Sequence record: NC_073077.1 | Strand: one strand, 5' to 3' | Source: Escherichia phage vB_Eco_Maverick | DNA length: 42,624 nucleotides | Shown: one piece after another, positions 1 to 42,624 of the stretch | Layout: the number at the start of each line of letters is the position of its first letter | How positions within the stretch are numbered: the first letter of the stretch is position 1 | The notes under the pieces: model-generated | What the model was told of the DNA's origin: nothing | Databases searched by the model: none | The model's input: only the letters and a program-made list of their open reading frames with translations | Translations under genes and position numbers: made by a program

Positions 1-127
1 GGGGCGGGACAAAGCGGGACAGCACCCAGTCCCCGCCAGTGCTGCCGCGGTTTTCAGCCGATCGGGACAAGCGGGACAAAGCCCAGTCTTTCAGACTAGA
101 CGGGGGTCAACGGCCCCCCTCGTCTGA
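1..127. repeat. terminal exact repeat; bases 1-127 are identical to 42498-42624 (assembly overlap of a circular or terminally redundant genome)
   Basis: Direct comparison of the first and last 127 nt of the window shows identity; 127 nt is also a common assembler k-mer length. Confidence 0.85.
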
Positions 128-200
128 GACTGAATAAGGTTTGTTTGAAATTCGCTGATACAATGACAGTCGGCAACTGCATAAAAAAGGGGACTGCATA

Positions 201-2843
201 ATGGCAGATCAAGCAGCAGGCATCACGCTGAAGGCTGATGTTGCACAAATCAGAACGGCAAATACTGTGCTGGACTCCTTCGCACAGAAATCCGAGAACA
301 CAGAAAACAAGGTTAAGAAATTAAACGACACCCTCGGCAAATCAAAAAAGGTGACGAGTGACGCCGCGGGCGGAATGGAGAAGCTGGCGACTGAATCGCA
401 GCGCGCTGCCGATGGCATGACGAAACAGGAGCGACTTGCCAACAGGTTAGGCATGTCGACCAAAAACCTGGGCTTTGCCTCGCGTAACGCCGCATTCCAG
501 TTACAGGATATCGCAGTTACGCTTGAGATGGGGATGCCAGTACACCGCGTTATGCTTCAGCAGTTACCGCAGTTAACTGGGGCGTTCGGCGGACTGGGTA
601 ACACGCTGCGTTATGTTGCGGGATTCCTCGGCCCAGTAGGGATCGGCCTTGCCGCCGTAACGGCAACGTTAGGCGTGGGCGTGGCAATTACGTCCCGCGC
701 AGAGAACCAGGTCGCCGCGCTTAACAAGACGCTGGCGCTGTCAGGTAACATTTCCGGCCTCACTGCAAACCAGATCCTGGTGTTATCCGAGAACGCCGAG
801 CGCATGGGCGGATCATTCCGCAAGACGCGTGACACAATCCAGGCGCTGGCGGCGGCGGGTGTGAAAGCGGGTGGTGACTTCGGCGCATTGGCTAAGGTAG
901 TTAATGACTTTGCGAAGGTGTCCAGCCAGCCGATCGAGGATGTGGTGGCGGCGGTGGCGAAGCTGTCAACCGACCCCGTTGGCGGACTGCGTGCGCTGGC
1001 GGATAAGTATCACGTCGTAAACGAAGCGCAGATCCAGCAGGTGCAGTCACTAGTGACGGCTGGTCGCGAAACCGAAGCGGTGGCGCTGGCTAACAAAACA
1101 GCCGCAGCGTCGTTTACCACTATGACCAATGAGATCAAGTCCAACATGGGTACGCTTGAGCGGTCGATGAACGTCGTTACATCGGCAGCTAAATCTATGT
1201 GGGATGCCATCCTGGATGTCGGGCGCGCGCAGTCCTCGAATGAGTCAGAGATGAAAGCGCGTGAATCATTGCAGCGACTGACCACGGCTTACTATGCCGA
1301 GATGAAAGCGGTAAACGCTGCCGGTGGGGTGATGACCGAAGCGCAGAAAGCGCGTATTAACATGCTTTACAGCGAACTGGTAGCCCAGGAAAAAGTAGTG
1401 GCGTCGCTCACCCTGCGCAACCGTGCAGAGCGAGACAACGCAAGTGCCGCTGACGAAGCAGCAAAGGCGAACGAAGAGGCAAACCGCACCGCCCGCGACC
1501 GCGCCGCGTTTGAGAAGGAGTACGCAACCAACGCGAAGAGGCGCGCCGACGAGATCGCCCGCCTCAATTTGCTTAATAAGCGCGGCGTGATTGACGAGAA
1601 AGAGCTTGCCGAGGCGGTGAAGCAGGTCAACGAGCGGTACAAAGACCCCGCCCCGAAGAAGGCCGCCGCTGTTCGAGTCGATGCCGGGCTGAAAATGCTG
1701 GAAGTAGCACGGAGCGAACTGGCCCAGCTTCGAGAATCCGGCAAGCAGATCGAAGCCAACGCATCGACGCAGACCCGCACGCAACGCGCGCAGGCGGCCC
1801 TAAACAAGCTGATCGCGGATAATGAGCAGTTAATCGCAGCAAGCAAAGAAAGAGCACTAACGGCAGCAGAAAAGCAGCAGATGGTCGAATTCGGACGCGT
1901 GAAGGAAGTACGCGAGCAGATCGTCGAAGAAGCCAAATTGCTGGACGCGAAAGAGAAGCAGGTCAAGGCGCACGCGCAGATCGACGCCTTCGTTAAGAAC
2001 CAGAACGCCGAGCTAAAAGCCACCGCGGCGGGCTATGCGCTTTCCACTCGCGAAGCGGCTAACCTGCGCGAAGAATTACAGCTGATTGACCGCCTTAAGC
2101 GCGTTGGTGCTAACGATACCGATATTGACCTGGCGGTGTCTAAGCTGCGCGAAGTGCAGGAAGCACAGACCGGTGCTAACGCCTCGCTATGGGATGGCTT
2201 CAGCCGCGGGCTTAAGGATAGCGTGGATGAAATGGGTAACGGCTACACGCAGATGACGTCACTCACAAAATTCACGTTCGGCGCTATGCAGGACACGATG
2301 AACGAGTTTTTCGAGACTGGCAAGCTGAACGCAAAGGATATGGTTAAGTCCATCCTGAGCGAATTAATCAAGCTGGCTACCTCGCAGGCATTCAAGTCCA
2401 TCGTTAGCGCTTTCGGTGGCGACGGCGGCAAAAACGGATTGTTCGGCGCTATCTTCTCTGGCCTAACTAAGAATGCGGACGGAGGAGCGTACGCAGGGGG
2501 CAATCTCGCGGCCTATTCGGGGCAAGTGGTAAGCCAGCCCACCTTTTTCAGTTACGGCGTCCAGGCGTTCGCAAAGGGCGCGGGATTGATGGGGGAGGCC
2601 GGACCCGAGGCCATCATGCCACTGAAGCGCGGCCCGGACGGCAAACTGGGCGTTGCCGCTGCCGGTGTAGGCGGGGGGATGATTGTAACGACCAACGTTA
2701 ACATGGGGACCGGTAAGACGGATACCAGTGTTAGCGGACCAGACCCGCGCACCGCGCAGGCGTTCGGGAAGCAAATCACCGAGTCGGTCAAGGCCGAGAT
2801 CGTGAAGGCGACGAAACCGGGTGGTGTACTTTACAAACGATGA
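201..2843 (+). CDS. tail tape measure protein
   Basis: 880-aa ORF, Ala/Gln/Lys/Glu-rich with long predicted coiled coils and a Gly-rich C-terminus; lies between tail chaperone G/G-T and M/L/K/I/J-like genes; AAGGGGA Shine-Dalgarno before ATG 201. Confidence 0.8.
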   Translation: MADQAAGITLKADVAQIRTANTVLDSFAQKSENTENKVKKLNDTLGKSKKVTSDAAGGMEKLATESQRAADGMTKQERLANRLGMSTKNLGFASRNAAFQLQDIAVTLEMGMPVHRVMLQQLPQLTGAFGGLGNTLRYVAGFLGPVGIGLAAVTATLGVGVAITSRAENQVAALNKTLALSGNISGLTANQILVLSENAERMGGSFRKTRDTIQALAAAGVKAGGDFGALAKVVNDFAKVSSQPIEDVVAAVAKLSTDPVGGLRALADKYHVVNEAQIQQVQSLVTAGRETEAVALANKTAAASFTTMTNEIKSNMGTLERSMNVVTSAAKSMWDAILDVGRAQSSNESEMKARESLQRLTTAYYAEMKAVNAAGGVMTEAQKARINMLYSELVAQEKVVASLTLRNRAERDNASAADEAAKANEEANRTARDRAAFEKEYATNAKRRADEIARLNLLNKRGVIDEKELAEAVKQVNERYKDPAPKKAAAVRVDAGLKMLEVARSELAQLRESGKQIEANASTQTRTQRAQAALNKLIADNEQLIAASKERALTAAEKQQMVEFGRVKEVREQIVEEAKLLDAKEKQVKAHAQIDAFVKNQNAELKATAAGYALSTREAANLREELQLIDRLKRVGANDTDIDLAVSKLREVQEAQTGANASLWDGFSRGLKDSVDEMGNGYTQMTSLTKFTFGAMQDTMNEFFETGKLNAKDMVKSILSELIKLATSQAFKSIVSAFGGDGGKNGLFGAIFSGLTKNADGGAYAGGNLAAYSGQVVSQPTFFSYGVQAFAKGAGLMGEAGPEAIMPLKRGPDGKLGVAAAGVGGGMIVTTNVNMGTGKTDTSVSGPDPRTAQAFGKQITESVKAEIVKATKPGGVLYKR

Positions 2844-2850
2844 TAAAATG

Positions 2851-2878
2851 GCCCTCACTACAACGTGGGGGCTTTTTT
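2851..2878 (+). terminator. hairpin plus T6 directly after the tape-measure stop (possible attenuator)
   Basis: gccctcac-tacaac-gtgggggc stem-loop (7 of 8 pairs) followed by tttttt, ending 1 nt before ATG 2879. Confidence 0.35.
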
Positions 2879-3478
2879 ATGTCACAAGGTACAATCACAC
2901 TAACGAAAGGAAGTAAGACCGTCACGGGCGCGGGGACGGCGTTCCTGAGCGAGATTGGGAAGGTCCGCGTATTTGCCCGCATCGACGGCAACGACTACAC
3001 CGGCAAAATTGCAGCATTCAACTCTAACACCGTCATCACCCTGGCGGATAACTGGGCAGGTCCGACAAAAGCCGGTGTGGCTTATGAGCTAATCGAAGCG
3101 CACGACCCGCGGTCAAACGAATGGCCATATTACTGGCACATGCAATTGCAAGGCGGCGGGGACGTGCAGTTAGCTTTCCGGTCCGAGGAATTGCAATTTG
3201 GTAACGGTTACGGTCAGAACATCGCGGACGGCCCGAACGCCGAAACGAAACAGTTCCCCGTGCAATTCATCGGACTTACTACTGACAAGTGGTGCGACCC
3301 TAAACTGGTTTACAACTTTCTTCGCGGTCACTTCGTCAAGCCGTTTGTTGTCACCGCGCCGGATGGCGAAACAGGTTTATTCGTGGTCGAGCGTTCGAGC
3401 TTGTCGTACACTGACAACGGGCACTACACGGCAACTGTGTCCGCCACCCTTAAGACAGCTATTGGATTCGTAAGATGA
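2879..3478 (+). CDS. minor tail protein in the lambda gpM (distal tail) position
   Basis: ORF directly after the tape measure in the tail operon; ATG 2879 follows the hairpin/T-run, alternative overlapping ATG at 2840; N-terminal ~70 aa (GTITLTKGSKTVTGAGTAF) is paralogous to ORF 9784-10272. Confidence 0.55.
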   Translation: MSQGTITLTKGSKTVTGAGTAFLSEIGKVRVFARIDGNDYTGKIAAFNSNTVITLADNWAGPTKAGVAYELIEAHDPRSNEWPYYWHMQLQGGGDVQLAFRSEELQFGNGYGQNIADGPNAETKQFPVQFIGLTTDKWCDPKLVYNFLRGHFVKPFVVTAPDGETGLFVVERSSLSYTDNGHYTATVSATLKTAIGFVR

Positions 3479-4263
3479 ATAAACTCTATCGTGAAGCGAC
3501 GCGCTTTGACCCATCGGGCCGCGTTCGCCTGATTCACATTGACGCGCAGGACGTGGAACCCGGCGACGGCGCGATCGGCGCGGGGCACCACTATTTTCAC
3601 TACTGCTTTATTCCGCACACTGCCGAGGATATTGCTGCCGCTGGGGGTGACGAGGATAAGCTAAAACCTAAATCAATCTTCTTCGGCGGGCAGGAGTTCG
3701 AATTTTGGCCCTTTGATTTGTCCGGCCTCAACTTCTCCACGACAACGGCAGCGGAACCGCAGCTGACCATTGTCGATATCGGCGGCATAATCACCCGGCT
3801 GTCGCTGAATCACGACCAGCTACTGGGCGCGAAGGTTGAGATCATTGATACGTTCGCGAAGTTCCTGGACAACGGGACAGATCCAGACCCGACGCAGAAA
3901 CGAGTTCAGGAGTATTACATCGACTCGCAGGTCGGGCGCAATCCGGGCAAGCAAATCACCTTCGCACTATCCTCACCCGCGGATATGGAAGGGCAGGTCG
4001 TCCCGCGTCGCCAAATCATGAACATGTGCGAATGGGCGTTAAATGGGAAGTACGCCAGCGGGGACGGTTGCACGTGGAACCTTGCGAAGCCAGGCATCAA
4101 ATACTACGACGAGCGCGGAAACGAAGTCATCTCTATGAATATGGACCGCTGCGGCGGATGCTTGTCTGACTGCTACCTTCGTTTCGGTCAAGGTCTTGCG
4201 GATCCGAAAGCTGCGGTGCTGGACTTCGGCGGTTTTCCAGGGTCCAAATTGATTAAGGGGTAG
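3475..4263 (+). CDS. minor tail protein L-like
   Basis: 262 aa; C-terminal cysteine cluster (C-x..-CGGCLSDC) like the Fe-S region of lambda gpL; gene order M-L-K-I-J; start overlaps previous stop (ATGA). Confidence 0.7.
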   Translation: MNKLYREATRFDPSGRVRLIHIDAQDVEPGDGAIGAGHHYFHYCFIPHTAEDIAAAGGDEDKLKPKSIFFGGQEFEFWPFDLSGLNFSTTTAAEPQLTIVDIGGIITRLSLNHDQLLGAKVEIIDTFAKFLDNGTDPDPTQKRVQEYYIDSQVGRNPGKQITFALSSPADMEGQVVPRRQIMNMCEWALNGKYASGDGCTWNLAKPGIKYYDERGNEVISMNMDRCGGCLSDCYLRFGQGLADPKAAVLDFGGFPGSKLIKG

Positions 4264-4265
4264 TC

Positions 4266-5006
4266 ATGTTGACTAAAAAGGTTAAAAGCGATATCGCCGC
4301 ACATGTCGCGGCATGTCTGCCGGAAGAAGCCTGCGGCCTTGTCGTCATGGTGGGCCGTAAGCAAGTATTCGTCCCGTGCCTTAACGTGTTTGAAGACCCG
4401 ACCGGCGTGCGCTCACGCAAAGACGCTTTCACGATTAGCGATATGGCCTGGATGGATGCCGAGGATATGGGCGACGTCGTGCGAGTAGTCCACTCGCATC
4501 CAGGCCAGCGAGAGCTTACACCCTCACTTGGCGACGTTAACGGATGCAACGGCAGCGGCGTAGTCTGGACCATCACTAACGAATATGGCGACTTTATCGA
4601 GATCGACCCTGAAGACCCGCCGCTGGTAGGCCGCCGATTTGTTCTCGGAATTACAGATTGTTATGGCCTCGTCATGGACTGGCACAAAAAGCAGGGTGTA
4701 AACCTGCCAGACTTCCGCGTGCCGTATAACTGGTGGGAGACAGGCGAAAATCTGTATATGGATAATTGGTACGGTGCTGGCTTCAGGGAATGCGAGGAGA
4801 ATACGCCGGGGGCAATGGTCATCATGCAGATTAGCGCGCCTGTGCCTAACCACGCTGGGATATTCCTTCCGGGCAACCAACTACTACACCATATCTACGG
4901 CAGCCTGTCGAGCGTGATTCCCTTCCGGGCAGGATTTTTCCGCGACAATGTGGTTAAATGGGTACGTCATAAAGACCTACCAGGGAATATCACAGAATGG
5001 CAATGA
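4266..5006 (+). CDS. tail assembly protein K-like (JAB/MPN plus NlpC/P60 domains)
   Basis: JAMM-like motif VHSHPGQRELTPSLGD (H-x-H-x7-S-x2-D) followed by a Cys/His-containing C-terminal half; position after the L-like gene. Confidence 0.75.
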   Translation: MLTKKVKSDIAAHVAACLPEEACGLVVMVGRKQVFVPCLNVFEDPTGVRSRKDAFTISDMAWMDAEDMGDVVRVVHSHPGQRELTPSLGDVNGCNGSGVVWTITNEYGDFIEIDPEDPPLVGRRFVLGITDCYGLVMDWHKKQGVNLPDFRVPYNWWETGENLYMDNWYGAGFRECEENTPGAMVIMQISAPVPNHAGIFLPGNQLLHHIYGSLSSVIPFRAGFFRDNVVKWVRHKDLPGNITEWQ

Positions 5007-5614
5007 CCACGTTTAAATTGTACGGCGTCTTAGGGCGTCGTTTTGGTAAAGTGCATAAGCTGGACTGCTTCACACCGGGAGAAGGCATCACCGGCCTGTG
5101 TGTGAAGTTGCCAGGGTTACAAGACTTTTTAATGTCGGCCCACCTGGACAATATGATGTTCAAGGTGCGCAAAGGCAACCACACGATGACCGGTTATGAT
5201 GAGCTTGGCGAGTTCCACGGCGACCGCGTCGTTACCATCGCGCCGGTTATGACGGGGGCAAAAAGCGGACTGGGCCAATTGCTGGCGGGTGTCGCGATTG
5301 TAGTGGCGTCGTTCTATACTGGCGGACTTGCTACTGCCGCTTTCGGGGCTTCGGCTGCAACCGCTGCCGCTATCGGTACGGCTACATTTTCGTTTGGCAT
5401 GTCGCTTGCGCTGGGCGGTGCTATGCAATTGCTGTCGCCGCAGCCGAAAGGATTGCAGACCCGGCAGGACGTGGATAACAAAGCGTCGTACGCGTTCGGC
5501 GGGCCAGTGAATACAACAGCGCAAGGCACGGCGCTTGGTGTATTATGGGGCGAGCGTGAGATCGGCGGCGCTATTATTTCAGCCGGAATCGTAACCGAGG
5601 ACTTGAACGAATGA
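4997..5614 (+). CDS. tail assembly protein I-like
   Basis: 205 aa; C-terminal half is Gly/Ala-rich and hydrophobic (GLATAAFGASAATAAAIGTATFSFG); located between the K-like and J-like genes. Confidence 0.6.
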   Translation: MAMTTFKLYGVLGRRFGKVHKLDCFTPGEGITGLCVKLPGLQDFLMSAHLDNMMFKVRKGNHTMTGYDELGEFHGDRVVTIAPVMTGAKSGLGQLLAGVAIVVASFYTGGLATAAFGASAATAAAIGTATFSFGMSLALGGAMQLLSPQPKGLQTRQDVDNKASYAFGGPVNTTAQGTALGVLWGEREIGGAIISAGIVTEDLNE

Positions 5615-8600
5615 CGATTATCTACGACGTCACTGGGCATAAAGGCGGCGGCGGCAAACAGCACACCCCGCAGGAAACGCCGGATAGCCTGCATTCCCTG
5701 GCTAAAATTCGCATCTTGCTTGCGCTAGGGGAAGGGGAATTCGAAAGTATTACCAGCGACAGCGAATTACGGCAGCGTGTATATCTGGACGGCACGCCGA
5801 TCCAGAACGCCGACCTGTCGGAAAACTTCCCCGGCGCGCGCGTGGAGTTCCGCCCAGGCACACAGCACCAGGACGTGATCCACGGATTTTCAGCGGTGGA
5901 AAGTGAGCAATCCGTAGGCGTAAAACTGGAAAACGGCACGCCGTGGGTGCGCCAGATTAACGACACCAGTCTTGACGCCGTGCGCATTCGAATCGGCATT
6001 CCGGCCCTGTACACCAACGAAGACAACGGCGACCTGGTGGGCGGGCGCATCGACTATAAGATAGTTGTGTATACGGATAACGCCGACCCGCGTGAGTTCA
6101 GATTCGCCGCCGTTGGTAAAACAATGTCGCTATATGAGCGCGACCACCGCATCGAATTACCTCCGAACGTTAACACCGGCTGGCGCGTGGAGGTGCACCG
6201 CATAACGGCAGACTCCACATCGGCGAAAGTGGTTAATGATATCCGGGTGCAGTCCATCACTGAGATTATTGACGCCCGCCTGCGTTACCCGCTAACCGCG
6301 CTGTTGTTTGTGGAGTTCGACGCCAAAGCGTTCCAGAACATCCCGCGCGTGTCCATTAAGTGCAAAGGTCGCAAAGTTCTAATACCGAACAACTACGACC
6401 CGATCAATCATACCTATTCCGGGGACTGGGACGGCACGTTTAAACGCGCATGGACGGATAACCCTGCGTGGCACTGGTACGATATTTGTATTACTGAGCG
6501 CTTCGGCCTCGGTCGGCGTATCAAACCGCAAATGCTAAACCGATACGCGCTCTACCAGATTGCGCAGCGCTGCGATCAGTTGGTCAGCGACGGCAACGGT
6601 GGTCGAGAAATCCGCTTTAAGAATGATATGTACATTCAGTCACAGACGGATGCCTGGACCGTGCTTAAGGATTTAGCCGCTATCTTTGCCGGTATGACCT
6701 GGTGGGGAAATCAGATGTTGAATATCGTCAGTGACCAGCCGGTCGCAGCGGTATCGCACACCATCACCAACGCCTCGGTCATTGATGGTCGATTCGACTA
6801 CGCGTCCGGCAGCCAGAAAACTCGATATTCCACATTCGCGGTAGCATACGGCAACCCGAAGAACCACTATGAAGATGCCATTGCTACGGGGCAGCGTGTC
6901 GAACTGGTACGCCGCCATAAGATTAACCGTCTGGACATCACGGCGATCGGCTGTACGCGTGAATCTGAAGCGCAACGCCGCGGGCACTGGGCGCTAATCT
7001 CCAACCAGCTTGACCAGCAAGTTAGCTTTAAGGTTGGCATGGAGGGACTTTTCTTTATTCCGGGTAGCGTAGTCGCGATCGCGGATACAAACATTTCTGG
7101 CGGCTTCGAGACTCGCGGCGGTCGCCTGTTGTCGGATCCTGGCACGCGGACGGTGCTGAACACAGACAGCGAAATCACGTTCCGCCCTGGCGATAAATTC
7201 CTGGTACGCACCGATAGCGGTAATGTGGAGACTCGCGAGATCGCCAGCGTCAACGGCAACAAGGTTACGCTAAAAACCGCACTGGATGCCGACCCGATTC
7301 CGGACCAGCCGTTTTGCGTCGATGGCAACGATATCCAGTTGCAGAAGTTCCGCATCACCGACCTGGAATATGACGACTCTACCAGCACTTTTTCAGTGCG
7401 CGGGATTGAGTACAACGATAGTAAATATGATGCCGTTGATAATGGCGCTCGCCTTGATCCGGGCATCTTTACTCAAGTGCCTGACGGCGTAATGAAGGGG
7501 CCGGAGTCCGTGACCATCACCCCGTCGCAGATTTCATCGCAAGGCCAGCTAATCACCAACGTGGATATTGTATTCCCTCCGGTGAAGGACGCCGTGGTGT
7601 ATGAAATCCAGTGGCGGCGTACCAGCTTGCAGAATATGGAAATCCAGTGGGGTAACGACTGGGTTAACATCCCACGTACGGCGTCGAACGGCGCGCACAT
7701 CCCTAACGTGTTCTCAGGTAACTACCAAGCACGCGTCCGCGCAATCGGTATGGGCGAGATTTCATCCCCGTGGGTGTCGTCTGCCATCACGCCGATAGAA
7801 GGTCGTCTCGGCGGGCTTAACGCGCCTATCATCACCAACGCGATTTCTGGCCTCCACCAAATTTTGTGGAAGTGGAACCACAACAACGCCGCGACGGATA
7901 TTTCGTACACCGAGCTTGAAGTGCGCAAGACCGGTGAAACGGAATGGAAATTTCTTACCAACGTCCCATACCCAGGGTCAGATTATGCGCAAACGTCTCT
8001 GGAGTTCGGGATCTATCAGCAGTTGCGCGCCCGTGTAGCGGATAAAATCGGCAACCTATCGGACTGGTCCGCACCGTTTGAAGGCCAGGTGAGTGACAAA
8101 GTTGACGAGTACATGAAGGGGCTTGATGACGAGTTCTTGACTTCCGAGGATGGTAAACACTTCCAGGAAGCTATTAACACGATCCCGCAAGGCATTTATG
8201 AGTCAATGCTCACCGACGCCCAGCAGCTATTCAACGCCCGCGCCGAGTACAAAGGGATTTATGCGGAAATCAAGGTGGCGTATAACGTGGCGGCAGACGC
8301 CAACAAGGCGGTAGCACAACTGGAGACGTTGATCGGCACGCGACTTGAAGACGCCGAAGCGGCGATCCACACGTTGCAGACGGCGCAGAGTACGCAAGAG
8401 CAGGCCTTCGCCCAGTATCAGCAGACTGTTGCCGCTAAGTTTTCGGAACAGGAAGCCGCCATACAGCAGGTACAAACGGCAACTGCAGACGTCGCGGGCG
8501 CACTGGCGGAGTATAAGACCCAGGTCGCGGCACAGTTCGGTCAGCAGTCCGCCGCTATCGAGCAGAAGATGACGTCTTCGTTTAACCACTCCGGTGGTAG

Positions 8601-9429
8601 CGCCACGTACAGCCTTAAGGCGGGCGTGACGTACAACGGGACTTACTACGATGCAGGTATGCAGCTTTCCGTTGTGACGTCGGGCAGCGCTGTTAAATCA
8701 CGCATCGCGTTCAAGGCGGACCAGTTCTACATCATGCACCCGTCTAATGGGTCGCTTTCGTCTGCGTTTATCGTGGATGGCGGGCAGGTGTATATCAACA
8801 CGGCGCGCATTAAAGACGCATCTATCAACTTTGCGCAGATCACGGACACGCTGCAATCCAACAACTGGATTGCAGGGAGCAGGGGTTGGCGTATCGCGAA
8901 AGATGGAGGCGCGGAGTTTAACGCAGTAACGGTACGCGGCAACGTGTATGCGAATGATGGCGTGTTTAATGGTACGGTTTATGCAAGGGATGGGGTATTT
9001 ACCGGAACGGTCGAAGCTACCAGCTTTGTCGGTGACGTTGCAAATATGTGTGTTATTGGTGCGAAAGCAATACCTAACACAGGCAGGAATGGATCGAGGT
9101 CGTGGTCAGTGACTTTCAACGACTCGTCCAGGTCATCAAAACTAAAAGACTTTGTGTTGTTGTTAAGTTACTCACTGGTTGGGTACACCGCAAGCCAGTC
9201 AAGCCGCATTGCTGTTACCGCCAATATTGGTGGGAAAGTAGTCTCAAGGACTATTGAGCGGGCGGCAAGCGGAAACGCAATCCATACGATGATTCCTTTA
9301 GCTGCGAAAGGTGTAACGGCGGGAAGTGTAACAATTACAGTGACGGAAGAGTATACAAACGTCTACGGCAGCACATTGCATCCATCGGTAATATTAATGA
9401 CTCGCGGCACTGGTAGCTGGTCGCAATAA
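5611..9429 (+). CDS. host specificity protein J-like (central tail fibre / tail tip)
   Basis: 1272-aa ORF as last large gene of the tail operon; coiled-coil stretch and beta-rich C-terminal third typical of J-type receptor-binding proteins; translationally coupled to the I-like gene. Confidence 0.85.
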   Translation: MTIIYDVTGHKGGGGKQHTPQETPDSLHSLAKIRILLALGEGEFESITSDSELRQRVYLDGTPIQNADLSENFPGARVEFRPGTQHQDVIHGFSAVESEQSVGVKLENGTPWVRQINDTSLDAVRIRIGIPALYTNEDNGDLVGGRIDYKIVVYTDNADPREFRFAAVGKTMSLYERDHRIELPPNVNTGWRVEVHRITADSTSAKVVNDIRVQSITEIIDARLRYPLTALLFVEFDAKAFQNIPRVSIKCKGRKVLIPNNYDPINHTYSGDWDGTFKRAWTDNPAWHWYDICITERFGLGRRIKPQMLNRYALYQIAQRCDQLVSDGNGGREIRFKNDMYIQSQTDAWTVLKDLAAIFAGMTWWGNQMLNIVSDQPVAAVSHTITNASVIDGRFDYASGSQKTRYSTFAVAYGNPKNHYEDAIATGQRVELVRRHKINRLDITAIGCTRESEAQRRGHWALISNQLDQQVSFKVGMEGLFFIPGSVVAIADTNISGGFETRGGRLLSDPGTRTVLNTDSEITFRPGDKFLVRTDSGNVETREIASVNGNKVTLKTALDADPIPDQPFCVDGNDIQLQKFRITDLEYDDSTSTFSVRGIEYNDSKYDAVDNGARLDPGIFTQVPDGVMKGPESVTITPSQISSQGQLITNVDIVFPPVKDAVVYEIQWRRTSLQNMEIQWGNDWVNIPRTASNGAHIPNVFSGNYQARVRAIGMGEISSPWVSSAITPIEGRLGGLNAPIITNAISGLHQILWKWNHNNAATDISYTELEVRKTGETEWKFLTNVPYPGSDYAQTSLEFGIYQQLRARVADKIGNLSDWSAPFEGQVSDKVDEYMKGLDDEFLTSEDGKHFQEAINTIPQGIYESMLTDAQQLFNARAEYKGIYAEIKVAYNVAADANKAVAQLETLIGTRLEDAEAAIHTLQTAQSTQEQAFAQYQQTVAAKFSEQEAAIQQVQTATADVAGALAEYKTQVAAQFGQQSAAIEQKMTSSFNHSGGSATYSLKAGVTYNGTYYDAGMQLSVVTSGSAVKSRIAFKADQFYIMHPSNGSLSSAFIVDGGQVYINTARIKDASINFAQITDTLQSNNWIAGSRGWRIAKDGGAEFNAVTVRGNVYANDGVFNGTVYARDGVFTGTVEATSFVGDVANMCVIGAKAIPNTGRNGSRSWSVTFNDSSRSSKLKDFVLLLSYSLVGYTASQSSRIAVTANIGGKVVSRTIERAASGNAIHTMIPLAAKGVTAGSVTITVTEEYTNVYGSTLHPSVILMTRGTGSWSQ

Positions 9430-9435
9430 GCAAAT

Positions 9436-9462
9436 AGCCCCTCGCTGGAGGGGCTATCTTTT
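9436..9462 (+). terminator. rho-independent terminator after the J-like gene
   Basis: agcccctc-gctg-gaggggct perfect 8-bp stem followed by atctttt. Confidence 0.75.
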
Positions 9463-9703
9463 AATAATCAATGACGCAGTTTGATGGGGAGCCAATCCTG
9501 CGGTGTTCGTGGCTAATCTCCTGACACCACTGACCGGTATAGGGTAGCTTTTCGGTATCGTAAACCAAAGACCCGTCTTCATGTCGCTCAATAGGCTTAG
9601 GTATTACGCCGGAATTCGGAACGCCGGTGTCTAAGCCGTTGCCACATGCTGCCATTAGAAGGCACGCCGCTGGTATTATCAGATTTTTGATTAAAGTTTT
9701 CAT
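9461..9703 (-). CDS. small lipoprotein, Cor/Llp-like superinfection-exclusion candidate
   Basis: 80-aa product MKTLIKNLIIPAACLLMAACGNG with signal peptide and lipobox LMAAC; GGAG Shine-Dalgarno 8 nt upstream of the ATG at 9703; sits head-to-head next to the receptor-binding J gene. Confidence 0.6.
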   Translation of the reverse strand: MKTLIKNLIIPAACLLMAACGNGLDTGVPNSGVIPKPIERHEDGSLVYDTEKLPYTGQWCQEISHEHRRIGSPSNCVIDY

Positions 9704-9783
9704 GGTATCATCTCCGGTATTGGGTTGAGTTTTAGTATTACACCGCTCAATCAAGAATGCAACCAATTTATGAGGATTCAGCT

Positions 9784-10272
9784 ATGGCAGCGGGCACACT
9801 ATCCGTAACGAATAACAGCAAGGCGGTTGTCGGAGTAGGCACAACGTTTACCGCGTTTAAAGCTGGCGACTTCTTAACGCTGGTGGTAGGGCAAGTCCCC
9901 TACACCGTGGCAATCGCGTCCATTGAAAGCGCAACCGAGCTTACGCTGGTGCTGCCGTTCGACGGCCCAACGGCAACCGGCCTTGCGTGGGATGGCGTTA
10001 AGCGCGATACCATGTCGCTGGCAACGATGGGCGTTACCGTACAGGCCCAAAAAGCATTGCGCTTGATGATTGCAGATGAAAACAACTGGCGTGCAATCTT
10101 CGGCGACGCTGAAGAAATCACAGTGACGTTACCTACCGGGCAAGTTATGCAGGGTATGTCGTGGGGCTACCTGTCGCAGCTAATGAAGCAGATTCGCCCC
10201 GTTGAAATCGCGGAATTAAAAGCTGCCGTTGAGGAGTTGAAAGCCGCGGTCGCGGCACTGACAAAAGCATAA
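9784..10272 (+). CDS. hypothetical tail-associated protein (N-terminal domain paralogous to 2879-3478)
   Basis: GAGGA Shine-Dalgarno before ATG 9784; N-terminus GTLSVTNNSKAVVGVGTTF resembles 2879 ORF; C-terminal coiled-coil (EIAELKAAVEELKAAVAAL); followed by terminator. Confidence 0.5.
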   Translation: MAAGTLSVTNNSKAVVGVGTTFTAFKAGDFLTLVVGQVPYTVAIASIESATELTLVLPFDGPTATGLAWDGVKRDTMSLATMGVTVQAQKALRLMIADENNWRAIFGDAEEITVTLPTGQVMQGMSWGYLSQLMKQIRPVEIAELKAAVEELKAAVAALTKA

Positions 10273-10277
10273 TGAGA

Positions 10278-10299
10278 AGGGGCCAAACGGCCCCTTTTT
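10278..10299. terminator. bidirectional rho-independent terminator
   Basis: aggggcc-aaac-ggcccct stem followed by ttttt, between convergent genes 9784-10272 (+) and 10300-10875 (-). Confidence 0.7.
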
Positions 10300-10875
10300 C
10301 TAGTTTGAGTTTTCCCAGTCCATTTTGCGCCGCACCAGCGGGCTTTCGTAATATTCCTTGCCCTCAACTTCCACTAATGGCCAGTCATTAACAATCACGT
10401 ACGGCTCCGCGATATCTTCAATAACGCCGTGCGCGCTTTGTGGCCCTAACGACACACCCACCAGGATAACACCGGCAACGCGACGGGTAAGATACTCGCG
10501 AGCGCAACGCGCCTCTACCAGTCCGCGACGGATGCCGCTGGTGGCCTTAATTTCGTAGGTCCATACGGCATCGACCACATGCTCGCGGAAGTCGGGACCG
10601 GACTTTACCTTGCGCTTGCCGACCATGATAATATCGCCGCGGTCAATGGTATTGGCGCTAAACAGGCCGGTACGCATAAGCAAACCTTGCGGGATGCAAC
10701 TACGCCCGCCCGCCTGCCCTTCAAGGTACATGCCTGCAAACATTTCGCCAAGCACACCGACCAGTCGGCTTTGCTTGCACGCGTCAGACTTTAAGCGCCA
10801 CTGATCAAACTCGATGCTTGCTATCATTGCCGCCAGGTGGAATTGTTTACCGGATATTTCATATTCGCCGTACAT
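10300..10875 (-). CDS. hypothetical protein, possible PD-(D/E)xK-type nuclease
   Basis: 191-aa ORF; segment GDIIMVGKRK...VDAVWTYEIKA fits a D...E-x-K nuclease signature; assignment tentative. Confidence 0.45.
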   Translation of the reverse strand: MYGEYEISGKQFHLAAMIASIEFDQWRLKSDACKQSRLVGVLGEMFAGMYLEGQAGGRSCIPQGLLMRTGLFSANTIDRGDIIMVGKRKVKSGPDFREHVVDAVWTYEIKATSGIRRGLVEARCAREYLTRRVAGVILVGVSLGPQSAHGVIEDIAEPYVIVNDWPLVEVEGKEYYESPLVRRKMDWENSN

Positions 10876-10917
10876 CGTGTGGTCCTCATTGATGCGGGCC
10901 GAAGCCCGCGATTAGAA

Positions 10918-11439
10918 TTATTTCAGTGCGCCAGTCACCAGTGTTTTTTCCATGTTGCGGAAGTCTTCCGGCGTCATGAGGATTTTGGACCCGTCTTCGC
11001 CAGTTAGAACGACCATAGGCTGGACGTCTTGATCTGCAATGCCGAAATTGGCGGCTTTAACCATCTTGCCAGCCGATGCAGAAGGATGCCGCGTCCCCGC
11101 GGTGGCGATGGGCCAACCTTTAAGGCTATCGTATTGCGCTGCCGTCGTATCGACCTGAATCTCATCATGAACGGTCATGTAGGATTCGCCCAGCAAGGCC
11201 GCATACGCTACCAGGTCGACGATATTGTCTTCCTGGTGCTTACGGTGCTGGCGCACCAGCTTCAGGCAGATCAAGAAGGTCCAGGCTTCTTGCTCGGTAA
11301 GGTTGCGCCCGGTAAGCGCGTTAAACACGGCGGCGACCTGTTTAGCGCTGCGTTCGTCTTTCGCGTTGTCATAGCCGTTTTCTTTCCCGCGCTGTTCCAT
11401 AGTGGTGGCGGCGTTTTTGCAGTATTCGTATGCTTTCAT
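10918..11439 (-). CDS. hypothetical protein, possibly nucleotide-metabolism related
   Basis: 173-aa ORF with AAGGA Shine-Dalgarno; all-alpha-looking N-terminal region; no firm motif recognised. Confidence 0.45.
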   Translation of the reverse strand: MKAYEYCKNAATTMEQRGKENGYDNAKDERSAKQVAAVFNALTGRNLTEQEAWTFLICLKLVRQHRKHQEDNIVDLVAYAALLGESYMTVHDEIQVDTTAAQYDSLKGWPIATAGTRHPSASAGKMVKAANFGIADQDVQPMVVLTGEDGSKILMTPEDFRNMEKTLVTGALK

Positions 11440-11502
11440 TATGTGGTCCTTTTTATGGGAGGCCGTATTGCCTCCCGACGCGTTAACTATAGTGCAACCA
11501 AC

Positions 11503-11973
11503 CTATTGGTTGCAAGTGAATTTTGCAACGTTTATTGCGTAAATTTTCGGGACCAAATCGCTACACGCCCGACGAATTGCCGCGATGTTCTTCTCGCAAT
11601 CTTCAATGATGACCAGTTCCGACACGTCTGCATAGCAGACCATCTTGAACACGGCACACGCTTTAAACTCTGGCGGCGGGGTGTCATCCAGCATGTGGCG
11701 CATAAACAACCGGCCTGTCGGGAATACTTCCAGTTGCTCGGCGGTAGTCTCCCAACATTCGCGCTGCCGGTTAGTCAGATACGCTATCTCGAAGCCTTGC
11801 TCTTTGTACATGCGCAGCAGCGGCAGCATATCCATGTTCAGGTCTTCGCGTACGTGCGCTTTGTGCCACTTTGCCCAAAAGGTTGATTTCGTTTTTATCC
11901 CCGGCACCAGGTCGGCACGCGCATCGCTTGAGCCATTAATAACGCCATCCAAATCGCAAATCAGTAATTTCAT
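11503..11973 (-). CDS. HAD-superfamily phosphatase-like protein
   Basis: N-terminal MKLLICDLDGVI matches HAD motif I (DxDG); downstream Thr and acidic motifs present; 156 aa. Confidence 0.6.
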   Translation of the reverse strand: MKLLICDLDGVINGSSDARADLVPGIKTKSTFWAKWHKAHVREDLNMDMLPLLRMYKEQGFEIAYLTNRQRECWETTAEQLEVFPTGRLFMRHMLDDTPPPEFKACAVFKMVCYADVSELVIIEDCEKNIAAIRRACSDLVPKIYAINVAKFTCNQ

Positions 11974-12194
11974 TTTAAACTCTCAATAAGGGTGTAACGG
12001 GCGCTTCGCGCAGTAAAGGAGTTGCACACGAAATGGCAACGCTGAGTCATGACAAGCCATCCGGTGAGGTCAAGGCCCAGGATGTATTCGGGGCGAGAAG
12101 CGCGCACCACACGATCTCGGCGCGGGTCGATGTTATAGTCTCTTTGCATTCGGTCTACTACCGCAGGGTCGCGGTCAACGATTAAGATATTCAA
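11970..12194 (-). CDS. hypothetical protein
   Basis: 74-aa ORF translationally coupled to flanking minus-strand genes. Confidence 0.4.
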   Translation of the reverse strand: MNILIVDRDPAVVDRMQRDYNIDPRRDRVVRASRPEYILGLDLTGWLVMTQRCHFVCNSFTARSARYTLIESLK

Positions 12195-12660
12195 GGAGTT
12201 CTCCTTCGCTCATTATTTCAATTTGTGCGCTGCCGATTGGTGGCGCTTCGTCAAAGATTATCAATTGCTGGCACTTGTTATTGCTCGGCCCGACTTCACC
12301 GGAGACGGCGTGAATGAATCTAATCCGCCAGTCCAGAAGAATTATCAGGTTTGCAGTCTTCCGGGCAAGCCTCGCCCACTTCGTCGACGTGTCCTGATTC
12401 AGTAGCATGACAGTCCGTCGTCCGTGCGCGGCACACTCTACCCACGGCAGCGGATCGGAATACGGCGGATTGCACCACTTCCACCCTTTCAACTCGGACC
12501 AGTCCACATCAAGCGCGCTGTGTTCCGCCGTGAAGTAACGCGGTAGCAGATGATTGGCGTCGCTTGCCGCCATATCGTAACGGAATCGGTATTTCCGACG
12601 AAGCGGTTTGAATAAAGCTGGCGGCGTGCGCCAGCTATCTTTTTGCTCACTCTTCTGCAT
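12175..12660 (-). CDS. DNA N6-adenine methyltransferase (phage Dam-like)
   Basis: 161 aa containing the catalytic NPPY tetrapeptide (WCNPPYSD) and the overall shape of small phage Dam methyltransferases. Confidence 0.75.
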   Translation of the reverse strand: MQKSEQKDSWRTPPALFKPLRRKYRFRYDMAASDANHLLPRYFTAEHSALDVDWSELKGWKWCNPPYSDPLPWVECAAHGRRTVMLLNQDTSTKWARLARKTANLIILLDWRIRFIHAVSGEVGPSNNKCQQLIIFDEAPPIGSAQIEIMSEGELLEYLNR

Positions 12661-13111
12661 GACCTGGATCTATCGCGTATAAAGGGACTTTATTGCCGGT
12701 TTTCATAACGCGCTGGACGCGCTTTGACTCCTCGGCGCTCATTGGGCGCATATCAGTGCTATAACCACCGTTTGATGTGTGCCGCCACGCTATCAGCACC
12801 AGATCTTTCCGGTCGATCTTAGACTGGCGGCCCTTCGGTCGCACGTACGCCTCGGCCCGTTTGCAATGCTCGCGCAGACCTTCGGCAGTGATGCGGTTTA
12901 GCGAGACGGTGGTTGTGTACCCGGTGCGCTGCATAATACCCATCAACTCATACAGCAGTTCGAAGCGCTCCTCTAATTCCTTGCGCGCCTTCTCCTCGCC
13001 TTCATAGCTCGCCAGGTAGGTGTCCGCCAGCGCGTTCGCGCGTTCGGCCTGTTCGCGGGCTTCGAGGCATTGCGCGGCCCAGTAATTTTTCTCTTCTTGT
13101 AAAATTTTCAT
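12647..13111 (-). CDS. hypothetical protein (coiled-coil)
   Basis: 154-aa ORF overlapping its neighbours by a few nt; no motif recognised. Confidence 0.5.
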   Translation of the reverse strand: MKILQEEKNYWAAQCLEAREQAERANALADTYLASYEGEEKARKELEERFELLYELMGIMQRTGYTTTVSLNRITAEGLREHCKRAEAYVRPKGRQSKIDRKDLVLIAWRHTSNGGYSTDMRPMSAEESKRVQRVMKTGNKVPLYAIDPGHAEE

Positions 13112-13354
13112 TTATTTAATCTCCGTAGTGCGGATTTCCTTGCGAGGAATAAATTTGCCGTCTTTCTCGACCCAGCAAGTTCCGTAACGCCATTGGGTAT
13201 TACGGCCTGTTTGCTCGGCATATACGGTCTTGCATTCGTAGCGTTCCGTGTAGTAAATAGCCGCGGTAGGTACGAAAATACAAACGGCAAACATGAGGGT
13301 GAGTATCACCCAAAATCGAAGGTCGCCGTCGTAGTCGAAAAATAATGATCTCAT
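13112..13354 (-). CDS. small membrane protein
   Basis: 80 aa with one strongly hydrophobic helix (FWVILTLMFAVCIFVPTAAIYY); GGAG Shine-Dalgarno; own promoter upstream. Confidence 0.5.
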   Translation of the reverse strand: MRSLFFDYDGDLRFWVILTLMFAVCIFVPTAAIYYTERYECKTVYAEQTGRNTQWRYGTCWVEKDGKFIPRKEIRTTEIK

Positions 13355-13370
13355 TGTGTCGTCTCCGGGT

Positions 13371-13398
13371 ATTAAAAAGGGCGTCCAAACCGGACACC
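13371..13398 (-). terminator. minus-strand rho-independent terminator overlapping the downstream promoter
   Basis: On the minus strand gggtgtcc-ggttt-ggacgccc (one G-U pair) followed by ttttt; lies between the -10 box at 13402-13407 and the RBS of gene 13112-13354. Confidence 0.5.
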
Positions 13399-13401
13399 CT
13401 C

Positions 13402-13430
13402 AATATAATGCAACCAATCTAATTATGCAA
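13402..13430 (-). promoter_or_regulatory. sigma70-like promoter TTGCAT-N17-TATATT embedded in tandem ATTGGTTGCAT motifs
   Basis: Minus-strand reading aTTGGTTGCATaattagaTTGGTTGCATTATATT; -35 and -10 hexamers separated by 17 nt. Confidence 0.4.
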
Positions 13431-13435
13431 CCAAT

Positions 13436-13753
13436 TTACGAATAAAAATTTGGGTCGCGTGCAACGTCTACCAGATACAGATTGCTGATTCGGTTGCCGT
13501 AGTGCCCTGGGGTGCGCTGGCGGCACACAACGGCGAAGCCTGGAGGGATTGTATTGCCCGTCGCAATAATCCACGCCACGCGTGCGCCAGACAGCGTCTT
13601 GCCGTTGCATTCGATACGGGTTCCGCCATCGGCGGTGTTGATGTTGCCAATCTTGCATCCGGTGGACTTCAGACGGATGACTCCGGTTTTGCTGTCGTAG
13701 GTGAATAGCTGGTTAGTCATTGCGACCGAAAAATCAATGGCTTCGAATGTCAT
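13436..13753 (-). CDS. hypothetical protein, possibly a degenerate HNH/homing-endonuclease-like DNA-binding protein
   Basis: 105 aa, Gly/Cys-containing beta-rich sequence (GCKIGNINTADGGTRIECNGK...HYGNRISNLYL); weak resemblance only. Confidence 0.35.
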   Translation of the reverse strand: MTFEAIDFSVAMTNQLFTYDSKTGVIRLKSTGCKIGNINTADGGTRIECNGKTLSGARVAWIIATGNTIPPGFAVVCRQRTPGHYGNRISNLYLVDVARDPNFYS

Positions 13754-14445
13754 TTTAAATTTTCCTCGTTAACCGCTATCGCGAAGCCGCGCGGAGTGAG
13801 CGACCGGATTAATTTTGTGCGGGCTGATTTACCACCGAGGCGACTATACTGCTTCGAGTACCCTTTTTCAACGAATACAGGCTTTTTCTCTGGCATACGA
13901 AAGCCGTTGCCGGTCCATAAGCAGGTCCGCTTCGGATATGAATCGCGGGCGTTGATGTATTCCGGGAAGAGCGGGTGTACGTCATCCTCCGGCAGATAGC
14001 CCCCATACTCCCACGGATCAAACGAGTGGTCTGGCTTGCGCCACTGGGAGGAGAGCACACTGCGCGGATTCTCAATCATATATGGCACTTCGAAGAAGTC
14101 ACCCAGGTAAGCGGCGATCTTCGCGGTGCGCACCGCCTTAAGCTGAAAGGCTGGGTCTTTCGCACGCTTGCGCGGGAAAGCTGGCGCGCCGCTCACTGCC
14201 AGATCCGTACACGGAGGGAATGCATAGATGATATCCGGCGTACCGAAATCGCCATTCATCGCGCGGTCCACAAAGTCCATATCTATAAACTCATTGCGAT
14301 ATCGGATTCCGCGACCATAAATCCGGTAGTCAAGGTAAGACCCGTGATCGGCTTCGGAATAGTTGAAGCAATAACACTTATGCCCCATCTCGGCAGCACG
14401 CTCAATCATCAAGCCGCTGCCGTCAAACAATGACCAGATTATCAT
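13750..14445 (-). CDS. DNA cytosine-5 methyltransferase-like protein (short)
   Basis: Motif I-like SLFDGSG, motif IV-like FPPCTDL (catalytic Pro-Cys), motif VI-like MIENP in the canonical order; only 231 aa, so the target-recognition region would be minimal. Confidence 0.55.
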   Translation of the reverse strand: MIIWSLFDGSGLMIERAAEMGHKCYCFNYSEADHGSYLDYRIYGRGIRYRNEFIDMDFVDRAMNGDFGTPDIIYAFPPCTDLAVSGAPAFPRKRAKDPAFQLKAVRTAKIAAYLGDFFEVPYMIENPRSVLSSQWRKPDHSFDPWEYGGYLPEDDVHPLFPEYINARDSYPKRTCLWTGNGFRMPEKKPVFVEKGYSKQYSRLGGKSARTKLIRSLTPRGFAIAVNEENLK

Positions 14446-15866
14446 TTGCGCGCCTTCTTAGCTTTCATGTATTCCATCAAGTCGTCCTGAATGTCTCGCT
14501 TACTGTCGCGACGCTCGGCGACCAGTTCGTCCAGCGTCCCGCGAGCCTGGATAATGTAGACGAATACCGGTCGAGGGTGTCCCGCCTGCATCTGGCGAAC
14601 CGGCCCGATACGTTCAACGATCTGCGAAAAGTGCTCAAAGTTCCAGGTATCGGAGAAGATTGCCAGGTGATGTCCGCCATCCTGCAGGTTGAGGCCGTGG
14701 CCCGCCGACGCCGGGTGTGCAAACATGATGGGGATCTCGCCCCTGTTCCACGCTTCCATATCCTTATTGCCCTGCTTACCTTTACCCAACGCAACGCCGT
14801 GCGGAAATTTCTTCTTAAGACGAGCCAGGTCATGTTTATACTGATATGCGACGAGCAACGGCGCACCGTTCAACTCCTCCACGATACTTTCCAGCGCGTC
14901 CAGCTTCGCGTCGTGAATTTTCACCCACTCGTCGGTCCGTTCGCCGTCTTCGTCCACCTTATACACGGCCCCGGATGCAAGCTGAAGGCACTTAATTGTC
15001 TTCGATGCCGCGTTCGCCGCTTCCACTGTTCCGCTTTCCAGTTCGGCAAATAGCTCGCTTTCAAACTGGTCATAAATCTTGCGCGCTTTCTTCGGCAGGT
15101 CCACAACAACCGGCGTATAGATTGGCTTGTCGCACCCGAAGTATTCCGCCGCGTCAACGGTGAGGGATACATCTGACAGACGTTGTTGTATTTCTTTCTC
15201 GGAGTTCTTAAGCGGGGCGTGCTGCATCGTGAAGCTGCCAGGCTTAACAGGCTTGCTAATAAACCAGCGGTCCGTGAACGCCTTATAGCTACTGCCGAGG
15301 CGTTCGCCGCCGTCGACAAACCACGTCTGGCCCCATAGGTCTTTCAGCCCGTTAGGTGCGGGTGTGCCGGTAAGGTTAATCCAGCGCTTGACGTGCTTAT
15401 GAGCGATCGCTGCCAGCGCACGGGCGCGCTTACTTCCCTGCTTGCTTCTATAGCCTTTCAGCTTAGTGGATTCATCGGCAACCACGACCGTAAATGGCCA
15501 CTCGTCGCCGCAATACTCGACAAGCCACTCAACTACATCATAGTTAATACAAACCACGTTAGCGTCGCTCTCAAGCGCAGCGATGCGGTCCTTCTCTGAC
15601 CCAGTGCCGTCTACTACCAGCAAGGCTGGGAAGCGCCATTTCTCCTGTTCCGGGGGCCATGTACCGGACGCAACGCGCAGCGGGGCCAGCACCAGTACGC
15701 GGTCATCCTGGTTGGACAGGATGCCGGTCTGGAACATTTTATTCAGCGCCCACATGGTCGCGCCGGTTTTACCCGACCCCATTGTCGCCCAAATATTGCA
15801 GCGCTTATGCTTGAGGATGAACGCGGTTATCAACTTCTGATATTCGCGGCGTCGGAATCGTGCCAT
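14442..15866 (-). CDS. SNF2/DEAD-like superfamily II DNA helicase
   Basis: Walker A ATMGSGKTGAT, Walker B VVVADESTKL, later helicase motifs (LTGTPAPNGL...); start chosen at the ATG for MARFRRREY, the longest frame begins at GTG 15902. Confidence 0.8.
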   Translation of the reverse strand: MARFRRREYQKLITAFILKHKRCNIWATMGSGKTGATMWALNKMFQTGILSNQDDRVLVLAPLRVASGTWPPEQEKWRFPALLVVDGTGSEKDRIAALESDANVVCINYDVVEWLVEYCGDEWPFTVVVADESTKLKGYRSKQGSKRARALAAIAHKHVKRWINLTGTPAPNGLKDLWGQTWFVDGGERLGSSYKAFTDRWFISKPVKPGSFTMQHAPLKNSEKEIQQRLSDVSLTVDAAEYFGCDKPIYTPVVVDLPKKARKIYDQFESELFAELESGTVEAANAASKTIKCLQLASGAVYKVDEDGERTDEWVKIHDAKLDALESIVEELNGAPLLVAYQYKHDLARLKKKFPHGVALGKGKQGNKDMEAWNRGEIPIMFAHPASAGHGLNLQDGGHHLAIFSDTWNFEHFSQIVERIGPVRQMQAGHPRPVFVYIIQARGTLDELVAERRDSKRDIQDDLMEYMKAKKARK

Positions 15867-15870
15867 TTCT

Positions 15871-16104
15871 TTATTCCGCCTTTTTCCAGACTTCGGTTTC
15901 ACTGTTCCAGTTCCTTTTTGTGGCGTCGTAGTTGGTGGCGTGTCCGATGTGCACGCCGGTCGCCCGGAAGCTCTTAAATTTTTGCCAGCACACCGTCAAC
16001 GGCAGCGGGTAGTTCATGCCCGCGATAAACCATACGCGATCGCCTGGTTTGCATTCGCCCAGTGTGGTGAGTCGGTAGTGTTCTTTCATCGTCATGTCTC
16101 CCAA
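15871..16104 (-). CDS. hypothetical protein
   Basis: 77-aa ORF immediately upstream of the helicase gene on the same strand. Confidence 0.4.
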   Translation of the reverse strand: MGDMTMKEHYRLTTLGECKPGDRVWFIAGMNYPLPLTVCWQKFKSFRATGVHIGHATNYDATKRNWNSETEVWKKAE

Positions 16105-16132
16105 AAATGGCGGGACAAGCCCGCCGTATTAA

Positions 16133-16306
16133 TTATTCTTGCGCTGCGCGGTAGCGGCGCTGCCGTTCGCGCTCTTTCTTATTGCGGCATGATTTGCACT
16201 CGGCCCGATACCCGTCTGGACTTCGCGCAGTCTTACCGGTGTATTTGTGGAACTGGGATAACGGCTTGATGCAACCGCAATTACTGCAGCGTTTTTCTTC
16301 AATCAT
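16133..16306 (-). CDS. small zinc-ribbon protein
   Basis: 57-aa product MIEEKRCSNCGCIKPLSQFH...ECKSCRNKK with two CxxC pairs; GAGGA Shine-Dalgarno; the longer frame to 16378 lacks an RBS. Confidence 0.4.
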   Translation of the reverse strand: MIEEKRCSNCGCIKPLSQFHKYTGKTARSPDGYRAECKSCRNKKERERQRRYRAAQE

Positions 16307-16346
16307 TTCTAAAATCCTCGTTAGTGCTAACCTGCTCACTATACTG

Positions 16347-16625
16347 TTAAGCGACCAATTCAGCAACCAATAAATCACAGTCGGCTATGTTGTCGATGAC
16401 GCGAACGTCCGCACCGCGGCGGGCCATCCGCTCATGTTCTCGTACCTGGTGCGGCTTCGGTTTGCCTCCGGGGCGCTTCACTTCGACGAAAACTATTCTG
16501 CCGTTGATGATGATAATCAGATCGGGAGCACCTGCGCGCCCCTCCCAAGCAACTTTGCGGCAGAATCCGCCGACGGCTTTCACCCGTCTCATCAAGTGAC
16601 TTTGAATCTTGCCTTCTGGTGTCAT
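16347..16625 (-). CDS. VRR-NUC domain nuclease
   Basis: 92-aa product MTPEGKIQSHLMRRVKAVGGFCRKVAWEGRAGAPDLIIIINGRIVFVEVKRPGGK with PD...E-x-K core; ATG overlaps the polymerase stop (TAATG). Confidence 0.7.
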   Translation of the reverse strand: MTPEGKIQSHLMRRVKAVGGFCRKVAWEGRAGAPDLIIIINGRIVFVEVKRPGGKPKPHQVREHERMARRGADVRVIDNIADCDLLVAELVA

Positions 16626-18916
16626 TATTTCCTGTACCTGTACATAATGTCGCCTTCCGCGGCAAGCGGGAAGCCTTTCGCCCAAACAGGCAGGTCGCAC
16701 ATCAGCGCGCACAACTCCTCGGTTGTGTAGTCGTCAGTATCCGGAACTTCGGTTATCAGTTCATCGTGTACGGACAGTACGATCTCATATCCCGCAGCTT
16801 CAACGCCAGGCATGGACCATGCGAGGATATCGCGACACAGCGCCTGTACGATGTTTTCCGTGAGTTTGCCGCCGTAGGTGTACTGGAAGCCCCACTGGCG
16901 GGTCGTCTGATTCTCGCCCTGATATTTAATGCGGGTGCTGGTGCGTTTCTTGCCAGTATCTTCGTCGATCTCGGTAGTGACAGACAGCGCAATGCCCGGA
17001 TAACTCATAATACGCCCCGACGGCAACTCAATTTTCAACCACCACCCCGCGGCGTTCGGGTCGTCGCGTTCCTCGTCGAAGGTTGGGTCATGCTTCGCCT
17101 TCGTGCGGACTATCTTGAGCGCTTTCTTACCATCCGGGCGAACGTTCGCGCCAGCCCAGTACGCTTTGCCAGGATTGCGGATTGCACACAACACCGCGTC
17201 CTCAAGCTCGGCCCAAAAGGCTACCGTCTTCGGGTGGGCCTCACGCCACATGCGTTTGATCGCGTCGCAGGTCAGCCAAACGTTTTTAGGCAGTATGTAA
17301 GTCGGGCGCTCGTCCTTCTTGCCCGGCTTCGGCGGTCGCTTCGCTTCGTTAATGCGGGCGTACTCATAACCCCGTTTAGCCGCTGCCCAAATGTGATCGG
17401 GGAATGTGCCCTTCATGACGTCCGCCATCGCGTAAAGGTCGAGGCCCAGGTTTTTAGCGAACTGCAAGAACGCAGCCACGCCGCCGCCATAGCCAAGTCC
17501 CAACTCACACGCCTTACCAATCTGGCGTAGGTCTTTGCGGTTGGCTTTAATGTATTCCGGGTCAAGGCCGAACATCTTACCGGCAGTTTCACAATAAATA
17601 TCGCGACCGGCCCTAAACACCATTAGCGCGGTTTTCTCACCAGCGATCCAGGCGAGGCCACGCCCTTCCACGTTAGAGTAGTCCGCTACGACAAACTTCT
17701 TGCCCTTAGCCGGGATAATGCACCCGCGAACGGTCGAGGCTGTTAGCTTAGATATGTCATACGCCCAGTGCGCGGTCCCGCGTAACAGGGAATTGATGCC
17801 GTTGGTGAGCATGTGCGACCGGACCCAAAAAGCAACGTCGCTCTCGCCTTCGCGGCGCTTAATCTTCCCTTCGTGATCGTCGCTATACTCGCCGCGTGCC
17901 AGGTTTTGAGGCTGGAAGCCTTTACCAGCCCAGCGCAGCGTGCGCTTTGCGCCACCATACTGAAGACACCCACGGCGGCGACCATCTGCGGATAAGCCGT
18001 TAACTAGCGGATTGTACTTAGTCGATGCCGTTGATGACGCACCGAGGCGCATTTCGATAAGCGCTTTGCCTTCGTCGGGGAAGTCCGGGTCTTCAAGCAG
18101 GTCGTTAAGTGTGGATTTCTGCGCGTTGTGTATCGTGAATGCTGGCGCAATATCACGCAGGATTGGCAGGAAGTCATTGCCGGTCAGCTTACCGCCAAAC
18201 CGCTCCCAGGCTTCTTCCTTCAATTCTTCCTTATGCGCCTGCACCGCTTTGATCGCGGCGTTCGCCAGGTCAACGTCAACGTAGAAGCCGCGGTCGTTAA
18301 TCAACTGGTCGATGAGCAGGATTTCATCTTCCTTCGGTGAGTTGCCCCAGTCCGGTATGCGCCAGTAGACTTCACGCATGGCAACAATATCCAGCGCGGC
18401 ATAGCGCAAGAATTTGGCCCATTCTTCGGGGTGCGTCTCGCGTGTGTAGCGGCGGATTTTGTAGGTCTTAGGGGTGGGCTTACAGAATCGTTTAATCAGC
18501 GCCTTGCCTGCCTTATCCTTCGCGTGCTCTGCGTCAACGCCCAGCACCTGACACTGCATATCGAGGCTGCCCGGCAGCGCGTGCCGAAAGGCCATAATCA
18601 TGGTATCTTCGATCTGGCTTACCGGCAGGTCGATGCCCCACTTCTCACGGATAACCAGGCGGTCAAACAGGAGGCCGTTAGCCATCACTATTTTTGCTTT
18701 CTTGCGGGATACATGGCGGAGCGCCTTGCGCAGTTCACGCGGCATTGTGGGGGATTCAGTGCAATCCCATGTCTGCACGCGGCCTTCGTCGATGGCGTAG
18801 GTGCAAATCATAATCTCGGTGGTTGGGTGCTCTGCGTAGGCGTACGCCCCTACTTTCTTCAGGTCCACCCCGCTAAATGTCTCGGTGTCGAGAAACAGAC
18901 GTTCGAAGTCTTTCAT
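16625..18916 (-). CDS. family A DNA polymerase (Pol I-like, with 3'-5' exonuclease domain)
   Basis: Exo I motif FLDTETFS at the N-terminus; polymerase motif A VADYSNVEGRGLAWIAGE, motif B KACELGLGYGGGVAAF, motif C LSVHDELITEV. Confidence 0.95.
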   Translation of the reverse strand: MKDFERLFLDTETFSGVDLKKVGAYAYAEHPTTEIMICTYAIDEGRVQTWDCTESPTMPRELRKALRHVSRKKAKIVMANGLLFDRLVIREKWGIDLPVSQIEDTMIMAFRHALPGSLDMQCQVLGVDAEHAKDKAGKALIKRFCKPTPKTYKIRRYTRETHPEEWAKFLRYAALDIVAMREVYWRIPDWGNSPKEDEILLIDQLINDRGFYVDVDLANAAIKAVQAHKEELKEEAWERFGGKLTGNDFLPILRDIAPAFTIHNAQKSTLNDLLEDPDFPDEGKALIEMRLGASSTASTKYNPLVNGLSADGRRRGCLQYGGAKRTLRWAGKGFQPQNLARGEYSDDHEGKIKRREGESDVAFWVRSHMLTNGINSLLRGTAHWAYDISKLTASTVRGCIIPAKGKKFVVADYSNVEGRGLAWIAGEKTALMVFRAGRDIYCETAGKMFGLDPEYIKANRKDLRQIGKACELGLGYGGGVAAFLQFAKNLGLDLYAMADVMKGTFPDHIWAAAKRGYEYARINEAKRPPKPGKKDERPTYILPKNVWLTCDAIKRMWREAHPKTVAFWAELEDAVLCAIRNPGKAYWAGANVRPDGKKALKIVRTKAKHDPTFDEERDDPNAAGWWLKIELPSGRIMSYPGIALSVTTEIDEDTGKKRTSTRIKYQGENQTTRQWGFQYTYGGKLTENIVQALCRDILAWSMPGVEAAGYEIVLSVHDELITEVPDTDDYTTEELCALMCDLPVWAKGFPLAAEGDIMYRYRK

Positions 18917-19083
18917 TGCTTTATCCTCACTACGGCGTCAGCGCTGCCGATCATGGAGAAGATGCCGTCTGACAGGGTGATCTCTTCGCCGTTGTTGCGA
19001 ATCTCGGCAACTGTGAAATATTCCCCCAGTAGCTTGGACCATACTTTCATCCCGACTTTTACTTCGCTGGCTTTAATACGCAT
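18913..19083 (-). CDS. small hypothetical protein
   Basis: 56-aa ORF (below the track cutoff) MRIKASEVKVGMKVWSK..., AGGA Shine-Dalgarno, stop overlaps the polymerase start. Confidence 0.3.
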   Translation of the reverse strand: MRIKASEVKVGMKVWSKLLGEYFTVAEIRNNGEEITLSDGIFSMIGSADAVVRIKQ

Positions 19084-19096
19084 TTTTCATTGTCCT

Positions 19097-19122
19097 ATTA
19101 AAAAGCCCGCATTAAGCGGGCT
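19097..19122 (-). terminator. minus-strand rho-independent terminator after the SSB-like gene
   Basis: On the minus strand agcccgc-ttaat-gcgggct followed by ttttt. Confidence 0.65.
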
Positions 19123-19141
19123 TGAATAGTGGGCTTTGCCC

Positions 19142-19924
19142 TTAACGGCGGCGACGTTTACGTGGCGCTTCGTCTTCGTCGTCGTCCTCATCTTCGTCAT
19201 CGCGTGGCTTACGACGTTTGCGAGGTTTTTCATCTTCCTCATCGTCGTCGTCATCGCGGCGCTTGGATTTCTTGGACTTGCGCGGCTTGTCATCTTCATC
19301 ATCGTCATCACGACGTTTTGACTTCTTAGCCTTGCGCGGTGCTTCGTCTTCGTCGTCGTTGTCCAGGTCTTCATCGGAGCAAGAAGACCCGCCACCGCCG
19401 AAGGCTTCACCGTCATCACGGAAGCGTAAACCCAGCAAGCCAGCACCGAGTCCCTTGCCGTTGGTGTTGTTCCACGCCCAAATATCAAGGGACACGTTGC
19501 AATAACAACCAGAGTAGATCTCCTGGCCTTCAATCTCGTCGCCGTCGATGGTCAGACCTTGTTCAGTCTGCTTCTCGCCGAGTGACGTTTGAATGATTGG
19601 TTGTTTGAACGATTTGGCGTTGATATACAACATGCCTTCGAATTCTTCGGTTACTTCATCGCGCTCGTCGCCGTCGCGCACTGCGCATTCCTTAGAATCC
19701 TGGGCGTAGTGGCGGTCCATCCACTTATCGGCATTCTTCTCGGATTTCAGCTTGTCGGTGAGCACTGCGCGCGCTGCCGCTTCCACTTTGTCCACCTGCG
19801 GATCTTCTTTATCCAGAAGAATCACGGCACGGTATGCCGGTTTTTGTCCATCCTGTTTAGGGGTATCACGTTCCCAAATTTTCAGGAAACATACGCGCAC
19901 ATTTTTCAGGTTGACTTTAGCCAT
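19142..19924 (-). CDS. DUF2815-like single-stranded DNA-binding protein with repetitive charged C-terminal tail
   Basis: N-terminus MAKVNLKNVRVCFLKIWE matches the conserved start of DUF2815 proteins found beside DUF2800 nucleases and PolA; C-terminal 90 aa are alternating poly-D/E and poly-K/R blocks encoded by DNA tandem repeats. Confidence 0.65.
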   Translation of the reverse strand: MAKVNLKNVRVCFLKIWERDTPKQDGQKPAYRAVILLDKEDPQVDKVEAAARAVLTDKLKSEKNADKWMDRHYAQDSKECAVRDGDERDEVTEEFEGMLYINAKSFKQPIIQTSLGEKQTEQGLTIDGDEIEGQEIYSGCYCNVSLDIWAWNNTNGKGLGAGLLGLRFRDDGEAFGGGGSSCSDEDLDNDDEDEAPRKAKKSKRRDDDDEDDKPRKSKKSKRRDDDDDEEDEKPRKRRKPRDDEDEDDDEDEAPRKRRRR

Positions 19925-20014
19925 TTTCCAATTCCTCATTTTCACATGCATCGGGGTTATTGGAAGCCACCCCGTTCGGCTTGGTTGCCAATTTACTTGG
20001 TTGCGCCTAAGCGG

Positions 20015-20257
20015 TCAAGCATTTTCATTAAAAAGATTTCTGGTAACGTAGTCGGTAGCGTTCTCGATCCAGCTTAATGGCGGGCGGTCGATATTCTTCT
20101 CCACCCAATCGGCGGCAGCGTCGCTATAACCGTCATCCAGCCAGCGGGTCGGATGCCGAATCATCCACGCCACCATTAACACGCCATGCACACAATGCAG
20201 GATAAAGCACAGCGCGCCGATAACAAACATCAATAATATTGCGAATACTTTATTCAT
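20015..20257 (-). CDS. small membrane protein
   Basis: 80 aa with two hydrophobic helices (VFAILLMFVIGALCFILHCVHGVLMVAWMI). Confidence 0.4.
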   Translation of the reverse strand: MNKVFAILLMFVIGALCFILHCVHGVLMVAWMIRHPTRWLDDGYSDAAADWVEKNIDRPPLSWIENATDYVTRNLFNENA

Positions 20258-21680
20258 TGCTTAAGTCCTCGTCAGTAGCTACAGACCACGCAGGGCGCGG
20301 GTCGTCGATGGGTGCTAATACCGGTTTAGCTGGTGCGCGCGTTATTTTATCACACAACTTTGCCCACACTTTCGGCTTCTCGTCCTTCAGTACCTTCTCG
20401 GCATCAGTAGGGCTGAGTAATGTTTCTTTGTACATAACATCGCGCTTGATCCGGGCCTTCGTGAAGATTTCAATCACTTCGCTTTCGTCCGCCCACTTGC
20501 GGATCCCTTCCTTACCGGCAACCATTTTGAGGCCCAGAGATTCGCCTTCGCCAGCCATAACCGCCTTGAATACCGCGGACTCTATAGCCTTGATGTGCTG
20601 GCGCATTGCGTCTAAACCTTCATATGCCTTGCGCAGTTCTGCGGCGGTCATAGCGCCTGGGGCCGCTTCTTTCTTACCACGCTTCGCACGTCGTGCCGCT
20701 TTGCGGGCTTCGCGGGCCATATTGCGGTCGTGATTGGCGCATTCTTCCTCTGTCGCAATACTCACGTCGTCGCCCAGGTCTTCGTCTGTTGCCGTTGGTG
20801 GGGCCATCGTGTCGATTGCGGCCTTAGCGCGGGCGCTACACTGATCCGCAAATCTGCACCACTGACACGCATCAACGCTCGGTCGGAAGTCGGCGCGGGT
20901 GAGTCCTTTCTTACCGCGGGCGTACGCTTCCAGGGCGGCGATAGCACGCTTGGACGCAAACTTCGCGAATATCTCCAGGGCTTCTACCGAAATATCCCAC
21001 TCCGACGCCCCGCCGCAATACGGCTGGAAGATAACCAGGCGCACGGTCGTAATGTCGTACATGGTTTTCAGCTTGCGCAGCAGGCCCAGCGCATACAACA
21101 TAAGCTGTTTGTTTTCTTTCGCCTCGACCTTATGCCGCCCAGTCTTCAGGTCGCCAACAATCAGCATGTACGTGCCGTCGGTCTTCTTCATGACCATGAC
21201 CATATCTGCAGTACCGAACGTCTTAACCCGGTTGCCGTCGATCTCGAAGCCAGAGTGTAGGACGCGGGTCAGATCGGCGCGCATCTCAAGCTGAACAAAC
21301 TCCGCCACTTCGAGGAGCGGTCGCCAGTGGTCGATGTATGCGTCGCACTGTTTCACCATGTCGTCGTTGACCAGCACGCCGCCTTTCGGTGCTTTCGGGT
21401 GTGCCTTTACCGGTCCCTTACCCTCGTTCTCGACGTAGCACCCTTTGTACGTCTTCGCGGTTATCAGCTTCTCACCGGCAATGATGCGGTTGAGCACGAC
21501 TTCAGATACGGTGTGCATACTCGTACCGTTAATCGCCGCTTGCCCTGATTCGTTCGGGATATCTTTTTCCACCACCAGGGCGGCGGGGCAACCCATCCAT
21601 TTTTTAGCACCGGATGGGCCGAGTAATGAGTGTTCCGTGTTGCTGCCGGATTGCGTTTTACGTTTTGGTTTAATCGCCAT
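20250..21680 (-). CDS. DUF2800-like PD-(D/E)xK exonuclease (Cas4/RecB-like)
   Basis: N-terminal HSLLGPSGAKKWMGCPA signature, central D...E-x-K region, and C-terminal Cys cluster CQWCRFADQC; adjacent to DUF2815-like and PolA genes. Confidence 0.75.
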   Translation of the reverse strand: MAIKPKRKTQSGSNTEHSLLGPSGAKKWMGCPAALVVEKDIPNESGQAAINGTSMHTVSEVVLNRIIAGEKLITAKTYKGCYVENEGKGPVKAHPKAPKGGVLVNDDMVKQCDAYIDHWRPLLEVAEFVQLEMRADLTRVLHSGFEIDGNRVKTFGTADMVMVMKKTDGTYMLIVGDLKTGRHKVEAKENKQLMLYALGLLRKLKTMYDITTVRLVIFQPYCGGASEWDISVEALEIFAKFASKRAIAALEAYARGKKGLTRADFRPSVDACQWCRFADQCSARAKAAIDTMAPPTATDEDLGDDVSIATEEECANHDRNMAREARKAARRAKRGKKEAAPGAMTAAELRKAYEGLDAMRQHIKAIESAVFKAVMAGEGESLGLKMVAGKEGIRKWADESEVIEIFTKARIKRDVMYKETLLSPTDAEKVLKDEKPKVWAKLCDKITRAPAKPVLAPIDDPRPAWSVATDEDLSNE

Positions 21681-21868
21681 TATTCCACCCTTGAAAATTG
21701 AGCAATGTAATAATCGTGTTCAACATTGGCCCGCTTCGCGGCTTCGTTCATGGTCGAGGCGAGTTCGCAGGCTTGCGTCCAGCAACGGATACAGTCCACA
21801 TTCATAACAATTTCCGGTTGCTCGTCGCCGGTAATACGGCAACGAAATAAAACAAAGAATATAGCCAT
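21680..21868 (-). CDS. hypothetical protein
   Basis: 62-aa ORF, start overlaps the stop of the upstream gene. Confidence 0.35.
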   Translation of the reverse strand: MAIFFVLFRCRITGDEQPEIVMNVDCIRCWTQACELASTMNEAAKRANVEHDYYIAQFSRVE

Positions 21869-22120
21869 TTATTTTGTCTCCCAGCGGTCAATTGTTTTTG
21901 CTTCGGATGCAACTGCGAAGCGAACATATTCCAGATTGGAATCCGCCCAAATATAAAAGTCGGGATTAGTAAAGGTGGTGCGCTTAATTTGCGCGGGGGT
22001 ATTGCGGCGCTTGTCTATTACGGCAACGCGTGACTTAAAATTGCCGATGCGTTCGAATAGCCAATAATATGGGCGCTGGTCGCGGGAGTCCACCGCCTCG
22101 ATTAGCGTGAAACGTGCCAT
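21869..22120 (-). CDS. hypothetical protein
   Basis: 83-aa ORF with GAGGA Shine-Dalgarno, preceded by a minus-strand terminator. Confidence 0.45.
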   Translation of the reverse strand: MARFTLIEAVDSRDQRPYYWLFERIGNFKSRVAVIDKRRNTPAQIKRTTFTNPDFYIWADSNLEYVRFAVASEAKTIDRWETK

Positions 22121-22132
22121 TGTCTCGTCCTC

Positions 22133-22160
22133 TAAAAATAGGCCCGCAGATTAGCGGGCC
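22133..22160 (-). terminator. minus-strand rho-independent terminator
   Basis: On the minus strand ggcccgc-taatct-gcgggcc followed by tattttt. Confidence 0.65.
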
Positions 22161-22168
22161 GGATAATA

Positions 22169-22294
22169 TTAATCTTCACCGCCGAGTTGTCTGTAAACCT
22201 CGTCCGGGTCGTCGCCTCTTTCTTCGCAGAAGGCGGTGAATGCCGCCCAATTTTCCGCTATGAAATCGAGCATGATTCTCATTTCATAGTCCAT
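22169..22294 (-). CDS. small hypothetical acidic protein
   Basis: 41-aa ORF MDYEMRIMLDFIAENWAAF... found by eye, below the track cutoff. Confidence 0.3.
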   Translation of the reverse strand: MDYEMRIMLDFIAENWAAFTAFCEERGDDPDEVYRQLGGED

Positions 22295-22298
22295 GATA

Positions 22299-22812
22299 TT
22301 AATCTTCCAGTTCGAAATAGGTTTCGACGATTTCTTTTAACTCTGTGTGGAAGTCTTCGACGTCGTCATCTTCCAGCTTGGCGATTGATTTTATCTCGAA
22401 CGATTCCAGCAGGTCGTCGAATTCGTCGTTCGCATCGTCGTCATCACCACCGGCGATAATCGCGGCATACTGTTTGATTTCGTCGCGCATCTCCGCCAGC
22501 GGATCGGCATCTTTCTTGCCTTTGCCTTTCGCTTTTTTAGCCTTAGCCGGTTTTTCGTCTTCGGCGTCTTCGTCGTCGTCATCTTCTACGACTTCTTTTT
22601 TGGCCTTACCCTTCGCCGGTGCTTTTTTAGCTTTAGCCGGTTTTTCGTCTTCGGCTTCATCGTCGCCATCTTCGACAACTTCTTTTTTGGCCTTAGACGG
22701 CTTCTTGTCGTCCTGCTTACCAACGGCAGCGCCAACGGTTTCATAATGCTTAGCGATGACTTCCAGTGCTACTACGCCGCGAGTGATCAGGTTTACGATT
22801 TGCTCAAACATG
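22299..22812 (-). CDS. charged-repeat protein (acidic blocks alternating with Lys/Ala-rich blocks)
   Basis: Start at MFEQIVNL with GGAG Shine-Dalgarno 8 nt upstream; contains two near-identical ~78-bp DNA repeats (22531-22608 and 22621-22696) encoding KKEVVEDxDDEAEDEKPAKAKKA; the longer frame to 22991 lacks an RBS. Confidence 0.55.
22531..22696. repeat. intragenic tandem repeat, two ~78-bp units with a ~90-bp period
   Basis: gcttttttagccttagccggtttttcgtcttcggc... repeated with a few substitutions. Confidence 0.8.
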
Positions 22813-23048
22813 GTATATCTCCGATTGGTTAAGTTTAGGTGTCGGCAGTTAACTTCGTCGGTGGCCTTAACATATTGCCAGGTTGCGCGTTCTCCCGTTC
22901 GGGTAGTGGACCTGGTTATATAATCACGGTTGGGAATCCTGACACTTCGATCCGGCCCCTGCGTTGCCCCTCTCCAGTTTGCGTCCTGCATCCTGTCGAC
23001 GGAGTGAATGATAGATTGGTTGCAGGATGGGTGTCAACAACTAATTTC

Positions 23049-23112
23049 AAAAAAAAAGCGCCGAGGCAAAATGCGACGGCGCTAACCAATAAGAGACAAT
23101 GAGACGGGAATT
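23049..23112 (-). ncRNA. candidate small RNA (~60 nt) ending in a strong minus-strand terminator
   Basis: Minus-strand hairpin gcgccg-N13-cggcgc followed by U9 (plus 23049-23082) with an upstream minus-strand TTGAAA-N17-AATAAT promoter (plus 23113-23141); no minus-strand gene lies upstream. Confidence 0.25.
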
Positions 23113-23141
23113 ATTATTACACGCGTGCGCGCCCGTTTCAA
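23113..23141 (-). promoter_or_regulatory. candidate sigma70-like promoter for the putative small RNA
   Basis: Minus strand TTGAAA (plus 23136-23141), 17-nt spacer, AATAAT (plus 23113-23118). Confidence 0.3.
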
Positions 23142-23213
23142 TATCCAAAGGATTTGACACCATGCAGTTTTAGGTGTAGTTTCGTTGGTCATTAACCAAC
23201 AGGAGACTGAATT

Positions 23214-23543
23214 ATGAATATCAAAGAAGCAATTGAAGTGTTATCTAATGCAATCCGCGGCGAAGCGGGTAAATCCTGGTATTACACAAATGCGGTGGAT
23301 ACTCTGTTATTTGAAGTGTCCAGATTATCGCGTGCTGAGAAGGAGCTTACCGCGAAGCTGGAATTGCTCAACGGCACGGCAGCAAGCAAGCTGCAAAAAC
23401 ACAATGAAGAAATGGAAGAATACAAAAAGCAGGTTATCCGTTTGCGCAATGAGGGAAAGTCATGGGCAATGATCGCCGAGTTGACCGGAATTAATCAGAG
23501 CACAGTGCGCTCCTGGGTACGCAATAATAAAACTTCAAAGTAA
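23214..23543 (+). CDS. helix-turn-helix DNA-binding protein (putative transcriptional regulator)
   Basis: 109 aa with coiled-coil centre and C-terminal HTH (KSWAMIAELTGINQSTVRSWV); AGGAG Shine-Dalgarno; first gene of the plus-strand block. Confidence 0.55.
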   Translation: MNIKEAIEVLSNAIRGEAGKSWYYTNAVDTLLFEVSRLSRAEKELTAKLELLNGTAASKLQKHNEEMEEYKKQVIRLRNEGKSWAMIAELTGINQSTVRSWVRNNKTSK

Positions 23544-23553
23544 GGCAACGGCA

Positions 23554-25818
23554 ATGAGCTTGATTAAATTCGCTGTAACACGACCCGCTAAAAAAGGCGA
23601 AAAAGCCAGGGCGGAAAACTTCCAGATGACTACCGAAGAGTTTTTCGAATTTATCAATGATGCGAAAGAAATCTCCTCGGTGCATATCAACAAAACGGAA
23701 GATAAAGCGGAGTATGCGCGCCGCAAGCGTAAGGCTGATGGGATTGTGGCTTATACCAGTGACGGATTACGCCGCAAGACCAGTGCGGTGGATCGCTCGA
23801 TCCTGTTCTTCGATATTGACCGTACCGACACCCGCACCCTGCGCCGCTGCCGTAAGGCGTTCATCGACGCGGGACTGGAACATGTATTTCACACCACAAC
23901 CGGCGATCGCCACCCGCTGAAAGGTGGCACGCGTTGCGCTCGTTTCCTGGTGCTCACTGACAAGCCTGTACCGGCTGAAGACCTGGGCCGCGTCCAGTAT
24001 GCACTATTACACCAACTGGGCCTGTCAGATGTGGACTTCGACGATTGCACGAAAGACACAAACCGCCTTATGTACCTGCCTCACCAGCAATCGGTTGTTA
24101 AGTGTCACTACGGCAAACGTGCCCGCGTCCGTCGTCTGCTGCGCCTGGCGGATAAGCTGGGAGTGGAAAAAGAGGAAGTACGCCGCGAACTAACCCAGGG
24201 CGATGACGGCGTGGCGGACGGCATTCTGGATTGGTGCTTCCAGGCCGGATTCGAACCGCTGTCGTCCGGTCGTGGTTATGAAGTGCCATGCCCGAACGAA
24301 CATCTGCACAGCGGCGAAGGGTCGACGGCTATCATGGTCAAGGATGGCGAGATCCGTTTCAAGTGTATGCACACCGGCAACGAGTGTTGCTCGGAACTGA
24401 ACAGACACCAGCACCTGGCGCTACGTCTTATCGGGATCCCGGACCACCTGAACGTCGAACCGCACAACATGTCACGTAAGCAAATAGCCGCCATCCTCCC
24501 AGGTCTGGACGACGAGGAAGTGGAATCGTGCTATGAACATATCGTTGATGCGGTTGGCGACGGCGACGAGTACGGCGGATGTACGGACGCAGACCTGGAC
24601 AACGAGCCGGTTGCACTGTTCAGTAAACACGACCCGATCATCGAGGGGTTGATTAACTTCAAATCGACCTGGTATATGGCGGGCGAGTCGAACATCGGTA
24701 AATCGTTCTACGTGCTGGGCCAAATGGGTGCTGTTGCCGCGGGTATTCCGTTCGGTGGTGCGAAGGTCGTCCAGTCTCATTGCTTCTATTTCGACGCGGA
24801 AGGTGGCGAAGCCTCCAACCAGCGTAAGGAAGCATTGCAGATTAAATATGAGCACGACCTGGACAAGCTGCACATTATCGATCTGCAATCACGCGGCTGG
24901 GATATCACCAGCAAATCCGGCTTGCGTGAAGTTATCAGCTTCATCAACCGCACCGCTAACGGCGAGCCGGTTGGCCTGGTGGCGTTCGACTCACTCAACC
25001 AGACTGTTGCGCTGCGGTCCGCCGATGCTAAACCGTTCGACGAGAACAACGCCAGCGATATGGGCGAAGTGGTCAAAGCGCTGAAGGCCATTGCGGAAAA
25101 TACAGGCGGCAGTGCGGGCGTCATCCACCACCCGGCGAAAGGTGCAAACGGCAGCAGATCCCCCCGCGGGTCCGGCGCGCTGCATGGTGCTGTTGATTCT
25201 GCGTTCTTCCTGGAACAGCCGGACGACAACCAGCCCGGACAACTGAACCTGTATCACGAGAAGGCACGTAACGGCATCAAGCAAGCGCCGCGCGGATTCG
25301 TCCTGCTCAAGTGCAAGGTTAAGGTGGATCTCCGCAAGTCCGAGGCGTTCGAAGCCCACCAGTCCACCAGCACCGGGCCGGACTTCGGTGACGTCGTTGC
25401 CGGTTGGGACGTCAAGCCGATTGCATCCACGCCTCGCGACGAGACTCTTTACCTCGTACCTGTCGCCCTGGCACCGTTCGCTATCGAACAGGCGAAGGCA
25501 GCGGGCAAGGCCGCAGTTAAGGAAGAGAACACCGCCGGACCGCGCACCGAAAAAGAAAAGGTACTTTACGCGGCCCTGGAAAAACTGATGGAAGATAACC
25601 CGGACCATACCGGATTCAGCAAATCGGCAATTGTCCGCCAGGCTGGGCTTGCGAAAGGTGGCACATCGACGAAGGCAATTGACGATATGGTCGAGCGCGG
25701 CGTGCTAGGTTTTTATACAGACCCACACACCGGGGCCATCTATGGGTCGTCGAATATCGTCATCAAAACGAATATACCCATCACGCTTTCGGCGACCGAC
25801 GACGACCTGAAAGATTAA
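23554..25818 (+). CDS. DNA primase-helicase (primase-polymerase-like N-terminus, RecA/DnaB-type ATPase, C-terminal DNA-binding region)
   Basis: N-terminal acidic motif FFDIDRTD and a Cys/His cluster (CPNEHLH...C..H); Walker A GESNIGKSFYVLG and Walker B LVAFDSLNQ; C-terminal winged-helix-like segment FSKSAIVRQAGLAKGG. Confidence 0.75.
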   Translation: MSLIKFAVTRPAKKGEKARAENFQMTTEEFFEFINDAKEISSVHINKTEDKAEYARRKRKADGIVAYTSDGLRRKTSAVDRSILFFDIDRTDTRTLRRCRKAFIDAGLEHVFHTTTGDRHPLKGGTRCARFLVLTDKPVPAEDLGRVQYALLHQLGLSDVDFDDCTKDTNRLMYLPHQQSVVKCHYGKRARVRRLLRLADKLGVEKEEVRRELTQGDDGVADGILDWCFQAGFEPLSSGRGYEVPCPNEHLHSGEGSTAIMVKDGEIRFKCMHTGNECCSELNRHQHLALRLIGIPDHLNVEPHNMSRKQIAAILPGLDDEEVESCYEHIVDAVGDGDEYGGCTDADLDNEPVALFSKHDPIIEGLINFKSTWYMAGESNIGKSFYVLGQMGAVAAGIPFGGAKVVQSHCFYFDAEGGEASNQRKEALQIKYEHDLDKLHIIDLQSRGWDITSKSGLREVISFINRTANGEPVGLVAFDSLNQTVALRSADAKPFDENNASDMGEVVKALKAIAENTGGSAGVIHHPAKGANGSRSPRGSGALHGAVDSAFFLEQPDDNQPGQLNLYHEKARNGIKQAPRGFVLLKCKVKVDLRKSEAFEAHQSTSTGPDFGDVVAGWDVKPIASTPRDETLYLVPVALAPFAIEQAKAAGKAAVKEENTAGPRTEKEKVLYAALEKLMEDNPDHTGFSKSAIVRQAGLAKGGTSTKAIDDMVERGVLGFYTDPHTGAIYGSSNIVIKTNIPITLSATDDDLKD

Positions 25819-25829
25819 ATTTTGCGTGT

Positions 25830-25928
25830 ATTGGTTGCCGATATGGGAATTCCCATATCGCTAAACGGTTAATTTGTGCGCGCATTGGTTGCCATTTTGA
25901 GTGTTTTTATCTGGTCGTATTGGTTGCC
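25830..25928 (+). repeat. three direct ATTGGTTGCC repeats flanking a perfect 20-bp palindrome
   Basis: ATTGGTTGCC at 25830, 25884 and 25919; GATATGGGAATTCCCATATC at 25840-25859. Confidence 0.8.
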
Positions 25929-25978
25929 GTGTAGTGTAAATATAATGAATAGTTATGCAGTTTTATTGCATAAAGTAG

Positions 25979-26128
25979 GCGGGACAGAAAGCGGGACAAA
26001 CAGGGGGCGGGACAAAGCGGGACAGCACCCCCGTCCCGCCCCGGATGACGCGGCTTCCAGAGGAGCGGGACAGCGGGACAGCACCCCAGTCTTTCAGACT
26101 AGACGGGGGTCAACGGCCCCCCTCGTCT
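25979..26128. repeat. iteron cluster: six direct GCGGGACA octamers plus one inverted copy, ending in a 28-nt GC hairpin (internal copy)
   Basis: GCGGGACA at 25979, 25991, 26007, 26017, 26065, 26073; inverted GTCCCGC at 26033; hairpin agacgggggtcaacggcccccctcgtct at 26101-26128; TGCATAAA box at 25967. Confidence 0.85.
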
Positions 26129-26295
26129 GAGACTGAATAAAATCCGGGGATTGCAAAATACACGGCAGCATGATGCGAAGTGCGGTCGTCGATGAACTAG
26201 GCAACCAATGCGGGTTGTATTATGCTGAGTGAAAAATGCAGTTTTCAGCCACAGCTGATATCGATCAACTTTTTCATGCGCGTGATTAATATTGG

Positions 26296-26324
26296 TTGCA
26301 TTCACCCCAGCACCCTGCTATATT
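26296..26324 (+). promoter_or_regulatory. sigma70-like promoter TTGCAT-N17-TATATT inside ATTGGTTGCA motifs
   Basis: TTGCAT 26296-26301, 17-nt spacer, TATATT 26319-26324, about 28 nt upstream of ATG 26353. Confidence 0.4.
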
Positions 26325-26352
26325 GGTTGCACACCAACATGAGGACTGAACA

Positions 26353-26802
26353 ATGGAACACGAAGACCTGGTCGACGAATTGCTTGAGGCTGAGAACAAA
26401 GCTGATTTGCAAGCACGCGCAGCATACATGGTCGGCAACATTAAGAAATCGCGCCACTACGCCGGATTGCGTGTAAAGGCGCAAGAGGACCGAACAATGA
26501 AAGCATTAATCTGGAATTACACAATGGCTGTGGCGAAGCTGTACGAAGCAAAACACACAAACGGCAACGCAGACGACGCGCGCCAGGCTGTCATCCTGGC
26601 CCAGCAGGGAATCATGAACGCGTTCGACGATATGTTTGCCAGCCTGGACGAACTGGAACCGCTGCGCGTGGCAATCTGCGAATATGCGATGGCATTTGCC
26701 CGTGAGCGCCTGGCGTATCGCTTTGGTATCGGCGAGACGGCAGTGACAAACGTCGCCCGGATTAAAGCCCAGCGCGAACTATTCGCCCAGCTTGCGAAAT
26801 AA
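26353..26802 (+). CDS. hypothetical protein
   Basis: 149-aa ORF with GAGGA Shine-Dalgarno; first gene after the iteron region. Confidence 0.55.
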   Translation: MEHEDLVDELLEAENKADLQARAAYMVGNIKKSRHYAGLRVKAQEDRTMKALIWNYTMAVAKLYEAKHTNGNADDARQAVILAQQGIMNAFDDMFASLDELEPLRVAICEYAMAFARERLAYRFGIGETAVTNVARIKAQRELFAQLAK

Positions 26803-26811
26803 GTGGTGAAA

Positions 26812-27093
26812 ATGGGCCGTAGACGAGCAAAACAGCTTTCGTGGCATATTCCCCTGCATTGCATACGAATATGGGCTAAGAATGCGGTTGAGGGCGAATC
26901 GGTATTCTGGTGCTATCGCGACGATGTGAAGCCGTTGACGCAGACTCGCTACTTGCACCAGTTCGCAGCACAACACGATTTCAGGGTGCGGACTTCCTTG
27001 CAACCAATGGGGATTCGTATTACATTACGCCGGAAGCCCGCCGTTGAGCGGGTAGGCAAACACTGGAGACTGAGCAAATGCAAAGAGCGCTAA
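26812..27093 (+). CDS. hypothetical protein
   Basis: 93-aa ORF starting MGRRRAKQL (longest frame begins at GTG 26803); basic, Trp/Cys-containing. Confidence 0.35.
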   Translation: MGRRRAKQLSWHIPLHCIRIWAKNAVEGESVFWCYRDDVKPLTQTRYLHQFAAQHDFRVRTSLQPMGIRITLRRKPAVERVGKHWRLSKCKER

Positions 27094-27198
27094 TGGCGGG
27101 ATTCTCGCAGAAGTTTATTTCAGCATAGCTGATTATGAGATGGACGGCATCGCTACGGTATGCGATGGCGACTATAAGACTGTTGACGAGATTGAGCA

Positions 27199-27444
27199 AT
27201 GAAATTACTATTCCGCCGTAAAGCTGACGGTCGCATCCTGAAGCCGATCCAGACCCTGGATTCCTACGTCCGCTTGCACCACGCGGCAAGCGATCGGGTA
27301 TTCCGCGCATCGAAGGGCACATTGCCGCAGTTCTTCGAAGTCCTCACACACGATATTGAGCGCGGCGATGTGTTGCGTGATATTCGCGACGGGCAATTGT
27401 CGGTCGTCATGGCCTGCGTATGCAATCCCGCAAGGATGGCGTAG
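27199..27444 (+). CDS. hypothetical protein
   Basis: 81-aa ORF in the plus-strand small-gene block. Confidence 0.4.
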   Translation: MKLLFRRKADGRILKPIQTLDSYVRLHHAASDRVFRASKGTLPQFFEVLTHDIERGDVLRDIRDGQLSVVMACVCNPARMA

Positions 27445-27698
27445 CTGGTATGACGTACTTCGGGCTAATCCACTACGTGCGCGTGGGTCGCAAGTACAGC
27501 CTTCGCGACCGCCAGCCGCATGAGCGCGCTACTTACGACGAGAACAAGGTGCGCCAGCATATCGACAACGCCAGAGCACAGGCTGCCGCTATGATTCAGG
27601 CTGGCAACGATGCCAAACGATTTGGGATTGGTGTTCTTCTGGTCTACCCCGACGGCAGCATGAAGTCTACCGATCCGCGCGGGGTCATTCTGAAATGA
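27420..27698 (+). CDS. hypothetical protein
   Basis: 92-aa ORF overlapping the previous gene. Confidence 0.4.
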   Translation: MQSRKDGVAGMTYFGLIHYVRVGRKYSLRDRQPHERATYDENKVRQHIDNARAQAAAMIQAGNDAKRFGIGVLLVYPDGSMKSTDPRGVILK

Positions 27699-27905
27699 GC
27701 GCCGTGATTCGTGATGTGCTAATGCATAACCGCTTTGAGATAGGCGGTAGGGTATTTCGCAATTACTTCGTGGCGCGAGCATGGGCGCGCCATATTGGCA
27801 AACCGGAAGGGGCAATTCGATGCTATACGTCTTCGCGGTAGTATGTGGCGGTAGTCTGGCGGCCCTGGTGTTGTTGGCGGCTGTTATTAGTCTGGTTAAA
27901 TACCT

Positions 27906-28205
27906 ATGGAGCAGATTATGATTCATGATGTGATTTATTGGTTTGGTATGGCCAGCATGTTATGCCTGGCTACGGGAGTGCTGGGCGCATTATGGGTATT
28001 CCTGGTATGGCCCGCCGTGGAAGCTGCCAGCATTACCCGCATGACGTTCGAGATATACAAGCGCCGTGGAATCACGGAGCACCCGACCAGGTTGCGCATG
28101 TGGTGGCTGTGGTATCGCGATATGATCGGCGGGCGAATGTTCGAGGCCGTCCGATCGGAAGGGTGGGAGTGGAAAGGCGTCGGCAAGTGGTCCATTTTCG
28201 ATTAA
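27906..28205 (+). CDS. small membrane protein
   Basis: 99-aa ORF with hydrophobic N-terminal region (WFGMASMLCLATGVLGALWVFLVWP); lies just upstream of the lysis cassette. Confidence 0.4.
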   Translation: MEQIMIHDVIYWFGMASMLCLATGVLGALWVFLVWPAVEAASITRMTFEIYKRRGITEHPTRLRMWWLWYRDMIGGRMFEAVRSEGWEWKGVGKWSIFD

Positions 28206-28223
28206 TTATGCAAGCGTGATATA

Positions 28224-28257
28224 GTCCCAGTGAGCTAAAACTTACTGGGACTTTTTT
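28224..28257 (+). terminator. rho-independent terminator immediately upstream of the holin start
   Basis: gtcccagtgag-ctaaaa-cttactgggac stem (one G-U pair) followed by tttttt, then ATG 28258. Confidence 0.6.
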
Positions 28258-28548
28258 ATGGATAAGCTAAACGAGTGGTTATTCGCCCTCGCATGTCTGG
28301 CAGGCGGCTTCGTAGGCGCACGCATTCATGGCGAGGCTACGAAAGGCCCGCTGAACTTCGTGTTATATATCGTGGTCGGCTTCTTGTGCGCCATTTTCGG
28401 TGCGCCAGCTATTGCCGAGTGGGCGGGCCTATCTGGCGAGCGCACTGTTGCCGGGTTGGGCTTCGTAACTGCAATCTTCTGGATGCCAATAGCCGCCCGG
28501 ATCAGGGAGACTATTGAGTCGTTCCGACTTCCGGGGGGCGCAAAATGA
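28258..28548 (+). CDS. holin
   Basis: 96 aa with three predicted transmembrane helices and a charged C-terminus; first gene of the holin/endolysin cassette. Confidence 0.6.
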   Translation: MDKLNEWLFALACLAGGFVGARIHGEATKGPLNFVLYIVVGFLCAIFGAPAIAEWAGLSGERTVAGLGFVTAIFWMPIAARIRETIESFRLPGGAK

Positions 28549-28790
28549 TTATCTCCGTCCTGTTGTTTGTTATCATAGGGGCTTCGTCCCTGTTTAACGT
28601 GTATGCGCCGTCCGTCCAGGATGGTGTTTTAGGCCGGGTGCTATATCTGCTAACGGCGATGATCTGCGTTATCGGATTGTTGCAAACAGGAGACGTATCT
28701 GACACCACCTGGACCGCGTTAATCTGGCTGTTTGCATTGCGCACGCTGCGTAATGCTGTTTTGAATGGGGTAAAACATGCGATTCAGTGA
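28545..28790 (+). CDS. second small membrane protein (holin/antiholin-like)
   Basis: 81 aa, two to three hydrophobic helices (ISVLLFVIIGASSLF, VLYLLTAMICVIGLL, ALIWLFAL); overlaps both neighbours. Confidence 0.5.
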   Translation: MIISVLLFVIIGASSLFNVYAPSVQDGVLGRVLYLLTAMICVIGLLQTGDVSDTTWTALIWLFALRTLRNAVLNGVKHAIQ

Positions 28791-29268
28791 CAACGGTCTA
28801 CGATTTACGGCAGCATGGGAGACGTTTAGCCCGGTGCCGTATTTCGCGACTAAGAAAGAGCAGGCCCGCGGCCTGTACACCTGGGGTTATGGTCACACTG
28901 GCACTAACCCGCCTCGAAGCATTACCCGCGCGGAAGCGCTGGAGCTACTTAAGCGCGATGTGGCGTATGCTGAGGACTGGGTGAACAAATACGCGCATAA
29001 GAGCATTAACCAGGCGCAATTCGACGCGCTGGTGGACCTAGTTATCAATGCAGGTCAAGGTCCGATCGTACCGGACCATATTGCCAATGACTTCGACGAC
29101 GCGGTGCGCTTGGGCGACTGGGCGAAGGTCCGTGCTACGCTGCCGCAGTTCCGCAAGCAAGGCGGCGAAGTGCTTAAGGGTCTGGTACGCCGTGCAATCG
29201 GCAGACAGGCGTTGTTTGATGGTAAGCAGTGGGACGTTGCCGAACGAATCGGTCGTAACGCTGCATAA
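28777..29268 (+). CDS. endolysin, T4-type lysozyme (glycoside hydrolase family 24-like)
   Basis: Catalytic-region signature TAAWETFSPVPY...GLYTWGYGHTG (Glu followed by Asp/Thr spacing as in phage lysozymes); 163 aa; follows holin genes. Confidence 0.8.
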   Translation: MRFSDNGLRFTAAWETFSPVPYFATKKEQARGLYTWGYGHTGTNPPRSITRAEALELLKRDVAYAEDWVNKYAHKSINQAQFDALVDLVINAGQGPIVPDHIANDFDDAVRLGDWAKVRATLPQFRKQGGEVLKGLVRRAIGRQALFDGKQWDVAERIGRNAA

Positions 29269-29284
29269 TACGAGGTGACACGAT

Positions 29285-29452
29285 ATGTTAAAAAGTATTC
29301 TTGATCATAATGCGGACGCGCTTGCCGCACTGGCTAAAACCGAAGACCCAGGCGCACGCGCTATCATCGCGGACTCTATCAACCACGCCGGGGTCTTCGA
29401 TGCGAAGCTGCCAAGCCCACCACCGCAGGAGGAATCTGGCCCCGCAGCGTAA
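29285..29452 (+). CDS. small hypothetical protein
   Basis: 55-aa ORF found by eye with GAGG Shine-Dalgarno; followed by a terminator. Confidence 0.3.
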   Translation: MLKSILDHNADALAALAKTEDPGARAIIADSINHAGVFDAKLPSPPPQEESGPAA

Positions 29453-29460
29453 ACAATTAA

Positions 29461-29484
29461 GCCCGGAATTAACCGGGCTTTTTA
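29461..29484 (+). terminator. rho-independent terminator after the lysis cassette
   Basis: gcccgg-aattaa-ccgggc stem followed by ttttt. Confidence 0.7.
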
Positions 29485-29666
29485 TTGCTTGACTCGCAAC
29501 CAATCAACGAGAGGAGTAATCAAGATGGCACGTAAAGATATTTGGGTATTAGCGATCTGGACCACCGCGGCTTTTATCGGCATGGTTATTTGCGAATTGA
29601 TATAGCCCGCCGCCATATGGACCGTGGTATATTGTCCACGGTCCACTAATCAGGAATTAATTAAAT

Positions 29667-30809
29667 ATGCACCCGCAAACTAAAATTACCGATGAGCAAT
29701 TGATCGCAGAAATTCAGGCAGGGACTACGGTTAAAGAGATTGCGAAGAAATACGGCATTGCACTTCGAAATGTCTATATGCGCAAAGCCCGCCTGTCGAA
29801 AAAGGGGATTGGTCATGGCAATGATGCCGTGATCCGTAAGCGCGTTGCCGATGGCTTTGGGGTTAAGCGCGTATCGGCCCTGGTGCGCGGTAATGGCGAA
29901 GAGGTCATGTCGTGGGTCATCACTGAGCAGGACAAGGAGCGCCAACTCGAAGCTATGCGCGCTGTTGTCGAGGGTATGAACAGCGAAATCACACCGGCAG
30001 CGCCAGTAAACGCCCCGCCAGTACCGATCCAGGCGCTAGACTTGCTCAACCTGTACACCGTGTCCGACTTCCACCTGGGTATGTTGGCATGGGGCGAGGA
30101 GACTGGCGAAGACTGGGATATGGCGATAGCCGAAGACCTGTTCTACCGCTGGTTTGTCGAAGCCTTCGCCCGCGCCCCGGACGCAGGCACTGCCGTAATT
30201 AATATCCTCGGTGATATGGCCCACTTTGATAGCCTCGATGCTGTCACTCCGGCAAGTGGTCACATACTGGACGCCGACACCCGATACCAGAAGTTGGTCC
30301 GCTACATGATTCGCATGGTGCGCAACGTCGTCGAACTTGCCCTGCAAAAACACCACAAAGTCAAACTGCTAATCGTCCAGGGGAATCATGATGAGTCGGG
30401 CATGATTTGGCTTGCTGAGATGTTCAACACGCTGTACGAGAACGAGCCGCGCGTCGATGTGGATACGTCCCCGGACGTCTACAAAATGGTGCAGCACGGC
30501 AAGACCACGCTATTTTTCCACCACGGGCATAAAGCGCGCTTTGACGCTATCGAAACCGTCATGATTTCTAAATTCAGACAGGCTTTCGGGGCCAGTGAGT
30601 ACAGCTACGCGCACGTAGGCCACTTGCACCACCAGAAGATTGTAGAATCCCGCAACATGATTGTTGAACAGCACCGGACGCTCGCAGCGAAAGACGCCTA
30701 CGCCAGTCGTGGCGGTTGGATGAGCGGTCGCAGCGCAAACGTCATCACCTATAGCGCCAACTACGGCGAAGTAGCGCGCTTAACCATTAGCCCGGAAATG
30801 TTGAAGTAA
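29667..30809 (+). CDS. HTH-containing calcineurin-like metallophosphoesterase (SbcD/Mre11-like)
   Basis: N-terminal HTH TTVKEIAKKYGIALRNVYMRKAR; phosphoesterase motifs in order SDFHLG, GDMAHFD, GNHDE, HHGH, GHLHH; lies immediately upstream of terS. Confidence 0.65.
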   Translation: MHPQTKITDEQLIAEIQAGTTVKEIAKKYGIALRNVYMRKARLSKKGIGHGNDAVIRKRVADGFGVKRVSALVRGNGEEVMSWVITEQDKERQLEAMRAVVEGMNSEITPAAPVNAPPVPIQALDLLNLYTVSDFHLGMLAWGEETGEDWDMAIAEDLFYRWFVEAFARAPDAGTAVINILGDMAHFDSLDAVTPASGHILDADTRYQKLVRYMIRMVRNVVELALQKHHKVKLLIVQGNHDESGMIWLAEMFNTLYENEPRVDVDTSPDVYKMVQHGKTTLFFHHGHKARFDAIETVMISKFRQAFGASEYSYAHVGHLHHQKIVESRNMIVEQHRTLAAKDAYASRGGWMSGRSANVITYSANYGEVARLTISPEMLK

Positions 30810-30939
30810 CGGCAACCCATAAGCCTCCCAGCCTGCCGATTTGGTGGGCTTTTTTGTGCCTGTTATAATCCCCCTTAGATGGCAGGGCCGTCTCCTATGT
30901 TGCCGATGGTCGGCGCATATGAACAAAAGGGCTTATATC

Positions 30940-31491
30940 ATGGCAGAAATTAAAGTTAAGGGCCGACGCGCCAAACTGGACGGACGAGTAGCAGTAACCC
31001 CTCGCCGTAAACCAGGCGAGCAAACCGAGCACACCAATCTCGGACCTGAAATCGAGTACGGAAAGCGCCGTAAAGGCGGCAAATGTGGACGCCCTACTGA
31101 CTACCGATCCGTTTACTGCGACCAGCTTCGCCGCTATTTTGCCGACGCCGACGCATGGCAGGTCAACTACTCCGATAAAGGCGCTGCGCAAGTAATCCCC
31201 CGGAACAAAATGCCAACCTTCGGCCGATTTGCCGCTGAAATCGGCGTGGGCGTAGCTTGCTTGTATCGCTGGGCGCGTGCGCATGAGGAGTTTGCCGAGG
31301 CGATGGCGGACGCAATGGAGTTGCAGAAAACTTTCCTGATGGAAGCTGGCGGCGTAACCATCGCGGCGGGCTTCGCTACGTTCCTGCTTAAAGCAAACCA
31401 CGGCGTCCGCGACGATGTACCGCTGGATGACGACGAAGATGATAACGGCGACGTAGTTGTCGAACCTTCCGGCAAAGGTCAGGGTGAATAA
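30940..31491 (+). CDS. terminase small subunit
   Basis: 183-aa basic N-terminus and acidic C-terminus, directly upstream of and overlapping the large terminase; start at MAEIKVKG with AAGG Shine-Dalgarno, alternative starts at 30919 or 30841. Confidence 0.6.
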   Translation: MAEIKVKGRRAKLDGRVAVTPRRKPGEQTEHTNLGPEIEYGKRRKGGKCGRPTDYRSVYCDQLRRYFADADAWQVNYSDKGAAQVIPRNKMPTFGRFAAEIGVGVACLYRWARAHEEFAEAMADAMELQKTFLMEAGGVTIAAGFATFLLKANHGVRDDVPLDDDEDDNGDVVVEPSGKGQGE

Positions 31492-32876
31492 TGCGTAACT
31501 ATGCGGCAGAACACCGCGCACTGGAACGCGCGATCGCAAAGCGCAACCGACCGCCACGCCCGACACGCGTTGCGCAGGCCGTCCGCCTTTACCAGCCTGA
31601 TTGCTTGCCGCACCAGGTTGAACTACTGCGCGACACAAAGACTAAAATCCTCGGCCTGTGCTCCGGCTTCGGCGGTGGAAAGTCGTGGGTCGCTGCGCGT
31701 AAGGTCATCCAGCTTTTAACCCTGAACCCAGGTAATGACGGCATCGTTACAGAACCGACTATTCCGCTCCTGGTTAAAATCATGTATCCGGAACTGGAGA
31801 AGGCATTCGACGAGGCTGGATTCCGGTGGAAGTTCAATAAGCAGGACAAGATTTATAGCGTGCTGGTGAAAGGGAAATGGACCCGCGTTATCTGTGAATC
31901 AATGGAGAACTATACCCGCCTGATCGGGGTCAACGCCGCATGGATTGTCGCCGATGAATTCGACACTACTAAGCAAGACGTCGCGCTGGCGGCGTATCAC
32001 AAATTGCTCGGTCGTCTGCGTGCGGGCTTCGTCCGCCAGTTCGTCATCGTGTCAACGCCTGAAGGCTACCGGGCGATGTATCAAATTTTCGAGGTGGAGA
32101 AAGACAACCAGAAACGCTTGATCCGGGCGAAGACCACGGACAACCACCATTTACCGGCAGACTTTATCGACACGCTGCGCAGTCAGTACCCGGCTAACCT
32201 GATTGATGCGTACCTGAACGGCCTGTTTGTTAACCTTACGTCGGGCGCGGTGTACAAGATGTTCAACCGAGAGGAGAACGCCAGCACCGAAGAAGTGCAG
32301 CCGGACGACACGCTGATTATCGGTATGGACTTTAACGTCACTAAGATGGCGGCGGTTGTGTACGTCAGACGGCAGCGAGTCACCGAGAACAAGGAGTTCC
32401 GCGACGAGATTCACGCGGTGGATGAATTTGTGGACCTGTTTGATACCCCGGCTATGATTGAGGCGATCGAGGAGCGATACCCCGATCATTGTGCTGCCGG
32501 TCGTGTTGTCGTTTACCCGGATAGCAGCGGCAAGTCTCGCAAGACTGTCAACGCATCGTCGTCAGATATCGCGCAACTGGAAGACGCGGGCTTCGAGGTG
32601 GAGTATGACAGCGTTAACCCGCCTGTGAAAGACCGATTGATCGCGATGAATACGATGATGTGCAACTCGAAGGGCGTGCGCCAGTATTTTGTCAACCTGG
32701 ATAAATGCCCTACACTAGCGAAATGTCTGGAACAGCAGGTTTACGACCTGAAGAAAGGCGAGCCGGATAAGACCGCCGGTGTGGACCACATGAACGATGC
32801 CGCGGGATACCCAATTGCGCACCTGTTCCCAGTGATTCGTCCGATCGCCGTTGTTCCAACTGTAGACTTCTACTAA
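31491..32876 (+). CDS. terminase large subunit
   Basis: Walker A-like LCSGFGGGKSW, Walker B WIVADEFD, C-terminal nuclease-like acidic motifs; 461 aa; followed by the portal gene. Confidence 0.9.
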   Translation: MRNYAAEHRALERAIAKRNRPPRPTRVAQAVRLYQPDCLPHQVELLRDTKTKILGLCSGFGGGKSWVAARKVIQLLTLNPGNDGIVTEPTIPLLVKIMYPELEKAFDEAGFRWKFNKQDKIYSVLVKGKWTRVICESMENYTRLIGVNAAWIVADEFDTTKQDVALAAYHKLLGRLRAGFVRQFVIVSTPEGYRAMYQIFEVEKDNQKRLIRAKTTDNHHLPADFIDTLRSQYPANLIDAYLNGLFVNLTSGAVYKMFNREENASTEEVQPDDTLIIGMDFNVTKMAAVVYVRRQRVTENKEFRDEIHAVDEFVDLFDTPAMIEAIEERYPDHCAAGRVVVYPDSSGKSRKTVNASSSDIAQLEDAGFEVEYDSVNPPVKDRLIAMNTMMCNSKGVRQYFVNLDKCPTLAKCLEQQVYDLKKGEPDKTAGVDHMNDAAGYPIAHLFPVIRPIAVVPTVDFY

Positions 32877-32886
32877 GGAAACGACC

Positions 32887-34407
32887 ATGACCGTTAACGT
32901 TGACAACCAGCACCCGCTCTATGCGCGCATCGCGCCAGAGTGGAAAATGATCCGCGATTGTGTGGCAGGGGAGCGCGCCGTGAAGGCGTGCGGCCCCTTG
33001 TACTTGCCTCATCCCGCCAGTGGCGACAATACGGACCCGAAAGCACGGGCGCGGTATAAGGCGTACAAGCAACGCGCTGTATTCCTGAACGCCACCGCCC
33101 GCACACTTAACGCGCTGTTAGGCGTTGCCTTTGCTAAACCGGTAAGTCTGGACCTTTCCGGGGCGATGGCTGACCTGATTGACGACGTAGACGGCAGCGG
33201 TATGCCTCTGCCGCAACTACTGCGCGGTGCTATGTCGGAAGTGCTGCAATCAGGCCGTGCGGGCTTTATGGTGGACTACGATCGCCAGGCGCATTTTGAT
33301 GAACTGGGTAACGTAGTTCCGCAGACAGCCGCCGAGATGGCGTCACACCGCCCTCTTATCCGCCTGTACACGGCAGAACAGATCATCAACTGGCGGCAGA
33401 CCCACGGCGTCGATACGCTAATTGTGCTGAAGGAAACGGACGAAATCAGCACCGAAGACCCGGACGACTTCGCAAACCACGAAGTAACAATCTGGACCGA
33501 GCTTCGCATGATTAACGGTGCGGCACACGCCCGCCGCTGGTACTACAACGCGGACACGTCCGAGGTGCAAATGGACTTGCCGCGCGGCTTCACCCGAACC
33601 GACCTTGTACCACTGGTGGATGCTGCCGGTAACGCGCTTACGCAACTACCGTTTTGCTGGTGCGGTGCGGTGGACAACAACGCAACGCCTGACGCCGCTC
33701 CGCTGGCGGATATCGCATCCATCAACATTAAGCACTACAACGCCGAAGCGGACGTCGCCGAGATTGCGCACATCGTGGGCCAGCCTACCCTAGTTGCGAC
33801 GGGCTTGACCCAATCATGGGCGGACAAGAACCTGAAGGGCGGCATTGCCCTCGGTGCGACTAAGGGCGTTATCCTGGGCCAGAACATGGACGCTAAACTG
33901 ATCCAGGCGGAGGAGCGCAACTTGTCTGTTGCACTGTGTGAGCGTCGCGAATTGCAAATGGCTAAACTTGGCGCGGCCCTGGTCGAGAAGGGGACCGCAC
34001 CTAAGACGGCAACGGAAGCGGCCTACGATGCGCAGACTGATAACAGTATCCTGTCACTGATCGCCGGTAACGTCGAGAAGGCTTTCAACCGTGCGCTGCA
34101 AATCGTCCAGCTATTCACGGGCGACACCGCCGACCAGCGTGTGACGCTGAATAAGTTCTACACCGAAATCACGGTTGATGCGCAGCTTATGACCGCGATG
34201 ATGTCGGGTGTGCAGACGGGTACGGTCCGCCTGGCTGACTTCATCAAGTGGATGATGGCGCAGGGTGTCATCGACGACTCGCAAACCGTCGAGCAGGTGG
34301 AAGACGAATTGCGAAATCAGAATCCATTGCCTCAAATGTCCCCTGATGCGGTAGAATCTACCGAAGAAGACCCGGACAAGGTAGCGGACAATGGCGAAGA
34401 CAATTAA
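32887..34407 (+). CDS. portal protein
   Basis: 506-aa ORF directly after the terminase with acidic C-terminus; size and position typical of portal. Confidence 0.8.
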   Translation: MTVNVDNQHPLYARIAPEWKMIRDCVAGERAVKACGPLYLPHPASGDNTDPKARARYKAYKQRAVFLNATARTLNALLGVAFAKPVSLDLSGAMADLIDDVDGSGMPLPQLLRGAMSEVLQSGRAGFMVDYDRQAHFDELGNVVPQTAAEMASHRPLIRLYTAEQIINWRQTHGVDTLIVLKETDEISTEDPDDFANHEVTIWTELRMINGAAHARRWYYNADTSEVQMDLPRGFTRTDLVPLVDAAGNALTQLPFCWCGAVDNNATPDAAPLADIASINIKHYNAEADVAEIAHIVGQPTLVATGLTQSWADKNLKGGIALGATKGVILGQNMDAKLIQAEERNLSVALCERRELQMAKLGAALVEKGTAPKTATEAAYDAQTDNSILSLIAGNVEKAFNRALQIVQLFTGDTADQRVTLNKFYTEITVDAQLMTAMMSGVQTGTVRLADFIKWMMAQGVIDDSQTVEQVEDELRNQNPLPQMSPDAVESTEEDPDKVADNGEDN

Positions 34408-35494
34408 TCAACATTTGGCGGATCGAATGATTCGCCGTCACATCTTCACCCAGCGCCTGAGCAATGATCAGGCGCGGAGGGTGCTGGCTATGTGGGAGAA
34501 GTTCCGGCCCACTTTACTTGGTAAGCTGACCGAGTTACTTGATGGCAAAAAGTCCATGAGCAACAAGGCACTTACCACACTGTTAACCCAAATCGACAAG
34601 ACCGTCAAAACGGAACTGCGCGCCGAGTTTAAAGTGCTGGCGGAGAGCCTTCAGGAGTTCGCCGACACCGAGGCTGATTATCTCGCGGACACACTAACGG
34701 CAGCGATCCAGCCCGCTGTCGCTGTACCAGCGGTTGAGGTGGTGGGTGTAGTTACGGGCGCGCAGATTGCAGCGACTGCAATGAAAAACCCGTTCCAGGG
34801 AAACACCATGATGCAATGGCCTGATTCACTTTCCGAGTGGACTAGGACGCAGATCGGCAATCAGGTGCGCGCTGGATTCATCCAGGGCAAGCCGACGATG
34901 GAAATTATCGCGGATGTGAGGCGCGCGCTAGGCGGTCGTAGTGCGCAAGCAATCTCAAGCGTTGTTAAGTCCGCGGTCAACCACTATGCGGCGACCGCCC
35001 GCGAATTAATGGTAAAAGCTAATGACGATATTCTCGAAGGTCGCCAATGGTTGGCTACATTGGACACGCATACTTCTCCCATGTGCCAGCTACGCGATCG
35101 CCTGTTTTATCCGGTTGATGTTACCCCCGACACCAAAGGAAAGCGCGGCGGGAAAGTGGTGGCGGGGTCACAATATGGCGCTGGTCCGGGCAAGCTGCAT
35201 TATTGCTGCCGTTCGACGGAGACGTGGAAAGTCAAAGGTATGGAAGATTGGCCCAGTGGTAAGCGTCCGGCACTGAAGGCTGACGCAGGCAGATTGCTGA
35301 GTGAGCAGGTCGACGCGCAGACTGATTTCTTCTCATGGGTGCAGCGCCAGCCGCGCCATATTCTGGAGGAATTATATGGGGTGCAGCGCGCCGATCAGAT
35401 TATGCGCGGCGTGAAAGTGCCGAAGATGTTCACCGATACTGGCGAACTAATGACTATTGCACAGCTTAAAAACCGGGGGTTATGGCGTGATTAA
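34391..35494 (+). CDS. minor head protein (Mu F / SPP1 gp7-like head morphogenesis protein)
   Basis: 367 aa following the portal; conserved-looking segment WLATLDTHTSPMCQLRDRLFYPVD as in head morphogenesis proteins. Confidence 0.7.
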   Translation: MAKTINQHLADRMIRRHIFTQRLSNDQARRVLAMWEKFRPTLLGKLTELLDGKKSMSNKALTTLLTQIDKTVKTELRAEFKVLAESLQEFADTEADYLADTLTAAIQPAVAVPAVEVVGVVTGAQIAATAMKNPFQGNTMMQWPDSLSEWTRTQIGNQVRAGFIQGKPTMEIIADVRRALGGRSAQAISSVVKSAVNHYAATARELMVKANDDILEGRQWLATLDTHTSPMCQLRDRLFYPVDVTPDTKGKRGGKVVAGSQYGAGPGKLHYCCRSTETWKVKGMEDWPSGKRPALKADAGRLLSEQVDAQTDFFSWVQRQPRHILEELYGVQRADQIMRGVKVPKMFTDTGELMTIAQLKNRGLWRD

Positions 35495-35816
35495 GTATGC
35501 AGCGATTGGGCTGGTTATCGGTCTGGTGGTAGGATTCTGGCTAGGTGACTCCTATCGCGCTGGCGTAGTGGCGGGGGCGGCGCAAGAAGCGCAAGCAGAA
35601 GCCCAACGGCAGCAAACTAAAGTTATTGAGCGCTCCGTGCAGGCCGAACAAGCCCGCGACGTAGAATACCGGACTATCACGAAAGAGGTTGTTAAATATG
35701 TTACGCGCCCTAACCGCCCTGATTGTAGTTTTGATGCTGAGCGCGTGCGGATCAAGCAACGTGCCGTTGATGCCGCTAACGGAGTCGGCACTGCGACCGC
35801 CGTGCAAGTTCGATAA
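35457..35816 (+). CDS. i-spanin (Rz-like) candidate
   Basis: N-terminal transmembrane helix (AAIGLVIGLVVGFWLG) followed by a charged coiled coil; contains an embedded out-of-frame lipoprotein ORF; true start may be an internal GTG. Confidence 0.5.
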   Translation: MHSLKTGGYGVIKYAAIGLVIGLVVGFWLGDSYRAGVVAGAAQEAQAEAQRQQTKVIERSVQAEQARDVEYRTITKEVVKYVTRPNRPDCSFDAERVRIKQRAVDAANGVGTATAVQVR

Positions 35817-35928
35817 CCCGTCCGCGGACCCCGACGAAGATTTGATGATTGACGTGAAAAATATGGAATGCGGCGCGAAGCTAAGGGCGCAAGTGCTGGA
35901 TTTGCAGAAAATAATTCGGGGGCTGTGA
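35689..35928 (+). CDS. o-spanin (Rz1-like outer-membrane lipoprotein) candidate
   Basis: Signal peptide plus lipobox LMLSAC, Pro-rich mature part, embedded in the +1 frame of the i-spanin candidate. Confidence 0.55.
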   Translation: MLNMLRALTALIVVLMLSACGSSNVPLMPLTESALRPPCKFDNPSADPDEDLMIDVKNMECGAKLRAQVLDLQKIIRGL

Positions 35929-35942
35929 TGGCCCCCTTTTGT
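35918..35942. terminator. hairpin terminator between convergent genes
   Basis: gggggc-tgtgatg-gccccc stem followed by tttt on the plus strand. Confidence 0.55.
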
Positions 35943-36710
35943 TAGCGCGGAATACCGCAGATTTCGTTTAACGTCTTCACGTCCAGCGCCACCGCCGTGG
36001 ATTTTGGCTTGTCAGGGTAAGGAATGAACTGTTCCACTTCAGGCCACGCCTTGATCAGCTTCTTATCGGTATTGTGCATATCCAGCACACCGGTAACGGT
36101 TAGTTTGAACGCGTCATAATTAGCTCGCAACTCGCGGCGGGCCTTGTCGTTGCGATCCAGGCACTTACAGAAATCATGGTCCGCCGGGTAGTCTACGCGA
36201 CCGCGCGGAAGATATATCGGCAGCGATTTTCCGTCCTCGTCCACTTCGCACACTGAAGCCAGCATAACTTCCTCGTACCCCGGTACGATATCACCGAGAT
36301 CGGGAGATAGCTTGTTCATATATTTCTCTTCCCAGTATCCGCGGTGCAGGCGGTATCGGTATCCATCGCCGCTCAATGATACGGTGCGAACATTACCGCC
36401 TGCGTTGATATCGAATCCGGCGCTATAAACGCTGCCGATGCCTTTTGGCCGGTCGGAGTTATAGCTATACGTCGCCTTGTCGGTGTAAACGCTAACGCCA
36501 TACATCTGCGACTGGTTATCGCGGATTTCTGCGATATATGCGCGTAACTCGGCGAACGTGCGAATGCCTTCCGGCATACAGTCCAGCGTAATGGCGTACG
36601 CCAAGTCGCGAGAGTCCATCATGATGGATTTTGCTTCGGTCGCGATTTCATGGTCGCGCAGGATGTTAGCCAGAATCTTGTTTTTAACGTCTTTTGTCAG
36701 TCTCATTTTT
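35942..36710 (-). CDS. hypothetical protein, moron-like gene on the opposite strand inside the structural module
   Basis: 256-aa product starting MRLTKDVKNKIL at ATG 36710; own promoter and leader upstream; the longer frame to 37114 is antisense to the scaffold gene. Confidence 0.55.
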
Positions 36711-36734
36711 GCGTCCTCGTTGTTGGTGTGCAAC

Positions 36735-36763
36735 CAATATATGCAACCAATACGCGGATTGCA
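36735..36763 (-). promoter_or_regulatory. sigma70-like promoter TTGCAA-N17-TATATT for the moron gene
   Basis: Palindromic TTGCAA at 36758-36763 and minus-strand TATATT at plus 36735-36740; followed by leader ggttgcacaccaaca shared with the 26353 gene. Confidence 0.4.
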
Positions 36764-36854
36764 AGCGAATTTTGCGATTATTTTTATCACTGATAATATT
36801 AGAGGCGTGAAGTCGAGCGGGTGGCCCGCTCTGCCACAATCCCAGGGGGATAGC

Positions 36855-37559
36855 ATGAAACTTACTAAAGCAGAATATGACGCGTTGCCGGAAGGTATGA
36901 AGGCGCTTTTTGTTGCCGATGGCGACGGGTATAAATCAACTTTCATGACCGCAGAAGAAGTACAGGCGGAAATCAAGGGTCTGAAAGACAACAACGCGAA
37001 GCTGGTGAGCGAGAAGAAAGCAGAAGCTGAACGCCGCGCCGAAGCTGAGCGCCTTGCGAAAGAGAAAGAGGAAGCCGCCGCGCGCAAAAATGGCGACCTC
37101 GAAGCGATCGACAAGTCCTGGAAAGATAAGTTTGCGAAACACGAAGCAGATACATCGGGAAAAATCGAAGCCTACCGCAAGCAGATCCACGATCTAACCA
37201 TCGGCAGCGCTGCCAAAGACCTGGCGTCGAAGCTGTTCGGTAAGAATGCGGGAATCATGCAACGCCACGTAATGGACCGCCTGACGCTGGAAGACGGCGA
37301 AGACGGCAGCTTGAAAGTGCGTGTCTTGCAGGATGGCAAACCGTCCGCGCTGACTATGGAAGAGCTTGAAAAAGAGTTCCGTAATAACGCCGATTTTGCA
37401 TCAGTCCTGGCTGGCACGCCAGCCGGTGGCGCGCCTAGCAAACCGACGCAGGTTGTCGAAGATGTGAAGTCTAAAATTACGATGGGCCACAGCTTCGGTA
37501 TCACTGACCTTACGAAACAGGCAGGTGAAATCATCGCTAAGATGGGCGACGACGAGTAA
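36855..37559 (+). CDS. capsid scaffolding protein
   Basis: 234 aa, highly charged coiled-coil centre (EKKAEAERRAEAERLAKEKEEAAARK), located directly upstream of the major capsid gene; AGGGGGA Shine-Dalgarno. Confidence 0.6.
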   Translation: MKLTKAEYDALPEGMKALFVADGDGYKSTFMTAEEVQAEIKGLKDNNAKLVSEKKAEAERRAEAERLAKEKEEAAARKNGDLEAIDKSWKDKFAKHEADTSGKIEAYRKQIHDLTIGSAAKDLASKLFGKNAGIMQRHVMDRLTLEDGEDGSLKVRVLQDGKPSALTMEELEKEFRNNADFASVLAGTPAGGAPSKPTQVVEDVKSKITMGHSFGITDLTKQAGEIIAKMGDDE

Positions 37560-37656
37560 GCAGATTGCCCGCGAAAGCGGGCAATTTTGCGAGCGCGTAA
37601 ATCTAAGGTAACATTAACGTCACTGGGCGAATGCTCACAACTCAAAGGATTTCGAT

Positions 37657-38757
37657 ATGTCTTTAACAGTGTTCCAGCGTAAACTCGTTACCGCGGTTAC
37701 GCAAATGATCCCCGACAACCTGAACGTTTTCAACGCCGCCGCCAATGGCGCTGTTGTTCTCGGTACTGGTGAAGTGCTGAAGGATGTTATTGAGAAAATG
37801 TCCGTAGGCTTGATCGCCAACCTCGTTACCGACCGTAACGCCTACGCCCCCGTCGGCACTCCGGCAACCGCGAAAGTTCTGGCGCGTATGCTGACCAACT
37901 CGGTTAACCTTTCCGCAAAAGTGGGTCCGGTAGCAATCACTAAGGCTATGATGGCTAAGATCGAAACCAACGTTAACAGCGTTGCGGCTGAGATTGCGGC
38001 ACAGGCTACTCAAGCGATTATGCTGCACTACCTGAAAGCTGGTATCGGCGCAAGTAAAGCGGCGATCGAAAGCAACGCAGCGGCAAAATACACCCAACCG
38101 GCGCGCGTTGATGGTGTTGGTGGTCGCACCTTCCCGACCCTGGCAGACTTCCCGCTGGCGGCTTCCAAGTTCGGCGATCAGGCGTCTTTGATTAAATCCT
38201 GGTTTATGGACGGCGTTACCTGGGCAAACTTCATTGCGTACCAGGCACTCCCTTCCGCTGAACAGGTATTCGCAATTGGCGATCTACAGGTAATGGGTGA
38301 TGGCCTGGGCCGTCGATTCATTATCTCCGATGCCGCTGCCGATGCTATGGGTGCTGGTAACATGCTGGGTCTGGTTCCTGGCGCGGTTGCAGTTACCACC
38401 AACGGCCTCGATATGCTGGCGCAGGAGAAAGGCGGTAACGAGAACATCGAACGCTGGTGGCAGGGCGAGTTCGACTTCAACGTGGCCGTTAAAGGCTACC
38501 GTCTGAAGGCGTCCGCTCGTACCCCGATCGAAGGTGTGCGCTCGTTCAAACTGGACGATATTACCACTTCCGCTAACTGGGAACTGGACCAGGGCCAGGT
38601 AGACAACGCACCGGCAACCGTGCAGGACGTTGGCGCTGTGGGTGATGGCGATACTAAAGGCCGTCGTAAGACCCAGGCCGCACAGGCAGTGCCTACCCGT
38701 CACATCAAGGAAACCGCTGGCGTACTGGTTACGCTGACGGCGACTACCGCGTCTTAA
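37657..38757 (+). CDS. major capsid protein
   Basis: 366-aa ORF after the scaffold, followed by a strong terminator; composition typical of HK97-fold capsid proteins. Confidence 0.8.
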   Translation: MSLTVFQRKLVTAVTQMIPDNLNVFNAAANGAVVLGTGEVLKDVIEKMSVGLIANLVTDRNAYAPVGTPATAKVLARMLTNSVNLSAKVGPVAITKAMMAKIETNVNSVAAEIAAQATQAIMLHYLKAGIGASKAAIESNAAAKYTQPARVDGVGGRTFPTLADFPLAASKFGDQASLIKSWFMDGVTWANFIAYQALPSAEQVFAIGDLQVMGDGLGRRFIISDAAADAMGAGNMLGLVPGAVAVTTNGLDMLAQEKGGNENIERWWQGEFDFNVAVKGYRLKASARTPIEGVRSFKLDDITTSANWELDQGQVDNAPATVQDVGAVGDGDTKGRRKTQAAQAVPTRHIKETAGVLVTLTATTAS

Positions 38758-38775
38758 CGGGCGCACATCCCAAAT

Positions 38776-38800
38776 GGGCGGGCTTATGCCCGCCTTTTTT
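38776..38800 (+). terminator. rho-independent terminator after the major capsid gene
   Basis: gggcgggc-ttat-gcccgcc stem followed by tttttt. Confidence 0.8.
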
Positions 38801-38815
38801 ATAGGAGTGAATCTA

Positions 38816-39316
38816 ATGTATGGCGACCCGCAAACCTTTGTCGATTATGCCGCTGCGCGAGGCGTTGAAGTCACGTTGGGCGATGCAACGCGACACCTCA
38901 CCATCGTTAATGACTTCCTTAACGGCATCAACTGGATCGGCGAACAGGCGGACCAGACCGGAATAGACGCATGGCCCCGCATCAATTACCCATCGGACGG
39001 GAAGCCGGTGCGCGACACGCTAACCGAAGTCGTGGCGGTAGTGCCGGTCGGGCAAATCGTATACTTTGCATCAATCCCCGTTGCCGTTGAACAAGCTGTT
39101 TACCGGCTGGCGATGTTGGTGGCGGACGAGATCGATATTTCTCCGGTCGGCGATGGTAAAGAGACTATTCGCGAAACGGTCGGCCCGATCACGATGGAGT
39201 ATGACCCGGCGTCGATTGGTAGCGGGGTGTCGTTCCCGTGGTGGGATGGCTTGTTAGGGCACTGGGTTGATTCAGGCGGCAACGCCGCAGGCAATTTCGA
39301 CGTATTCAGGGGGTAA
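38816..39316 (+). CDS. head-tail connector / head completion protein
   Basis: 166-aa ORF with AGGAG Shine-Dalgarno, first of four small genes between capsid and major tail genes. Confidence 0.45.
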   Translation: MYGDPQTFVDYAAARGVEVTLGDATRHLTIVNDFLNGINWIGEQADQTGIDAWPRINYPSDGKPVRDTLTEVVAVVPVGQIVYFASIPVAVEQAVYRLAMLVADEIDISPVGDGKETIRETVGPITMEYDPASIGSGVSFPWWDGLLGHWVDSGGNAAGNFDVFRG

Positions 39317-39420
39317 TATGAATCCGGCATTACTCGCGGCGATAATCGCCGCCAACGCTAAACGGCAATCAGAACAACCGGAGCCAGAACCAGTACCACC
39401 GGCACAGGAGAGTGAAGAAG

Positions 39421-39774
39421 ATGGCGGGCTTTAATTACGCAGGATTAAAGCGGAAAGTGAATCCGCTGATTAAAAAATTCGGCATGACCGTTACGGTTAC
39501 GCGTCCGGGATCTGTTGACCGTGTAGACGGCGACGAAGTGGTAAGACCTCCAACGTCGTTTGACGTCATCGGTCTTCGCGAGGAGTACAAGCCTAGCGAG
39601 ATCGACGGAACGCGTATCGTTGCCGGTGATGTGAAGTTTTTATGTCGGGCGGTTGAGCAATTGCGGGTGGGCGACCTGGTTAACCTGAACGGCACTGACT
39701 ACCGGGTCGTCAACCCCAACCCACTGCAACCGGCTGGCACTGCCATGCTGTTTCAACTACAGCTAAGGGGCTAA
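39421..39774 (+). CDS. head-tail adaptor / head closure protein
   Basis: 117-aa ORF with AGGAGAG Shine-Dalgarno; position in the connector cluster. Confidence 0.45.
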   Translation: MAGFNYAGLKRKVNPLIKKFGMTVTVTRPGSVDRVDGDEVVRPPTSFDVIGLREEYKPSEIDGTRIVAGDVKFLCRAVEQLRVGDLVNLNGTDYRVVNPNPLQPAGTAMLFQLQLRG

Positions 39775-39775
39775 C

Positions 39776-40369
39776 GTGGCTGAAGTCTACTCATTCGCCG
39801 CCACTATTGCTACGTGGGTGGATAAGACGAAGGAGAACAACGATAAGGCGGTGCGGGCGTACGGGATGCAAATACTCGGACGCCTTATTGAGATCTCCCC
39901 GGTGGGCGATCCTCGCCGGTGGAAGATTAACAAGGCTTATGCGATGGCCCGCCAGCACGCGAACAAGGTGAACGCCGCACAGCGCCGCAAGAATGGTGGC
40001 AAACTGAAGCGCGGGCAGAAGAAGCACGCCAGTGTGCTCATCTCATTTAAAACTAAAAACGGCAACGTCACGTTCCGCCAGCGTGGCTGGGCCGCGAAAA
40101 ATTACACCGGCGGACGCTTCCGGGGAAACTGGCAGGTTACGTTCGACCGCCCGGCTGTCGGCGCTATTGACCGCGTGGACAAGGCCGGAACGGCAACATT
40201 AGCCGCAGGGCGTGAAGTGCTGGCGCATTACGATTCTGGTGAATACGTGTCGATCTGGTTTACTAACAATGTGCCGTATGCCCAGCGACTGGAATATGGC
40301 TGGAGTAAACAAGCGCCCGCGGGGATTGTTCGCGTCGTAGCGGCAGAAATCAATTCGAAGGTGAAATAA
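39776..40369 (+). CDS. tail completion / neck protein
   Basis: 197-aa ORF, GTG start with AAGGGG Shine-Dalgarno; position in the connector cluster. Confidence 0.45.
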   Translation: MAEVYSFAATIATWVDKTKENNDKAVRAYGMQILGRLIEISPVGDPRRWKINKAYAMARQHANKVNAAQRRKNGGKLKRGQKKHASVLISFKTKNGNVTFRQRGWAAKNYTGGRFRGNWQVTFDRPAVGAIDRVDKAGTATLAAGREVLAHYDSGEYVSIWFTNNVPYAQRLEYGWSKQAPAGIVRVVAAEINSKVK

Positions 40370-40791
40370 TGAGCAATACTCTAATCCGCAAGGCGCTTAA
40401 CAGCGTTGTCGAAGAGCTATCGGTTAGCCTGAACACTAGCGCGCGCCCGATAAAGGTTAACGGGGAGAACGTGGGCGGCGACCACGCAAACGGCAGCGGT
40501 GTCTACCTGGAACCATATCTGCTTCCGGCCCCGACCCAGTTTGTGGGCTTCCAGCAGAAGGGCCGGATCTATTCAGGCGTGTATCAGGTCGCCGTGGTAT
40601 TTCCTGCGGGCACGGGCACACAGTATGCGAGCGAACTGGCTGACGCCATCGCGACGTCTGACAAGTGGCAGGCCGTAAGACTTACCGGTGCTGCGTTCCA
40701 GCTTCAGGACTCGCCATACACCAGTCCGGTGATCGAGGATGTTGATCGTGCCCGCATCGTGGTCACAGTCCCCTACACCTGTTGCGCCTGA
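40369..40791 (+). CDS. tail terminator / tail tube-head joining protein
   Basis: 140-aa ORF immediately upstream of the major tail gene. Confidence 0.45.
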   Translation: MSNTLIRKALNSVVEELSVSLNTSARPIKVNGENVGGDHANGSGVYLEPYLLPAPTQFVGFQQKGRIYSGVYQVAVVFPAGTGTQYASELADAIATSDKWQAVRLTGAAFQLQDSPYTSPVIEDVDRARIVVTVPYTCCA

Positions 40792-40851
40792 TTTGGCGCA
40801 ATTCTATGCGTGCGGTATCATTAATCCGTATATCTAAACAGGAGCTTTATT

Positions 40852-41577
40852 ATGGGTTATCAACTTCCCAACGGGTCCAGCGTCCAGATCGGGTCCGTAT
40901 TAGGCAGCGGCATCGCGGTTACGGCAGCTACCAACGCCGCGGCGTCGATCTCCGACCTTACGCAAGGTTGCGTAATTACCTGTGCGGCTTCGCATGGTCT
41001 GGTTGTTGGCGACGTTGTTATGTTCACTAAAACCCCGTGGGTCCGAGCGCTTAACCGCGCATTCATCGTGGGTAAAGTGGACACCAACGACGTTACGCTG
41101 GCGCGCTTCGACACCGAAGACGTCACAAAATACCCGACCGGCGCTTTCAGCGTAGGCACTCCAGGCGAAGTGGTGAAGGTGTCGGGCTTTATCGACTTCC
41201 CTTTCATTACTAACGTTGCCGTGTCTGGTGGCGACCAGCAGACGACTACCTTCCAGCCGTTGCAGGTGAACACCGCAATCAGTCTGAACACCACGAAAAA
41301 CCCGTTGGTACAGACTTACACTTTCACCCACGACGAAGAAGACCCGATCCGCCCAATCCTGGAAGACCTGGACGACACACAGAAAACCACTGTGATCAAG
41401 TTCACTAACCCAGCGGCAGCAAGCGGCAAAGGTGAGATTCGTATTTACCCAGCTAAGGTATCTTTCCAGAAGATTCCGTCCGCTGAAGTAAACAACGTGG
41501 AAACGGTACAATCCACTCTGACCATGCAGTCTGATATGGTTATCTACCGTAAGGATCTGGTCGAGGCATTGTCTTGA
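40852..41577 (+). CDS. major tail protein
   Basis: 241-aa beta-rich ORF with AGGAG Shine-Dalgarno, directly upstream of the G/G-T chaperone pair and followed by a terminator. Confidence 0.7.
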   Translation: MGYQLPNGSSVQIGSVLGSGIAVTAATNAAASISDLTQGCVITCAASHGLVVGDVVMFTKTPWVRALNRAFIVGKVDTNDVTLARFDTEDVTKYPTGAFSVGTPGEVVKVSGFIDFPFITNVAVSGGDQQTTTFQPLQVNTAISLNTTKNPLVQTYTFTHDEEDPIRPILEDLDDTQKTTVIKFTNPAAASGKGEIRIYPAKVSFQKIPSAEVNNVETVQSTLTMQSDMVIYRKDLVEALS

Positions 41578-41607
41578 TTTGGTCGCTTAAATAGCGAGTG
41601 ATAATAT

Positions 41608-41630
41608 GGGGCCAGCACGGCCCCTTTTTT
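41608..41630 (+). terminator. rho-independent terminator after the major tail gene
   Basis: ggggcc-agcac-ggcccc stem followed by tttttt. Confidence 0.75.
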
Positions 41631-41646
41631 ATTGGAGAATACTACA

Positions 41647-42009
41647 ATGGCTAAAGCACCACTCTTCACACTTGACCCTAAGCCAACCTTTAAGCTGCCG
41701 ATTGAGATCCCGCGCCCTGGTGAGAACGAACCAGGCAAGATGACGTTTACCGTACGCCACCGCCCGATCGACGAGTTTTCGCAGACCATGCAGGACACCG
41801 AACGCAAGCTGTCGGAATATGACGACAATGACCCGGACGGCTTTAACGTTATGGTCGAGGCCATCATGCACGTCGCAGAAGGCTGGAATCTGCCGGACGA
41901 ATTTAACGCGGAGAACGTCCGCCGCCTGGTGGTCAACTATCCACGCGCGTTCGGTGTGTTCCACACGTCGTACTATCTCGAACTGATGGGGTTGCGTGAA
42001 AAAAACTAA
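41647..42009 (+). CDS. tail assembly chaperone G
   Basis: 120-aa acidic ORF between major tail and tape-measure genes; GGAG Shine-Dalgarno; ends ...REKN-stop with slippery A_AAA_AAC at its 3' end. Confidence 0.7.
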   Translation: MAKAPLFTLDPKPTFKLPIEIPRPGENEPGKMTFTVRHRPIDEFSQTMQDTERKLSEYDDNDPDGFNVMVEAIMHVAEGWNLPDEFNAENVRRLVVNYPRAFGVFHTSYYLELMGLREKN

Positions 42010-42323
42010 TTGAGGCGGCGCGACGCTTTTATGGCCCGCCGCCACCCTCCGAAGATTTAGCCGCAAGTTTATGGGGCGCGGCCCCCGAAGATGTTTGTCC
42101 ACCTGTTGCGCTGTGGCCCGACAACGCGAAGGTAGTCGCAGTCTTCACAGATTGCTCCACGCAATGGCGCACCGGATTTGGTGGCGCATACGGCATCGAC
42201 TACGGCGTGCTGGAGTGGTTATTTAAGATGCACGGTATCGAAAACGAACAGCGCGCGTTTAAAGATATCAAGCTAATGGAACGAATAGCGCTTGATGAGA
42301 TGGCGCAGCAGAACCACGCATAA
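41647..42323 (+). CDS. tail assembly chaperone G-T fusion, made by -1 programmed frameshift at 42000-42006
   Basis: After a -1 slip on A_AAA_AAC the reading frame stays open for about 105 codons (…LIEAARRFYGPPPPSEDLAASLWG…) to the TAA at 42321-42323; this frame has no in-frame start of its own. Confidence 0.6.
42000..42006 (+). other. -1 ribosomal frameshift slippery heptamer A_AAA_AAC
   Basis: Heptamer sits in the zero frame of gene G three codons before its stop; X_XXY_YYZ pattern. Confidence 0.6.
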
Positions 42324-42327
42324 TGAA

Positions 42328-42621
42328 GCGGGACGTCCCGCTTTGTCCCGCCCTGTAAAACCGCATATCTAATCACTTTCATTGCATAAACTCAAAGCGG
42401 GACAGGCGGGACGTCCCGTTTTGTCCCACCCACGAAATGTGCATACCTATTCGAATTTCGTGCATAAAACAAGCGGGACAGAAAGCGGGACAGACAAGGG
42501 GCGGGACAAAGCGGGACAGCACCCAGTCCCCGCCAGTGCTGCCGCGGTTTTCAGCCGATCGGGACAAGCGGGACAAAGCCCAGTCTTTCAGACTAGACGG
42601 GGGTCAACGGCCCCCCTCGTC
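42328..42621. repeat. iteron cluster: GCGGGACGTCCCGC palindromes, about seven direct GCGGGACA octamers, two TGCATAAA boxes, ending in the same 28-nt hairpin (terminal copy, continues into bases 1-200)
   Basis: Palindrome at 42328-42341 and 42406-42418; GCGGGACA at 42397, 42473, 42485, 42501, 42511, 42568; TGCATAAA at 42383 and 42461; hairpin at 42594-42621. Confidence 0.85.
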
Positions 42622-42624
42622 TGA

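Follow-up and report, generated by a model that had tools for sequence, protein, structure and literature searches.

The SSB of a Dhillonvirus-like coliphage ends in a C-terminal tail of alternating acidic and basic blocks, which is predicted to be an intrinsically disordered, blocky polyampholyte set behind a Gly hinge. The gene lies in the window, the whole stretch of 42,624 nt that was analysed (Escherichia phage vB_Eco_Maverick, sequence record NC_073077.1). Our best full explanation, to which we assign a probability of roughly 40%, is that the alternating blocks are an add-on that supplies the canonical acidic docking tail with multivalent electrostatic contacts. The alternating tail is a variant of a known SSB, not a new kind of system.

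Gene, product family and replication module

The ORF in the program-made list runs over 19142..19951 on the minus strand and encodes a 269-aa form. Its ATG at 19951 is sometimes used as the SSB start in GenBank relatives; the true start is likely the ATG at 19924 (MAKVNL), which has GAGGAA just before it and gives a protein of 260 aa. The original prediction had read the product as an SSB-like DUF2815 protein, and this identification was borne out. In a Pfam search the protein matched PF10991 (Enc34_ssDNA-bd, DUF2815) alone and no second family, with a score of 108.8 bits where the curated cut-off is 26 (E 3e-31; residues 12-202 in the numbering of the 269-aa form), and phrog_112, the 'Gp2.5-like ssDNA binding and annealing protein', matched with an E-value of 6e-55. 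When the AlphaFold2 model of the core (pLDDT >93) was used with Foldseek, we retrieved 4klk (E 3.5e-13), 5odl (1.4e-12) and T7 gp2.5 (1je5, 1.8e-6), together with links to 5odj and 4jg2, and a phmmer comparison of the core with PDB sequences gave E-values of 1e-11 to 3e-10. AlphaFold2 and Foldseek predict for the core the single-domain OB-fold variant found in 5ODJ/1JE5. The protein is an SSB of the T7-gp2.5/Enc34 type, predicted to bind ssDNA and probably also to anneal it. Indirect evidence for preferential ssDNA binding comes from the SECphi4 and SECphi18 orthologues, which act as SSB-type triggers of Retron-Eco8. The bacterial SSB class (PF00436) was rejected: Pfam returned no match to it, Foldseek E-values to E. 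coli and mitochondrial SSBs were >0.5, and the tip reads RKRRRR and is not of the DDDIPF type.

The SSB gene is flanked by a DUF2800 exonuclease gene and a DNA polymerase I gene. This replication-module context, with a DUF2800/Cas4-like nuclease upstream and a family A polymerase downstream, matches the PF10991 type, and of 271 sequence sets, made up of 270 loci and the window excerpt, 239 have a DUF2800 ORF upstream of the SSB. A neighbouring phrog_3127 protein of the same module carries a similarly built polymorphic repeat, and the unit numbers of this repeat and of the SSB tail showed no correlation. The hairpin and U-run that probably form the intrinsic terminator of the SSB transcript (Table 1) have a folding dG of -24.6 kcal/mol (z -5.0) and were found by folding but not picked up by a consensus terminator scan; the vB_Eco_CS16 record has a terminator annotated at the same position.

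Table 1. The SSB gene, the segments of its product and associated elements; positions are those of the window.
Feature	Position	Strand	Remarks
SSB gene	19142..19924	(-)	260 aa + stop; Enc34/T7-gp2.5-type, PF10991
OB-fold core, residues 1-175	19400..19924	(-)	AlphaFold2 pLDDT 93-98; Foldseek; phmmer
Gly/Ser hinge GGGGSSC, residues 176-182	19379..19399	(-)	pLDDT drops here
Proximal acidic block SDEDLDNDDEDE, residues 183-194	19343..19378	(-)	holds acidic-hydrophobic motif
Basic block 1 APRKAKKSKRR	19310..19342	(-)	
Acidic block 2 DDDDEDD	19289..19309	(-)	
Basic block 2 KPRKSKKSKRR	19256..19288	(-)	with adjoining blocks, 54-bp (18-aa) tandem unit
Acidic block 3 DDDDDEEDE	19229..19255	(-)	
Basic block 3 KPRKRRKPR	19202..19228	(-)	
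Acidic block 4 DDEDEDDDEDE	19169..19201	(-)	
Basic C-terminal tip APRKRRRR	19145..19168	(-)	
Hairpin + U-run, probable intrinsic terminator of SSB transcript	19095..19130	(-)	directly 3' of stop codon
DUF2800 exonuclease C-terminus VATDEDLSNE	20253..20282	(-)	same motif as proximal SSB tail
754-aa helicase C-terminus SATDDDLKD	25789..25815	(+)	same motif as proximal SSB tail

Anatomy and reality of the tail

The span that had drawn attention, 19142-19400, comprises the stop codon and tail residues 176-260. It had been described as about 90 residues of alternating D/E-rich and K/R-rich blocks encoded by imperfect DNA tandem repeats, and each element of this description agrees with our data: the tail measures 85 residues from the Gly hinge and 78 from the first acidic block, the alternation is real when judged against shuffled sequences (see below), and Tandem Repeats Finder reported a 54-bp period, equal to an 18-aa unit, with 2.3 copies and 72% matches (score 140, 19234-19359). 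Following the hinge, the acidic SDEDL motif leads into four acidic/basic block pairs, the last of which closes with APRKRRRR. The polyampholyte unit can be written as [x-P-R/K-rich 8-11 aa][D/E-rich 7-11 aa], and an oligo-Arg tip replaces the usual hydrophobic tip. The proximal block SDEDLDNDDEDE, consisting of the SDEDL motif and an acidic run, corresponds to the acidic tail that is canonical for SSBs.

Of the residues in the 78-residue stretch, 36 are D/E and 28 are K/R; the charged fraction is thus 0.82 and the net charge -8 (-0.10 per residue). Kappa was 0.54 compared with 0.10±0.04 in 2000 shuffles, the maximum of which was 0.34, so that none of the 2000 reached the observed value, and the sign of the charge switches only 7 times along the tail, compared with 31.6±3.9 times in shuffles (minimum 16); by sequence charge decoration (SCD), the tail was not separable from shuffles. 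AlphaFold2 left residues 190-260 without secondary structure at pLDDT 49-60, and the sole helix that it predicted in the tail covers residues 184-187. The tail combines the high charged fraction, near-neutral net charge, charge segregation and disorder of a blocky polyampholyte. It is predicted to be unstructured, is net negative and has the proximal acidic motif, but its 28 K/R residues are interleaved and its C-terminus is basic, in departure from the acidic tail described for the PF10991 type. A single alpha-helix (SAH) domain was considered and rejected, as no helix exceeds 4 residues, Pro stands at almost every junction and the blocks are Asp-rich and only 7-11 residues long.

Repeats of this kind may arise when an assembly collapses or expands; the stretch might also be frameshifted, belong to a gene in another frame or be a cis-acting DNA repeat that merely lies inside the gene. 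In each of these cases the tail would not be a real protein feature. We regard this reading as refuted for practical purposes. Over the 611 nt that were compared, which include the tail, the window is 100% identical to vB_Eco_CS16; the tail protein sequence of slur05 is identical and that of Oekolampad differs in one residue. APRKRRRR forms the C-terminus in 14 of the 15 close Dhillonvirus relatives that were translated, as well as in the window itself, and a relative at 85% identity (L017) ends in KPRSRRNRR. The original prediction would have fallen with an assembly artefact or with absence of the repeats from all relatives; instead, many independent assemblies agree on the same tail, and close relatives carry it with 2, 3 or 4 units. 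In a 60-record spread sample, drawn from 149 matching Dhillonvirus-group records of the 'near' DNA search, all length differences among records spanning the region were multiples of 3, bar one frameshifted record. Unit number differs even between phages with SSB cores at least 95% identical. Units are gained and lost in frame, via recombination or slippage between the 54-bp repeats. Viable natural isolates exist with 2, 3 and 4 units, and the extra units are therefore non-essential.

Two observations could still speak for an artefact, namely an ORF at 19087..19533 that overlaps the tail on the same strand and two database proteins, P0005 (vB_EcoS-22664B1) and P0008, in which the tail is read in another frame. 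However, the alternative frame is open because the tail region is T-poor (T fraction 0.12), and its product had no homologues beyond these two frameshifted entries; we therefore rejected an alternative-frame gene or programmed frameshift as a compositional effect. The tail shows a pN/pS of 0.077 at pS 0.25, and the core one of 0.039 at pS 0.20. This combination of low pN/pS and high synonymous divergence indicates constraint on the protein and not on the DNA, and a DNA-level iteron or origin was excluded, as the tail keeps its amino acids despite unrestrained divergence at synonymous sites.

Distribution of the tail and a shared acidic-hydrophobic motif

SSBs of this clade of enterobacterial siphophages have the alternating tail as a rule. 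Because a full-length homologue search is biased to similar tails through shared words, we repeated it with the core only and with core-motif scans. In the core-only search, alternating tails were present in all relatives down to 44% core identity; SSBs of Jerseyvirus and Kagunavirus have a one-unit version, with one acidic block and an Arg tip, and other lineages of the PF10991 family reach about 9 units. Most family members, including the solved Enc34 protein, have a short, purely acidic tail, and IMG/VR scans by core motifs found alternating tails in 0/71, 0/73 and 5/60 loci. A scan of genome contigs returned 5 loci, including one from a Bradyrhizobium and one from an alphaproteobacterial MAG, which have 1-2 basic blocks. 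A protein search with the tail only gave nothing above threshold, presumably owing to composition correction. The claim that SSB tails are normally purely acidic, and this one hence unusual, stands when the tail is compared with every characterised SSB and with most of the family, but the feature is not confined to this genome, given the clade-wide occurrence and the longer versions elsewhere. Literature searches on polyampholyte or alternating-charge SSB tails returned nothing relevant.

The alternating pattern is kept across the clade although the sequence itself turns over. Together with the junction grammar [DE][DE]-x-P-[KRS], which was seen 369 times for 466 basic blocks, it persists to 37-44% core identity and recurs in other core lineages. 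The net charge of tails with 0, 1, 2 and 3 basic blocks was -7.7, -8.1, -8.0 and -7.8, respectively, and acidic and basic residue counts correlate with r = 0.94; as net charge stays near -8, added units are charge-neutral. Alternating tails differ in the sign of their tip (71 basic and 63 acidic), and hence no specific role can be assigned to the oligo-Arg tip.

These data bear on the idea that the tail is a largely neutral low-complexity expansion, in which selection acts only on frame, net charge and disorder and the alternation is a by-product of duplicating a two-charge unit. Such an origin would suit the variable unit number among phages with nearly identical cores, the comparable polymorphism of the phrog_3127 repeat with its independent copy number, and an alternative frame that is open merely through low T. 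We nevertheless consider it unlikely, since the pN/pS of the tail points to residue-level constraint within the genus, pattern and junction grammar hold over the distances given above and recur in other lineages, and the tail is kept in hundreds of sequenced phages, the 'near' DNA search alone accounting for 149 records.

The acidic-hydrophobic motif of the proximal block, which is DDF in most family members, takes the form D[DE]DL within this clade (SDEDL here), and it returns at the C-termini of the DUF2800 exonuclease and of the helicase (Table 1). Within the last 20 residues, it was present in the cognate exonuclease at 189 of 232 loci, compared with 36 of 610 other ORFs, and similarity was 20.6 for cognate pairs versus 17.2 for non-cognate ones, with the observed value reached in none of 10000 permutations. 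From its sequence, the proximal motif looks like a docking element shared by SSB, exonuclease and helicase. In the T7 replisome, gp2.5 and the gp4 helicase-primase each use an acidic tail to dock on one common partner, which parallels the motif common to the three proteins here. The co-varying motif suggests a testable docking code for the widespread DUF2800 nuclease/DUF2815 SSB/Pol A module.

Possible roles of the blocks and comparison with known systems

According to the add-on explanation, the proximal acidic motif would retain its canonical jobs, filling the basic ssDNA cleft of the free protein and docking partners, and the alternating blocks would add multivalent, salt-sensitive electrostatic contacts. 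Through its basic blocks, an SSB molecule would contact the acidic blocks of its neighbours and/or the DNA backbone; such contacts would enhance the cooperativity, bridging or annealing of ssDNA coated with SSB and might nucleate a condensate at replication/recombination sites, with unit number setting the valency of the tail. The charge segregation, predicted disorder and multivalency of the tail are compatible with self-association or phase separation, as suggested in the original prediction. Among precedents, the acidic tail either competes with DNA for the cleft or governs the discrimination between ssDNA and dsDNA in T7 gp2.5 and Enc34 ORF6 (PMC5686142), and in E. coli SSB the disordered linker drives cooperativity and phase separation. 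In Plasmodium SSB and in the EcPfEc chimera, by contrast, a highly charged linker does away with both long-range cooperativity and phase separation; this linker, the sole highly charged SSB linker tested, is strongly net-acidic and not blocky. A further scenario, in which the polyampholyte tail condenses the phage replication/recombination compartment on ssDNA, with exonuclease and helicase as motif-recruited clients, repeat number as a valency dial and the phrog_3127 repeat possibly joining, strikes us as doubtful. If true, phages would have in this tail a counterpart of the charge-patterned proteins that scaffold condensates.

It is possible, although rather improbable in our view, that the tail instead acts as a regulator in cis, the basic blocks folding onto the acidic blocks and the docking motif like an electrostatic latch, or binding DNA, so that ssDNA/dsDNA discrimination and annealing of the single molecule are shifted without higher-order assembly. 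Enc34 ORF6 gains dsDNA binding without its acidic tail, T7 gp2.5 and T4 gp32 lacking theirs show higher DNA affinity (PMC5686142), and cationic blocks would push in the same direction as acidic-tail removal. The Pro seen at almost all acid-to-basic junctions is in keeping with adjacent blocks pairing like a hairpin, and the minimal Jersey-/Kagunavirus tail would give little bridging valency. On the other hand, the units leave net charge unchanged, so that the whole tail does not become more DNA-like or cationic, growth to 4-9 units is hard to justify for such a regulator, and the tail is not docked on the core in the AlphaFold2 model, where its confidence is low.

We also weighed an arms race, and judge it very unlikely. 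Here the SSB, an abundant trigger of abortive-infection systems, would have a tail whose length or charge is adjusted either to escape or decoy the sensors of the host or to attach to one of its factors, for example the acidic tip of host SSB. SSBs of the Dhillonvirus group (SECphi4, SECphi6 and SECphi18) trigger Retron-Eco8, SSBs have been implicated in Hachiman and ShosTA escape (bioRxiv 10.1101/2022.08.27.505566), and fast unit-number polymorphism is typical for interface regions under conflict. Yet all reported SECphi4/SECphi18 escape mutations are the core substitution T56P or promoter changes, with none in the tail, and the C-tail of T7 gp2.5 is dispensable for Retron-Eco8 activation (PMC13402713). 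The low pN/pS of the tail likewise speaks against diversifying selection.

Across SSBs, the textbook tail is a docking module composed of an acidic tail and a hydrophobic tip. In a large, well-sampled phage group this tip has been replaced and charge-neutral acidic/basic units have been inserted, the number of which evolves fast while net tail charge stays constant. Dhillonvirus, Jerseyvirus and Kagunavirus, with phages of the BASEL collection and the SECphi model phages, belong to this group, which offers, in genetically tractable phages, a natural allelic series that runs from 1 through 2, 3 and 4 to as many as about 9 units and could show how ssDNA binding, annealing, cooperativity or condensation depend on the charge patterning of the tail. 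The tail also matters to research on defence systems that sense such SSBs, which has not so far taken it into account.

Among known systems, the Enc34 ORF6 SSB (5ODJ/5ODK/5ODL; Enterobacter/Hafnia phage) shares the PF10991 family, the OB-fold variant and the gene order Cas4-like/DUF2800 nuclease, SSB, Pol A with the present protein, and in both the unstructured C-terminal segment opens with an acidic-hydrophobic motif. In the phmmer alignment (~22% identity), the Enc34 ssDNA-contact residues are retained only in part: W150, N154 and Y30 correspond to W149, N153 and F13, respectively, but Y156, Y37 and K46 are not kept and align with N155 (W151 nearby), T21 and A30 (K28 nearby). The Enc34 tail, however, is short and purely acidic, ending in ...WDEDEDEV and holding 16 D/E but no basic blocks within its last 29 residues (PMC5686142), whereas the present tail has four interleaved K/R-rich blocks, including the APRKRRRR tip. 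T7 gp2.5 is of the same fold class, with sequence identity of about 11-14%, and has a tail of 26 acidic residues with an essential Phe at the end; in contrast, the present SSB lacks an aromatic or hydrophobic C-terminus, and its acidic-hydrophobic motif is internal and followed by the polyampholyte. The 'predicted SSB (Gp2.5 family)' proteins of SECphi4 and SECphi18 are near-identical orthologues from the same phage group, with three blocks in the SECphi4 tail and the same four blocks as here in that of SECphi18. They are the only members with experimental data, their expression triggering Retron-Eco8 and T56P allowing escape; the full protein was used in that work, and the 'flexible C-terminal residues' were neither displayed nor analysed.

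E. coli SSB, in which a disordered tail with a docking motif tunes cooperativity and condensation, is by analogy the best functional parallel for an add-on between core and tip, but it belongs to another fold family (PF00436) and is a tetramer, with an almost uncharged, Gly/Gln/Pro-rich linker and an acidic-hydrophobic tip. The C-terminal domain of Caulobacter RNase E is disordered, carries alternating charged blocks and has been demonstrated to condense, which is also its proposed function; it resembles the present tail in its blocky acidic/basic alternation, but is an unrelated protein without homology.

The SSB and its alternating tail

The window is from a Dhillonvirus-group coliphage and, over the 611 nt compared, is 100% identical to vB_Eco_CS16. 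Its ssDNA-binding protein (SSB) clearly belongs to a known family: it falls into Pfam PF10991 (Enc34_ssDNA-bd, formerly DUF2815; E 3e-31), PHROGs labels it 'Gp2.5-like ssDNA binding and ssDNA annealing protein', and phmmer matched it to 4klk, 4jg2 and Enc34 ORF6 (5odj), family members with solved structures. An AlphaFold2 model built from a 102-sequence alignment is confident across the core (residues 1-170, pLDDT 93-98) and, in Foldseek, matched Enc34 ORF6 and T7 gp2.5; the tail is predicted to be disordered (pLDDT 49-60), its sole helix comprising four residues over DEDL. Translation probably begins at the ATG at 19924 (MAKVNL), downstream of a GAGGAA Shine-Dalgarno sequence, which yields a product of 260 aa; along with that sequence, the SECphi annotations and most homologues favour this start. 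Some GenBank relatives, such as Oekolampad bas18_0043 (269 aa), are annotated from an upstream ATG.

The original prediction was that the protein ends in alternating acidic and basic blocks. The tail sequence it quoted matches translated residues 176-260, and the alternation proved to be far beyond chance. From the first acidic block on, the 78 tail residues include 36 D/E and 28 K/R; charge segregation (kappa) is 0.54 vs 0.10±0.04 in 2000 shuffles, 0/2000 of which reach the observed value, and charge sign switches 7 times vs 31.6±3.9. Tandem Repeats Finder detected a 54-bp period (2.3 copies, 72% matches), which corresponds to the 18-aa unit formed by one acidic/basic block pair. The junction [DE][DE]-x(1,2)-P-[KRS] occurs 369 times per 466 basic blocks. 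Tails with 0, 1, 2 and 3 basic blocks carry net charges of -7.7, -8.1, -8.0 and -7.8, and acidic and basic residue counts are correlated (r = 0.94), indicating that added units are charge-neutral and leave the classical tail's net acidity unchanged. Tip polarity is variable (71 basic vs 63 acidic among alternating tails).

The module that includes the SSB encodes a second protein, assigned to phrog_3127, with its own alternating-charge repeat (KKEVVEDDDDEDAEDEKPAKAKKAPAKGKA) and the acid-x-P-basic junction of the SSB tail. One or two units of this repeat are present in Dhillonvirus relatives (142-180 aa), in numbers that do not track those of SSB units, and in Jerseyvirus the homologue, gp42, has just one, weak unit.

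Features of the SSB gene, its tail and its surroundings in the window
Feature	Position (nt)	Strand	Details
SSB ORF	19142-19951	-	from ORF listing
Upstream SSB start region	19925-19951	-	ATG annotated as start in some relatives
SSB tail, residues 176-260	19145-19399	-	GGGGSSC-SDEDLDNDDEDE-APRKAKKSKRR-DDDDEDD-KPRKSKKSKRR-DDDDDEEDE-KPRKRRKPR-DDEDEDDDEDE-APRKRRRR
Tandem repeat in tail	19234-19359		54 bp
Other-frame ORF over tail	19087-19533	-
Hairpin then U-run	19095-19130	-	directly 3' of SSB stop codon; dG -24.6 kcal/mol, z -5.0 (folding)
Conserved 56-aa ORF, phrog_10102	18913-19083	-	between SSB and polymerase
Family A polymerase	16625-18916		SSB neighbour
DUF2800 PD-(D/E)XK exonuclease	20250-21680		SSB neighbour
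phrog_3127 protein	22299-22811	-	probable start MFEQIVNL
Tandem repeat in phrog_3127 gene	22531-22695		87 bp
Motif, proximal SSB tail start	19343-19378	-	CSDEDLDND
Motif, exonuclease internal	20766-20795	-	TATDEDLGDD
Motif, exonuclease C-terminus	20253-20282	-	VATDEDLSNE (stop)
Motif, 754-aa helicase C-terminus	25789-25815	+	SATDDDLKD (stop)
Direct-repeat cluster with AAGCGGGAC	25984-26082
Direct-repeat cluster with AAGCGGGAC	42328-42519

Enc34-like and many other phages share this exonuclease-SSB-polymerase module. The hairpin, ahead of both the 56-aa ORF and the gene for the polymerase, probably acts as an intrinsic terminator or attenuator; a consensus terminator scan did not pick it up. 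The gene for the 56-aa ORF, or the stretch just upstream of it, is hit by escape mutations, intergenic in a SECphi phage and E21fs in SECphi18 (bioRxiv 10.1101/2022.08.27.505566, supplementary table). Elsewhere, two apparently non-coding stretches hold clusters of short direct repeats (periods 8, 12, 16 and 78), which could be regulatory or protein-binding sites.

Evolution of the tail and constraint on it

Comparing tail length and repeat number among relatives, as had been proposed with the original prediction, bore out the tail as a real and evolving feature. Among 15 close relatives (14 IMG/VR genomes and Oekolampad), tails contain 2, 3 or 4 basic blocks (proteins of 224-261 aa) and all start with SDEDL; 14 end in APRKRRRR and the remaining one, L017 (85% identity), in KPRSRRNRR. 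In 60 records, sampled to spread over the 149 GenBank matches, tail-region spans differ from that of the window by multiples of 3 nt with one exception, and many differences approximate one 54-bp unit; the tail evolves by gain and loss of units. The exception, vB_EcoS-22664B1, has an annotated protein (P0005) that enters the other frame (...VKGKAHYSSPLNAGFLIGQ), as does one metagenomic protein (P0008); the shift in 22664B1 reflects either an error in sequencing or a genuine frameshift in that phage. Scarcity of T in the region leaves that frame open.

In nine sequences of 259-261 aa with all four units (the window and eight relatives), tail pS is 0.25 and pN 0.020 (pN/pS 0.077), and core pS is 0.20 (pN/pS 0.039). 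Tail amino acids are thus conserved while synonymous sites drift, which excludes unconstrained junk and a DNA-level repeat element and, together with the relatives' tails and the in-frame spans, an assembly artefact; we give an artefact or DNA element practically no chance. A mostly neutral repeat, constrained in frame and charge only, is an improbable explanation.

Tail forms across the family and a shared acidic-hydrophobic motif

Since full-length searches were biased by common tail words, homologues were searched again with the core alone. All relatives whose cores are at least 44% identical carry alternating tails, with 2-4 acidic/basic pairs; below 40%, tails are mostly purely acidic and 16-35 residues long, and 66/68 of these purely acidic tails carry a hydrophobic residue within the last three positions. 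Serratia Smarc3 has three pairs and Salmonella SaI_NFG_5579 two pairs plus an acidic end; Jerseyvirus AG11 and Kagunavirus phiWAO78-1 show a minimal form (...VDDLEDDEDETPRRERRRNR), and the tails of Casjensviridae (Proteus RP6), APSE-1, Stenotrophomonas DLP4 and a Phocaeicola phage are classically acidic. IMG/VR scans by core motifs only found alternating tails in 0/71, 0/73 and 5/60 loci, so that across the family they are the less common form, and in a rough neighbour-joining tree they recur in several core lineages. One of these lineages is a separate PF10991 clade (loci L193-L270 and L026; proteins P0068-P0105), to which a protein named from Amorphus orientalis belongs. The clade has 5 to ~9 units in tails of up to 170 aa, keeps an acidic-hydrophobic C-terminal tip (e.g. 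...DDDVA, ...DDDDY, ...DEIPF) and shares the nuclease-SSB-polymerase module. A genome scan added relatives of this clade from a Bradyrhizobium genome and an alphaproteobacterial MAG, with no more than 1-2 basic blocks in their tails.

A scan of all six-frame ORFs in the window gives four occurrences of [STA]D[DE]D[LF], each in a replication protein, and Jerseyvirus AG11 has the same pattern (SSB SVDDLEDD; exonuclease VTEEDL and helicase-primase TTEGDLE, both terminal). Across 239 loci with both genes, [DE][DE][FLW] or [DE][FLW][DE] is present in the last 20 exonuclease residues in 189/232 (81%) vs 36/610 other ORFs (6%). SSB tails are closer to their own exonuclease C-terminus than to those of other lineages (best 6-mer 20.6 vs 17.2; 79 dereplicated lineages; 0/10000 permutations reach the observed similarity), and the hydrophobic residue covaries in both proteins: F in most lineages, L in the enterobacterial clade of the window and W in Casjensviridae. 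This sharing and covariation mark SDEDL plus its acidic run as a conserved, putative docking element, and proteins of the replication and recombination module probably dock through this shared motif. The alternating blocks are appended beyond that element.

Possible function of the charged units

The literature searched holds no description or test of an alternating SSB tail, and the SECphi4 study left 'flexible C-terminal residues' out of its structural figure. The protein family is known and the form of its C-terminal tail here is new; moderately interesting per se, the tail offers a natural allelic series in tractable phages. Our tentative reading, with a probability of roughly 0.4, is that the proximal motif would keep the canonical roles, cleft occupancy and partner docking, while the neutral units may add multivalent, salt-sensitive contacts with neighbouring SSB tails and/or DNA; such contacts could tune cooperativity, bridging and annealing, possibly condensation, with valency set by unit number. 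For the canonical roles the precedent is Enc34 ORF6, which gains dsDNA binding when it lacks its 21 C-terminal residues (PMC5686142). A purely intramolecular latch or modifier of DNA affinity is a less likely role for the tail. Tuning by host defence systems is very unlikely: the SECphi4 and SECphi18 orthologues, with 3 and 4 blocks respectively, do trigger Retron-Eco8, but every escape mutation reported for these two phages is either T56P in the core or a change in the promoter, and T7 gp2.5 needs no C-tail to activate Retron-Eco8 (PMC13402713).

For the multivalent-contact reading, the closest experimental precedent of a charged SSB linker advises caution: the Plasmodium SSB linker, net-acidic and not blocky, abolishes cooperativity and phase separation when placed in E. 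coli SSB. In T7, the acidic tails of gp2.5 and gp4 have a common binding partner, and the SDEDL element of the window's SSB is analogous to these tails.

Follow-up and report, generated by a model that had tools for sequence, protein, structure and literature searches.

A candidate small RNA gene with its own promoter and terminator in the early control region of Dhillonvirus phages

The oop RNA of phage lambda and the sar RNA of phage P22 are phage RNAs of about 70-77 nt that are made by the host polymerase from constitutive promoters and act on a neighbouring gene by pairing. The c4 RNA of P1 and P7 and the CI RNA of P4, which belong to temperate phages and satellites, have tRNA-like folds and are cut from the leader of the operon that they control. 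The lambda 6S RNA and the StxS RNA of Stx phages are short transcripts from the constitutive late promoter that end at tR', and StxS illustrates that a terminated transcript of this type can itself be an Hfq-binding regulator. DicF, at 53 nt, is a prophage-encoded RNA that depends on Hfq. To our knowledge, very few regulatory small RNAs have been described from strictly virulent coliphages and none from the genus Dhillonvirus; the literature that we searched yielded no Dhillonvirus transcriptome, small-RNA report or Hfq-binding data. Phages of this genus are widely used in phage-defence work (SECphi18, the BASEL isolates) and in phage-therapy collections. Here we describe a cassette in their early control region that, judged from its sequence and that of its relatives, is a credible and previously unannotated phage small RNA gene with its own promoter and terminator.

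The window, by which we mean the whole stretch of DNA analysed here, comprises 42,624 nt of Escherichia phage vB_Eco_Maverick (NC_073077.1), a member of Dhillonvirus, the HK578-like virulent siphophages of E. coli with genomes of about 44 kb. It matches 174 phage records, and over the region tested it shares 99.5% identity with vB_Eco_CS16. As the original prediction had placed it, the cassette lies in the divergent early control region, between the leftward operon and a rightward regulator gene encoding an HTH protein; this is a 400-bp non-coding region that separates the two operons. The first leftward gene (22299-22811, minus strand, with its ATG at 22811; PHROG 3127) encodes a 170-aa protein of unknown function that is lysine-rich and acidic-rich, and it is followed by recombination and replication genes that extend to about position 10300. 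The product of the first rightward gene (23214-23543, plus strand; PHROG 9366) is a 109-aa protein whose C-terminal HTH domain is HTH_23 or sigma-70 region 4-like according to Pfam, and the gene is followed by the helicase-primase gene and then by lysis and structural genes. Each of the two early transcripts appears to be short, since on either side the second gene is followed by a strong terminator, at 22160-22141 to the left and at about 26000 to the right.

Two promoters of this region drive the flanking operons. The main leftward early promoter, P2 (23008-23037, minus strand; TTGACA, an 18-nt spacer and TATCAT), scored 11/12 in our promoter scan, and the rightward early promoter (23154-23182, plus strand; TTGACA, a 17-nt spacer and TAGTTT), which falls under the -10 threshold of that scan, was read from the sequence; both are annotated in HK578. 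A palindrome, TTGGTcattaACCAA (23185-23199), lies over the predicted rightward start site and is likely a DNA operator; HK578 carries a different palindrome at this site together with a divergent HTH protein (44% identity). The GenBank record of HK578 annotates P2, the rightward promoter and the promoter that we call P1 below, that of CS16 annotates the terminator, and the RNA gene is annotated in neither. The control region of the window recurs without change in several laboratory phages, among them Oekolampad, slur05 and Gluttony.

P1 reads, in minus-strand order, TTGAAA (23141-23136), a 17-nt spacer ending in TGT, AATAAT (23118-23113) and AATTCCC, and it stands back to back with the rightward promoter, the two -35 hexamers being 12 bp apart. 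This is the TTGAAA-N17-AATAAT promoter that had been proposed upstream of the terminator, and the scan returned it as a sigma-70-type promoter (10/12) with 17-nt spacing and an extended -10 element, TGtAATAAT (23113-23121, the TG at 23121-23120). Its -35 hexamer is also found in the promoter annotation of HK578 and is conserved in relatives. Across the whole window, where chance alone would give about 3.9 sites of at least 10/12, we observed three; of these, two, P1 (10/12) and P2 (11/12), lie on the same strand in the control region, 105 nt apart.

The terminator hairpin begins 31 nt downstream of P1. On the minus strand, GCGCCG-TCGCATTTTGCCT-CGGCGC (23082-23058) is followed by nine T (23057-23049), in agreement with the intrinsic terminator of a 6-bp GC stem and nine U that had been predicted at 23049-23082. 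GCGCCG (23082-23077) pairs with CGGCGC (23063-23058) and an A23083-U23057 pair closes the stem, giving a hairpin (23057-23083) with a 7-bp outer stem and a 3-bp inner stem. The U9 tract attached to it is the longest hairpin-attached T-run in the window and has a length of 8-14 in relatives, never shorter; a generic terminator scan missed this terminator solely because its outer loop exceeds 8 nt. RNA fold prediction, a check proposed together with the original prediction, gave a minimum free energy (MFE) of -16.7 kcal/mol for 23105-23049 (z = -3.4 against shuffles), with the first 22 nt unpaired and the terminator hairpin after them. The terminator is not bidirectional, the plus-strand sequence after the hairpin being TAACCAATAAG.

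What this terminator could be needed for depends on what lies upstream of it on the minus strand. There, the genes are plus-strand genes apart from one 44-aa hypothetical, annotated in CS16 and situated about 6.4 kb away (window positions about 29512-29646), which carries its own bidirectional terminator (29459-29480). The original claim that no minus-strand gene occurs for about 12 kb had passed over this hypothetical gene, but it is right that nothing lies closer: neither the promoter scan nor the annotation gave a minus-strand promoter or gene upstream of P1 across these 6.4 kb, and the scan gave no minus-strand promoter-like site inside the helicase-primase gene. Since no other minus-strand promoter-like site or gene lies between, P1 is the only predicted source of transcripts for the terminator.

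Transcription from P1 to this point would give a small RNA of about 54-57 nt (23049-23105, minus strand). We place its start at G23105 (+/-1-2 nt), on the grounds of promoter geometry and because variable sequence gives way abruptly to invariant sequence there, and its end would fall within the U-tract. The unpaired 5' segment, GUCUCAUUGUCUCUUAUUGGUUA (23083-23105, minus strand), which as DNA reads GTCTCATTGTCTCTTATTGGTTA (23105-23083), is the candidate seed. For comparison, we took the corresponding regions of relatives from IMG/VR, metagenomes and GenBank, which yielded 26 distinct versions, using two pattern searches anchored outside the RNA to avoid biasing the RNA comparison. Among these 26 distinct relatives, the -10 hexamer of P1 is invariant (0/6 columns variable), all seven columns of the discriminator between the -10 hexamer and G23105 (23106-23112) vary, with 1-nt and 3-nt indels in addition, and only one column out of 23 varies in the unpaired 5' segment, followed by 2/6 in each stem arm and 4/13 in the hairpin loop. 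The hexamers of P1, its TG extension and its 17-nt spacing are thus conserved next to a freely variable discriminator, and 23105, where the sequence sharply ceases to vary, is also where transcription should start judging by the position of the -10 hexamer. In the stem, the Ioannina/LM40P1 lineage has UCCCCG/CGGGGA in place of GCGCCG/CGGCGC; two stem pairs have changed on both sides (G-C to U-A and G-C to C-G), which is strictly compensatory, and standard pairs are formed in 50 of the 50 stem pair cells (100%).

The same constraint is seen across the genus, where 145 of the 153 Dhillonvirus phage records share an identical 30-mer spanning the seed plus the first stem arm, the exceptions being the Ioannina/LM40P1 lineage, TheodorHerzl (a single U to C) and Opt212 (a 5-nt tandem duplication). 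The RNA is conserved more tightly than flanking coding sequence, the adjacent HTH protein falling to 76-78% identity, and HK578 keeps the RNA gene unchanged. This pattern of substitutions fits that predicted for a promoter-RNA-terminator unit. Because the P1 hexamers are conserved, the stem changes are compensatory, the discriminator varies while the 23 nt after it are nearly invariant, and nothing else needs the terminator, the small-RNA reading of the original prediction is strengthened: its anatomy was correct and conservation favours an independent short transcript, but the motif copy to which it had pointed is ambiguous, since that motif is also a DNA motif (see below).

Other uses of this stretch were considered as well. 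A coding reading was rejected, as relatives carry 1-nt and 3-nt indels that disrupt the sole plus-strand mini-ORF (24 codons, 23099-23173), and the RNA contains no minus-strand ORF with a ribosome-binding site. The RNA is antisense to no predicted transcript: the rightward promoter (23154-23182) lies beyond the RNA start and fires away from it, and the scan gave no plus-strand promoter-like site to the left of the RNA. In silico, the cassette has what a discrete transcript of 50-300 nt requires, namely its own promoter and a Rho-independent terminator. Its sequence and fold also hold both parts of an Hfq-binding module, a U tail of at least 7-8 nt and an adjacent A/U-rich single strand, the former as U9 in the window (8-14 U in relatives) and the latter as UUAUUGGUUA, which immediately precedes the hairpin and stays single-stranded in the MFE structure.

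Searches for homologues returned little beyond the genus. Rfam 15 gave no match to the whole window at gathering thresholds, and at E values up to 10 the only matches were weak ones driven by the terminator, scoring 14-22 bits where the cut-offs are 40-72 bits; ARAGORN found no tRNA or tmRNA. The promoter together with the RNA found nothing in 5,426 complete E. coli genomes by blastn at E up to 10, and with no similar sequence in these genomes we rejected both a host homologue and a long antisense target. A 19-mer scan of 185,579 species genomes produced two matches, both in Bacteroidales MAGs and with unrelated flanks, where about four are expected by chance. Serratia phage Smarc3 and Cornellvirus VSiA, whose helicase-primases are 44-45% identical to that of the window, have divergent promoter regions that are compact and contain neither an orphan terminator nor the cassette. 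Since the cassette is absent from these related phages of other genera, it is, by sequence comparison, specific to Dhillonvirus.

Both early ribosome-binding sites contain sequence complementary to the seed. In the left leader, UAACCAAUCGGAGAU (22831-22817, minus strand) pairs with it through 8 bp, a mismatch and 6 bp, and upstream of the first rightward gene UAACCAACAGGAGAC (23193-23207, plus strand) pairs through 7 bp, a mismatch and 7 bp; each interaction spans about 15 nt, covers the Shine-Dalgarno sequence of the respective first gene and has a duplex energy of -17.9 kcal/mol. When all 58 annotated start regions were ranked, the left and right sites came second and third, respectively, with the 23-nt seed, and first and second with its 13-nt 3' part. 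Shuffled seeds equalled the real seed in 0.44% of cases on the left, 0.6% on the right and 0.02% for both. An extended pattern, TAACCAAyvGGAGA, has three good matches in the window, which are the two start regions and, in reverse orientation, the RNA gene. In the consensus fold of the left leader, AACCAAU occupies the loop of a small hairpin. As a separate observation, the invariant seed resembles an inverted copy of an early start region.

These two sites are the best partners of the seed among start regions and not across the genome, where a whole-genome scan found other 40-nt stretches that pair with it equally well or better (-19 to -24 kcal/mol). Nor did seed and targets show any compensatory change. 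In Ioannina/LM40P1 the seed lacks one U and the left target has two changes, which makes the predicted duplex weaker, -14.0 instead of -17.9 kcal/mol, and cognate pairs are no better than non-cognate ones; the seed variants of TheodorHerzl (U to C) and Opt212 (5-nt duplication) come without matching changes in the targets. HK578 has the RNA and lacks the right-hand target, and relatives differ in the Shine-Dalgarno sequence of the right gene but not in the seed. In sister genera ACCAA stands beside the Shine-Dalgarno sequence of the first genes, yet there is no such cassette. A general anti-Shine-Dalgarno role was rejected: GAGAC occurs upstream of only 5 of the 58 starts, so that the two GUCUC repeats define no phage-wide target class.

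The complementarity has to be weighed against a reading at the level of DNA. The original prediction held that the RNA carries a copy of a motif, and this copy is present (TATTGGTTA, 23091-23083), exact TTGGTTA occurring only three times in 42.6 kb, each time within the 400-bp intergenic region, but its AACCAAT core also belongs to a genome-wide DNA motif, GCAACCAAT, of which the window has 17 copies against about 1.3 expected. Most copies are intergenic; they point either way with respect to transcription and are frequently arranged in tandem or inverted pairs, and one of them, site B (23015-23023), sits in the spacer of P2 and is invariant in relatives. Such a pattern of the AACCAAT core fits a DNA-binding protein better than RNA pairing, and the adjacent HTH protein is perhaps its binder. 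The cassette might then be a DNA-level control element with an AACCAAT-family operator downstream of P1 and the RNA as a by-product: the operator would be bound by a phage protein, for which the 109-aa HTH protein of the adjacent gene is the most plausible candidate, the hairpin and T-tract would keep P1 transcription out of P2, and the T-tract with the A/T-rich bases that follow would form an UP-like element for P2, a function that the U9 tract may have in addition to termination. The distribution of the motif copies and the adjacent HTH gene argue for this explanation, as do the TTGGT-N5-ACCAA palindrome over the rightward start site, the near invariance in relatives of the 11 nt between the T-tract and the -35 hexamer of P2, the lack of compensatory change between seed and targets, and a related motif, TTGGTTGCAAA, in the control region of the cassette-less Smarc3. 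An operator of 8-9 bp nevertheless does not account for the equal invariance of the remaining 15 nt (GTCTCATTGTCTCTT) next to a discriminator that varies in 7/7 columns. The copies in the RNA gene and the start regions are moreover without the GC prefix of the genome-wide motif, and the TAACCAA copies in the RNA gene and the two start regions share a 15-nt extension, including the Shine-Dalgarno sequence, that is absent from the 17 generic copies. HK578, finally, has an unchanged RNA gene despite an HTH protein of 44% identity and a different operator. On balance, we consider an operator with a by-product RNA rather unlikely.

The remaining explanations concern P1 itself. Should it not be a working promoter, the terminator would merely shield P2 from stray antisense transcription through the helicase-primase gene. 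The total of promoter-like matches in the region, which is not above chance, is consistent with this, but the probability of a 10/12 site arising by chance in a given 60-nt stretch, as at this exact place, is about 0.003; the conserved hexamers, TG extension and 17-nt spacing beside a freely variable discriminator, the lack of a minus-strand promoter-like site upstream within the helicase-primase gene in the scan, and the invariance of 23 nt, which this explanation leaves unaccounted for, render it improbable. An antitermination substrate of the lambda late-promoter type appears quite improbable. Here, a constitutive P1 would normally yield a short terminated RNA, until a phage factor modified the polymerase at P1 and let it read through this terminator and those inside the 12-kb leftward replication operon. 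The cassette is indeed upstream of that operon and co-directional with it, the operon has a strong internal terminator after two genes (22160-22141) with further ones annotated downstream, and the invariant early transcribed region could hold a loading or pause signal. P2, however, near-consensus at 11/12, lies between the terminator and the operon, which makes the operon independent of P1; a Pfam scan, not an exhaustive one, matched none of 12 window-encoded early proteins to Q, N or another antiterminator family; and the first 25 transcribed nt, judged by eye only, contain no clear -10-like pause element. It is very improbable that P1 forms part of a replication origin, with transcription opening the DNA or priming beside the helicase-primase gene and the AACCAAT copies acting as iterons. 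The position between operons with replication genes, the short repeated motifs and the A/T-rich stretch after the terminator would suit an origin, but an efficient terminator 55 nt downstream is ill-suited to a primer or R-loop role, and a better origin candidate is the denser repeat cluster at 25830-26330, just past the helicase-primase gene, with six AACCAAT-family and six GCGGGACA copies.

An independent small-RNA gene, with seed pairing at both early start regions, is in our view the best explanation, and we advance it as a serious but tentative proposal. Its parts differ in strength: a discrete RNA is probably made from the cassette, it is possible, somewhat short of probable, that the sequence of this RNA acts by base pairing, and it is doubtful that the two early start regions are the targets. 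On this proposal, host sigma-70 RNA polymerase would initiate from P1 (23141-23113), at or next to G23105, and be halted by the intrinsic terminator (23083-23049), within its U9 tract. The resulting RNA of 54-57 nt would have 23 unpaired, U-rich nucleotides at its 5' end, then a GC-rich hairpin and finally a long U tail, which is the usual build of an enterobacterial base-pairing RNA of the Hfq type. The sequences show the anatomy of the cassette, how it is conserved and its complementarity to the two start regions, whereas the production of the RNA, its stability, its binding to Hfq and the identity of its targets are features that we infer. The invariant 5' segment would be the working part, and its most likely action would be to pair with UAACCAAUCGGAGAU in the left mRNA and UAACCAACAGGAGAC in the right mRNA, covering their Shine-Dalgarno sequences. 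As the RNA accumulated from its constitutive promoter, immediate-early expression of both operons would be damped or shut off. That an Hfq-type RNA of about 55 nt serves in this way as an anti-RBS timer for the joint shut-off of both immediate-early operons, and so as an RNA-based early-to-middle switch, is a more specific idea, which we think unlikely to hold in full. If the RNA does repress the first genes of both early operons, these phages would possess a compact RNA-based timing switch. A tiny RNA gene that is identical in 145 of 153 genomes bears, in any event, the mark of a strongly selected function that current annotations have missed.

How does the cassette compare with the phage RNAs described at the outset? 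Like lambda oop and P22 sar, the candidate is a short RNA with its own sigma-70 promoter and intrinsic terminator inside a phage early or immunity control region. Those two are cis-antisense RNAs that overlap the regulated gene or its ribosome-binding site, whereas the candidate has no predicted overlapping transcript on the opposite strand, would pair in trans through imperfect 15-nt matches, and has no sequence or Rfam similarity to them. We therefore did not assign it to the cis-antisense class, given that the rightward promoter fires away from it and that the frame of the plus-strand mini-ORF is not conserved. With the c4 and CI RNAs it shares a short seed complementary to short repeated sites of the same region beside ribosome-binding sites, such that one RNA could shut an operon; unlike them, it has its own promoter and terminator and a single hairpin and comes from a virulent phage. 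These differences, and the absence of any match in ARAGORN or Rfam, set it apart from the immunity RNAs of the c4/CI class. In common with lambda 6S and StxS, it combines a promoter with a strong terminator within tens to hundreds of nucleotides, upstream of a long co-directional operon, but here the near-consensus P2 stands between terminator and operon and no Q-like protein was found among the early proteins scanned. A lambda-type Q antitermination cassette is accordingly not supported, with P2 intervening and with 0/12 of the scanned early proteins an antiterminator in a Pfam scan that was not exhaustive.

Hfq-dependent enterobacterial small RNAs, DicF among them, offer the closest likeness. 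Although the candidate has no homologue in E. coli, in the 185,579 species genomes or in Rfam, is encoded by a virulent phage and has early genes of that same phage as its predicted targets, it resembles these RNAs in its size, its unpaired conserved seed, the A/U-rich stretch beside a GC-rich terminator hairpin, a U tail of at least 8 and predicted target sites that overlap Shine-Dalgarno sequences. The cassette is best placed in a known class, the phage-encoded small RNAs that possess a promoter and a terminator of their own.

The leftward operon opens with a structured RNA element of about 148 nt, which lies on the minus strand at 22845-22993 and forms the operon's 5' leader, its first nucleotide falling about 10 nt past the -10 element of P2, the main leftward early promoter (23008-23037, minus strand). 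The element was also seen at loci L054-L059 and L062-L064. Most Dhillonviruses carry it, and some (L005, L008, L011 and L014) have about 12 nt in its place. Homologues outside Dhillonvirus were found in the Drexlerviridae (PHB17, JK16, JLBYU38 and tunus), as well as in Jilinvirus Arya, Serratia MQ-4 and Klebsiella KMI8. Wherever the context was inspected (PHB17, Arya, JK16 and IMG/VR loci), the element was in the sense orientation, and in the three annotated records (PHB17, Arya and JK16) it is flanked on both sides by co-directional genes. Most non-Dhillonvirus copies have a TATAGT-like -10 element immediately 5' of the structured RNA, which is usually followed by a ribosome-binding site. The strongly conserved core reads GGAGAGGrGCAACGCAGGGGC..GATCGwAGTGTCAGGATTCCyAACCGTGA ... 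AGAACGC ... GGCyACCGACGAAG. In several helices the changes are compensatory, and one of these helices occurs in seven different complementary forms. A comparison with Rfam at E-values up to 1 returned no match. The element resembles a leader RNA, or a riboswitch-like one, that enterobacterial siphophages share and that no family yet covers.

Further along the same operon, a strong minus-strand terminator at 22141-22160 (seven GC pairs, then UAUUUUUAG) is preceded by only the first two leftward genes, which probably makes for a short immediate-early transcript on this side. Because of this early terminator, the replication genes probably need either read-through or a second promoter; a promoter-like site matching at 9 of 12 positions lies just downstream, at 22092-22064 on the minus strand.

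The AACCAAT-family 9-mer GCAACCAAT is present in 17 copies in the window, against about 1.3 expected (9761, 11496/11511, 13412, 13429, 16365, 23021, 25836, 25890, 25925, 26203, 26297, 26328, 27002, 29498, 36732 and 36745). The copies are mostly intergenic, occur in both orientations and frequently form tandem or inverted pairs, and one lies in the spacer of P2; GCAACCAAT is probably a binding site for a phage DNA-binding protein. The spacer of P1, the promoter of the candidate small RNA gene, is GC-rich (23119-23135) and contains the 8-bp palindrome CACGCGTG as part of a 14-nt alternating purine/pyrimidine run, GCGCGCACGCGTGT. Variants of this spacer retain the alternation (GCGCGCGCGCGTGT), and it could serve as a regulator site or as a supercoiling-sensitive element.

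A second repeat, GCGGGACA, has 18 copies in the window where about two are expected, with six clustered at 25979-26080, in the 400 nt of non-coding DNA that follow the helicase-primase gene, and 11 near the window ends, at 42344-42575 and on into 4-78. Six AACCAAT-family copies are interspersed with the first cluster, and this non-coding region could be an origin, a packaging site or a regulatory hub. ATGCAGTTTT has exactly three perfect copies, all plus-strand: the rightward early promoter has one in its spacer (23162-23171), and the other two are in the same non-coding region (25955-25964 and 26236-26245). With one mismatch permitted, its count was not above chance. At the window ends, positions 41-95 and 42536-42590 are identical in sequence. 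This self-overlap of the window points to a circularly permuted or terminally redundant genome.

In phage HK578 (L017), the HTH protein encoded by the first rightward gene is divergent and longer (142 aa, 44% identical to that of the window), and the rightward promoter is overlain by a different palindrome, GCATAgTATGC, where the window has TTGGTcattaACCAA (L017 1376-1412). The HK578 control region is otherwise unchanged, RNA gene included; the protein and its palindrome together look like a swapped regulator-operator pair.

Follow-up and report, generated by a model that had tools for sequence, protein, structure and literature searches.

Helicase-primase gene and its neighbors

The window analyzed in this study is the whole stretch of 42,624 nucleotides of Escherichia phage vB_Eco_Maverick (NC_073077.1). 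In the ORF list of the window, the helicase-primase gene is an ORF with an ATG start on the + strand (23554..25818), coding for 754 aa followed by a stop codon. PHROG 3228 ("replicative helicase-primase") matches this ORF end to end (1142 bits), and its DNA is 100% identical to CS16C_043, the "putative helicase-primase" of Escherichia phage vB_Eco_CS16 (Dhillonvirus, LR999870.1). Furthermore, copies of the gene at a coverage of at least 80% were found in 153 phage records. The gene itself is already known and annotated; what needed testing were its proposed domains and its proposed connection with the repeats. The original prediction had described this ORF as a primase-helicase with an FFDIDRTD motif, a Cys/His cluster, and an ATPase core. 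All three were present and conserved in the family alignment, and sequence and structure prediction returned an archaeo-eukaryotic primase (AEP) domain and an AAA_25 helicase.

A small gene (23214..23543, + strand), annotated as gp47-like, stops 10 nt ahead of the helicase-primase start. It encodes a protein of 109 aa with a C-terminal helix-turn-helix (HTH), which matches Pfam HTH_23/Sigma70_r4_2 at aa 65-105 (E ~2e-6). These two genes are probably co-transcribed. In phage HK578, the orthologous gp45-gp46 pair has been described as a single operon, and the mutations by which HK578 escapes P2 OLD have been mapped to its helicase-primase ortholog, Gp46, and to the promoter of gp45-gp46 (bioRxiv 10.64898/2026.07.10.737580). 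In addition, a family-A DNA polymerase (CS16C_033) is encoded by the same phage.

N-terminal primase domain

Relatives of the protein were gathered from 98% down to 44% identity, and a family alignment of 28 sequences (45-100% identity) was used. All protein features given below are encoded on the + strand. The AEP catalytic domain covers aa 1-205 (23554..24168). Motif I is ILFFDID (aa 83-89, with D87 and D89; 23806-23820), motif II is TTGDRH (H120; 23896-23913), and motif III is VDFDD (D163; 24031-24045). The FFDID of the original prediction, which lies in FFDIDRTD (aa 85-92; nt 23806-23829), is this motif I. D87, D89, and D163 were invariant in the family alignment, and among the aligned distant representatives they were kept in 144 of 145, 145 of 145, and 145 of 146 sequences, respectively. 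R130 did not vary, either within the family or among about 145 distant representatives. At position 120, 90% or more of the family members have His, with Leu in its place in P0004 and P0005. In most distant representatives, motif II reads S/T-T-x-S-H and lies two columns earlier; AEPs of the PrimQH type are known to vary at this position (PMC5862659).

A structure model of aa 1-345 was built with a 17-sequence alignment and reached a pLDDT of 84, with values above 90 across most of the first 200 residues. In a Foldseek search with this model, S-2L PrimPol was matched (E 1.5e-5), and the top structural matches of the N-terminal model were all AEPs, with no Toprim among them. Motifs I, II, and III and the catalytic fold of the AEP superfamily were all found in the N-terminal domain. 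Judged from motifs and model, the N-terminus is a primase domain of the AEP type whose DxD/H/D catalytic set is intact, and primer synthesis is predicted for it.

Family-level database matches were also inspected. For instance, Pfam BT4734-like_N (PF08800), an AEP family, matched 4 of 17 family members (best E 1.8e-6), the window protein itself not being among them. For the window protein, Pfam and NCBIfam yielded no family at either the N- or the C-terminus, NCBIfam having no match at all, and comparison of the N- and C-terminal parts with solved structures by single-sequence and profile searches returned nothing meaningful. A profile search against 1.8 billion representatives found 1498 relatives of the N-terminal domain, and the distant ones were fused to AAA_25, VapE/DUF5906, DUF3987, DUF927, or PriCT_2. 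These are the usual partners of AEPs in mobile elements.

The original prediction had claimed an AEP-like N-terminus rather than a Toprim primase, and it had named domain analysis as the check, with a Toprim primase as the contrary outcome. This analysis returned AEP matches with motifs I-III, and no Toprim or DnaG was found in the Pfam, NCBIfam, and PHROGs domain matches or in the fold search. Database names like "helicase-primase" say nothing of the primase type, and no support for a Toprim primase was found.

Cys/His module, helicase, and C-terminal region

The AEP domain is followed by a putative zinc-binding module (aa 220-345; 24211..24588) with the pattern C246-x5-H252-x18-C271-x-H273-x5-C279, then H285 and H287. 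The codons of this cluster span 24289-24414. All seven positions were invariant in the 28-sequence family alignment, and the five from C246 to C279 were also invariant in about 31 distant representatives having the module. The N-terminal Cys/His cluster pointed out by the original prediction thus corresponds to seven invariant residues in a separate module after the AEP domain. In the model, the module forms three short strands followed by helices (pLDDT 73-87). No Pfam family matches it, and in two fold searches with the 345-aa model, the AEP domain dominated the matches. The module probably binds zinc. We take the ligand spacing C-x5-H-x18-C-x-H-x5-C to resemble the CHC2 type of primase zinc domains.

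The helicase domain (aa 346-600; 24589..25353) has a RecA fold of the SF4 type. It matched Pfam AAA_25 at aa 357-531 (E 2.4e-19; 70.2 bits vs. a cut-off of 27) and carries the Walker A motif GESNIGKS (aa 377-384; 24682-24705), which was invariant in the family. In addition, the helicase part showed 24% identity to that of BFK20 gp43 (E 7e-12) and a weak match to RSF1010 RepA (1g8y) over HHPAKG. The ATPase core of RecA/DnaB type expected from the original prediction was therefore recovered, with AAA_25 far above its cut-off and an invariant Walker A. By its sequence, the domain is a RepA/DnaB-like ring ATPase, for which hexamer formation and unwinding are predicted.

A linker (aa 601-663; 25354..25542) connects the helicase to the C-terminus. 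It contains a low-complexity Ala/Lys stretch and the strongly conserved motif PRDETLYLVPVALAPF (25432-25479), and it was modeled with low confidence. Ten linker residues (P622, P627, R628, T631, L632, L634, P636, A638, P641, and F642) were invariant in the family alignment.

The last part of the protein consists of a predicted winged-helix domain (aa 664-738; 25543..25767) and a conserved acidic tail (25768..25815; pI 4.1) ending in ATDDDLKD. The winged helix has the topology H1-b-H2-H3-b-wing-b; in the model, both the order H1-b1-H2-H3-b2-wing-b3 and fold similarity to winged helices were found. Its predicted recognition helix begins at GGTSTKAIDDMVERG. This agrees with the earlier suggestion that the C-terminal ~120 aa form a separate DNA-binding domain. 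Among relatives, the winged helix is the fastest-evolving domain of the protein. In the tail, D751 was invariant and L752 nearly so in the family alignment, and the tail may dock a partner. A C-terminal profile match to BurrH (E 8e-21) was rejected as a chance result, because a short motif, GFSxAEIVKIAGxxGG, was summed over 20 TALE-like repeats and no single stretch was significant.

Iteron modules

The 8-bp repeat GCGGGACA occurs 18 times in the window, vs. 2.0 ± 1.4 expected, and 18 copies were reached in none of 100 shuffles. Array 1 (25979..26080, + strand) starts 160 bp past the stop codon of the helicase-primase gene. It consists of six direct copies (at 25979, 25991, 26007, 26017, 26065, and 26073), and an inverted partial copy lies within it (26033-26040). 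Directly upstream of the first iteron there is a stretch of 78% A+T (25939..25978), which holds GAATAGTTATGCAG, conserved in distant relatives, and is a candidate unwinding element. The module is closed by a G+C-rich hairpin (26088..26134; -13.4 kcal/mol, z -3.6 vs. shuffles), which was also found in the second module and in a relative of 68% identity.

The second iteron module (42320..42624, + strand) is located between the genes for the tape-measure chaperone and for the tape measure itself. It contains extra palindromic GCGGGACGTCCCGC units and runs on into window positions 1-135, since the ends of the window overlap. Each module is about 190 bp long, and the mean column identity of module 1, module 2, and the module of a relative is ~82%. 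A repeat cluster beyond chance, adjoining AT-rich DNA, and a nearby gene for the predicted initiator, which together define the layout of an iteron origin, were all found at this locus.

Other signals were also considered. No Rfam family was found in the whole window. The hairpin was rejected as a terminator, because it has no T-run and the terminator scan reported nothing at the iteron module. The minimum of GC skew (22-23 kb) was uninformative as an origin marker, because it coincides with a switch of divergent transcription. Likewise, ATTGGTTGC around array 1 was rejected as a part of the origin, because its 16 copies are scattered genome-wide and are not specific to this locus.

Iteron type and winged helix in relatives

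The comparison of the gene and its flanks drew on 10 relatives, either annotated or metagenomic, plus 50 viral contigs; 48 distinct full-length relatives were among them. In 42 of these 48, a repeat array was found in the non-coding gap directly 3' of the gene; the remaining 6 have terminators and convergent genes in place of the repeats. The repeat is lineage-specific: GCGGGACA, GGGGGAGA, AGGGATAA, CGGACAA, TGTCGGAA, GGGATGA, ACTCGCAA, TTGCGA, and TGTGCGGAA were found. The GCGGGACA type is that of the Dhillonviruses, including relatives of 68% and 83% identity. Meanwhile, the framework flanking the arrays (e.g., GAATAGTTATGCAG) is partly conserved.

Three recombinant cases were found. Over the AEP, Zn, helicase, and linker parts, L041/L044 share 84-99% identity with L003/L034/L050, vs. 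only 41-43% in the winged helix, and the repeat of L041/L044 is CGGACAA vs. GGGGGAGA. L048 is 85-99% identical to L045/L046 through the linker and 49% identical in the winged helix, and it has TGTCGGAA vs. CGGACAA. L051 and L034 share 96-98% identity in the Zn and helicase parts, 82% in the AEP, and 76% in the linker, vs. 52% in the winged helix; L051 has TGTCGGAA, so its iteron type is changed relative to L034. In all three pairs, DNA identity falls about 300 nt before the stop codon, where the winged helix starts. Moreover, the nearest winged helix shares the repeat type (L041-L010, 68%; L048-L051, 70%; L051-L040, 84%). The percent identity of the winged helix was rejected as a predictor of iteron type, because it did not separate the cases; the types were separated only by the recombinant comparison and by the start of the recognition helix.

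We also considered the upstream Xre-type HTH protein of the relatives as the iteron reader. It shows only 0-2 residue differences across phages with three iteron types, and it was rejected for the relatives because the same protein occurs with three repeat types. The upstream HTH protein of Dhillonviruses is sigma-r4-like, belongs to a family unrelated to this Xre-type protein, and stays a candidate reader there.

These comparisons support the prediction that the winged helix reads the iterons. The candidacy of the helicase-primase as iteron reader, put forward in the original prediction, has gained support from the repeat type switching with the winged helix in three independent recombinants. 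It should be noted that the DNA coding for the winged helix borders on the repeats, and both could be co-transferred through linkage alone. From the exchange pattern, we infer a specificity cassette, made up of winged helix and iterons, that moves between related phages.

CGGCARC motif

The motif CGGCARC (extended form aACGGCA[AG]Cg) occurs 104 times in the window vs. ~15 expected, an enrichment of about 7-fold. It is found on both strands, sense and antisense, with about one copy per 400 bp, and every codon phase is represented. In Salmonella phage STP-1, there are 94 copies vs. 16 ± 3.6 expected. Each of the 50 loci that have a full-length relative shows enrichment of the motif, by 4.4- to 11-fold, vs. 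only 0- to 3-fold in nine loci sharing just the helicase domain; the value for T1 is 1.9-fold. In Jerseyvirus wksl3, whose protein has no Cys/His module, the enrichment is 3.9-fold and the preference is shifted. No strand switch of CGGCARC at the iteron modules was seen in the window or in STP-1.

Some AEP primases have defined recognition sequences, for example GTG for pRN1 and TTTGGTTA for NrS-1. That this AEP primase recognizes CGGCARC as its signal for priming seems doubtful to us, and its enrichment could equally follow another gene common to these phages. If the motif were such a signal, it would be unusually long for a recognition sequence of a primase and would be under genome-wide selection, and together with the cassette, one protein would set both the start of replication and the starts of the Okazaki fragments.

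Discussion

Our results confirm the observation and support the interpretation; the feature is genuine and of an ordinary kind. We think it fairly probable that the protein is a self-contained initiator, helicase, and primase, in which the winged helix sits on the iterons, the ring loads itself, and the AEP domain primes. The winged helix would read the 8-bp GCGGGACA iterons after its own gene and in the second module in the tail-gene region. Several protomers would assemble on the array beside the 78% A+T stretch, open it, and load as a ring helicase. The AEP domain, aided by the zinc module, would then lay primers, and the family-A DNA polymerase of the phage would extend them, perhaps recruited via the acidic tail. 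In this scheme, the domains come from prediction and the covariation from comparison, and we infer the order of events, the function as an origin, and the role of the tail. The published escape genetics of HK578 are compatible with such an initiator-helicase-primase.

A DnaG/Toprim-type primase in the N-terminal region, like that of T7 gp4 or P4 alpha, can practically be discarded. The fold search had already refuted it, the top structural matches being AEPs. No Toprim or DnaG profile matched, and motifs I-III are conserved. According to a more serious alternative, the domains are right, but the winged helix is non-specific or serves to dock a partner, and GCGGGACA is bound by another factor, e.g., the product of the upstream HTH gene (23214-23543) or a host protein. 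We consider this unlikely. The upstream HTH protein of the relatives is near-constant across three iteron types, whereas the winged helix changes whenever the iteron does, and the same iteron recurs with related winged helices on different helicase backgrounds (L041/L010 and L048/L051/L040). Furthermore, the upstream genes of Dhillonviruses and Guernseyvirinae-like relatives are non-homologous, yet the position of the array is kept.

Slightly less likely still is that the iteron module is mainly transcriptional (a terminator, attenuator, or operator) and controls genes of the tail operon and those following the replication operon, in which case any binding of the helicase-primase would mean autoregulation and not origin firing. 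Such a role would fit the stable, conserved hairpin that ends each module, the terminator annotated inside array 1 in the GenBank record, and the plain terminators found at the same position in the iteron-less subgroup. In addition, the second module is located among the clustered tail genes, which is an odd site for an origin. However, the hairpin without a T-run, the empty terminator scan, and the absence of an Rfam match there speak against it, and 6-7 repeats plus an AT-rich stretch directly after the cognate initiator gene form an origin-like layout. Repeats and an AT-rich stretch after the initiator gene are the layout of SaPI and of many plasmid origins. The origin of pRN1 shares such a layout (PMC4234260).

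Several known systems can be compared with the predicted initiator-helicase-primase. RepA-like helicases are often fused to AEPs, for example in BFK20 gp43 (Kazlauskas et al. 2016; PMC4889955). In an in silico study, Kazlauskas et al. (2018; PMC5862659) described the PrimQH and all3500 families, which consist of an AEP, a PriCT/Zn domain, a helicase, and a winged helix and are hosted by phages and mobile elements of Proteobacteria; their P-loop helicases are RepA, DnaB, MCM, VirE, DUF927, or DUF3987. They proposed that the C-terminal winged helix reads the origin, and the cognate sites were not identified (PMC5862659). [quoted passage not shown] The architecture was already predicted in 2018; what is added here, from sequence comparison, is candidate cognate sites and a putative swappable cassette of winged helix and iterons. 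Like the window protein, BFK20 gp43 has an N-terminal AEP and an AAA_25 RepA-like helicase and is encoded by a siphophage with a family-A polymerase next door. However, its AEP belongs to Pfam Prim-Pol (PF09250), it has 983 aa, and a Cys/His cluster was not detected in it. No similarity between gp43 and the window protein was detected outside the helicase.

P4 alpha unites a Toprim primase and an SF3 helicase in one polypeptide with a winged helix at the C-terminus that binds the origin, and P4 has octameric iterons in two separate clusters, ori and crr. This work on alpha, ori, and crr is reportedly that of Ziegelin et al. in 1993 and 1995 and of Yeo et al. in 2002. The single chain of primase, helicase, and winged helix and the two iteron clusters of P4 resemble the window protein and its two GCGGGACA modules. 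However, Toprim and SF3 stand in P4 alpha where an AEP and a RepA-like SF4 helicase stand here, and there is no sequence relationship.

In pRN1, the gene of a small DNA-binding protein is followed by ORF904 (AEP-helicase-winged helix) and then, within the ~166 bp downstream of ORF904, by a cis element that is essential (PMC4234260, PMC2777425). This order corresponds to the HTH gene, the helicase-primase gene, and the iteron module here. Unlike the window protein, ORF904 belongs to an archaeal plasmid; its helicase is of the SF3 type, its AEP is a Prim-Pol-proper one that carries a helix-bundle domain, and the plasmid lacks such an iteron array. In SaPI Pri-Rep-ori, the primase is a protein of its own and the helicase belongs to another family, and in RSF1010, helicase, primase, and iteron binding are distributed over the three proteins RepA, RepB', and RepC. 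In both systems, the functions are thus split over proteins, vs. one chain here. SaPI helicases are self-loading (PMC9371898). By analogy, the closest functional parallels are P4 alpha, SaPI Rep/ori, and pRN1 ORF904, in each of which the primase or the helicase comes from another family.

Among coliphages and Salmonella phages, Dhillonviruses and Guernseyvirinae are common, and they are used in collections and in therapy work; the start of their replication is not known to have been described. By narrowing the origin reader to a swappable 75-aa domain and an 8-bp repeat, our results offer a directly testable model. This model would account for the recombination hot spot at the end of the gene and in the DNA after it. 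Furthermore, it would give a context for the escape of HK578 from P2 OLD via this gene and its promoter.

Short repeats in the window and in relatives

Copies of the 7-mer CGGCARC (extended form aACGGCA[AG]Cg) were counted over the whole window. We found 104 copies where ~15 were expected, for example at window positions 171, 661, 1183 and 42544, with a spacing of ~400 bp. The copies lie on both strands and in all codon phases, in non-coding and coding DNA alike, and no strand switch of the 7-mer was seen in the window. Furthermore, across loci L002-L052, including L004 (Salmonella phage STP-1), CGGCARC was 4-11x enriched wherever the helicase-primase has a full-length relative. The enrichment was not seen in helicase-only loci (0-3x) or in T1 (1.9x), and in the Jerseyvirus wksl3, whose protein is without the Cys/His module, it was weaker (3.9x) and shifted.

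In addition, the 9-mer ATTGGTTGC occurs 16 times in the window, with fewer than one copy expected. Six of these lie around iteron array 1, the array 3′ of the helicase-primase gene (25830, 25884, 25919, 26201 on the minus strand, 26291 and 26322), and the other 10 are scattered from 9759 to 36743. The arrays of relatives are flanked by the related forms ATGTTGGCTGC, GCTGCCAAC and GCGGCCAAC. ATTGGTTGC may serve as part of a promoter or as an operator.

Second iteron module and the ends of the window

A second copy of the iteron module, of ~190 bp and with both iterons and hairpin, was found in a non-coding gap at window 42320-42624, running on into 1-135. It is flanked by the tape-measure gene and the tape-measure chaperone gene, and it contains additional palindromic GCGGGACGTCCCGC units. 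By analogy, the two modules in the window may recall ori/crr of P4. In STP-1, the equivalent repeat cluster is single and is found only 3′ of the helicase-primase gene. In a subgroup of relatives (L035-L038, L042 and L043; 43-45% identity), the helicase-primase gene is immediately followed by two terminators and convergent genes, and the 900 bp 3′ of it contain no repeat array.

Window 1-127 is identical in sequence to window 42498-42624, and the iteron positions are offset by 42497. Therefore, the window is an assembly of ~42.5 kb that is circularly closed or terminally redundant. It is also permuted relative to LR999870.1, the record of Escherichia phage vB_Eco_CS16.

In addition, the ORF at window 22299-22991 on the minus strand, annotated only as hypothetical, encodes a highly charged repetitive protein that contains KKEVVEDGDDEAEDEKPAKAKKAPAKGKAKK twice. 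This ORF adjoins the divergent promoter region that lies 5′ of the replication operon.

Domains of the helicase-primase

The alignment of the C-terminal part of the family (A3) placed the helix-turn-helix core, GFSxAEIVKIAGxxGG, at aa ~685-705. This core resembles the TALE-like repeat of BurrH (summed E 8e-21 against PDB 4cja). However, no individual BurrH repeat was significant against the core. Thus, the likeness is probably a convergence of the helix-loop-helix motif.

Between the helicase and the winged helix, the linker motif PRDETLYLVPVALAPF (window 25432-25479, aa 627-642) is among the best-conserved parts of the protein but has low confidence in the structure model, and it may dock onto a partner or an adjacent subunit. 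The protein ends with the conserved acidic peptide ATDDDLKD (window 25792-25815, aa 747-754), in which D751 is invariant and L752 nearly so in the family alignment. The peptide is similar to the acidic tails of T7 gp4 and SSB, through which these proteins recruit partners.

From aa ~205 on, the two Dhillonvirus-type relatives P0004 and P0005 share ~95-100% identity with the window protein. Their AEP domain is far more divergent (P0004 has 60% identity over aa 1-345), and the motif II histidine is replaced by Leu in both. Judged from these alignments, the divergence and the replacement suggest that the AEP domain too may be swapped as a module, and that AEP motif II may be tolerant of change.

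Follow-up and report, generated by a model that had tools for sequence, protein, structure and literature searches.

The origin of lambda is of the iteron type with adjacent AT-rich DNA, and among lambdoid phages changes in iteron specificity go along with changes in one initiator domain. For P4, Ziegelin & Lanka are said to have described in 1995 that crr is a second, distant cis site composed of the same repeats. The P4 alpha protein, ORF904 of pRN1 and the RepA/B'/C proteins of RSF1010 use primase, helicase and origin-binding activities at their origins (PMC4234260, PMC2777425), and co-variation of iterons and initiator has been reported for Stx phages (PMC7466680). The origin of PICI/SaPI elements is a non-coding iteron region located directly 3' of the pri-rep gene (sometimes fused), which includes an AT-rich melting site and occurs in several allelic specificity variants (PMC6092414). 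For Dhillonvirus or Guernseyvirinae, no description of a replication origin was found in the searchable literature, and the only literature matches of the octamer presented below were unrelated primer sequences. Judging by its sequence, the element analyzed here is most likely the hitherto undescribed origin of Escherichia phage vB_Eco_Maverick.

The window, i.e. the whole stretch of 42,624 nucleotides that was analyzed (NC_073077.1), represents a circular Dhillonvirus genome with 99.8% identity to Escherichia phage vB_Eco_CS16. Circularity of the contig follows from the overlap of its ends, as bases 1-127 repeat bases 42498-42624 (127 bp). The primase-helicase gene (23554-25818, plus strand) encodes a protein of 754 aa comprising an AEP-type primase (approximately residues 1-200), a Cys/His cluster (246-279), a RepA-like helicase (Pfam AAA_25, residues 357-531, E 2.4e-19) and, within the last ~90 residues, a predicted C-terminal winged helix (approximately residues 666-737). 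The primase and C-terminal domains were assigned via structure prediction because the protein sequence gave no match in the PDB and Pfam searches with the isolated N- and C-terminal parts detected nothing. RSF1010 RepB' was among the top structural matches of the AEP primase domain, and for a Kagunavirus homologue the GenBank note mentions that HHpred matched it to RepA (PDB 1NLF). A small HTH protein of 109 aa (Pfam HTH_23 / Sigma70_r4_2), a possible regulator that perhaps binds to the ATTGGTTGC motif, is encoded just upstream (23214-23543, plus strand). The cumulative GC skew of the whole genome has its minimum at approximately 23,000 and not at copy 1 of the element. Since this minimum coincides with the switch of transcription direction, the skew is uninformative about the origin.

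An earlier inspection of the DNA, hereafter the sequence-only reading, had described a gene-free stretch behind the primase-helicase gene, and this description holds. Mechanical ORFs over the repeats (e.g. 25876-26130) are not conserved, as 1-nt indels inside them in relatives rule out coding. The core element has a size of approximately 190 bp (25930-26135) and is composed of an AT-rich patch, an inverted repeat, iterons and a hairpin. The patch (25930-25979, 74% AT) contains a conserved GAATAGTTAT box and is a candidate DNA unwinding element; only 0.09% of the 50-bp windows of this genome reach 72% AT. In its composition the patch corresponds to the AT-rich DNA adjoining iteron-type origins, its unwinding being predicted. 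Inside the patch lies the inverted repeat TTATGCA-N7-TGCATAA (arms 25953-25959 and 25967-25973), whose arms are conserved and whose 7-nt spacer is variable among relatives, and TGAATAGTTATGCA is invariant across three iteron classes. The TGCATAAA box that had been noticed before was located at position 25967.

The iteron array (25979-26080) consists of six direct GCGGGACA octamers on the plus strand, starting at 25979, 25991, 26007, 26017, 26065 and 26073, and of the oppositely oriented iteron GTCCCGC (26033-26039). Hence, all repeats listed in the sequence-only reading (six direct octamers plus an inverted copy) are present, the inverted one matching the octamer at seven of eight positions. 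Six direct and one inverted repeat within 102 bp form a cluster of the kind known from iteron-type origins. The first four iterons have start-to-start spacings of 12, 16 and 10 nt, a GC-rich spacer (26040-26064) separates two iteron groups, and the AT-rich patch is positioned on one side (5') of the array, not between two iteron sets. Exact octamers occur 18 times in the window compared to 1.99 expected copies, a number to which no shuffle got, and 12 of them lie at the two ends of the window, outside the interval considered before. The CGGGAC core was counted 31 times in the unique genome; 19 of these copies are situated inside the two elements described here, which make up less than 1% of the genome. 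Downstream of the primase-helicase stop codon, the repeats begin after 160 bp (5-120 bp in relatives), and by this position the locus shares the PICI/SaPI layout with the origin directly 3' of the initiator gene. Comparison within Dhillonvirus (19 copy-1 and 15 copy-2 variants) revealed no variation in the cores and hairpin stems of either set, while spacers and the hairpin loop vary; for copy 1, this applies to the CGGGAC(A) cores and the spacers between them.

The array is followed by an imperfect hairpin of 49 nt (CAGTCTTTCAGACTAGACGGGGGTCAACGGCCCCCCTCGTCTGAGACTG, 26087-26135, plus strand), a candidate single-strand initiation (priming) signal or cruciform. Folded as RNA, it has a moderate stability (-28.9 kcal/mol, z -2.1). 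The GC-rich 28-nt hairpin recognized at first exists (stem 26102-26129), but it is only the top of the larger structure. It had also been stated that no T-run follows and that the hairpin is therefore not a simple terminator. This was corroborated, as a T-run is missing behind the hairpin on either strand and scans for intrinsic terminators gave no match at the hairpin of either copy; owing to weak -35 hexamers, the consensus promoter scan misses the promoters that were identified by eye. A search of the whole window with Rfam 15 yielded no match at the gathering threshold and, in this region, only hits at chance level (E 1.3 and 4.4), and tRNA/tmRNA scans of the window found nothing. Among 25 variants, differences occur in the apical loop but not in the right arm, the left arm being invariant by construction since it served as the 22-nt search pattern. 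Covariation within the genus could not be scored because the stems never vary. A long hairpin downstream of the repeats also exists in most lineages outside Dhillonvirus: non-homologous hairpins at the equivalent position were detected in four of five other lineages, with z values from -2.8 to -5.1.

The surroundings of the element are rich in motifs of another kind. Three ATTGGTTGCC repeats, which the sequence-only reading had placed within the origin, are indeed present at 25830, 25884 and 25919 (span 25830-25927, plus strand). However, they represent local occurrences of a genome-wide promoter/operator motif and were ruled out as origin iterons. The underlying ATTGGTTGC motif was found 16 times in the window (0.54 copies expected), exclusively in intergenic DNA, and elsewhere in the genome it provides the -35 hexamer (TTGCAT-N17-TATATT) or makes up palindromes. 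Behind the third ATTGGTTGCC copy, at a distance of 13 nt, a TATAAT hexamer (25941-25946) is directed into the element. Additional members not listed previously are an inverted ATTGGTTGC-motif copy 3' of the hairpin (approximately 26200-26209, minus strand), conserved in the Dhillonvirus variants, and two ATTGGTTGCA motifs at 26291 and 26322 (plus strand). The latter overlap, together with a TTGGT-N5-ACCAA palindrome, the promoter for the downstream genes (26291-26337, plus strand), which was read by eye and has the -35 hexamer TTGCAT (26296-26301), a 17-nt spacer and the -10 hexamer TATATT (26319-26324). A 29-nt copy of this promoter with 93% identity precedes another gene (36713-36741, minus strand). 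Thus, the ATTGGTTGC motifs and promoters around the element are transcription signals and not iterons, though they may activate or insulate the origin. As regards the perfect palindrome proposed as an origin component, it was confirmed to be perfect, but it measures 22 rather than 20 bp (CGATATGGGAATTCCCATATCG, 25839-25860), contains an EcoRI site and lies inside a 54-bp local duplication. The chance expectation of such a palindrome in 42.6 kb is approximately 0.01 (42,600 x 4^-11). Since the 54-bp block is absent from 11 of the 19 Dhillonvirus variants, the palindrome is dispensable and had to be removed from the origin.

A paralogue of copy 1, missed by the sequence-only reading, spans the contig junction between the genes for the tail-assembly chaperone and the tape measure protein (gene names according to the CS16 record). 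Its left part (42324-42624, plus strand) begins behind the chaperone gene, which ends at 42323, and carries two TGCATAAA boxes (42383, 42461) together with nine CGGGAC cores in direct orientation (42329, 42398, 42407, 42474, 42486, 42502, 42512, 42560 and 42569) and three in inverted orientation (42335, 42345 and 42413). The hairpin of copy 2 (plus strand) starts at 42581 and crosses the junction, corresponding to 84-132 in the numbering of the 5' end. The right part (1-200, plus strand), preserved in all 15 copy-2 variants, harbors the extended -10 promoter-like sequence TGATACAAT (156-164) and is followed by the tape measure gene from 201 onwards. The two copies are 86% identical over 165 bp; their hairpin segments are 100% identical in this genome compared to approximately 86% for the flanks. 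They lie 16.5 kb apart in direct orientation, and copy 2 possesses about twice as many iterons. Two places per record were found in 28 of the 30 records listed, the exceptions being TH11 (three) and P-GXEC-L2P5 (seven), and paired element loci also exist in IMG/VR contigs. The unrelated lineage L010 has a second copy of its own, built from the L010 iteron, while none was found in GRNsp27. A second copy is therefore not universally required. The loci of L008, L009 and L011-L013 are parts of genomes only, for which a missing second copy is uninformative. By analogy, copy 2 could function as a second origin or else, in the manner of P4 crr, as an enhancer or partner site acting from a distance, and its presence strengthens the presumed functional analogy with P4 (ori plus crr). 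Each copy is preceded by an operon and followed by a promoter, which would be compatible with a function in transcription as well.

With the exception of Kagunavirus, all lineages examined carry a repeat of their own immediately behind the primase-helicase stop codon. A search of related phages for the octamer, as suggested by the sequence-only reading, disclosed that CGGGACA is kept across Dhillonvirus (primase-helicase identity 68-100%) and that other lineages carry a different repeat at the same site: GGGGGAGA in GRNsp27 (five copies, all at one site, 0.7 expected), TTGCGAG in L010 and L012, GGGATCA in L011, TTCCGCACA in L013 and CGGACAA in L044. Arrays at the equivalent position exist even where the primase-helicases are only 44-49% identical. 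On the other hand, no iteron array follows the primase-helicase gene of the Kagunavirus Schulenburg, whose protein is 33% identical, and the layout can therefore not be extended to all relatives.

L044 was compared with L045 and GRNsp27. The proteins share 96% identity in the primase domain and 96% in the helicase domain but only 42% in the winged helix. Their DNA is 85-95% identical as far as residue ~653 and only 35-57% identical in the part encoding the winged helix; identity then reaches 82% in the first 60-nt window past the stop codon (4364), where GAATAGTTATGC boxes are shared, drops to 37-53% over iterons and hairpin and returns to 85-98% at the promoter. This pattern suggests a natural domain swap in which only the winged helix, the repeats and the hairpin were exchanged. 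The winged helix is altogether the most divergent domain between iteron classes (21-38% identity compared to 55-94% within a class). Winged helix and iterons thus co-vary in sequence, the natural swap included, with binding as a prediction, yet this co-variation is confounded by adjacency, since only ~100-400 bp lie between the winged-helix segment and the iterons and a single recombination could move both. Moreover, the iterons and the hairpin of L044 resemble those of Dhillonvirus and the recognition helix of L044 does not, which speaks against a simple helix-to-iteron code. Two other candidate readers of the iterons were considered and rejected. The HTH protein differs at a single residue (position 10) among the Salmonella-phage relatives L044, L045 and GRNsp27, i.e. 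between phages with different iterons. The small ORF between the HTH and primase-helicase genes is unrelated in each of these three phages, including the pair sharing one iteron.

From these sequence comparisons we infer, with a probability of roughly 0.6, that the segment 25930-26135 is the replication origin or an essential cis-acting replication site, that the junction element is its second copy, and that both act in a step-wise mechanism. The idea that octamer iterons beside the primase-helicase gene form an origin read by the C-terminal domain of this protein had already been put forward in the sequence-only reading. What remains of it are the iteron array, the winged-helix fold, the fixed 3' position and the co-variation; the ATTGGTTGCC repeats, the palindrome and the homology to P4 have to be abandoned. 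In the proposed mechanism, the 754-aa protein would be the single initiator and would bind to the CGGGACA iterons via its winged helix, as the co-variation suggests. By analogy to iteron origins, its multimerization on the phased iterons (12, 16 and 10 nt, head-to-head copies) might melt the 74% AT patch and load the helicase domain. Unwinding could then allow the 49-nt hairpin to extrude as single-stranded DNA on which the AEP primase starts a primer, this being the most speculative step, and the primer would be extended by the phage DNA polymerase I.

A rather unlikely alternative is that the element serves as a boundary of transcription or as a regulatory array, whose repeats bind a phage regulator of the downstream promoter or block read-through and whose hairpin acts as a non-canonical terminator, an attenuator or a processing site in RNA. 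Each copy lies between the end of a gene block and a promoter-like sequence (TTGCAT-N17-TATATT at 26296-26324 and TGATACAAT at 156-164), copies of the genome-wide promoter/operator motif ATTGGTTGC crowd the region, and the annotators of CS16 placed a terminator over the inverted iteron pair. However, there is no T-run after any of the hairpins and the scans recorded no terminator there. Despite different downstream genes, all lineages have the repeats behind the primase-helicase gene, the repeats co-vary with a domain of a replication enzyme, and the only dedicated regulator nearby, the HTH protein, is nearly the same in different repeat classes (one residue, position 10). Furthermore, Dhillonvirus and L010 have their second copies at different places. 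It is considerably less probable that a cis-acting RNA is present in two copies per genome, be it an antiterminator like put of HK022 or an RNA stability element, which would render the polymerase or the transcript resistant to downstream signals. Both copies would be sense-transcribed due to their common orientation, the complete identity of the hairpins contrasts with flanks of approximately 86%, and stems are kept while loops vary. Against this stand the lack of an Rfam family match, constant stems that leave no covariation to score, the moderate folding stability (z -2.1), the single copy in GRNsp27 and the replacement of the hairpin along with iterons and winged helix in the L044/L045 swap.

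It is very improbable that the repeats are a packaging recognition site (pac or cos-B type) for the small terminase. Terminase sites are often arrays of short repeats, and the packaging site of the genus is not settled, as the published calls disagree (cos for EE09, headful for BF9; PMC10673088, PMC10059673). But there are two elements, of which copy 1 is situated approximately 5 kb upstream of terS and copy 2 in the tail operon. This genome lacks the cos sequence reported for EE09, which bears no relation to the repeats, and the repeats co-vary with the C-terminus of the primase-helicase, while small terminase similarity is not grouped by repeat class in a comparison that left out the Maverick genome itself. 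Finally, the element occurs at two separate places with a size of ~170-190 bp, contains internal repeats and a hairpin and is in one case oddly placed, between the chaperone and tape measure genes, all of which is reminiscent of a selfish or neutral duplicated repeat (MITE-like) without function for the phage. This explanation is hardly credible since both copies occupy the same two positions genus-wide, cores and stems are invariant while spacers drift, terminal inverted repeats and target-site duplications are lacking, the copy number is only two, and equivalent arrays exist in phages whose proteins are merely 44-49% identical.

Returning to the origin, a more far-reaching model is conceivable, which we regard as tentative and on balance doubtful. 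Dhillonviruses and part of the Guernseyvirinae might possess a bipartite origin at which one tri-functional polypeptide carries out all steps of an IncQ-style initiation. Exchangeable iteron cassettes would be recognized by its winged helix, melting of the AT patch would be the task of the RepA-like ring, and a DNA hairpin specific to the cassette would be the start site for the AEP primase. The second iteron and hairpin cassette in a late (tail or head) operon would be an obligatory partner like P4 crr or would link replication with late transcription. Together, the winged helix, the iterons and the hairpin would then constitute a horizontally exchangeable specificity module, and the extruded hairpin could be perceived by hairpin-sensing defences. 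That OLD might sense the origin hairpin is hinted at by escape mutations of HK578, since escapers of OLD map to the helicase-primase gene and its promoter (bioRxiv 10.64898/2026.07.10.737580).

The Dhillonviruses (HK578 and several phages of the BASEL collection) and their Salmonella-phage relatives belong to the enterobacterial siphoviruses that are isolated most often and serve in studies on phage-host interactions and phage defence. The proposed map comprises the iterons, the AT patch, the hairpin, the candidate reader domain (residues ~650-754) and the second site in the tail operon. Precise knowledge of the origin would be useful for the interpretation of marker frequencies, for replication-competent vectors and replication-defective phages, and for testing whether the origin hairpins of these phages are sensed by defences such as OLD or Lamassu. 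The natural specificity swaps are ready material on the evolution of initiator-origin specificity. With its modelled domains, the protein is a third, independently assembled primase/helicase/winged-helix initiator besides those of P4 and pRN1, made from AEP and RepA-like parts.

What the locus has in common with P4 is the union of primase, helicase and C-terminal winged-helix origin-binding domain in one polypeptide (PMC2777425, PMC4234260), the winged helix being predicted in our case, as well as short, roughly octamer-sized repeats, of which one cluster lies beside the 3' end of the initiator gene. Like P4, the phage has two separated cis sites of one short repeat (copy 1, 25930-26135; copy 2, 42324-42624/1-200). 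Nevertheless, the P4-type parallel drawn in the sequence-only reading does not extend to homology. The primase of P4 alpha is of the Toprim/DnaG type and its helicase belongs to SF3 (D5-like), whereas the 754-aa protein has an AEP-type and not a Toprim primase, and a helicase with a RepA-like RecA fold (AAA_25) instead of an SF3 domain; the two proteins share no sequence similarity. The P4 repeat differs from CGGGACA, there is no described P4 counterpart of the conserved hairpin, and P4 is an 11.6-kb satellite, not a 42-kb virulent siphovirus. By contrast, ORF904 of pRN1 is likewise a single protein uniting an AEP-type prim/pol with a helicase and a C-terminal winged helix, and its origin downstream of the 3' end of the gene needs a long stem-loop (PMC4234260), which recalls the hairpin 3' of the gene studied here. 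An origin of this stem-loop type has also been proposed for the Bordetella phage BIP-1. However, the helicase of pRN1 belongs to SF3 and its origin has no iterons, while iterons dominate in our element and the stem-loop is only half as long.

PICI/SaPI origins resemble the element in that iterons and AT-rich DNA are positioned directly 3' of the initiator gene. In PICIs, though, two iteron sets flank the AT-rich region, while in Maverick the AT patch precedes the array and the iteron groups flank a GC-rich spacer. The PICI Rep proteins belong to another family, and neither a distant second copy nor a conserved hairpin is described for PICIs. Lambda likewise has a phage iteron origin beside AT-rich DNA, but this origin lies inside the O gene in a single copy, and O lacks enzymatic domains and recruits the host DnaB via P. 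RSF1010 shares the RepA-family hexameric helicase (Pfam AAA_25), and its RepB' starts primers at the ssiA/ssiB hairpins, a role which is proposed for the Maverick hairpin by analogy. On the other hand, RSF1010 employs three separate proteins whose counterparts are fused in the phage, and RepC does not form the C-terminal winged helix of a helicase. IncQ iterons have a length of ~20-22 bp and occur in 3-4 copies, compared to 7-8-bp cores in 7-12 copies, and the two ssi hairpins of RSF1010 lie on opposite strands of one origin, whereas each of the two elements in direct orientation contains a single hairpin. The best reading of these similarities and differences is that the element probably has a mode of action like that of P4 ori/crr and RSF1010 oriV, without being a member of either family.

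Bases 1-127 recur exactly at the other end of the contig (42498-42624). An exact 127-bp overlap of this kind shows that the assembly is circular (k-mer 127), with a unique genome of 42,497 bp (GC content 54.5%), and that the ends of the window are no biological termini. The gene-free stretch at 25819-26352, which follows the gene of the genus's replicative helicase-primase (754 aa, 23554-25818, plus strand), had been proposed from the sequence alone to be a P4-like replication origin. This stretch is 99.8% identical to Escherichia phage vB_Eco_CS16. Matches were found in 157 phage records; in 146 of these they extend over 80% or more of the query, nearly all being Escherichia Dhillonvirus. Among the matches listed, nearly every record contained two matching places.

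The core of the element (25930-26135) comprises an AT-rich patch, an inverted repeat, iterons and a hairpin. Six direct copies of GCGGGACA plus an inverted one (identical in 7 of 8 positions), the TGCATAAA box, three copies of ATTGGTTGCC and a GC-rich hairpin without a subsequent T-run, all noticed by the sequence-only reading, were found in the sequence. At its fuller extent, the hairpin is an imperfect structure of 49 nt (26087-26135, plus strand). The window contains 18 copies of the octamer GCGGGACA where two would be expected, and 12 of them lie at its two ends. AT content reaches 74% in the 50 bp immediately 5' to the iterons, a level attained by just 0.09% of the windows in the genome. 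The stretch was rightly described as gene-free, since the ORFs across it contain 1-nt indels among relatives and are thus mechanical only. The reported palindrome is perfect but measures 22 bp rather than 20 bp. It arose, together with its EcoRI site and an extra ATTGGTTGCC, from a duplication (25807-25893) in which a 33-nt segment spanning the primase-helicase stop codon recurs 54 bp further downstream with 79% identity. Of 19 Dhillonvirus variants, 8 possess the 54-bp block with one ATTGGTTGCC and the palindrome. Because it is missing in the other 11 and results from a local duplication of the stop-codon surroundings, these alignments place it outside the functional core.

The repeat ATTGGTTGC was rejected as an origin repeat on account of its genome-wide, intergenic distribution and its use in -35 hexamers and palindromes. 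Sixteen copies exist in the genome (0.5 expected), all intergenic, at 9759(-), 11505, 13410(-), 13427(-), 16363(-), 23015, 25830, 25884, 25919, 26201(-), 26291, 26322, 27000(-), 29496(-), 36730(-) and 36743(-). The motif often provides the -35 hexamer (e.g. TTGCAT, 17 nt, TATATT at 26296-26324); at several sites its TTGC(A/T)x end takes this role, with TATATT, TATAGT or TAATAC 17 nt away. Palindromes are formed from it as well, namely GCAACCAA-N4-TTGGTTGC (11494-11513) and TTGGT-N5-ACCAA (26323-26337). The motif probably represents an early/middle promoter overlapped by an operator, and the small HTH protein encoded at 23214-23543 is a candidate for its binding. Related phages contain the variants GTTGGCAGC, GTTGGCCGC and TGTTGGCTG. 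One promoter/operator segment of 29 nt (ATTGGTTGCACACCAACA...GAGGAC) recurs with 93% identity, at 36713-36751 (-) and 26319-26346 (+); the two sites precede different genes on opposite strands, one of them lying within the head-gene block and driving a minus-strand gene.

A paralogue of the core element (copy 2, the former being copy 1) spans the circular junction (42324-42624 into 1-200) with 86% identity over 165 bp. Both copies have the same order of parts, namely the TGCATAAA box, iterons, the inverted copy, two further iterons and the hairpin. Iteron spacing (12/16/10) and hairpin sequence are common to them, and the number of CGGGAC cores is roughly doubled in copy 2. This copy separates the gene of the tail-assembly chaperone from that of the tape measure, two genes whose junction is tight as a rule. 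The equivalent stretch in the related Salmonella phage GRNsp27 is coding. An exact IMG/VR search with the left arm of the hairpin yielded 30 loci on 16 contigs, 14 of which carry both copies on the same strand, with 6-8 cores in copy 1 and 11-14 in copy 2. When 19 distinct sequences of copy 1 and 15 of copy 2 were aligned, little or no variation was seen in the CGGGAC(A) cores, the TTATGCA-N7-TGCATAA arms, the hairpin stems and the TGCATAAA box; for the left hairpin arm this holds by construction, as it was the search pattern itself. The spacers, both between cores and within the inverted repeat (7 nt), varied freely, as did the hairpin's apical loop. Copy 2 could serve as a further origin or, like crr of P4, as a partner site. 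Since the extended -10 promoter-like TGATACAAT (156-164) is conserved between the copy-2 hairpin (24 nt upstream) and the tape measure start codon (37 nt downstream), its presence suggests that the tail genes have a promoter of their own.

Primase-helicase homologues were found at identities between 98% and about 43%. The genomic context was examined for ten of them, and in all but Kagunavirus a gene-free stretch of approximately 360-650 bp follows the stop codon, opening with a lineage-specific cluster of short repeats. In HK578 and the related loci L009 and L008, whose proteins are 87, 83 and 68% identical, respectively, this repeat is CGGGACA. Other loci possess TTGCGAG (L010, L012), GGGATCA (L011), TTCCGCACA (L013), CGGACAA (L044) or GGGGGAGA (L045 and GRNsp27). 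GRNsp27 has five GGGGGAGA copies genome-wide, every one at this site (0.7 expected). Of five other lineages tested, four have a long hairpin behind the repeats, unrelated in sequence (z -2.8 to -5.1). In L010, whose primase-helicase is 49% identical, a second paralogous copy is made from its own TTGCGAG repeat (22098-22301); it is placed after a head-morphogenesis gene and thus differs in site from copy 2 of Dhillonvirus. No second copy was detected in GRNsp27, and no iteron array after the primase-helicase gene of Kagunavirus Schulenburg (33% identity). Directly 5' of the iterons, a (T/G)GAATAGTTAT(G/T)C box is common to phages with unlike iterons (Dhillonvirus, GRNsp27, L044/L045). It is located at 25946-25959 in the window and at 4833-4866 (L005), 4385-4420 (L044) and 5273-5334 (L006) in related phages, occurs twice and palindromic in GRNsp27, and is also found twice in Schulenburg, which is devoid of the array. 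The box may be bound by a factor of the host or by one conserved among the phages. The same intergenic region of the 68%-identity lineage contains a (CACACG)n microsatellite (L008, 12590-12615).

Within the primase-helicase, Pfam recognized only the central AAA_25 (RepA-like) ATPase; AlphaFold models from a 42-sequence alignment cover the remaining domains. Domain-by-domain comparison identified the helicase core as the most conserved domain (60-99%) and the winged helix as the most divergent one between iteron classes (21-38%, versus 55-94% within a class). Among 119 full-length homologues (P0001-P0120), the winged helix (residues ~655-754) forms at least 20 classes at 70% identity. There were 1,752 discordant pairs, the primase and helicase domains often being more than 95% identical across winged-helix classes. 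Such unlike winged helices on near-identical enzymatic domains indicate, at the sequence level, that the last domain is frequently exchanged as a module.

The most telling comparison was a natural mosaic, with L044 (class D) set against L045 and GRNsp27 (class A). At the protein level, the primase and helicase domains are each 96% identical, the winged helix 42%. DNA identity amounts to 85-95% as far as codon ~653, 35-57% across the winged-helix segment, 82% in the first 60-nt window past the stop codon (4364), over shared GAATAGTTATGC boxes, 37-53% over iterons and hairpin, and 85-98% once more at the promoter that follows. The repeats are correspondingly different (CGGACAA versus GGGGGAGA), bearing in mind that the winged-helix segment adjoins the iterons and one recombination event could move both. 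The upstream HTH protein was removed as specificity determinant, as it differs by one residue (position 10) across the three phages despite unlike iterons. The small ORF between the HTH and primase-helicase genes was also removed, because it is unrelated in all three, even in the iteron-sharing L045 and GRNsp27. Removal of both leaves the winged helix as the candidate reader of the repeats. The CGGACAA iterons and hairpin (AGTCTTAACAGACTGGATGGGGG...) of L044 (4420-4600) resemble those of Dhillonvirus (window 25975-26140), and its recognition helix looks unrelated to theirs; this likeness reflects either DNA exchange between genera or convergence.

Starting from the anatomy, selection pattern, positional conservation, co-variation and folds documented here, the following course of initiation can be envisaged. 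The winged helix would bind the iterons; multimers would then open up the AT patch and bring the RepA-like ring onto the DNA. Extrusion of the hairpin would offer a start site to the AEP primase, and the primer would then be extended by the phage polymerase. The priming step is the weakest link of the model and is borrowed from RSF1010, which, according to the summary in PMC4234260, uses RepC for iteron binding, RepA for unwinding and RepB' for priming at the ssiA/ssiB hairpins. It is unlikely that the element instead constitutes a transcriptional boundary or a regulator array: a promoter is situated just downstream of each copy and the region is rich in the promoter/operator motif, but the link to the C-terminus of the primase-helicase would be left unexplained. 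Less likely than this are an RNA element, which is improbable, a pac site, for which the chance is slighter, and a neutral repeat, the least probable explanation. The origin reading stands in its core, without the ATTGGTTGCC/ATTGGTTGC repeats, the palindrome and the assignment to P4.

A literature search for a Dhillonvirus or Guernseyvirinae origin found no description. According to the available part of a preprint on HK578 (Dhillonvirus), escapers of the P2 OLD system map to the helicase-primase gp46 and the gp45-gp46 promoter, and its authors propose that OLD detects single-stranded hairpins at phage origins (bioRxiv 10.64898/2026.07.10.737580); no HK578 origin map was found in that part. 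The hairpins of copies 1 and 2 are obvious candidates for the structures sensed. Similar arrangements are known from P4, where ori/crr is served by the alpha protein, a single chain with primase, helicase and winged helix (PMC2777425, PMC4234260), from the pri-rep-ori modules of PICI/SaPI, whose origin with iterons and an AT-rich site lies directly 3' of the initiator gene (PMC6092414), and from pRN1, where ORF904 is followed by a stem-loop origin (PMC4234260). However, the element belongs to none of these systems, because the primase is of the AEP and not the Toprim type, the helicase is RepA-like and not SF3, the binding domain is fused to the enzyme, in contrast to the separate RepC, and the AT patch is not flanked by two sets of iterons. 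The candidate origin element is a variation on a well-known type of system.

What the first reader, a model, noticed from the sequence alone, without database searches (positions are those of the whole stretch)
25840..25859. Perfect 20-bp palindrome GATATGGGAATTCCCATATC flanked by ATTGGTTGCC repeats
A perfect inverted repeat of this length is unlikely by chance in 42 kb and lies immediately downstream of the primase-helicase gene, between two ATTGGTTGCC copies. It could be a dimeric protein binding site or a cruciform-forming origin element.
Basis: seen in the sequence. Interest (0 to 1): 0.45.

Follow-up and report, generated by a model that had tools for sequence, protein, structure and literature searches.

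The report
Orphan KilA-N gene hairpin palindrome
The palindrome is real, but it is not a core replication-origin part of this coliphage: it is a stray, non-coding copy of a hairpin-forming DNA element that normally sits inside KilA-N-domain genes of phages and prophages across many bacterial phyla, is kept there by compensatory mutations, and appears not to have been described before.

Summary
A perfect 22-bp palindrome, CGATATGGGAATTCCCATATCG, lies at 25839-25860, 20 nt after the helicase-primase stop codon of Escherichia phage vB_Eco_CS16 (Dhillonvirus), between ATTGGTTGCC copies.

It is not a conserved origin element. It lies in a 54-bp presence/absence module (palindrome plus a second copy of a 33-nt local repeat) found in 10 of 21 Dhillonviruses compared.

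The same 20-mer occurs in at least 120 unrelated viral contigs and 82 times in a one-genome-per-species bacterial set (about 1 expected). More than half of the bacterial hits lie inside KilA-N-domain genes, where it reads DMGIPIS.

There it is conserved as nucleic acid, not as peptide:
- Five of eight stem pairs show double compensatory changes.
- Synonymous third bases covary in all four Watson-Crick types.
- Bacteroidota KilA-N genes carry the exact sequence at the same domain position in another reading frame.

Many carriers are relatives of the abortive-infection protein BstA, which is known to be neutralised by a DNA element inside its own gene.

The best reading is an orphan copy of this hairpin element. 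Its role in CS16 is inferred only: a decoy for KilA-N/BstA-like proteins (about 0.3), a recombination scar, or an RNA 3' hairpin. Searches of Rfam and the held paper library found no record of it.

The parts
25839..25860 (.). Perfect 22-bp palindrome CGATATGGGAATTCCCATATCG; a hairpin with a 9-bp stem and an AATT loop. Orphan (non-coding) copy of the KilA-N-gene palindrome.
   Evidence: The identical 20-mer occurs in KilA-N genes and other contexts.
25840..25893 (.). 54-bp presence/absence module: the palindrome plus the second copy of the local 33-nt repeat. Present in 10 of 21 Dhillonviruses compared, precisely absent in the others.
   Evidence: Alignment A1 and the 22-locus comparison.
25807..25839 (+). 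Direct repeat copy 1 (33 nt): the last four codons and stop of the helicase-primase gene, a spacer, and ATTGGTTGCC copy 1.
   Evidence: family D3; (flank-repeat score 13-21 in Dhillonviruses against a null maximum of 9).
25861..25893 (+). Direct repeat copy 2 (33 nt, 79% identical to copy 1), ending in ATTGGTTGCC copy 2.
   Evidence: family D3; (in some genomes the two copies share derived variants).
23554..25818 (+). Replicative helicase-primase gene (context). The palindrome lies in its 3' flank.
   Evidence: AAA_25; phrog_3228, E=0.
25919..25928 (+). ATTGGTTGCC copy 3, invariant in all Dhillonviruses aligned (context, not part of the variable module).
25979..26079 (+). Array of seven GCGGGAC(A) repeats, one of them inverted. 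Invariant core of the intergenic region; candidate iteron or regulatory array (context).
   Evidence: A paralogous copy lies at 42470-42624.
26086..26133 (+). Large conserved hairpin CAGTCTTTCAGACTAGACGGGGG...CCCCCTCGTCTGAGACTG (context).
   Evidence: invariant columns; second copy at the genome ends.

Best explanation
SHOWN. The palindrome is an orphan, non-coding copy of a 20-22-bp hairpin-forming element whose normal home is the coding sequence of KilA-N-domain genes of phages and prophages. There its consensus is GAT-abG-GGA-ATT-CCC-b'a'A-TC, usually translated D-x-G-I-P-x-S. In that family the inverted repeat itself is what is conserved. Both arms change together, synonymous third bases covary, and in Bacteroidota the exact sequence sits at the same domain position in a different reading frame. 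In CS16 the element lies in an accessory 54-bp module between the helicase-primase stop codon and the conserved repeat and promoter region. It is flanked by a 33-nt duplication of the local sequence.

INFERRED.
1. The flanking direct repeats explain why the module is precisely lost in about half of the genus. Deletion between direct repeats that bracket a hairpin is a classical slipped-misalignment hotspot.
2. The element acts as a folded strand (hairpin in single-stranded DNA, cruciform, or RNA stem-loop), not as a linear sequence.
3. My preferred role in CS16 is a ligand or decoy for KilA-N-domain proteins made by resident E. coli prophages. Many of these proteins have a BstA-type C-terminal domain. 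The model is the aba DNA element inside bstA, which switches off the BstA abortive-infection protein when carried on replicating phage DNA.

I put about 0.9 on the identity (orphan member of the KilA-N palindrome family, not a core origin part) and about 0.3 on the decoy mechanism. The confidence given below is for the whole statement.
For: Identity and spread.
- The exact 20-mer occurs in at least 120 IMG/VR contigs in 29 unrelated flank contexts.
- It gives 82 hits in one genome per species against about 0.5-1 expected (my own estimate, from 596 Gb and 4^20). About 45 of the 80 hits read lie in real KilA-N open reading frames, in genomes of 29-65% GC.
- Pfam KilA-N is confirmed for carriers with four different C-terminal partners.

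Nucleic-acid-level selection.
- A 288-fold degenerate scan for every possible DMGIPIS coding returned 63 exact and 38 one-mismatch (loop-position) variants among 120 stretches.
- In a 1536-fold degenerate DTGIPVS scan, 16 of 16 KilA-N hits pair position 6 with position 15, using A-T, G-C, C-G and T-A.
- A sample anchored only on the C-terminal domain gave DAGIPAS = GATGCGGGAATTCCCGCATC and SMGIPID = TCTATGGGAATTCCCATAGA, both perfect palindromes.
- In 80 unselected homologues, residues 2 and 6 obey the palindrome code (M-I, T-V, V-T, A-A, I-I) in 64 cases against 29.7 expected.
- A formal count gives 97.7% of cells paired, 5 of 8 pairs with double changes, 0 of 500 shuffles as good, and no G-U intermediates.
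- Bacteroidota KilA-N genes read the exact sequence as RYGNSHI.

CS16 context.
- The module is present in 10 of 21 Dhillonviruses and in roughly half of the INPHARED records.
- Stem diversity is 0.052 against 0.10-0.12 in the flanks.
- CS16 has no KilA-N ORF.

Link to BstA.
- The carriers match the PADLOC BstA C-terminal profile (E=3e-21) and BTP1 BstA (32% identity, E=2e-9).
- aba is a DNA element inside bstA that works when moved to another phage or to a multicopy plasmid (PMC8585504).
- The palindrome-bearing KilA-N gene is in 137 of 5426 complete E. coli genomes.
Against: - No protein-DNA interaction was tested or can be tested here.
- BTP1 bstA itself has no such palindrome. Its aba is a different, non-palindromic 63-bp element at the 5' end, and it is specific to its cognate protein. 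A universal palindrome would contradict that logic.
- The palindrome is tied to the KilA-N domain, not to the BstA C-terminal domain. It also occurs in KilA-N+ANT and KilA-N+MUG113 proteins.
- Constraint within Dhillonvirus is only about two-fold. Some copies are damaged (bob: GATATGTGGATTCCCATATC), and half the genus manages without it.
- The covariation set is partly ascertained by patterns I chose, and it is not corrected for phylogeny.
- Orphan copies often lie right after stop codons or before terminators, which suits an RNA role equally well.
- Several orphan copies sit at mosaic junctions, which suits a purely recombinational origin.
Confidence: 0.45

Rival explanations
1. Recombination scar or selfish hitch-hiker. 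The palindrome is a recombination-prone micro-element, either 20-22 bp of perfect homology shared by many phages or a hairpin that provokes breakage and template switching. It was carried into the Dhillonvirus ancestor by an illegitimate event that also duplicated 33 nt of target. It does nothing for the phage and is being lost by deletion and mutation.
For: - The palindrome sits exactly at mosaic junctions. One KilA-N gene (L462) is 56-59% identical to relatives upstream of it and 88% downstream.
- Truncated KilA-N genes switch to unrelated sequence 2-3 codons after the hairpin.
- At least five different upstream modules abut the same hok module at the palindrome. In vB_EcoS-673R7 an intact KilA-N gene lies 343 bp from hok, so one deletion ending at the palindrome gives the orphan arrangement.
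- hok loci also exist without it.
- Flanking direct repeats occur in Dhillonvirus, L029, L252 and L235.
- Loss in 11 of 21 Dhillonviruses, and damaged copies.
Against: - Among genomes that keep the module, the stem varies about half as much as the unconstrained flanks.
- The module has persisted in deep branches of the genus despite a built-in deletion hotspot.
- This reading does not explain why the element is maintained by compensatory change inside KilA-N genes.
Confidence: 0.25
2. RNA 3' stem-loop. When transcribed at the end of the helicase-primase message, the hairpin protects the mRNA from 3' exonucleases, or acts as a processing or pause site. The sequence is shared with other phages only because a ready-made stable hairpin was acquired horizontally.
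For: - It lies 20 nt after the stop codon.
- Orphan copies elsewhere lie 3-22 nt after stop codons and often just before intrinsic terminators (L015, L019, L029, L065, L176).
- The RNA hairpin has -13.7 kcal/mol, z = -4.7.
Against: - There is no U-tract and no terminator call.
- No G-U pairs are seen in the family (0 of 128 cells), which is unusual for an RNA stem.
- A stabiliser needs no particular sequence, yet the same sequence recurs across phyla.
- Stronger hairpins follow at 26004-26042 and 26086-26133.
Confidence: 0.15
3. Auxiliary replication-origin element. A cruciform or hairpin next to the iteron-like GCGGGACA array helps origin unwinding or priming by the adjacent helicase-primase.
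For: - It is adjacent to the helicase-primase gene, an AT-rich stretch and a repeat array.
- In one unrelated contig (L029) an orphan copy also lies about 1.1 kb downstream of a primase-helicase gene.
Against: - Absent or broken in half of the genus, while the repeat array is invariant.
- Most copies elsewhere are inside KilA-N genes or in nin regions unrelated to origins.
- No general association with helicase genes.
Confidence: 0.08
4. Operator for a dimeric DNA-binding protein encoded by the phage itself, for example the small helix-turn-helix protein 23214-23543 just upstream of the helicase-primase gene.
For: - Perfect dyad symmetry.
- A small HTH protein is encoded nearby.
Against: - There is a single site in the genome.
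- Dhillonviruses lacking the palindrome keep the HTH gene (bob_50, annotated there as Gam-like; the same gene order appears across).
- The identical sequence is found in phages and bacteria from other phyla that lack this protein.
- The covariation pattern fits pairing better than half-site read-out.
- The motifs that are repeated genome-wide, and are therefore better operator candidates, are ATTGGTTGC and GCGGGAC.
Confidence: 0.05

Closest known systems
aba (anti-BstA) element of prophage BTP1 (Owen et al. 2021, PMC8585504)
   Same: A short DNA element embedded in the coding sequence of a prophage gene of the KilA-N(-like)/BstA family. It acts as DNA, is portable to other phages and plasmids, and gives a replicating genome immunity to the abortive-infection protein. 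The palindrome carriers share the BstA C-terminal domain.
   Different: aba is 63 bp, non-palindromic, defined by terminal CCCGCC direct repeats, and overlaps the start codon. It is specific to its cognate protein. The palindrome is 20-22 bp, symmetric, lies about 170 nt into the gene in the KilA-N domain, and is near-universal. It also occurs in KilA-N genes without a BstA-type domain. BTP1 bstA has no palindrome.
parS inside parB/spo0J (recalled from memory, not tested)
   Same: A short perfect palindrome conserved across bacterial phyla that lies within the coding sequence of the DNA-binding protein it serves, with further copies elsewhere.
   Different: CS16 and the carriers show no ParB. 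The sequences are unrelated. parS is read as duplex by a dimer, whereas here the arms covary as if they pair.
Dispersed palindromic elements: REP/BIME with RAYT transposases, and Rickettsia palindromic elements that insert in frame into genes (recalled from memory)
   Same: Short hairpin-forming repeats found both between genes (often at 3' ends) and in frame within ORFs, with patchy presence among close relatives.
   Different: Those families are specific to a species or genus, multicopy within a genome, and 35-150 bp long. This element is 20-22 bp, usually single-copy per genome, crosses phyla, and has one preferred home gene family.
Integron attC sites (recalled from memory)
   Same: Recombination sites recognised as folded single strands, conserved in structure with compensatory changes, located at the 3' end of gene cassettes.
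   Different: attC sites are 57-141 bp with extrahelical bases and conserved R/L boxes, and they need an integron integrase. None of these features is present here.
Intrinsic terminators and 3' stabiliser hairpins
   Same: A stem-loop shortly after a stop codon.
   Different: No U-tract, only a moderately GC-rich stem, and no terminator call. Sequence identity across unrelated phages is not expected for terminators.
Baculovirus hr palindromes with an EcoRI core, bound by dimeric IE-1 and serving as origins and enhancers (recalled from memory; a lead only)
   Same: Viral palindromes centred on GAATTC, near genes for Bro/KilA-type DNA-binding proteins.
   Different: About 30 bp, imperfect and tandemly repeated. 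No sequence similarity beyond GAATTC. Not tested.

Membership tests
KilA-N-gene palindrome family (defined here) | 20-bp inverted repeat of the form GAT-abG-GGA-ATT-CCC-b'a'A-TC | tested here: met
   The CS16 copy equals the commonest member, GATATGGGAATTCCCATATC.
KilA-N-gene palindrome family (defined here) | Folds as an 8-9-bp stem with a 4-nt loop | tested here: met
   DNA -8.2 kcal/mol (z -4.1); RNA -13.7 kcal/mol (z -4.7).
KilA-N-gene palindrome family (defined here) | Lies inside a KilA-N-domain ORF, between the helix and the wing strand | tested here: not met
   CS16 has no KilA-N ORF (a custom HMM on all ORFs of 40 aa or more; tblastn). The copy is intergenic, so it is an orphan, like the copies next to hok and in nin regions.
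aba (anti-BstA) self-immunity element | 63-bp sequence with terminal CCCGCC direct repeats, overlapping the 5' end of bstA | tested here: not met
   No similarity. The palindrome has no such repeats and is not at a gene start (against the aba sequence).
aba (anti-BstA) self-immunity element | Suppresses the cognate BstA protein when present on multicopy or replicating DNA | not testable with these tools
   Needs plaque and phagemid assays as in PMC8585504.
Core replication-origin element of Dhillonvirus | Conserved in all members of the genus | tested here: not met
   Absent, truncated or mutated in 11-12 of 21 genomes. The neighbouring repeat array is invariant.
Intrinsic (Rho-independent) terminator | GC-rich stem-loop followed by a T-run | tested here: not met
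   The sequence after the stem is GCTAAACGG. The scan found no terminator-like sites in 25700-26450.
Operator of a phage-encoded dimeric regulator | Co-occurs with its binding protein, usually with more than one site per genome | tested here: not met
   Single site. It is present in unrelated phages and bacteria, and relatives lacking it retain all neighbouring genes.
REP/RAYT-type dispersed repeats | Many copies per genome | tested here: not met
   One copy in CS16. E. coli genomes have a median of one place for the hok-linked copy.
Rfam RNA families | Match to a curated covariance model | tested here: not met
   No match at E <= 1 in 25000-27000.

The most novel reading that the evidence does not exclude
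The KilA-N palindrome is a universal, structure-read 'self' mark for KilA-N-domain proteins, including BstA-like abortive-infection proteins. When folded on replicating DNA it is bound by the KilA-N domain and switches the protein off, or titrates it. Prophages carry it inside the gene to protect their own induction. Virulent Dhillonviruses such as CS16, and many lambdoid prophages that have lost the gene, have pirated the bare hairpin as an anti-defence decoy. Because the site encodes part of the domain that would read it, protein and site would co-evolve through the same mutations.
Probability: 0.2. Interest if true: 0.9.

Novelty: new variant of a known kind. Interest (0 to 1): 0.72.

Why it matters
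KilA-N is one of the commonest DNA-binding domains of phages and large DNA viruses, and what it binds is unknown. Three features together are very unusual: a 20-bp hairpin kept inside these genes by compensatory change from Cyanobacteria to Patescibacteria, read in different frames, and scattered as orphan copies in other phages.

This gives a concrete, cheap-to-test candidate ligand for the domain. [quoted passage not shown] If orphan copies work as decoys, this would be an anti-defence device made of 22 bp of DNA rather than a protein. It would also explain patchy host range within a well-used coliphage genus; the BASEL collection contains members with and without the palindrome.

Even if the CS16 copy is inert, the element marks recurrent recombination junctions and bears on how phage mosaics form.

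Tried and rejected
- **Chance palindrome:** rejected by cross-genome recurrence.
- **Sequencing or linker artefact with an EcoRI core:** rejected. The copies are in frame in KilA-N genes, sit at fixed positions in many independent assemblies, and show compensated variants.
- **Amino-acid conservation as the cause:** rejected by the degenerate scans, by the variable peptide in homologues and by the frame-shifted Bacteroidota copies.
- **KilA-N protein of CS16 as binder:** there is none.
- **Association with primase-helicase genes:** the apparent family link was transitive and not adjacent.
- **Shared 'AAACGGTT' next to the palindrome in CS16 and lambdoid prophages:** coincidental. It is the hok -35 region in one and the duplicated helicase gene end in the other.
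- **Test of whether the palindrome outlives the decay of the hok-linked KilA-N remnant:** inconclusive. hok-anchored sampling showed many hok loci that never had it.
- **Strand asymmetry (G-T against A-C mismatches) to separate RNA from DNA:** too few informative variants.
- **Transposon-like target-site duplication:** flank repeats are significant only in a few contexts and have irregular length.
- **Rfam and four literature searches:** no prior description of the sequence or of a KilA-N hairpin.
- **EcoRI-site avoidance:** nothing unusual.
- **Extended hairpin with the flanks:** not significant (z -1.3).

Full report
**1. What the window is.**
The window is essentially the whole genome of Escherichia phage vB_Eco_CS16 (LR999870.1), a member of the genus Dhillonvirus. 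It matches at about 99.9% identity with a few small indels. The ORF 23554-25818 is the replicative helicase-primase (AAA_25; phrog_3228, E=0).

**2. The observation.**
- GATATGGGAATTCCCATATC is at 25840-25859. It is unique in the window even allowing three mismatches.
- The perfect symmetry is 22 bp, CGATATGGGAATTCCCATATCG, at 25839-25860.
- It is the longest spacer-less palindrome in the window. Random first-order Markov sequences of this length reach 22 bp or more in 5 of 200 trials.
- It starts 20 nt after the helicase-primase stop codon.
- ATTGGTTGCC flanks it at 25830 and 25884, with further copies at 25919 (+) and 26200 (-).
- These flanking copies are the ends of a 33-nt direct repeat, 25807-25839 and 25861-25893 (79% identical). 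The repeat includes the last four codons and the stop of the helicase-primase gene.
- As a single strand the palindrome folds into a 9-bp stem with an AATT loop: -8.2 kcal/mol as DNA and -13.7 as RNA.
- There is no T-run, and no promoter-like or terminator-like call at the site. Rfam gives no match.

**3. Conservation within the genus.**
- I compared 21 distinct Dhillonvirus genomes. The palindrome belongs to a 54-bp presence/absence module made of the palindrome plus the second copy of the 33-nt repeat.
- Ten genomes carry the module:
  - Exact: CS16, EE09, LM40P1 and one IMG/VR genome.
  - Loop variants GGGGATTCCC or GGGAATCCCC: two genomes.
  - Changes at the outermost pairs: three genomes.
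  - Stem-breaking changes: bob (GATATGTGGATTCCCATATC).
- Eleven genomes lack it. Most have a clean single copy of the repeat (HK578, PC2 and others). EP23 has a larger deletion, and Ioannina keeps only AATATGG.
- In the INPHARED collection about half of the roughly 157 records that hold this intergenic region also hold the palindrome.
- Where the module is present, pairwise diversity of the stem is 0.052 against 0.10-0.12 in the flanks. That is modest evidence of constraint.
- By contrast, the third ATTGGTTGCC, the GCGGGACA array, the large hairpin at 26086-26133 and the two ATATTGGTTGCA copies before the next gene are invariant.
- The palindrome is therefore dispensable and cannot be a core origin part.
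- Direct repeats bracketing a hairpin are a classical hotspot for precise deletion by slipped misalignment. This is established knowledge, not tested here, and it accounts for the clean losses.

**4. The same sequence elsewhere.**
- It occurs 82 times in a set of one genome for each of 185,579 species. About 0.5-1 would be expected by my own estimate from 596 Gb and 4^20.
- The carriers include Cyanobacteria, Bacteroidota, Chloroflexota, Patescibacteria, Spirochaetes, Verrucomicrobiota and several proteobacterial classes.
- About 45 of the 80 genome hits I could read lie inside real KilA-N-domain open reading frames, in genomes of 29-65% GC. There the sequence is translated DMGIPIS (Pfam).
- The carriers have different C-terminal partners: a BstA-type domain (PF26567), ANT/KilAC, MUG113/T5orf172, or an unknown domain.
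- Other copies are non-coding:
  - next to the hok/mok promoter in the nin region of lambdoid prophages (at least 80 contigs; 667 of 5426 complete E. coli genomes hold that arrangement at 80% coverage or more);
  - between stop codons and intrinsic terminators;
  - after a major capsid gene;
  - in Dhillonviruses.

**5. It is conserved as nucleic acid, not as peptide.**
- A 288-fold degenerate scan for every possible coding of DMGIPIS returned 120 stretches. Of these, 63 were the exact palindrome and 38 were one-mismatch variants at the two loop positions. Only about 8 had three or more differences.
- In the 119 closest homologues of one carrier protein the peptide is variable (DMGIPIS, DTGIPVS, DVGIPTS, DAGIPAS, DIGIPIS, SMGIPID and others).
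  - Among the 80 with a G-I-P core, residues 2 and 6 follow the code that a palindrome imposes (codon 6 = complement of base 2, complement of base 1, then A). This holds in 64 cases against 29.7 expected.
  - Residues 1 and 7 do the same: D-S, E-S, V-T, S-D and A-A together account for 68 of 80.
- A 1536-fold degenerate scan for DTGIPVS found 16 KilA-N genes. In all of them the synonymous third base of Thr pairs with that of Pro, as ACA/CCT, ACG/CCC, ACC/CCG or ACT/CCA.
- A sample anchored only on the C-terminal domain gave GATGCGGGAATTCCCGCATC for DAGIPAS and TCTATGGGAATTCCCATAGA for SMGIPID. Both are perfect palindromes. More distant subfamilies (QTGLPEE and others) have none.
- Counted formally on 16 distinct variants: 97.7% of cells are paired, 5 of 8 stem pairs have changes on both sides, 0 of 500 shuffles do as well, sliding the partner destroys the signal, and there are no G-U intermediates.
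- In Bacteroidota KilA-N genes the exact sequence lies at the same domain position, between the helix and the wing strand, but is read one base out of frame as RYGNSHI.
- Caveats: part of the variant set was ascertained with patterns I chose, and none of this is corrected for phylogeny. The positions 6/15 and 3/18 and the protein-level table are free of that bias.
- Compensation at positions that do not change the protein argues for base pairing (hairpin or cruciform) rather than two independently read half-sites. The lack of G-U pairs leans towards DNA, weakly.

**6. Link to a known defence system.**
- The E. coli carrier protein (257 aa) matches the C-terminal part of the PADLOC BstA profile (E=3e-21). 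It also matches BTP1 BstA over residues 125-251 (32% identity, E=2e-9).
[quoted passage not shown] It is neutralised by aba, a 63-bp DNA element that overlaps the start of its own gene, acts as DNA, and works when moved to another phage or to a multicopy plasmid (PMC8585504).
- aba is not palindromic, and BTP1 bstA has no copy of the palindrome. So this is an analogy, not membership.
- The carrier gene sits as a reverse-oriented insert in the nin region of vB_EcoS-673R7, 343 bp from a hok module. It is present in 137 of 5426 complete E. coli genomes.

**7. Recombination.**
- The palindrome marks mosaic junctions. One KilA-N gene is 56-59% identical to its relatives upstream of the palindrome and 88% downstream.
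- Several truncated KilA-N genes switch to unrelated sequence two or three codons after it.
- At least five different modules abut the hok module at it, some with decayed 'ISE*IQ' remnants of a KilA-N 3' part.
- hok loci without the palindrome also exist. So I cannot show that the orphan copy is selectively kept there.
- Flanking direct repeats are significant in Dhillonvirus and in three other contexts, but their length is irregular.

**8. Interpretation.**
- Shown: the CS16 palindrome is an orphan member of a widespread, structure-conserved palindrome family native to KilA-N genes. It is accessory in its genus.
- Inferred: it acts as a folded strand.
- My preferred role is a ligand or decoy for KilA-N/BstA-like proteins of resident prophages (about 0.3).
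- The rivals are an inert recombination scar (0.25), an RNA 3' hairpin (0.15), an origin accessory (0.08) and an operator for a phage protein (0.05).
- CS16 itself has no KilA-N gene.

**9. Novelty.**
- No paper in the held library contains the sequence in a microbial context or links KilA-N to a hairpin or palindrome. Rfam has no matching family.
- I file it as a new variant of a known kind: a cis-acting DNA element embedded in the gene of a phage DNA-binding or defence protein, as with aba or parS. It fails the membership tests of each named family.
- If the function turns out to be unrelated to those, it would be a new kind of element.

Noticed in passing
window, genome-wide; e.g. 13410/13427 (-), 19981/19997 (+), 23016 (+), 26292/26323 (+), 36730/36743 (-): The TTGGTTGC core of ATTGGTTGC(A/C) occurs 21 times against 1.3 expected. 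Most sites are intergenic, oriented with the downstream gene, and often paired. At 26296-26324 it reads TTGCAT-N17-TATATT, with the motif over both hexamers. The leader TTGGTTGCACACCAACA.GAGGAC precedes two start codons. It is probably a genus-specific promoter or operator motif.
   Followed up: partly
window 25979-26079 and 42328-42574 plus 4-77: GCGGGAC occurs 27 times against 8 expected, in two clusters. The block 42470-42624 (continuing into 1-127) is a paralogous copy of 25975-26133, including the large hairpin CAGTCTTTCAGACTAGACGGGGG..CCCCCTCGTCTGA. These are two iteron-like modules per genome. Their function (origin, terminator or regulator sites) is unknown.
   Followed up: partly
window 1-127 and 42498-42624: The first 127 bases repeat the last 127 bases. 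This is either terminal redundancy of the assembly or a true terminal repeat.
   Followed up: no
window 42326-42343 and 42407-42418: A second long palindrome, AAGCGGGACGTCCCGCTT (18 bp), and CGGGACGTCCCG (12 bp). Both are built from inverted GCGGGAC units.
   Followed up: no
window 23214-23543 (+): A small 109-aa helix-turn-helix protein (HTH_23 / sigma-70 region 4-like), annotated elsewhere as transposase, resolvase or Gam-like, lies directly upstream of the helicase-primase gene. It is a candidate binder of the ATTGGTTGC or GCGGGAC motifs.
   Followed up: partly
window about 22540-22580, 26260-26280 and 26480-26500, compared with LR999870.1 (L001): The window differs from the GenBank record of the same phage: 9 extra bases in the window near 22550, about 41 extra bases in the record near 26490, and at least one substitution in 26260-26280.
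   Followed up: no
L279:5094-5826, L209, L202, L228, L258 (Bacteroidota genomes): KilA-N genes carry the exact 20-mer at the same domain position as in E. coli, but translated in another frame (RYGNSHI instead of DMGIPIS).
   Followed up: yes
L097:1394-2810 (-), contig of 21% GC; also L352 and L066:13857-13920: Tandem pairs of the hairpin 16-22 nt apart. In L097 a KilA-N + MUG113 protein with C2H2 fingers reads VDMGIPIPGISSLKSDMGIPIS. In L066 the exact palindrome is followed by the variant GTTACGGGAATTCCCGTTTC. The very low GC of L097 suggests a giant virus or an AT-rich host.
   Followed up: no
L015:6742-7134 and about 80 similar IMG/VR loci; L284 (vB_EcoS-673R7): In lambdoid prophages the palindrome abuts the -35 region of the hok/mok promoter. 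In vB_EcoS-673R7 an intact palindrome-bearing KilA-N/BstA-like gene lies divergently 343 bp from hok, so one deletion ending at the palindrome would give the common arrangement.
   Followed up: partly
L019:4924-4953: In a contig of 56% GC the palindrome is extended to 30 bp (GGATCGATATGGGAATTCCCATATCGATCC), directly after a major capsid gene.
   Followed up: no
L161 (IMG/VR contig), around 2711-2730: A one-mismatch variant sits inside a longer GC stem followed by TTTT, just before a tRNA gene. The element is embedded in what looks like an intrinsic terminator.
   Followed up: no

Follow-up and report, generated by a model that had tools for sequence, protein, structure and literature searches.

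The closest described counterparts to the DNA studied here come from lambdoid and T4-type phages. In lambda and P22, the OL and OR sites read by Cro and CI are pseudo-palindromes of about 17 bp that lie over the core elements of divergent early promoters, the sites are repeated over several promoters, and the first rightward gene, with a site in its own promoter, encodes a small helix-turn-helix (HTH) protein. MotA-dependent middle promoters of T4 combine a 9-bp phage box near the −35 position with a host-type −10 element, and the box marks a temporal class of promoters. T4-type phages are also said to carry PeSLs, promoter-early stem-loop mobile regulatory cassettes reportedly described by Arbiol and colleagues in 2010, in which variable accessory ORFs stand behind a short, conserved promoter module at a mosaic boundary. 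Morons of lambdoid and HK97-like phages are units of promoter, gene and terminator that lie inside late operons.

Likenesses to all of these were found in the 42,624-nt record NC_073077.1 of Escherichia phage vB_Eco_Maverick, the whole of which was analysed and is called the window below. Its divergent control region and repeated sites resemble the lambdoid layout, its short box beside host-type −10 elements may mark a promoter class as in T4, a conserved promoter module stands before variable genes, and two genes (Nmad5 and the cor-like 9461-9703) lie antisense in the structural region.

The window is nearly the whole genome of a virulent Escherichia coli siphovirus of the genus Dhillonvirus. 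Escherichia phage vB_Eco_CS16 was 99.9% identical to it over the 1.6 kb compared, and 157 related records were found. The first 127 bases equal the last 127 bases, which is an overlap left by circular assembly. The plus strand carries the late structural genes, and the leftward replication genes start at the divergent control region at about 22.8–23.2 kb. The rightward arm begins with the HTH gene and the helicase-primase gene (23554-25818); 535 bp of non-coding DNA come next, then small genes, the lysis genes and the packaging genes. Non-coding DNA makes up 7.9% of the genome. No integrase or CI-like repressor was annotated, and none was found among the 28 proteins scanned.

The shared 21-mer at sites A and B

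The 21-mer TATATTGGTTGCACACCAACA occurred exactly at two places, on the plus strand at site A and, as its reverse complement, on the minus strand at site B (Table 1). About 0.01 such matches were expected from shuffled sequences, and the pair was the only perfect 21-nt inverted repeat that a repeat search returned within the window. Both copies were followed by GAGGAC and then ATG. The two sites aligned in register from the −35 hexamer to the ATG, with one 1-nt gap between ACCAAC and the Shine-Dalgarno sequence. Similarity was confined to the −35 hexamer, the 21-mer and the Shine-Dalgarno sequence, so the shared element spans about 28 nt and is not a long duplicated segment. A long duplication or recent gene conversion was rejected for the same reason, the repeat search giving the 21-mer alone and the pairwise alignment no wider similarity. 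An invertible segment was also rejected: no recombinase domain was present among the 28 proteins scanned, and all five complete genomes were collinear, with the same relative orientation of A and B.

A first-pass annotation of the window had reported this repeat with a GAGGA-type Shine-Dalgarno sequence and ATG at both loci, had assigned the two sites the same −10 box and had proposed a pairwise alignment of the leaders as a check. The alignment agreed with it on each of these points, TATATT standing 17 bp after TTGCAT or TTGCAA. Its minus-strand coordinates had to be corrected. The repeat had been placed at 36710-36742 instead of 36721-36741, and the gene at 35942-36710, a frame with 17 stops; reading from the ATG at 36706 gives a clean protein of 254 aa.

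Both sites thus have sigma-70-type architecture (site A, TTGCAT-17-TATATT; site B, TTGCAA-17-TATATT). The −35 hexamer of site A matches TTGACA at 3/6 positions and was missed by the consensus promoter scan. For site A, 17 distinct sequences were available from five genome records and from loci retrieved by way of the HTH gene, a sampling independent of site A itself. Hexamers and boxes were conserved in these sequences, and the −10 element was polymorphic at position 3 alone (T/G). The spacer contained no indels, and 15 of the 17 sequences were free of indels through to the Shine-Dalgarno sequence. Judged by this alignment, the variation is of the kind that a functional sigma-70 promoter would be expected to leave. 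At the customary distance between −10 element and start, transcription is predicted to begin within TGCAC of the 21-mer, which would give unstructured leaders of 22–23 nt. The literature as searched contained no start-site, binding or expression data for any Dhillonvirus.

The pair of 21-mers was present in 5/5 complete genomes; site A of GeorgBuechner differs at 2/21 positions. The upstream box of site B was kept in 4/4 other complete Dhillonvirus genomes, with a spacer of 17 or 18 bp among relatives. A 42-nt query from site A found two matching places in nearly every Dhillonvirus record of a phage collection (335 places in 177 records). In IMG/VR, the exact 21-mer was found solely on contigs of 42.5–45.2 kb, the size of a Dhillonvirus genome.

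A box family across the genome

Each 21-mer holds one copy of a shorter box, (A)TTGGTTGC. Exact TTGGTTGC occurred 21 times in the genome, against 1.9 copies expected, and TATTGGTTGCA had 13 matches at ≤1 mismatch, against 0.65 expected. The TTGGTTGC copies were wholly non-coding in 15 of 21 cases; three more were ≤16 nt from a gene end and three lay deep inside genes. On at least eight promoter-like sites the boxes overlap the −35 hexamer, the spacer or +1, in both orientations. The box-bearing sites (9767, 11515, 13435, 16371, 20018, 23037 on the minus strand, site A, 29496 and site B) belong to most of the non-late units, and that at 23037-23008 was the best consensus match in the promoter scan (11/12). 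Because the TTG of the −35 hexamer is itself part of the box in four promoters, conservation of the box could in part be conservation of the promoter. Tandem pairs were irregularly spaced (9, 12, 13, 16, 17 and 31 bp), which does not match one fixed oligomeric binding mode. Existing records touch on some of these places: the HK578 record annotates just three consensus promoters, all in the divergent region and one of them at site C, and repeat regions A and B are marked in the record of SO-1. The box at 29496 was duplicated in SO-1 and in phage bob.

Table 1. Positions of the promoter elements, boxes and candidate box-binding protein in the window.
Feature	Position	Strand	Details
Box supplying −35 TTGCAT	9759..9767	-	Promoter of Cor-like lipoprotein gene (9461..9703, -)
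Everted box pair GCAACCAA-tagg-TTGGTTGC	11494..11513	.	Inside promoter TTGCAA-18-TATAGT (11515..11486, -)
Tandem boxes	13410..13435	-	First = −35 TTGCAT, second in spacer; −10 TATATT
Tandem boxes ATTGGTTGC + ATTGGTCGC	16351..16371	-	In promoter TTGCTG-17-TATAGT
Two CTTGGTTGC boxes	19980..20004	+	= GCAACCAAG in spacer and at +1 of minus-strand TTGACC-17-TAAATT (20018..19990)
Leftward promoter TTGACA-18-TATCAT	23008..23037	-	Box 23015-23023 in spacer beside −10
Site C, rightward promoter of HTH/helicase-primase operon	23154..23216	+	TTGACA 23154-23159, 17 bp, TAGTTT 23177-23182
Candidate box binder, 109 aa	23214..23543	+	Long helix and C-terminal helix-turn-helix; first gene of rightward operon
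Four boxes 25830+, 25884+, 25919+, 26201-	25830..26209	.	Non-coding, 3' of helicase-primase gene; SO-1 'region B'
Site A upstream box ATTGGTTGC	26291..26299	+	Box TTGC = start of −35 TTGCAT
Site A −35 TTGCAT	26296-26301	+	
Site A spacer, 17 bp	26302..26318	+	About 13 variable positions, constant length, 17 sequences
Site A −10 TATATT	26319..26324	+	TAGATT in some relatives
21-mer copy A	26319..26339	+	Contains −10, box ATTGGTTGC 26322-26330, palindrome ATTGGT-TGCAC-ACCAAC 26322-26338
Site A Shine-Dalgarno GAGGA 26341-26345, ATG 26353	26341..26355	+	Gene 26353..26802
Box	29496..29504	-	Between terminator 29459-29480 and small ORF with strong Shine-Dalgarno
21-mer copy B	36721..36741	-	−10 TATATT 36741-36736, box 36738-36730, palindrome 36738-36722
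Site B Shine-Dalgarno GAGGA, ATG	36718-36714, 36706-36704	-	Gene 35942..36706
Site B upstream box ATTGGTTGC	36743..36751	-	Within spacer, ends 1 nt before −10
Site B −35 TTGCAA	36759..36764	-	Promoter scan: TTGCAA-17-TATATT at 36764..36736

Site C carries a third leader of the same kind, in which the palindrome GTTGGT-CATTA-ACCAAC (23184-23200) is followed by the Shine-Dalgarno sequence GGAGA and ATG 23214. Its layout, TTGGT-N5-ACCAAC, Shine-Dalgarno, ATG, is that of both 21-mer leaders. The palindrome RTTGGT-N5-ACCAAY spans the predicted +1 at sites A, B and C, and most other boxes are single and asymmetric. The first-pass proposal of a promoter and leader duplicated between two genes was therefore right about the shared element, which is however not private to them, given 21 box copies and the leader at site C. 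Co-regulation of the two genes is plausible from the shared sequence; with the box on at least eight promoter-like sites and a third leader, any such co-regulation would extend over a regulon of most non-late units.

The 8-nt core was unchanged at 19/19 boxes in or beside intergenic DNA in four other Dhillonvirus genomes, one of which gave no alignment at the 29496 box, while the flanks were 73–100% identical. Two chance copies deep within tail genes were each mutated in one genome. On this comparison the intergenic box cores are evidently under purifying selection. In three distant metagenome relatives, whose helicase-primases are 66–70% identical, TTGGTTGC was the top or a near-top 8-mer and the 21-mer and palindrome were absent. 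Two tandem boxes fill the spacer of the leftward promoter in these relatives, one box lies between the −10 element and the Shine-Dalgarno sequence of the HTH gene, and tandem boxes occupy the −35 position and spacer of a promoter like that of site A. PhiSTP2, an outgroup phage whose first gene differs and which lacks the HTH protein, had no box. Serratia phage Tsm2 had 12 TTGGTTGC copies, mostly intragenic, four of them at the 3' end of the helicase-primase gene; no HTH homologue was found in it.

A candidate binder and alternative readings of the box

We slightly favour the reading that a trans-acting factor recognizes the box at sigma-70 promoters throughout the genus and, most likely, shuts them down. 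Each of the two 21-mers would then form the core of a sigma-70-type promoter, taking in the −10 element, the start region and the first bases of the leader. Both promoters would belong to a genus-wide set marked by the asymmetric 9–10 bp box (A)TTGGTTGC(V), and a DNA-binding protein encoded by the phage would recognize this box. Two half-sites at A, B and C would form the 17-bp palindrome over the start site. Occlusion of the promoter is the most likely outcome of binding because the boxes overlap the −35 hexamer, fill the spacer or cover +1; the effect might be a Cro-like shut-off or a throttling of early and middle transcription, including that of the antisense Nmad5 and cor morons. Sites A and B probably share kinetics, since their box arrangement is the densest and most similar.

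The leading candidate for the binder is the product of the gene that opens the rightward early operon, although we regard this identification as tentative and somewhat short of an even call. In Pfam searches it matched HTH_23 and Sigma70_r4_2, both barely over the cut-off (27.6 bits against 25.7 for the latter), and among the 28 proteins scanned it was the sole one with a recognizable HTH or DNA-binding domain. An AlphaFold2 model (pLDDT 89.9) showed a 59-residue helix (residues 21–79) ending in a three-helix HTH. In a structure search, the HTH superposed at about 1 Å on HTH domains of LuxR/NarL, resolvase and IstA, with E-values of about 1, which are not significant; these generic matches confirm the type of fold and give no indication of function. 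The HTH is the sole basis on which annotations call the protein 'resolvase' or 'transposase'.

Comparison of 22 alleles showed a hypervariable N-terminus (45 residues) and nearly invariant residues 47–106. The near invariance of this C-terminal part parallels the invariant box in lineages whose helicase-primase and origin iterons have diverged. Either the palindrome or a box is present at the promoter of the HTH gene in the window itself, in 4/5 other Dhillonvirus genomes (HK578 being the exception) and in the three distant relatives. Protein and box co-occurred in every Dhillon-like genome examined, PhiSTP2 has neither, and no HTH homologue was found outside the box-bearing clade. In HK578, the allele has diverged strongly (47% identity in the C-terminal part) and its own promoter is boxless, with identical boxes elsewhere. 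This, the boxes of Tsm2 without the protein and the irregular tandem spacings weaken the link to the binder, and Tsm2 leaves room for another binder or for a link to replication.

A more far-reaching version, to which we attach a low probability, makes this protein a single global timer that, by reading one 9-bp box, replaces −35 recognition at weak TTGCAx promoters and occludes the near-consensus early ones. About ten transcription units, the antisense morons included, would be switched at once, and the hypervariable N-terminus would couple the switch to lineage-specific replication initiation. The N-terminus appears to vary along with the origin iterons. The phage is a virulent siphovirus without an RNA polymerase or sigma factor of its own.

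The same boxes could instead act in positive control, which we consider unlikely: a phage protein would replace or assist −35 recognition at the weak TTGCAx hexamers of middle-type promoters, in the way of the T4 MotA box or of class II activators, and A and B would be co-activated. The TTGC of the box stands exactly 17 bp from TAnnnT at 9767, 13435, 16371 and 26291 and in the site-A-like promoters of the distant relatives. The −35 hexamers supplied by boxes match TTGACA at 3/6 positions; those of the promoters presumed to be immediate-early read TTGACA or TTGACC. The candidate protein also scores on Sigma70_r4_2. However, the position of the box relative to the −10 element is not fixed. Copies occur in spacers at 1–7 nt from the −10 element, at +1 and inverted, and in near-consensus promoters a protein bound to such copies should hinder RNA polymerase. 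The −35 hexamer of site B is not supplied by a box, and TTG-17-TATATT promoters can function without an activator. We give little credence to a further account in which no dedicated binder exists and the box is a promoter consensus of the lineage, its cassettes spread by duplication and recombination and serving as homology linkers for accessory genes. The identity of the 21-mers would in that case be upheld by promoter function together with recombination between copies. The conserved promoter-leaders, after which the next gene differs and homology stops at the ATG, are in keeping with this, and partial tandem copies resemble remnants of duplication. Yet copies outside the hexamers (spacer, +1, 11494-11513, 25830, 25884, 25919 and 26201) are as strictly conserved, the box is kept at equivalent positions in relatives with diverged surroundings, and neutral remnants would decay at the 2–17% seen in the flanks.

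Marginally less probable again is that the boxes are sites of a replication protein, either the helicase-primase or an initiator, that they tie transcription units or origin function to replication, and that they overlap promoters secondarily. Six boxes cluster beside GCGGGACA iterons in the 535 bp of non-coding DNA that follow the helicase-primase gene, and relatives are alike in this; Tsm2 has its four copies at the end of that gene, and the candidate HTH gene shares an operon with it. The homologous gp45-gp46 operon of HK578 has been treated as related to replication initiation (bioRxiv 10.64898/2026.07.10.737580). Against this, most boxes are scattered across 27 kb, in about ten separate promoter regions where they overlap core promoter elements, and it is the iterons, not the boxes, that vary by lineage as determinants of origin specificity should. 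We see hardly any chance that the shared sequence acts in RNA, as a 5'-leader hairpin UUGGU-N5-ACCAA controlling translation or stability. The palindrome does stand directly 5' of the Shine-Dalgarno sequence at three genes, but at sites A and B the fold is weak and shuffle-like (−3.4 kcal/mol, z = 0.3), and the one natural change in an arm (TTGGC at site C of one Dhillonvirus genome) is uncompensated. If TATATT is the −10 element, the usual spacing would put the start inside the loop and leave the 5' arm untranscribed. Rfam and tRNA scans of the whole window gave no match.

Operators of known types were also compared. The TTGGT...ACCAA half-sites resemble GntR/FadR-type operators (PdhR, UxuR), which have spacers of 2–3 bp, where the spacing here is 5 bp. 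A known host operator of this type seems unlikely, given the spacer mismatch and the asymmetric TTGGTTGC as the conserved unit. By inspection, the spacings also misfit sigma-54 (−24/−12) and lambda CII (TTGC-N6-TTGC) sites.

Exchangeable genes, significance and known systems

The genes behind sites A and B are unrelated to each other, as the first-pass annotation had held. The minus-strand gene encodes an Nmad5 protein (PF18757, E = 3e-55). The product of the plus-strand gene had no Pfam match, and its C-terminal 101 aa belong to PHROG 9839; calling it an early-region gene is a guess from position. The Nmad5 gene is inserted between the spanin and scaffold genes, on the strand opposite to the late operon. 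It has a promoter of its own and, at its 3' side, a bidirectional hairpin (35918-35936) that is a candidate terminator. In Sodalis phage SO-1, an unrelated gene labelled 'possible moron' in the record occupies the Nmad5 slot behind the same promoter. The earlier description of the Nmad5 gene as a moron accordingly stood: promoter, terminator hairpin, insertion among late genes and variable presence, as read from the sequence, are all those of a moron.

At site A, identity to the window fell at the ATG from about 0.9 to about 0.6, roughly the level of unrelated sequences in such alignments, in 5/5 comparators, and the gene content downstream differed. The same drop was seen at site B in SO-1. 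By this pattern, the conserved promoter-leaders of A and B appear to serve as fixed sockets for expression: they lie where mosaic exchange takes place, homology does not extend past the ATG, and the genes behind are exchangeable. The promoter modules thus probably mark mosaic boundaries as well.

Several defence studies rely on Dhillonviruses, which are widely used coliphages (BASEL phages Bas14-18, SECphi18 and HK578). Nmad5 of Dhillonviruses is a reported trigger of the Tmn defence system (PMC11846954), and Ksap1 triggers KpAvs2 (PMC11564622). The gp45 and gp46 genes are escape loci for the defence protein OLD, and one escape mutant of HK578 had lost part of the promoter region of gp45-gp46 by deletion (bioRxiv 10.64898/2026.07.10.737580). 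Mapping the box promoters provides a testable transcription plan for the genus and a hint of when triggers such as Nmad5 are made. Sites A and B, as conserved sockets with natural swaps of accessory genes, are possible insertion points for engineered cargo. The idea of co-regulation should be widened from two genes to a predicted genus-wide regulon.

One box tying many promoters together is standard phage regulatory architecture and not a new principle. For the predicted box regulon in Dhillonvirus, we could not find a description in the literature searched on the box sequence, on Dhillonvirus promoters and transcriptomes or on HK578 promoters. The regulon differs from the lambdoid operators in several respects. 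This phage is virulent, and the box is asymmetric, mostly single or in direct tandem, and spread over about ten promoter regions instead of two. The predicted binder combines a long helix with an HTH of the LuxR/resolvase/sigma-region-4 type and does not have the Cro/CI fold. Unlike in MotA promoters of T4, the box also occurs in spacers, at +1 and inverted, and the TTG of the −35 hexamer is retained; a T4-like MotA-box middle promoter was rejected on its fixed position near −30 and single orientation, neither of which is seen here, and Pfam scans of the 28 proteins returned no MotA-like domain. Compared with PeSLs, there are few variable slots (A and B), no consistent stem-loop partner was found, and an operator-like element is present in addition. 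In contrast to typical morons, the Nmad5 promoter is not private but belongs to the general family of box promoters. Lysogenic moron expression does not apply to a lytic phage, and with its promoter in the box family the Nmad5 gene would be wired into the programme of the phage instead of being autonomous.

Predicted transcription units and small genes

Several small units were found in the sequence (see table). The Cor-like lipoprotein gene is a second moron-like gene (an antisense gene among late genes with a promoter of its own, the first case being Nmad5 at 35942-36706 on the minus strand), with a predicted box promoter, that is, one with the short repeated motif TTGGTTGC. The box of this promoter overlapped the first codons of the plus-strand tail-fibre ORF at 9757.

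Features recorded in the window
Feature	Coordinates	Strand or location
Box promoter TTGCAT-17-TATATT, followed by a terminator-like hairpin and T5 at about +5	13374-13435	minus
Promoter-like site TTGAAA-17-AATAAT, extended TG	23141-23113	minus
Cor-like lipoprotein gene, antisense, tail genes on both sides	9461-9703	minus
Unannotated 26-codon hydrophobic ORF (MARKDIWVLAIWTTAAFIGMVICELI), strong Shine-Dalgarno	29525-29605	plus
GCGGGACA iterons, direct and inverted	25960-26100 and 42328-42624 (on into 1-127)	two non-coding regions

At 13374-13435, transcripts from the box promoter would begin within the 5' arm of the hairpin and would not be terminated, and the same hairpin would stop read-through from upstream. 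A GC hairpin (GCGCCG-N13-CGGCGC) with T9 lay about 30 nt past the promoter-like site at 23141-23113, on the same strand. The stretch 23041-23141 (minus strand) would thereby hold an sRNA-like unit of about 60 nt with the divergent early promoters on either side; a comparable unit was present at the equivalent position in L029, a more distant relative from metagenomes.

The hydrophobic ORF was located immediately downstream of a terminator, a TTGACT hexamer and a box. The ORF at 26353-26802 consisted of a 48-aa N-terminal piece fused in frame to a PHROG 9839 protein, which begins at residue 49 (MKALIWNY...). The near-identical record of vB_Eco_CS16 had two separate ORFs at this position; in other genomes the small first gene was either a different one or missing.

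The box and its candidate binder in relatives

Among 22 alleles of the HTH protein (23214-23543), the candidate box binder, the N-terminal 45 aa were hypervariable and the C-terminal 60 aa nearly invariant. The variable N-terminal part seems to change together with the iteron type in the handful of cases observed. The iterons had changed to GGTGCC/GGCACC in L026, also a distant metagenomic relative, and to GTGGCA in L029, yet the box was unchanged in both. Serratia phage Tsm2, a phage with no Dhillonvirus HTH protein, carried four copies of the box within 120 bp (9373-9494); they lie antisense to the helicase-primase gene, at its 3' end. No copies of the box were found in PhiSTP2, which is related to Tsm2.

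Genome ends and iteron regions

The window carries the same 127 nt at both ends (1-127 and 42498-42624), either because the assembly overlaps or because the genome is terminally redundant, which leaves a unique genome of about 42,497 bp. The two iteron regions, with about 16.5 kb between them, were 80-82% similar over 127-185 nt and correspond to repeat regions A and B in the record of Sodalis phage SO-1. They are probably origin-type sites, similar in kind to the ori/crr of P4.
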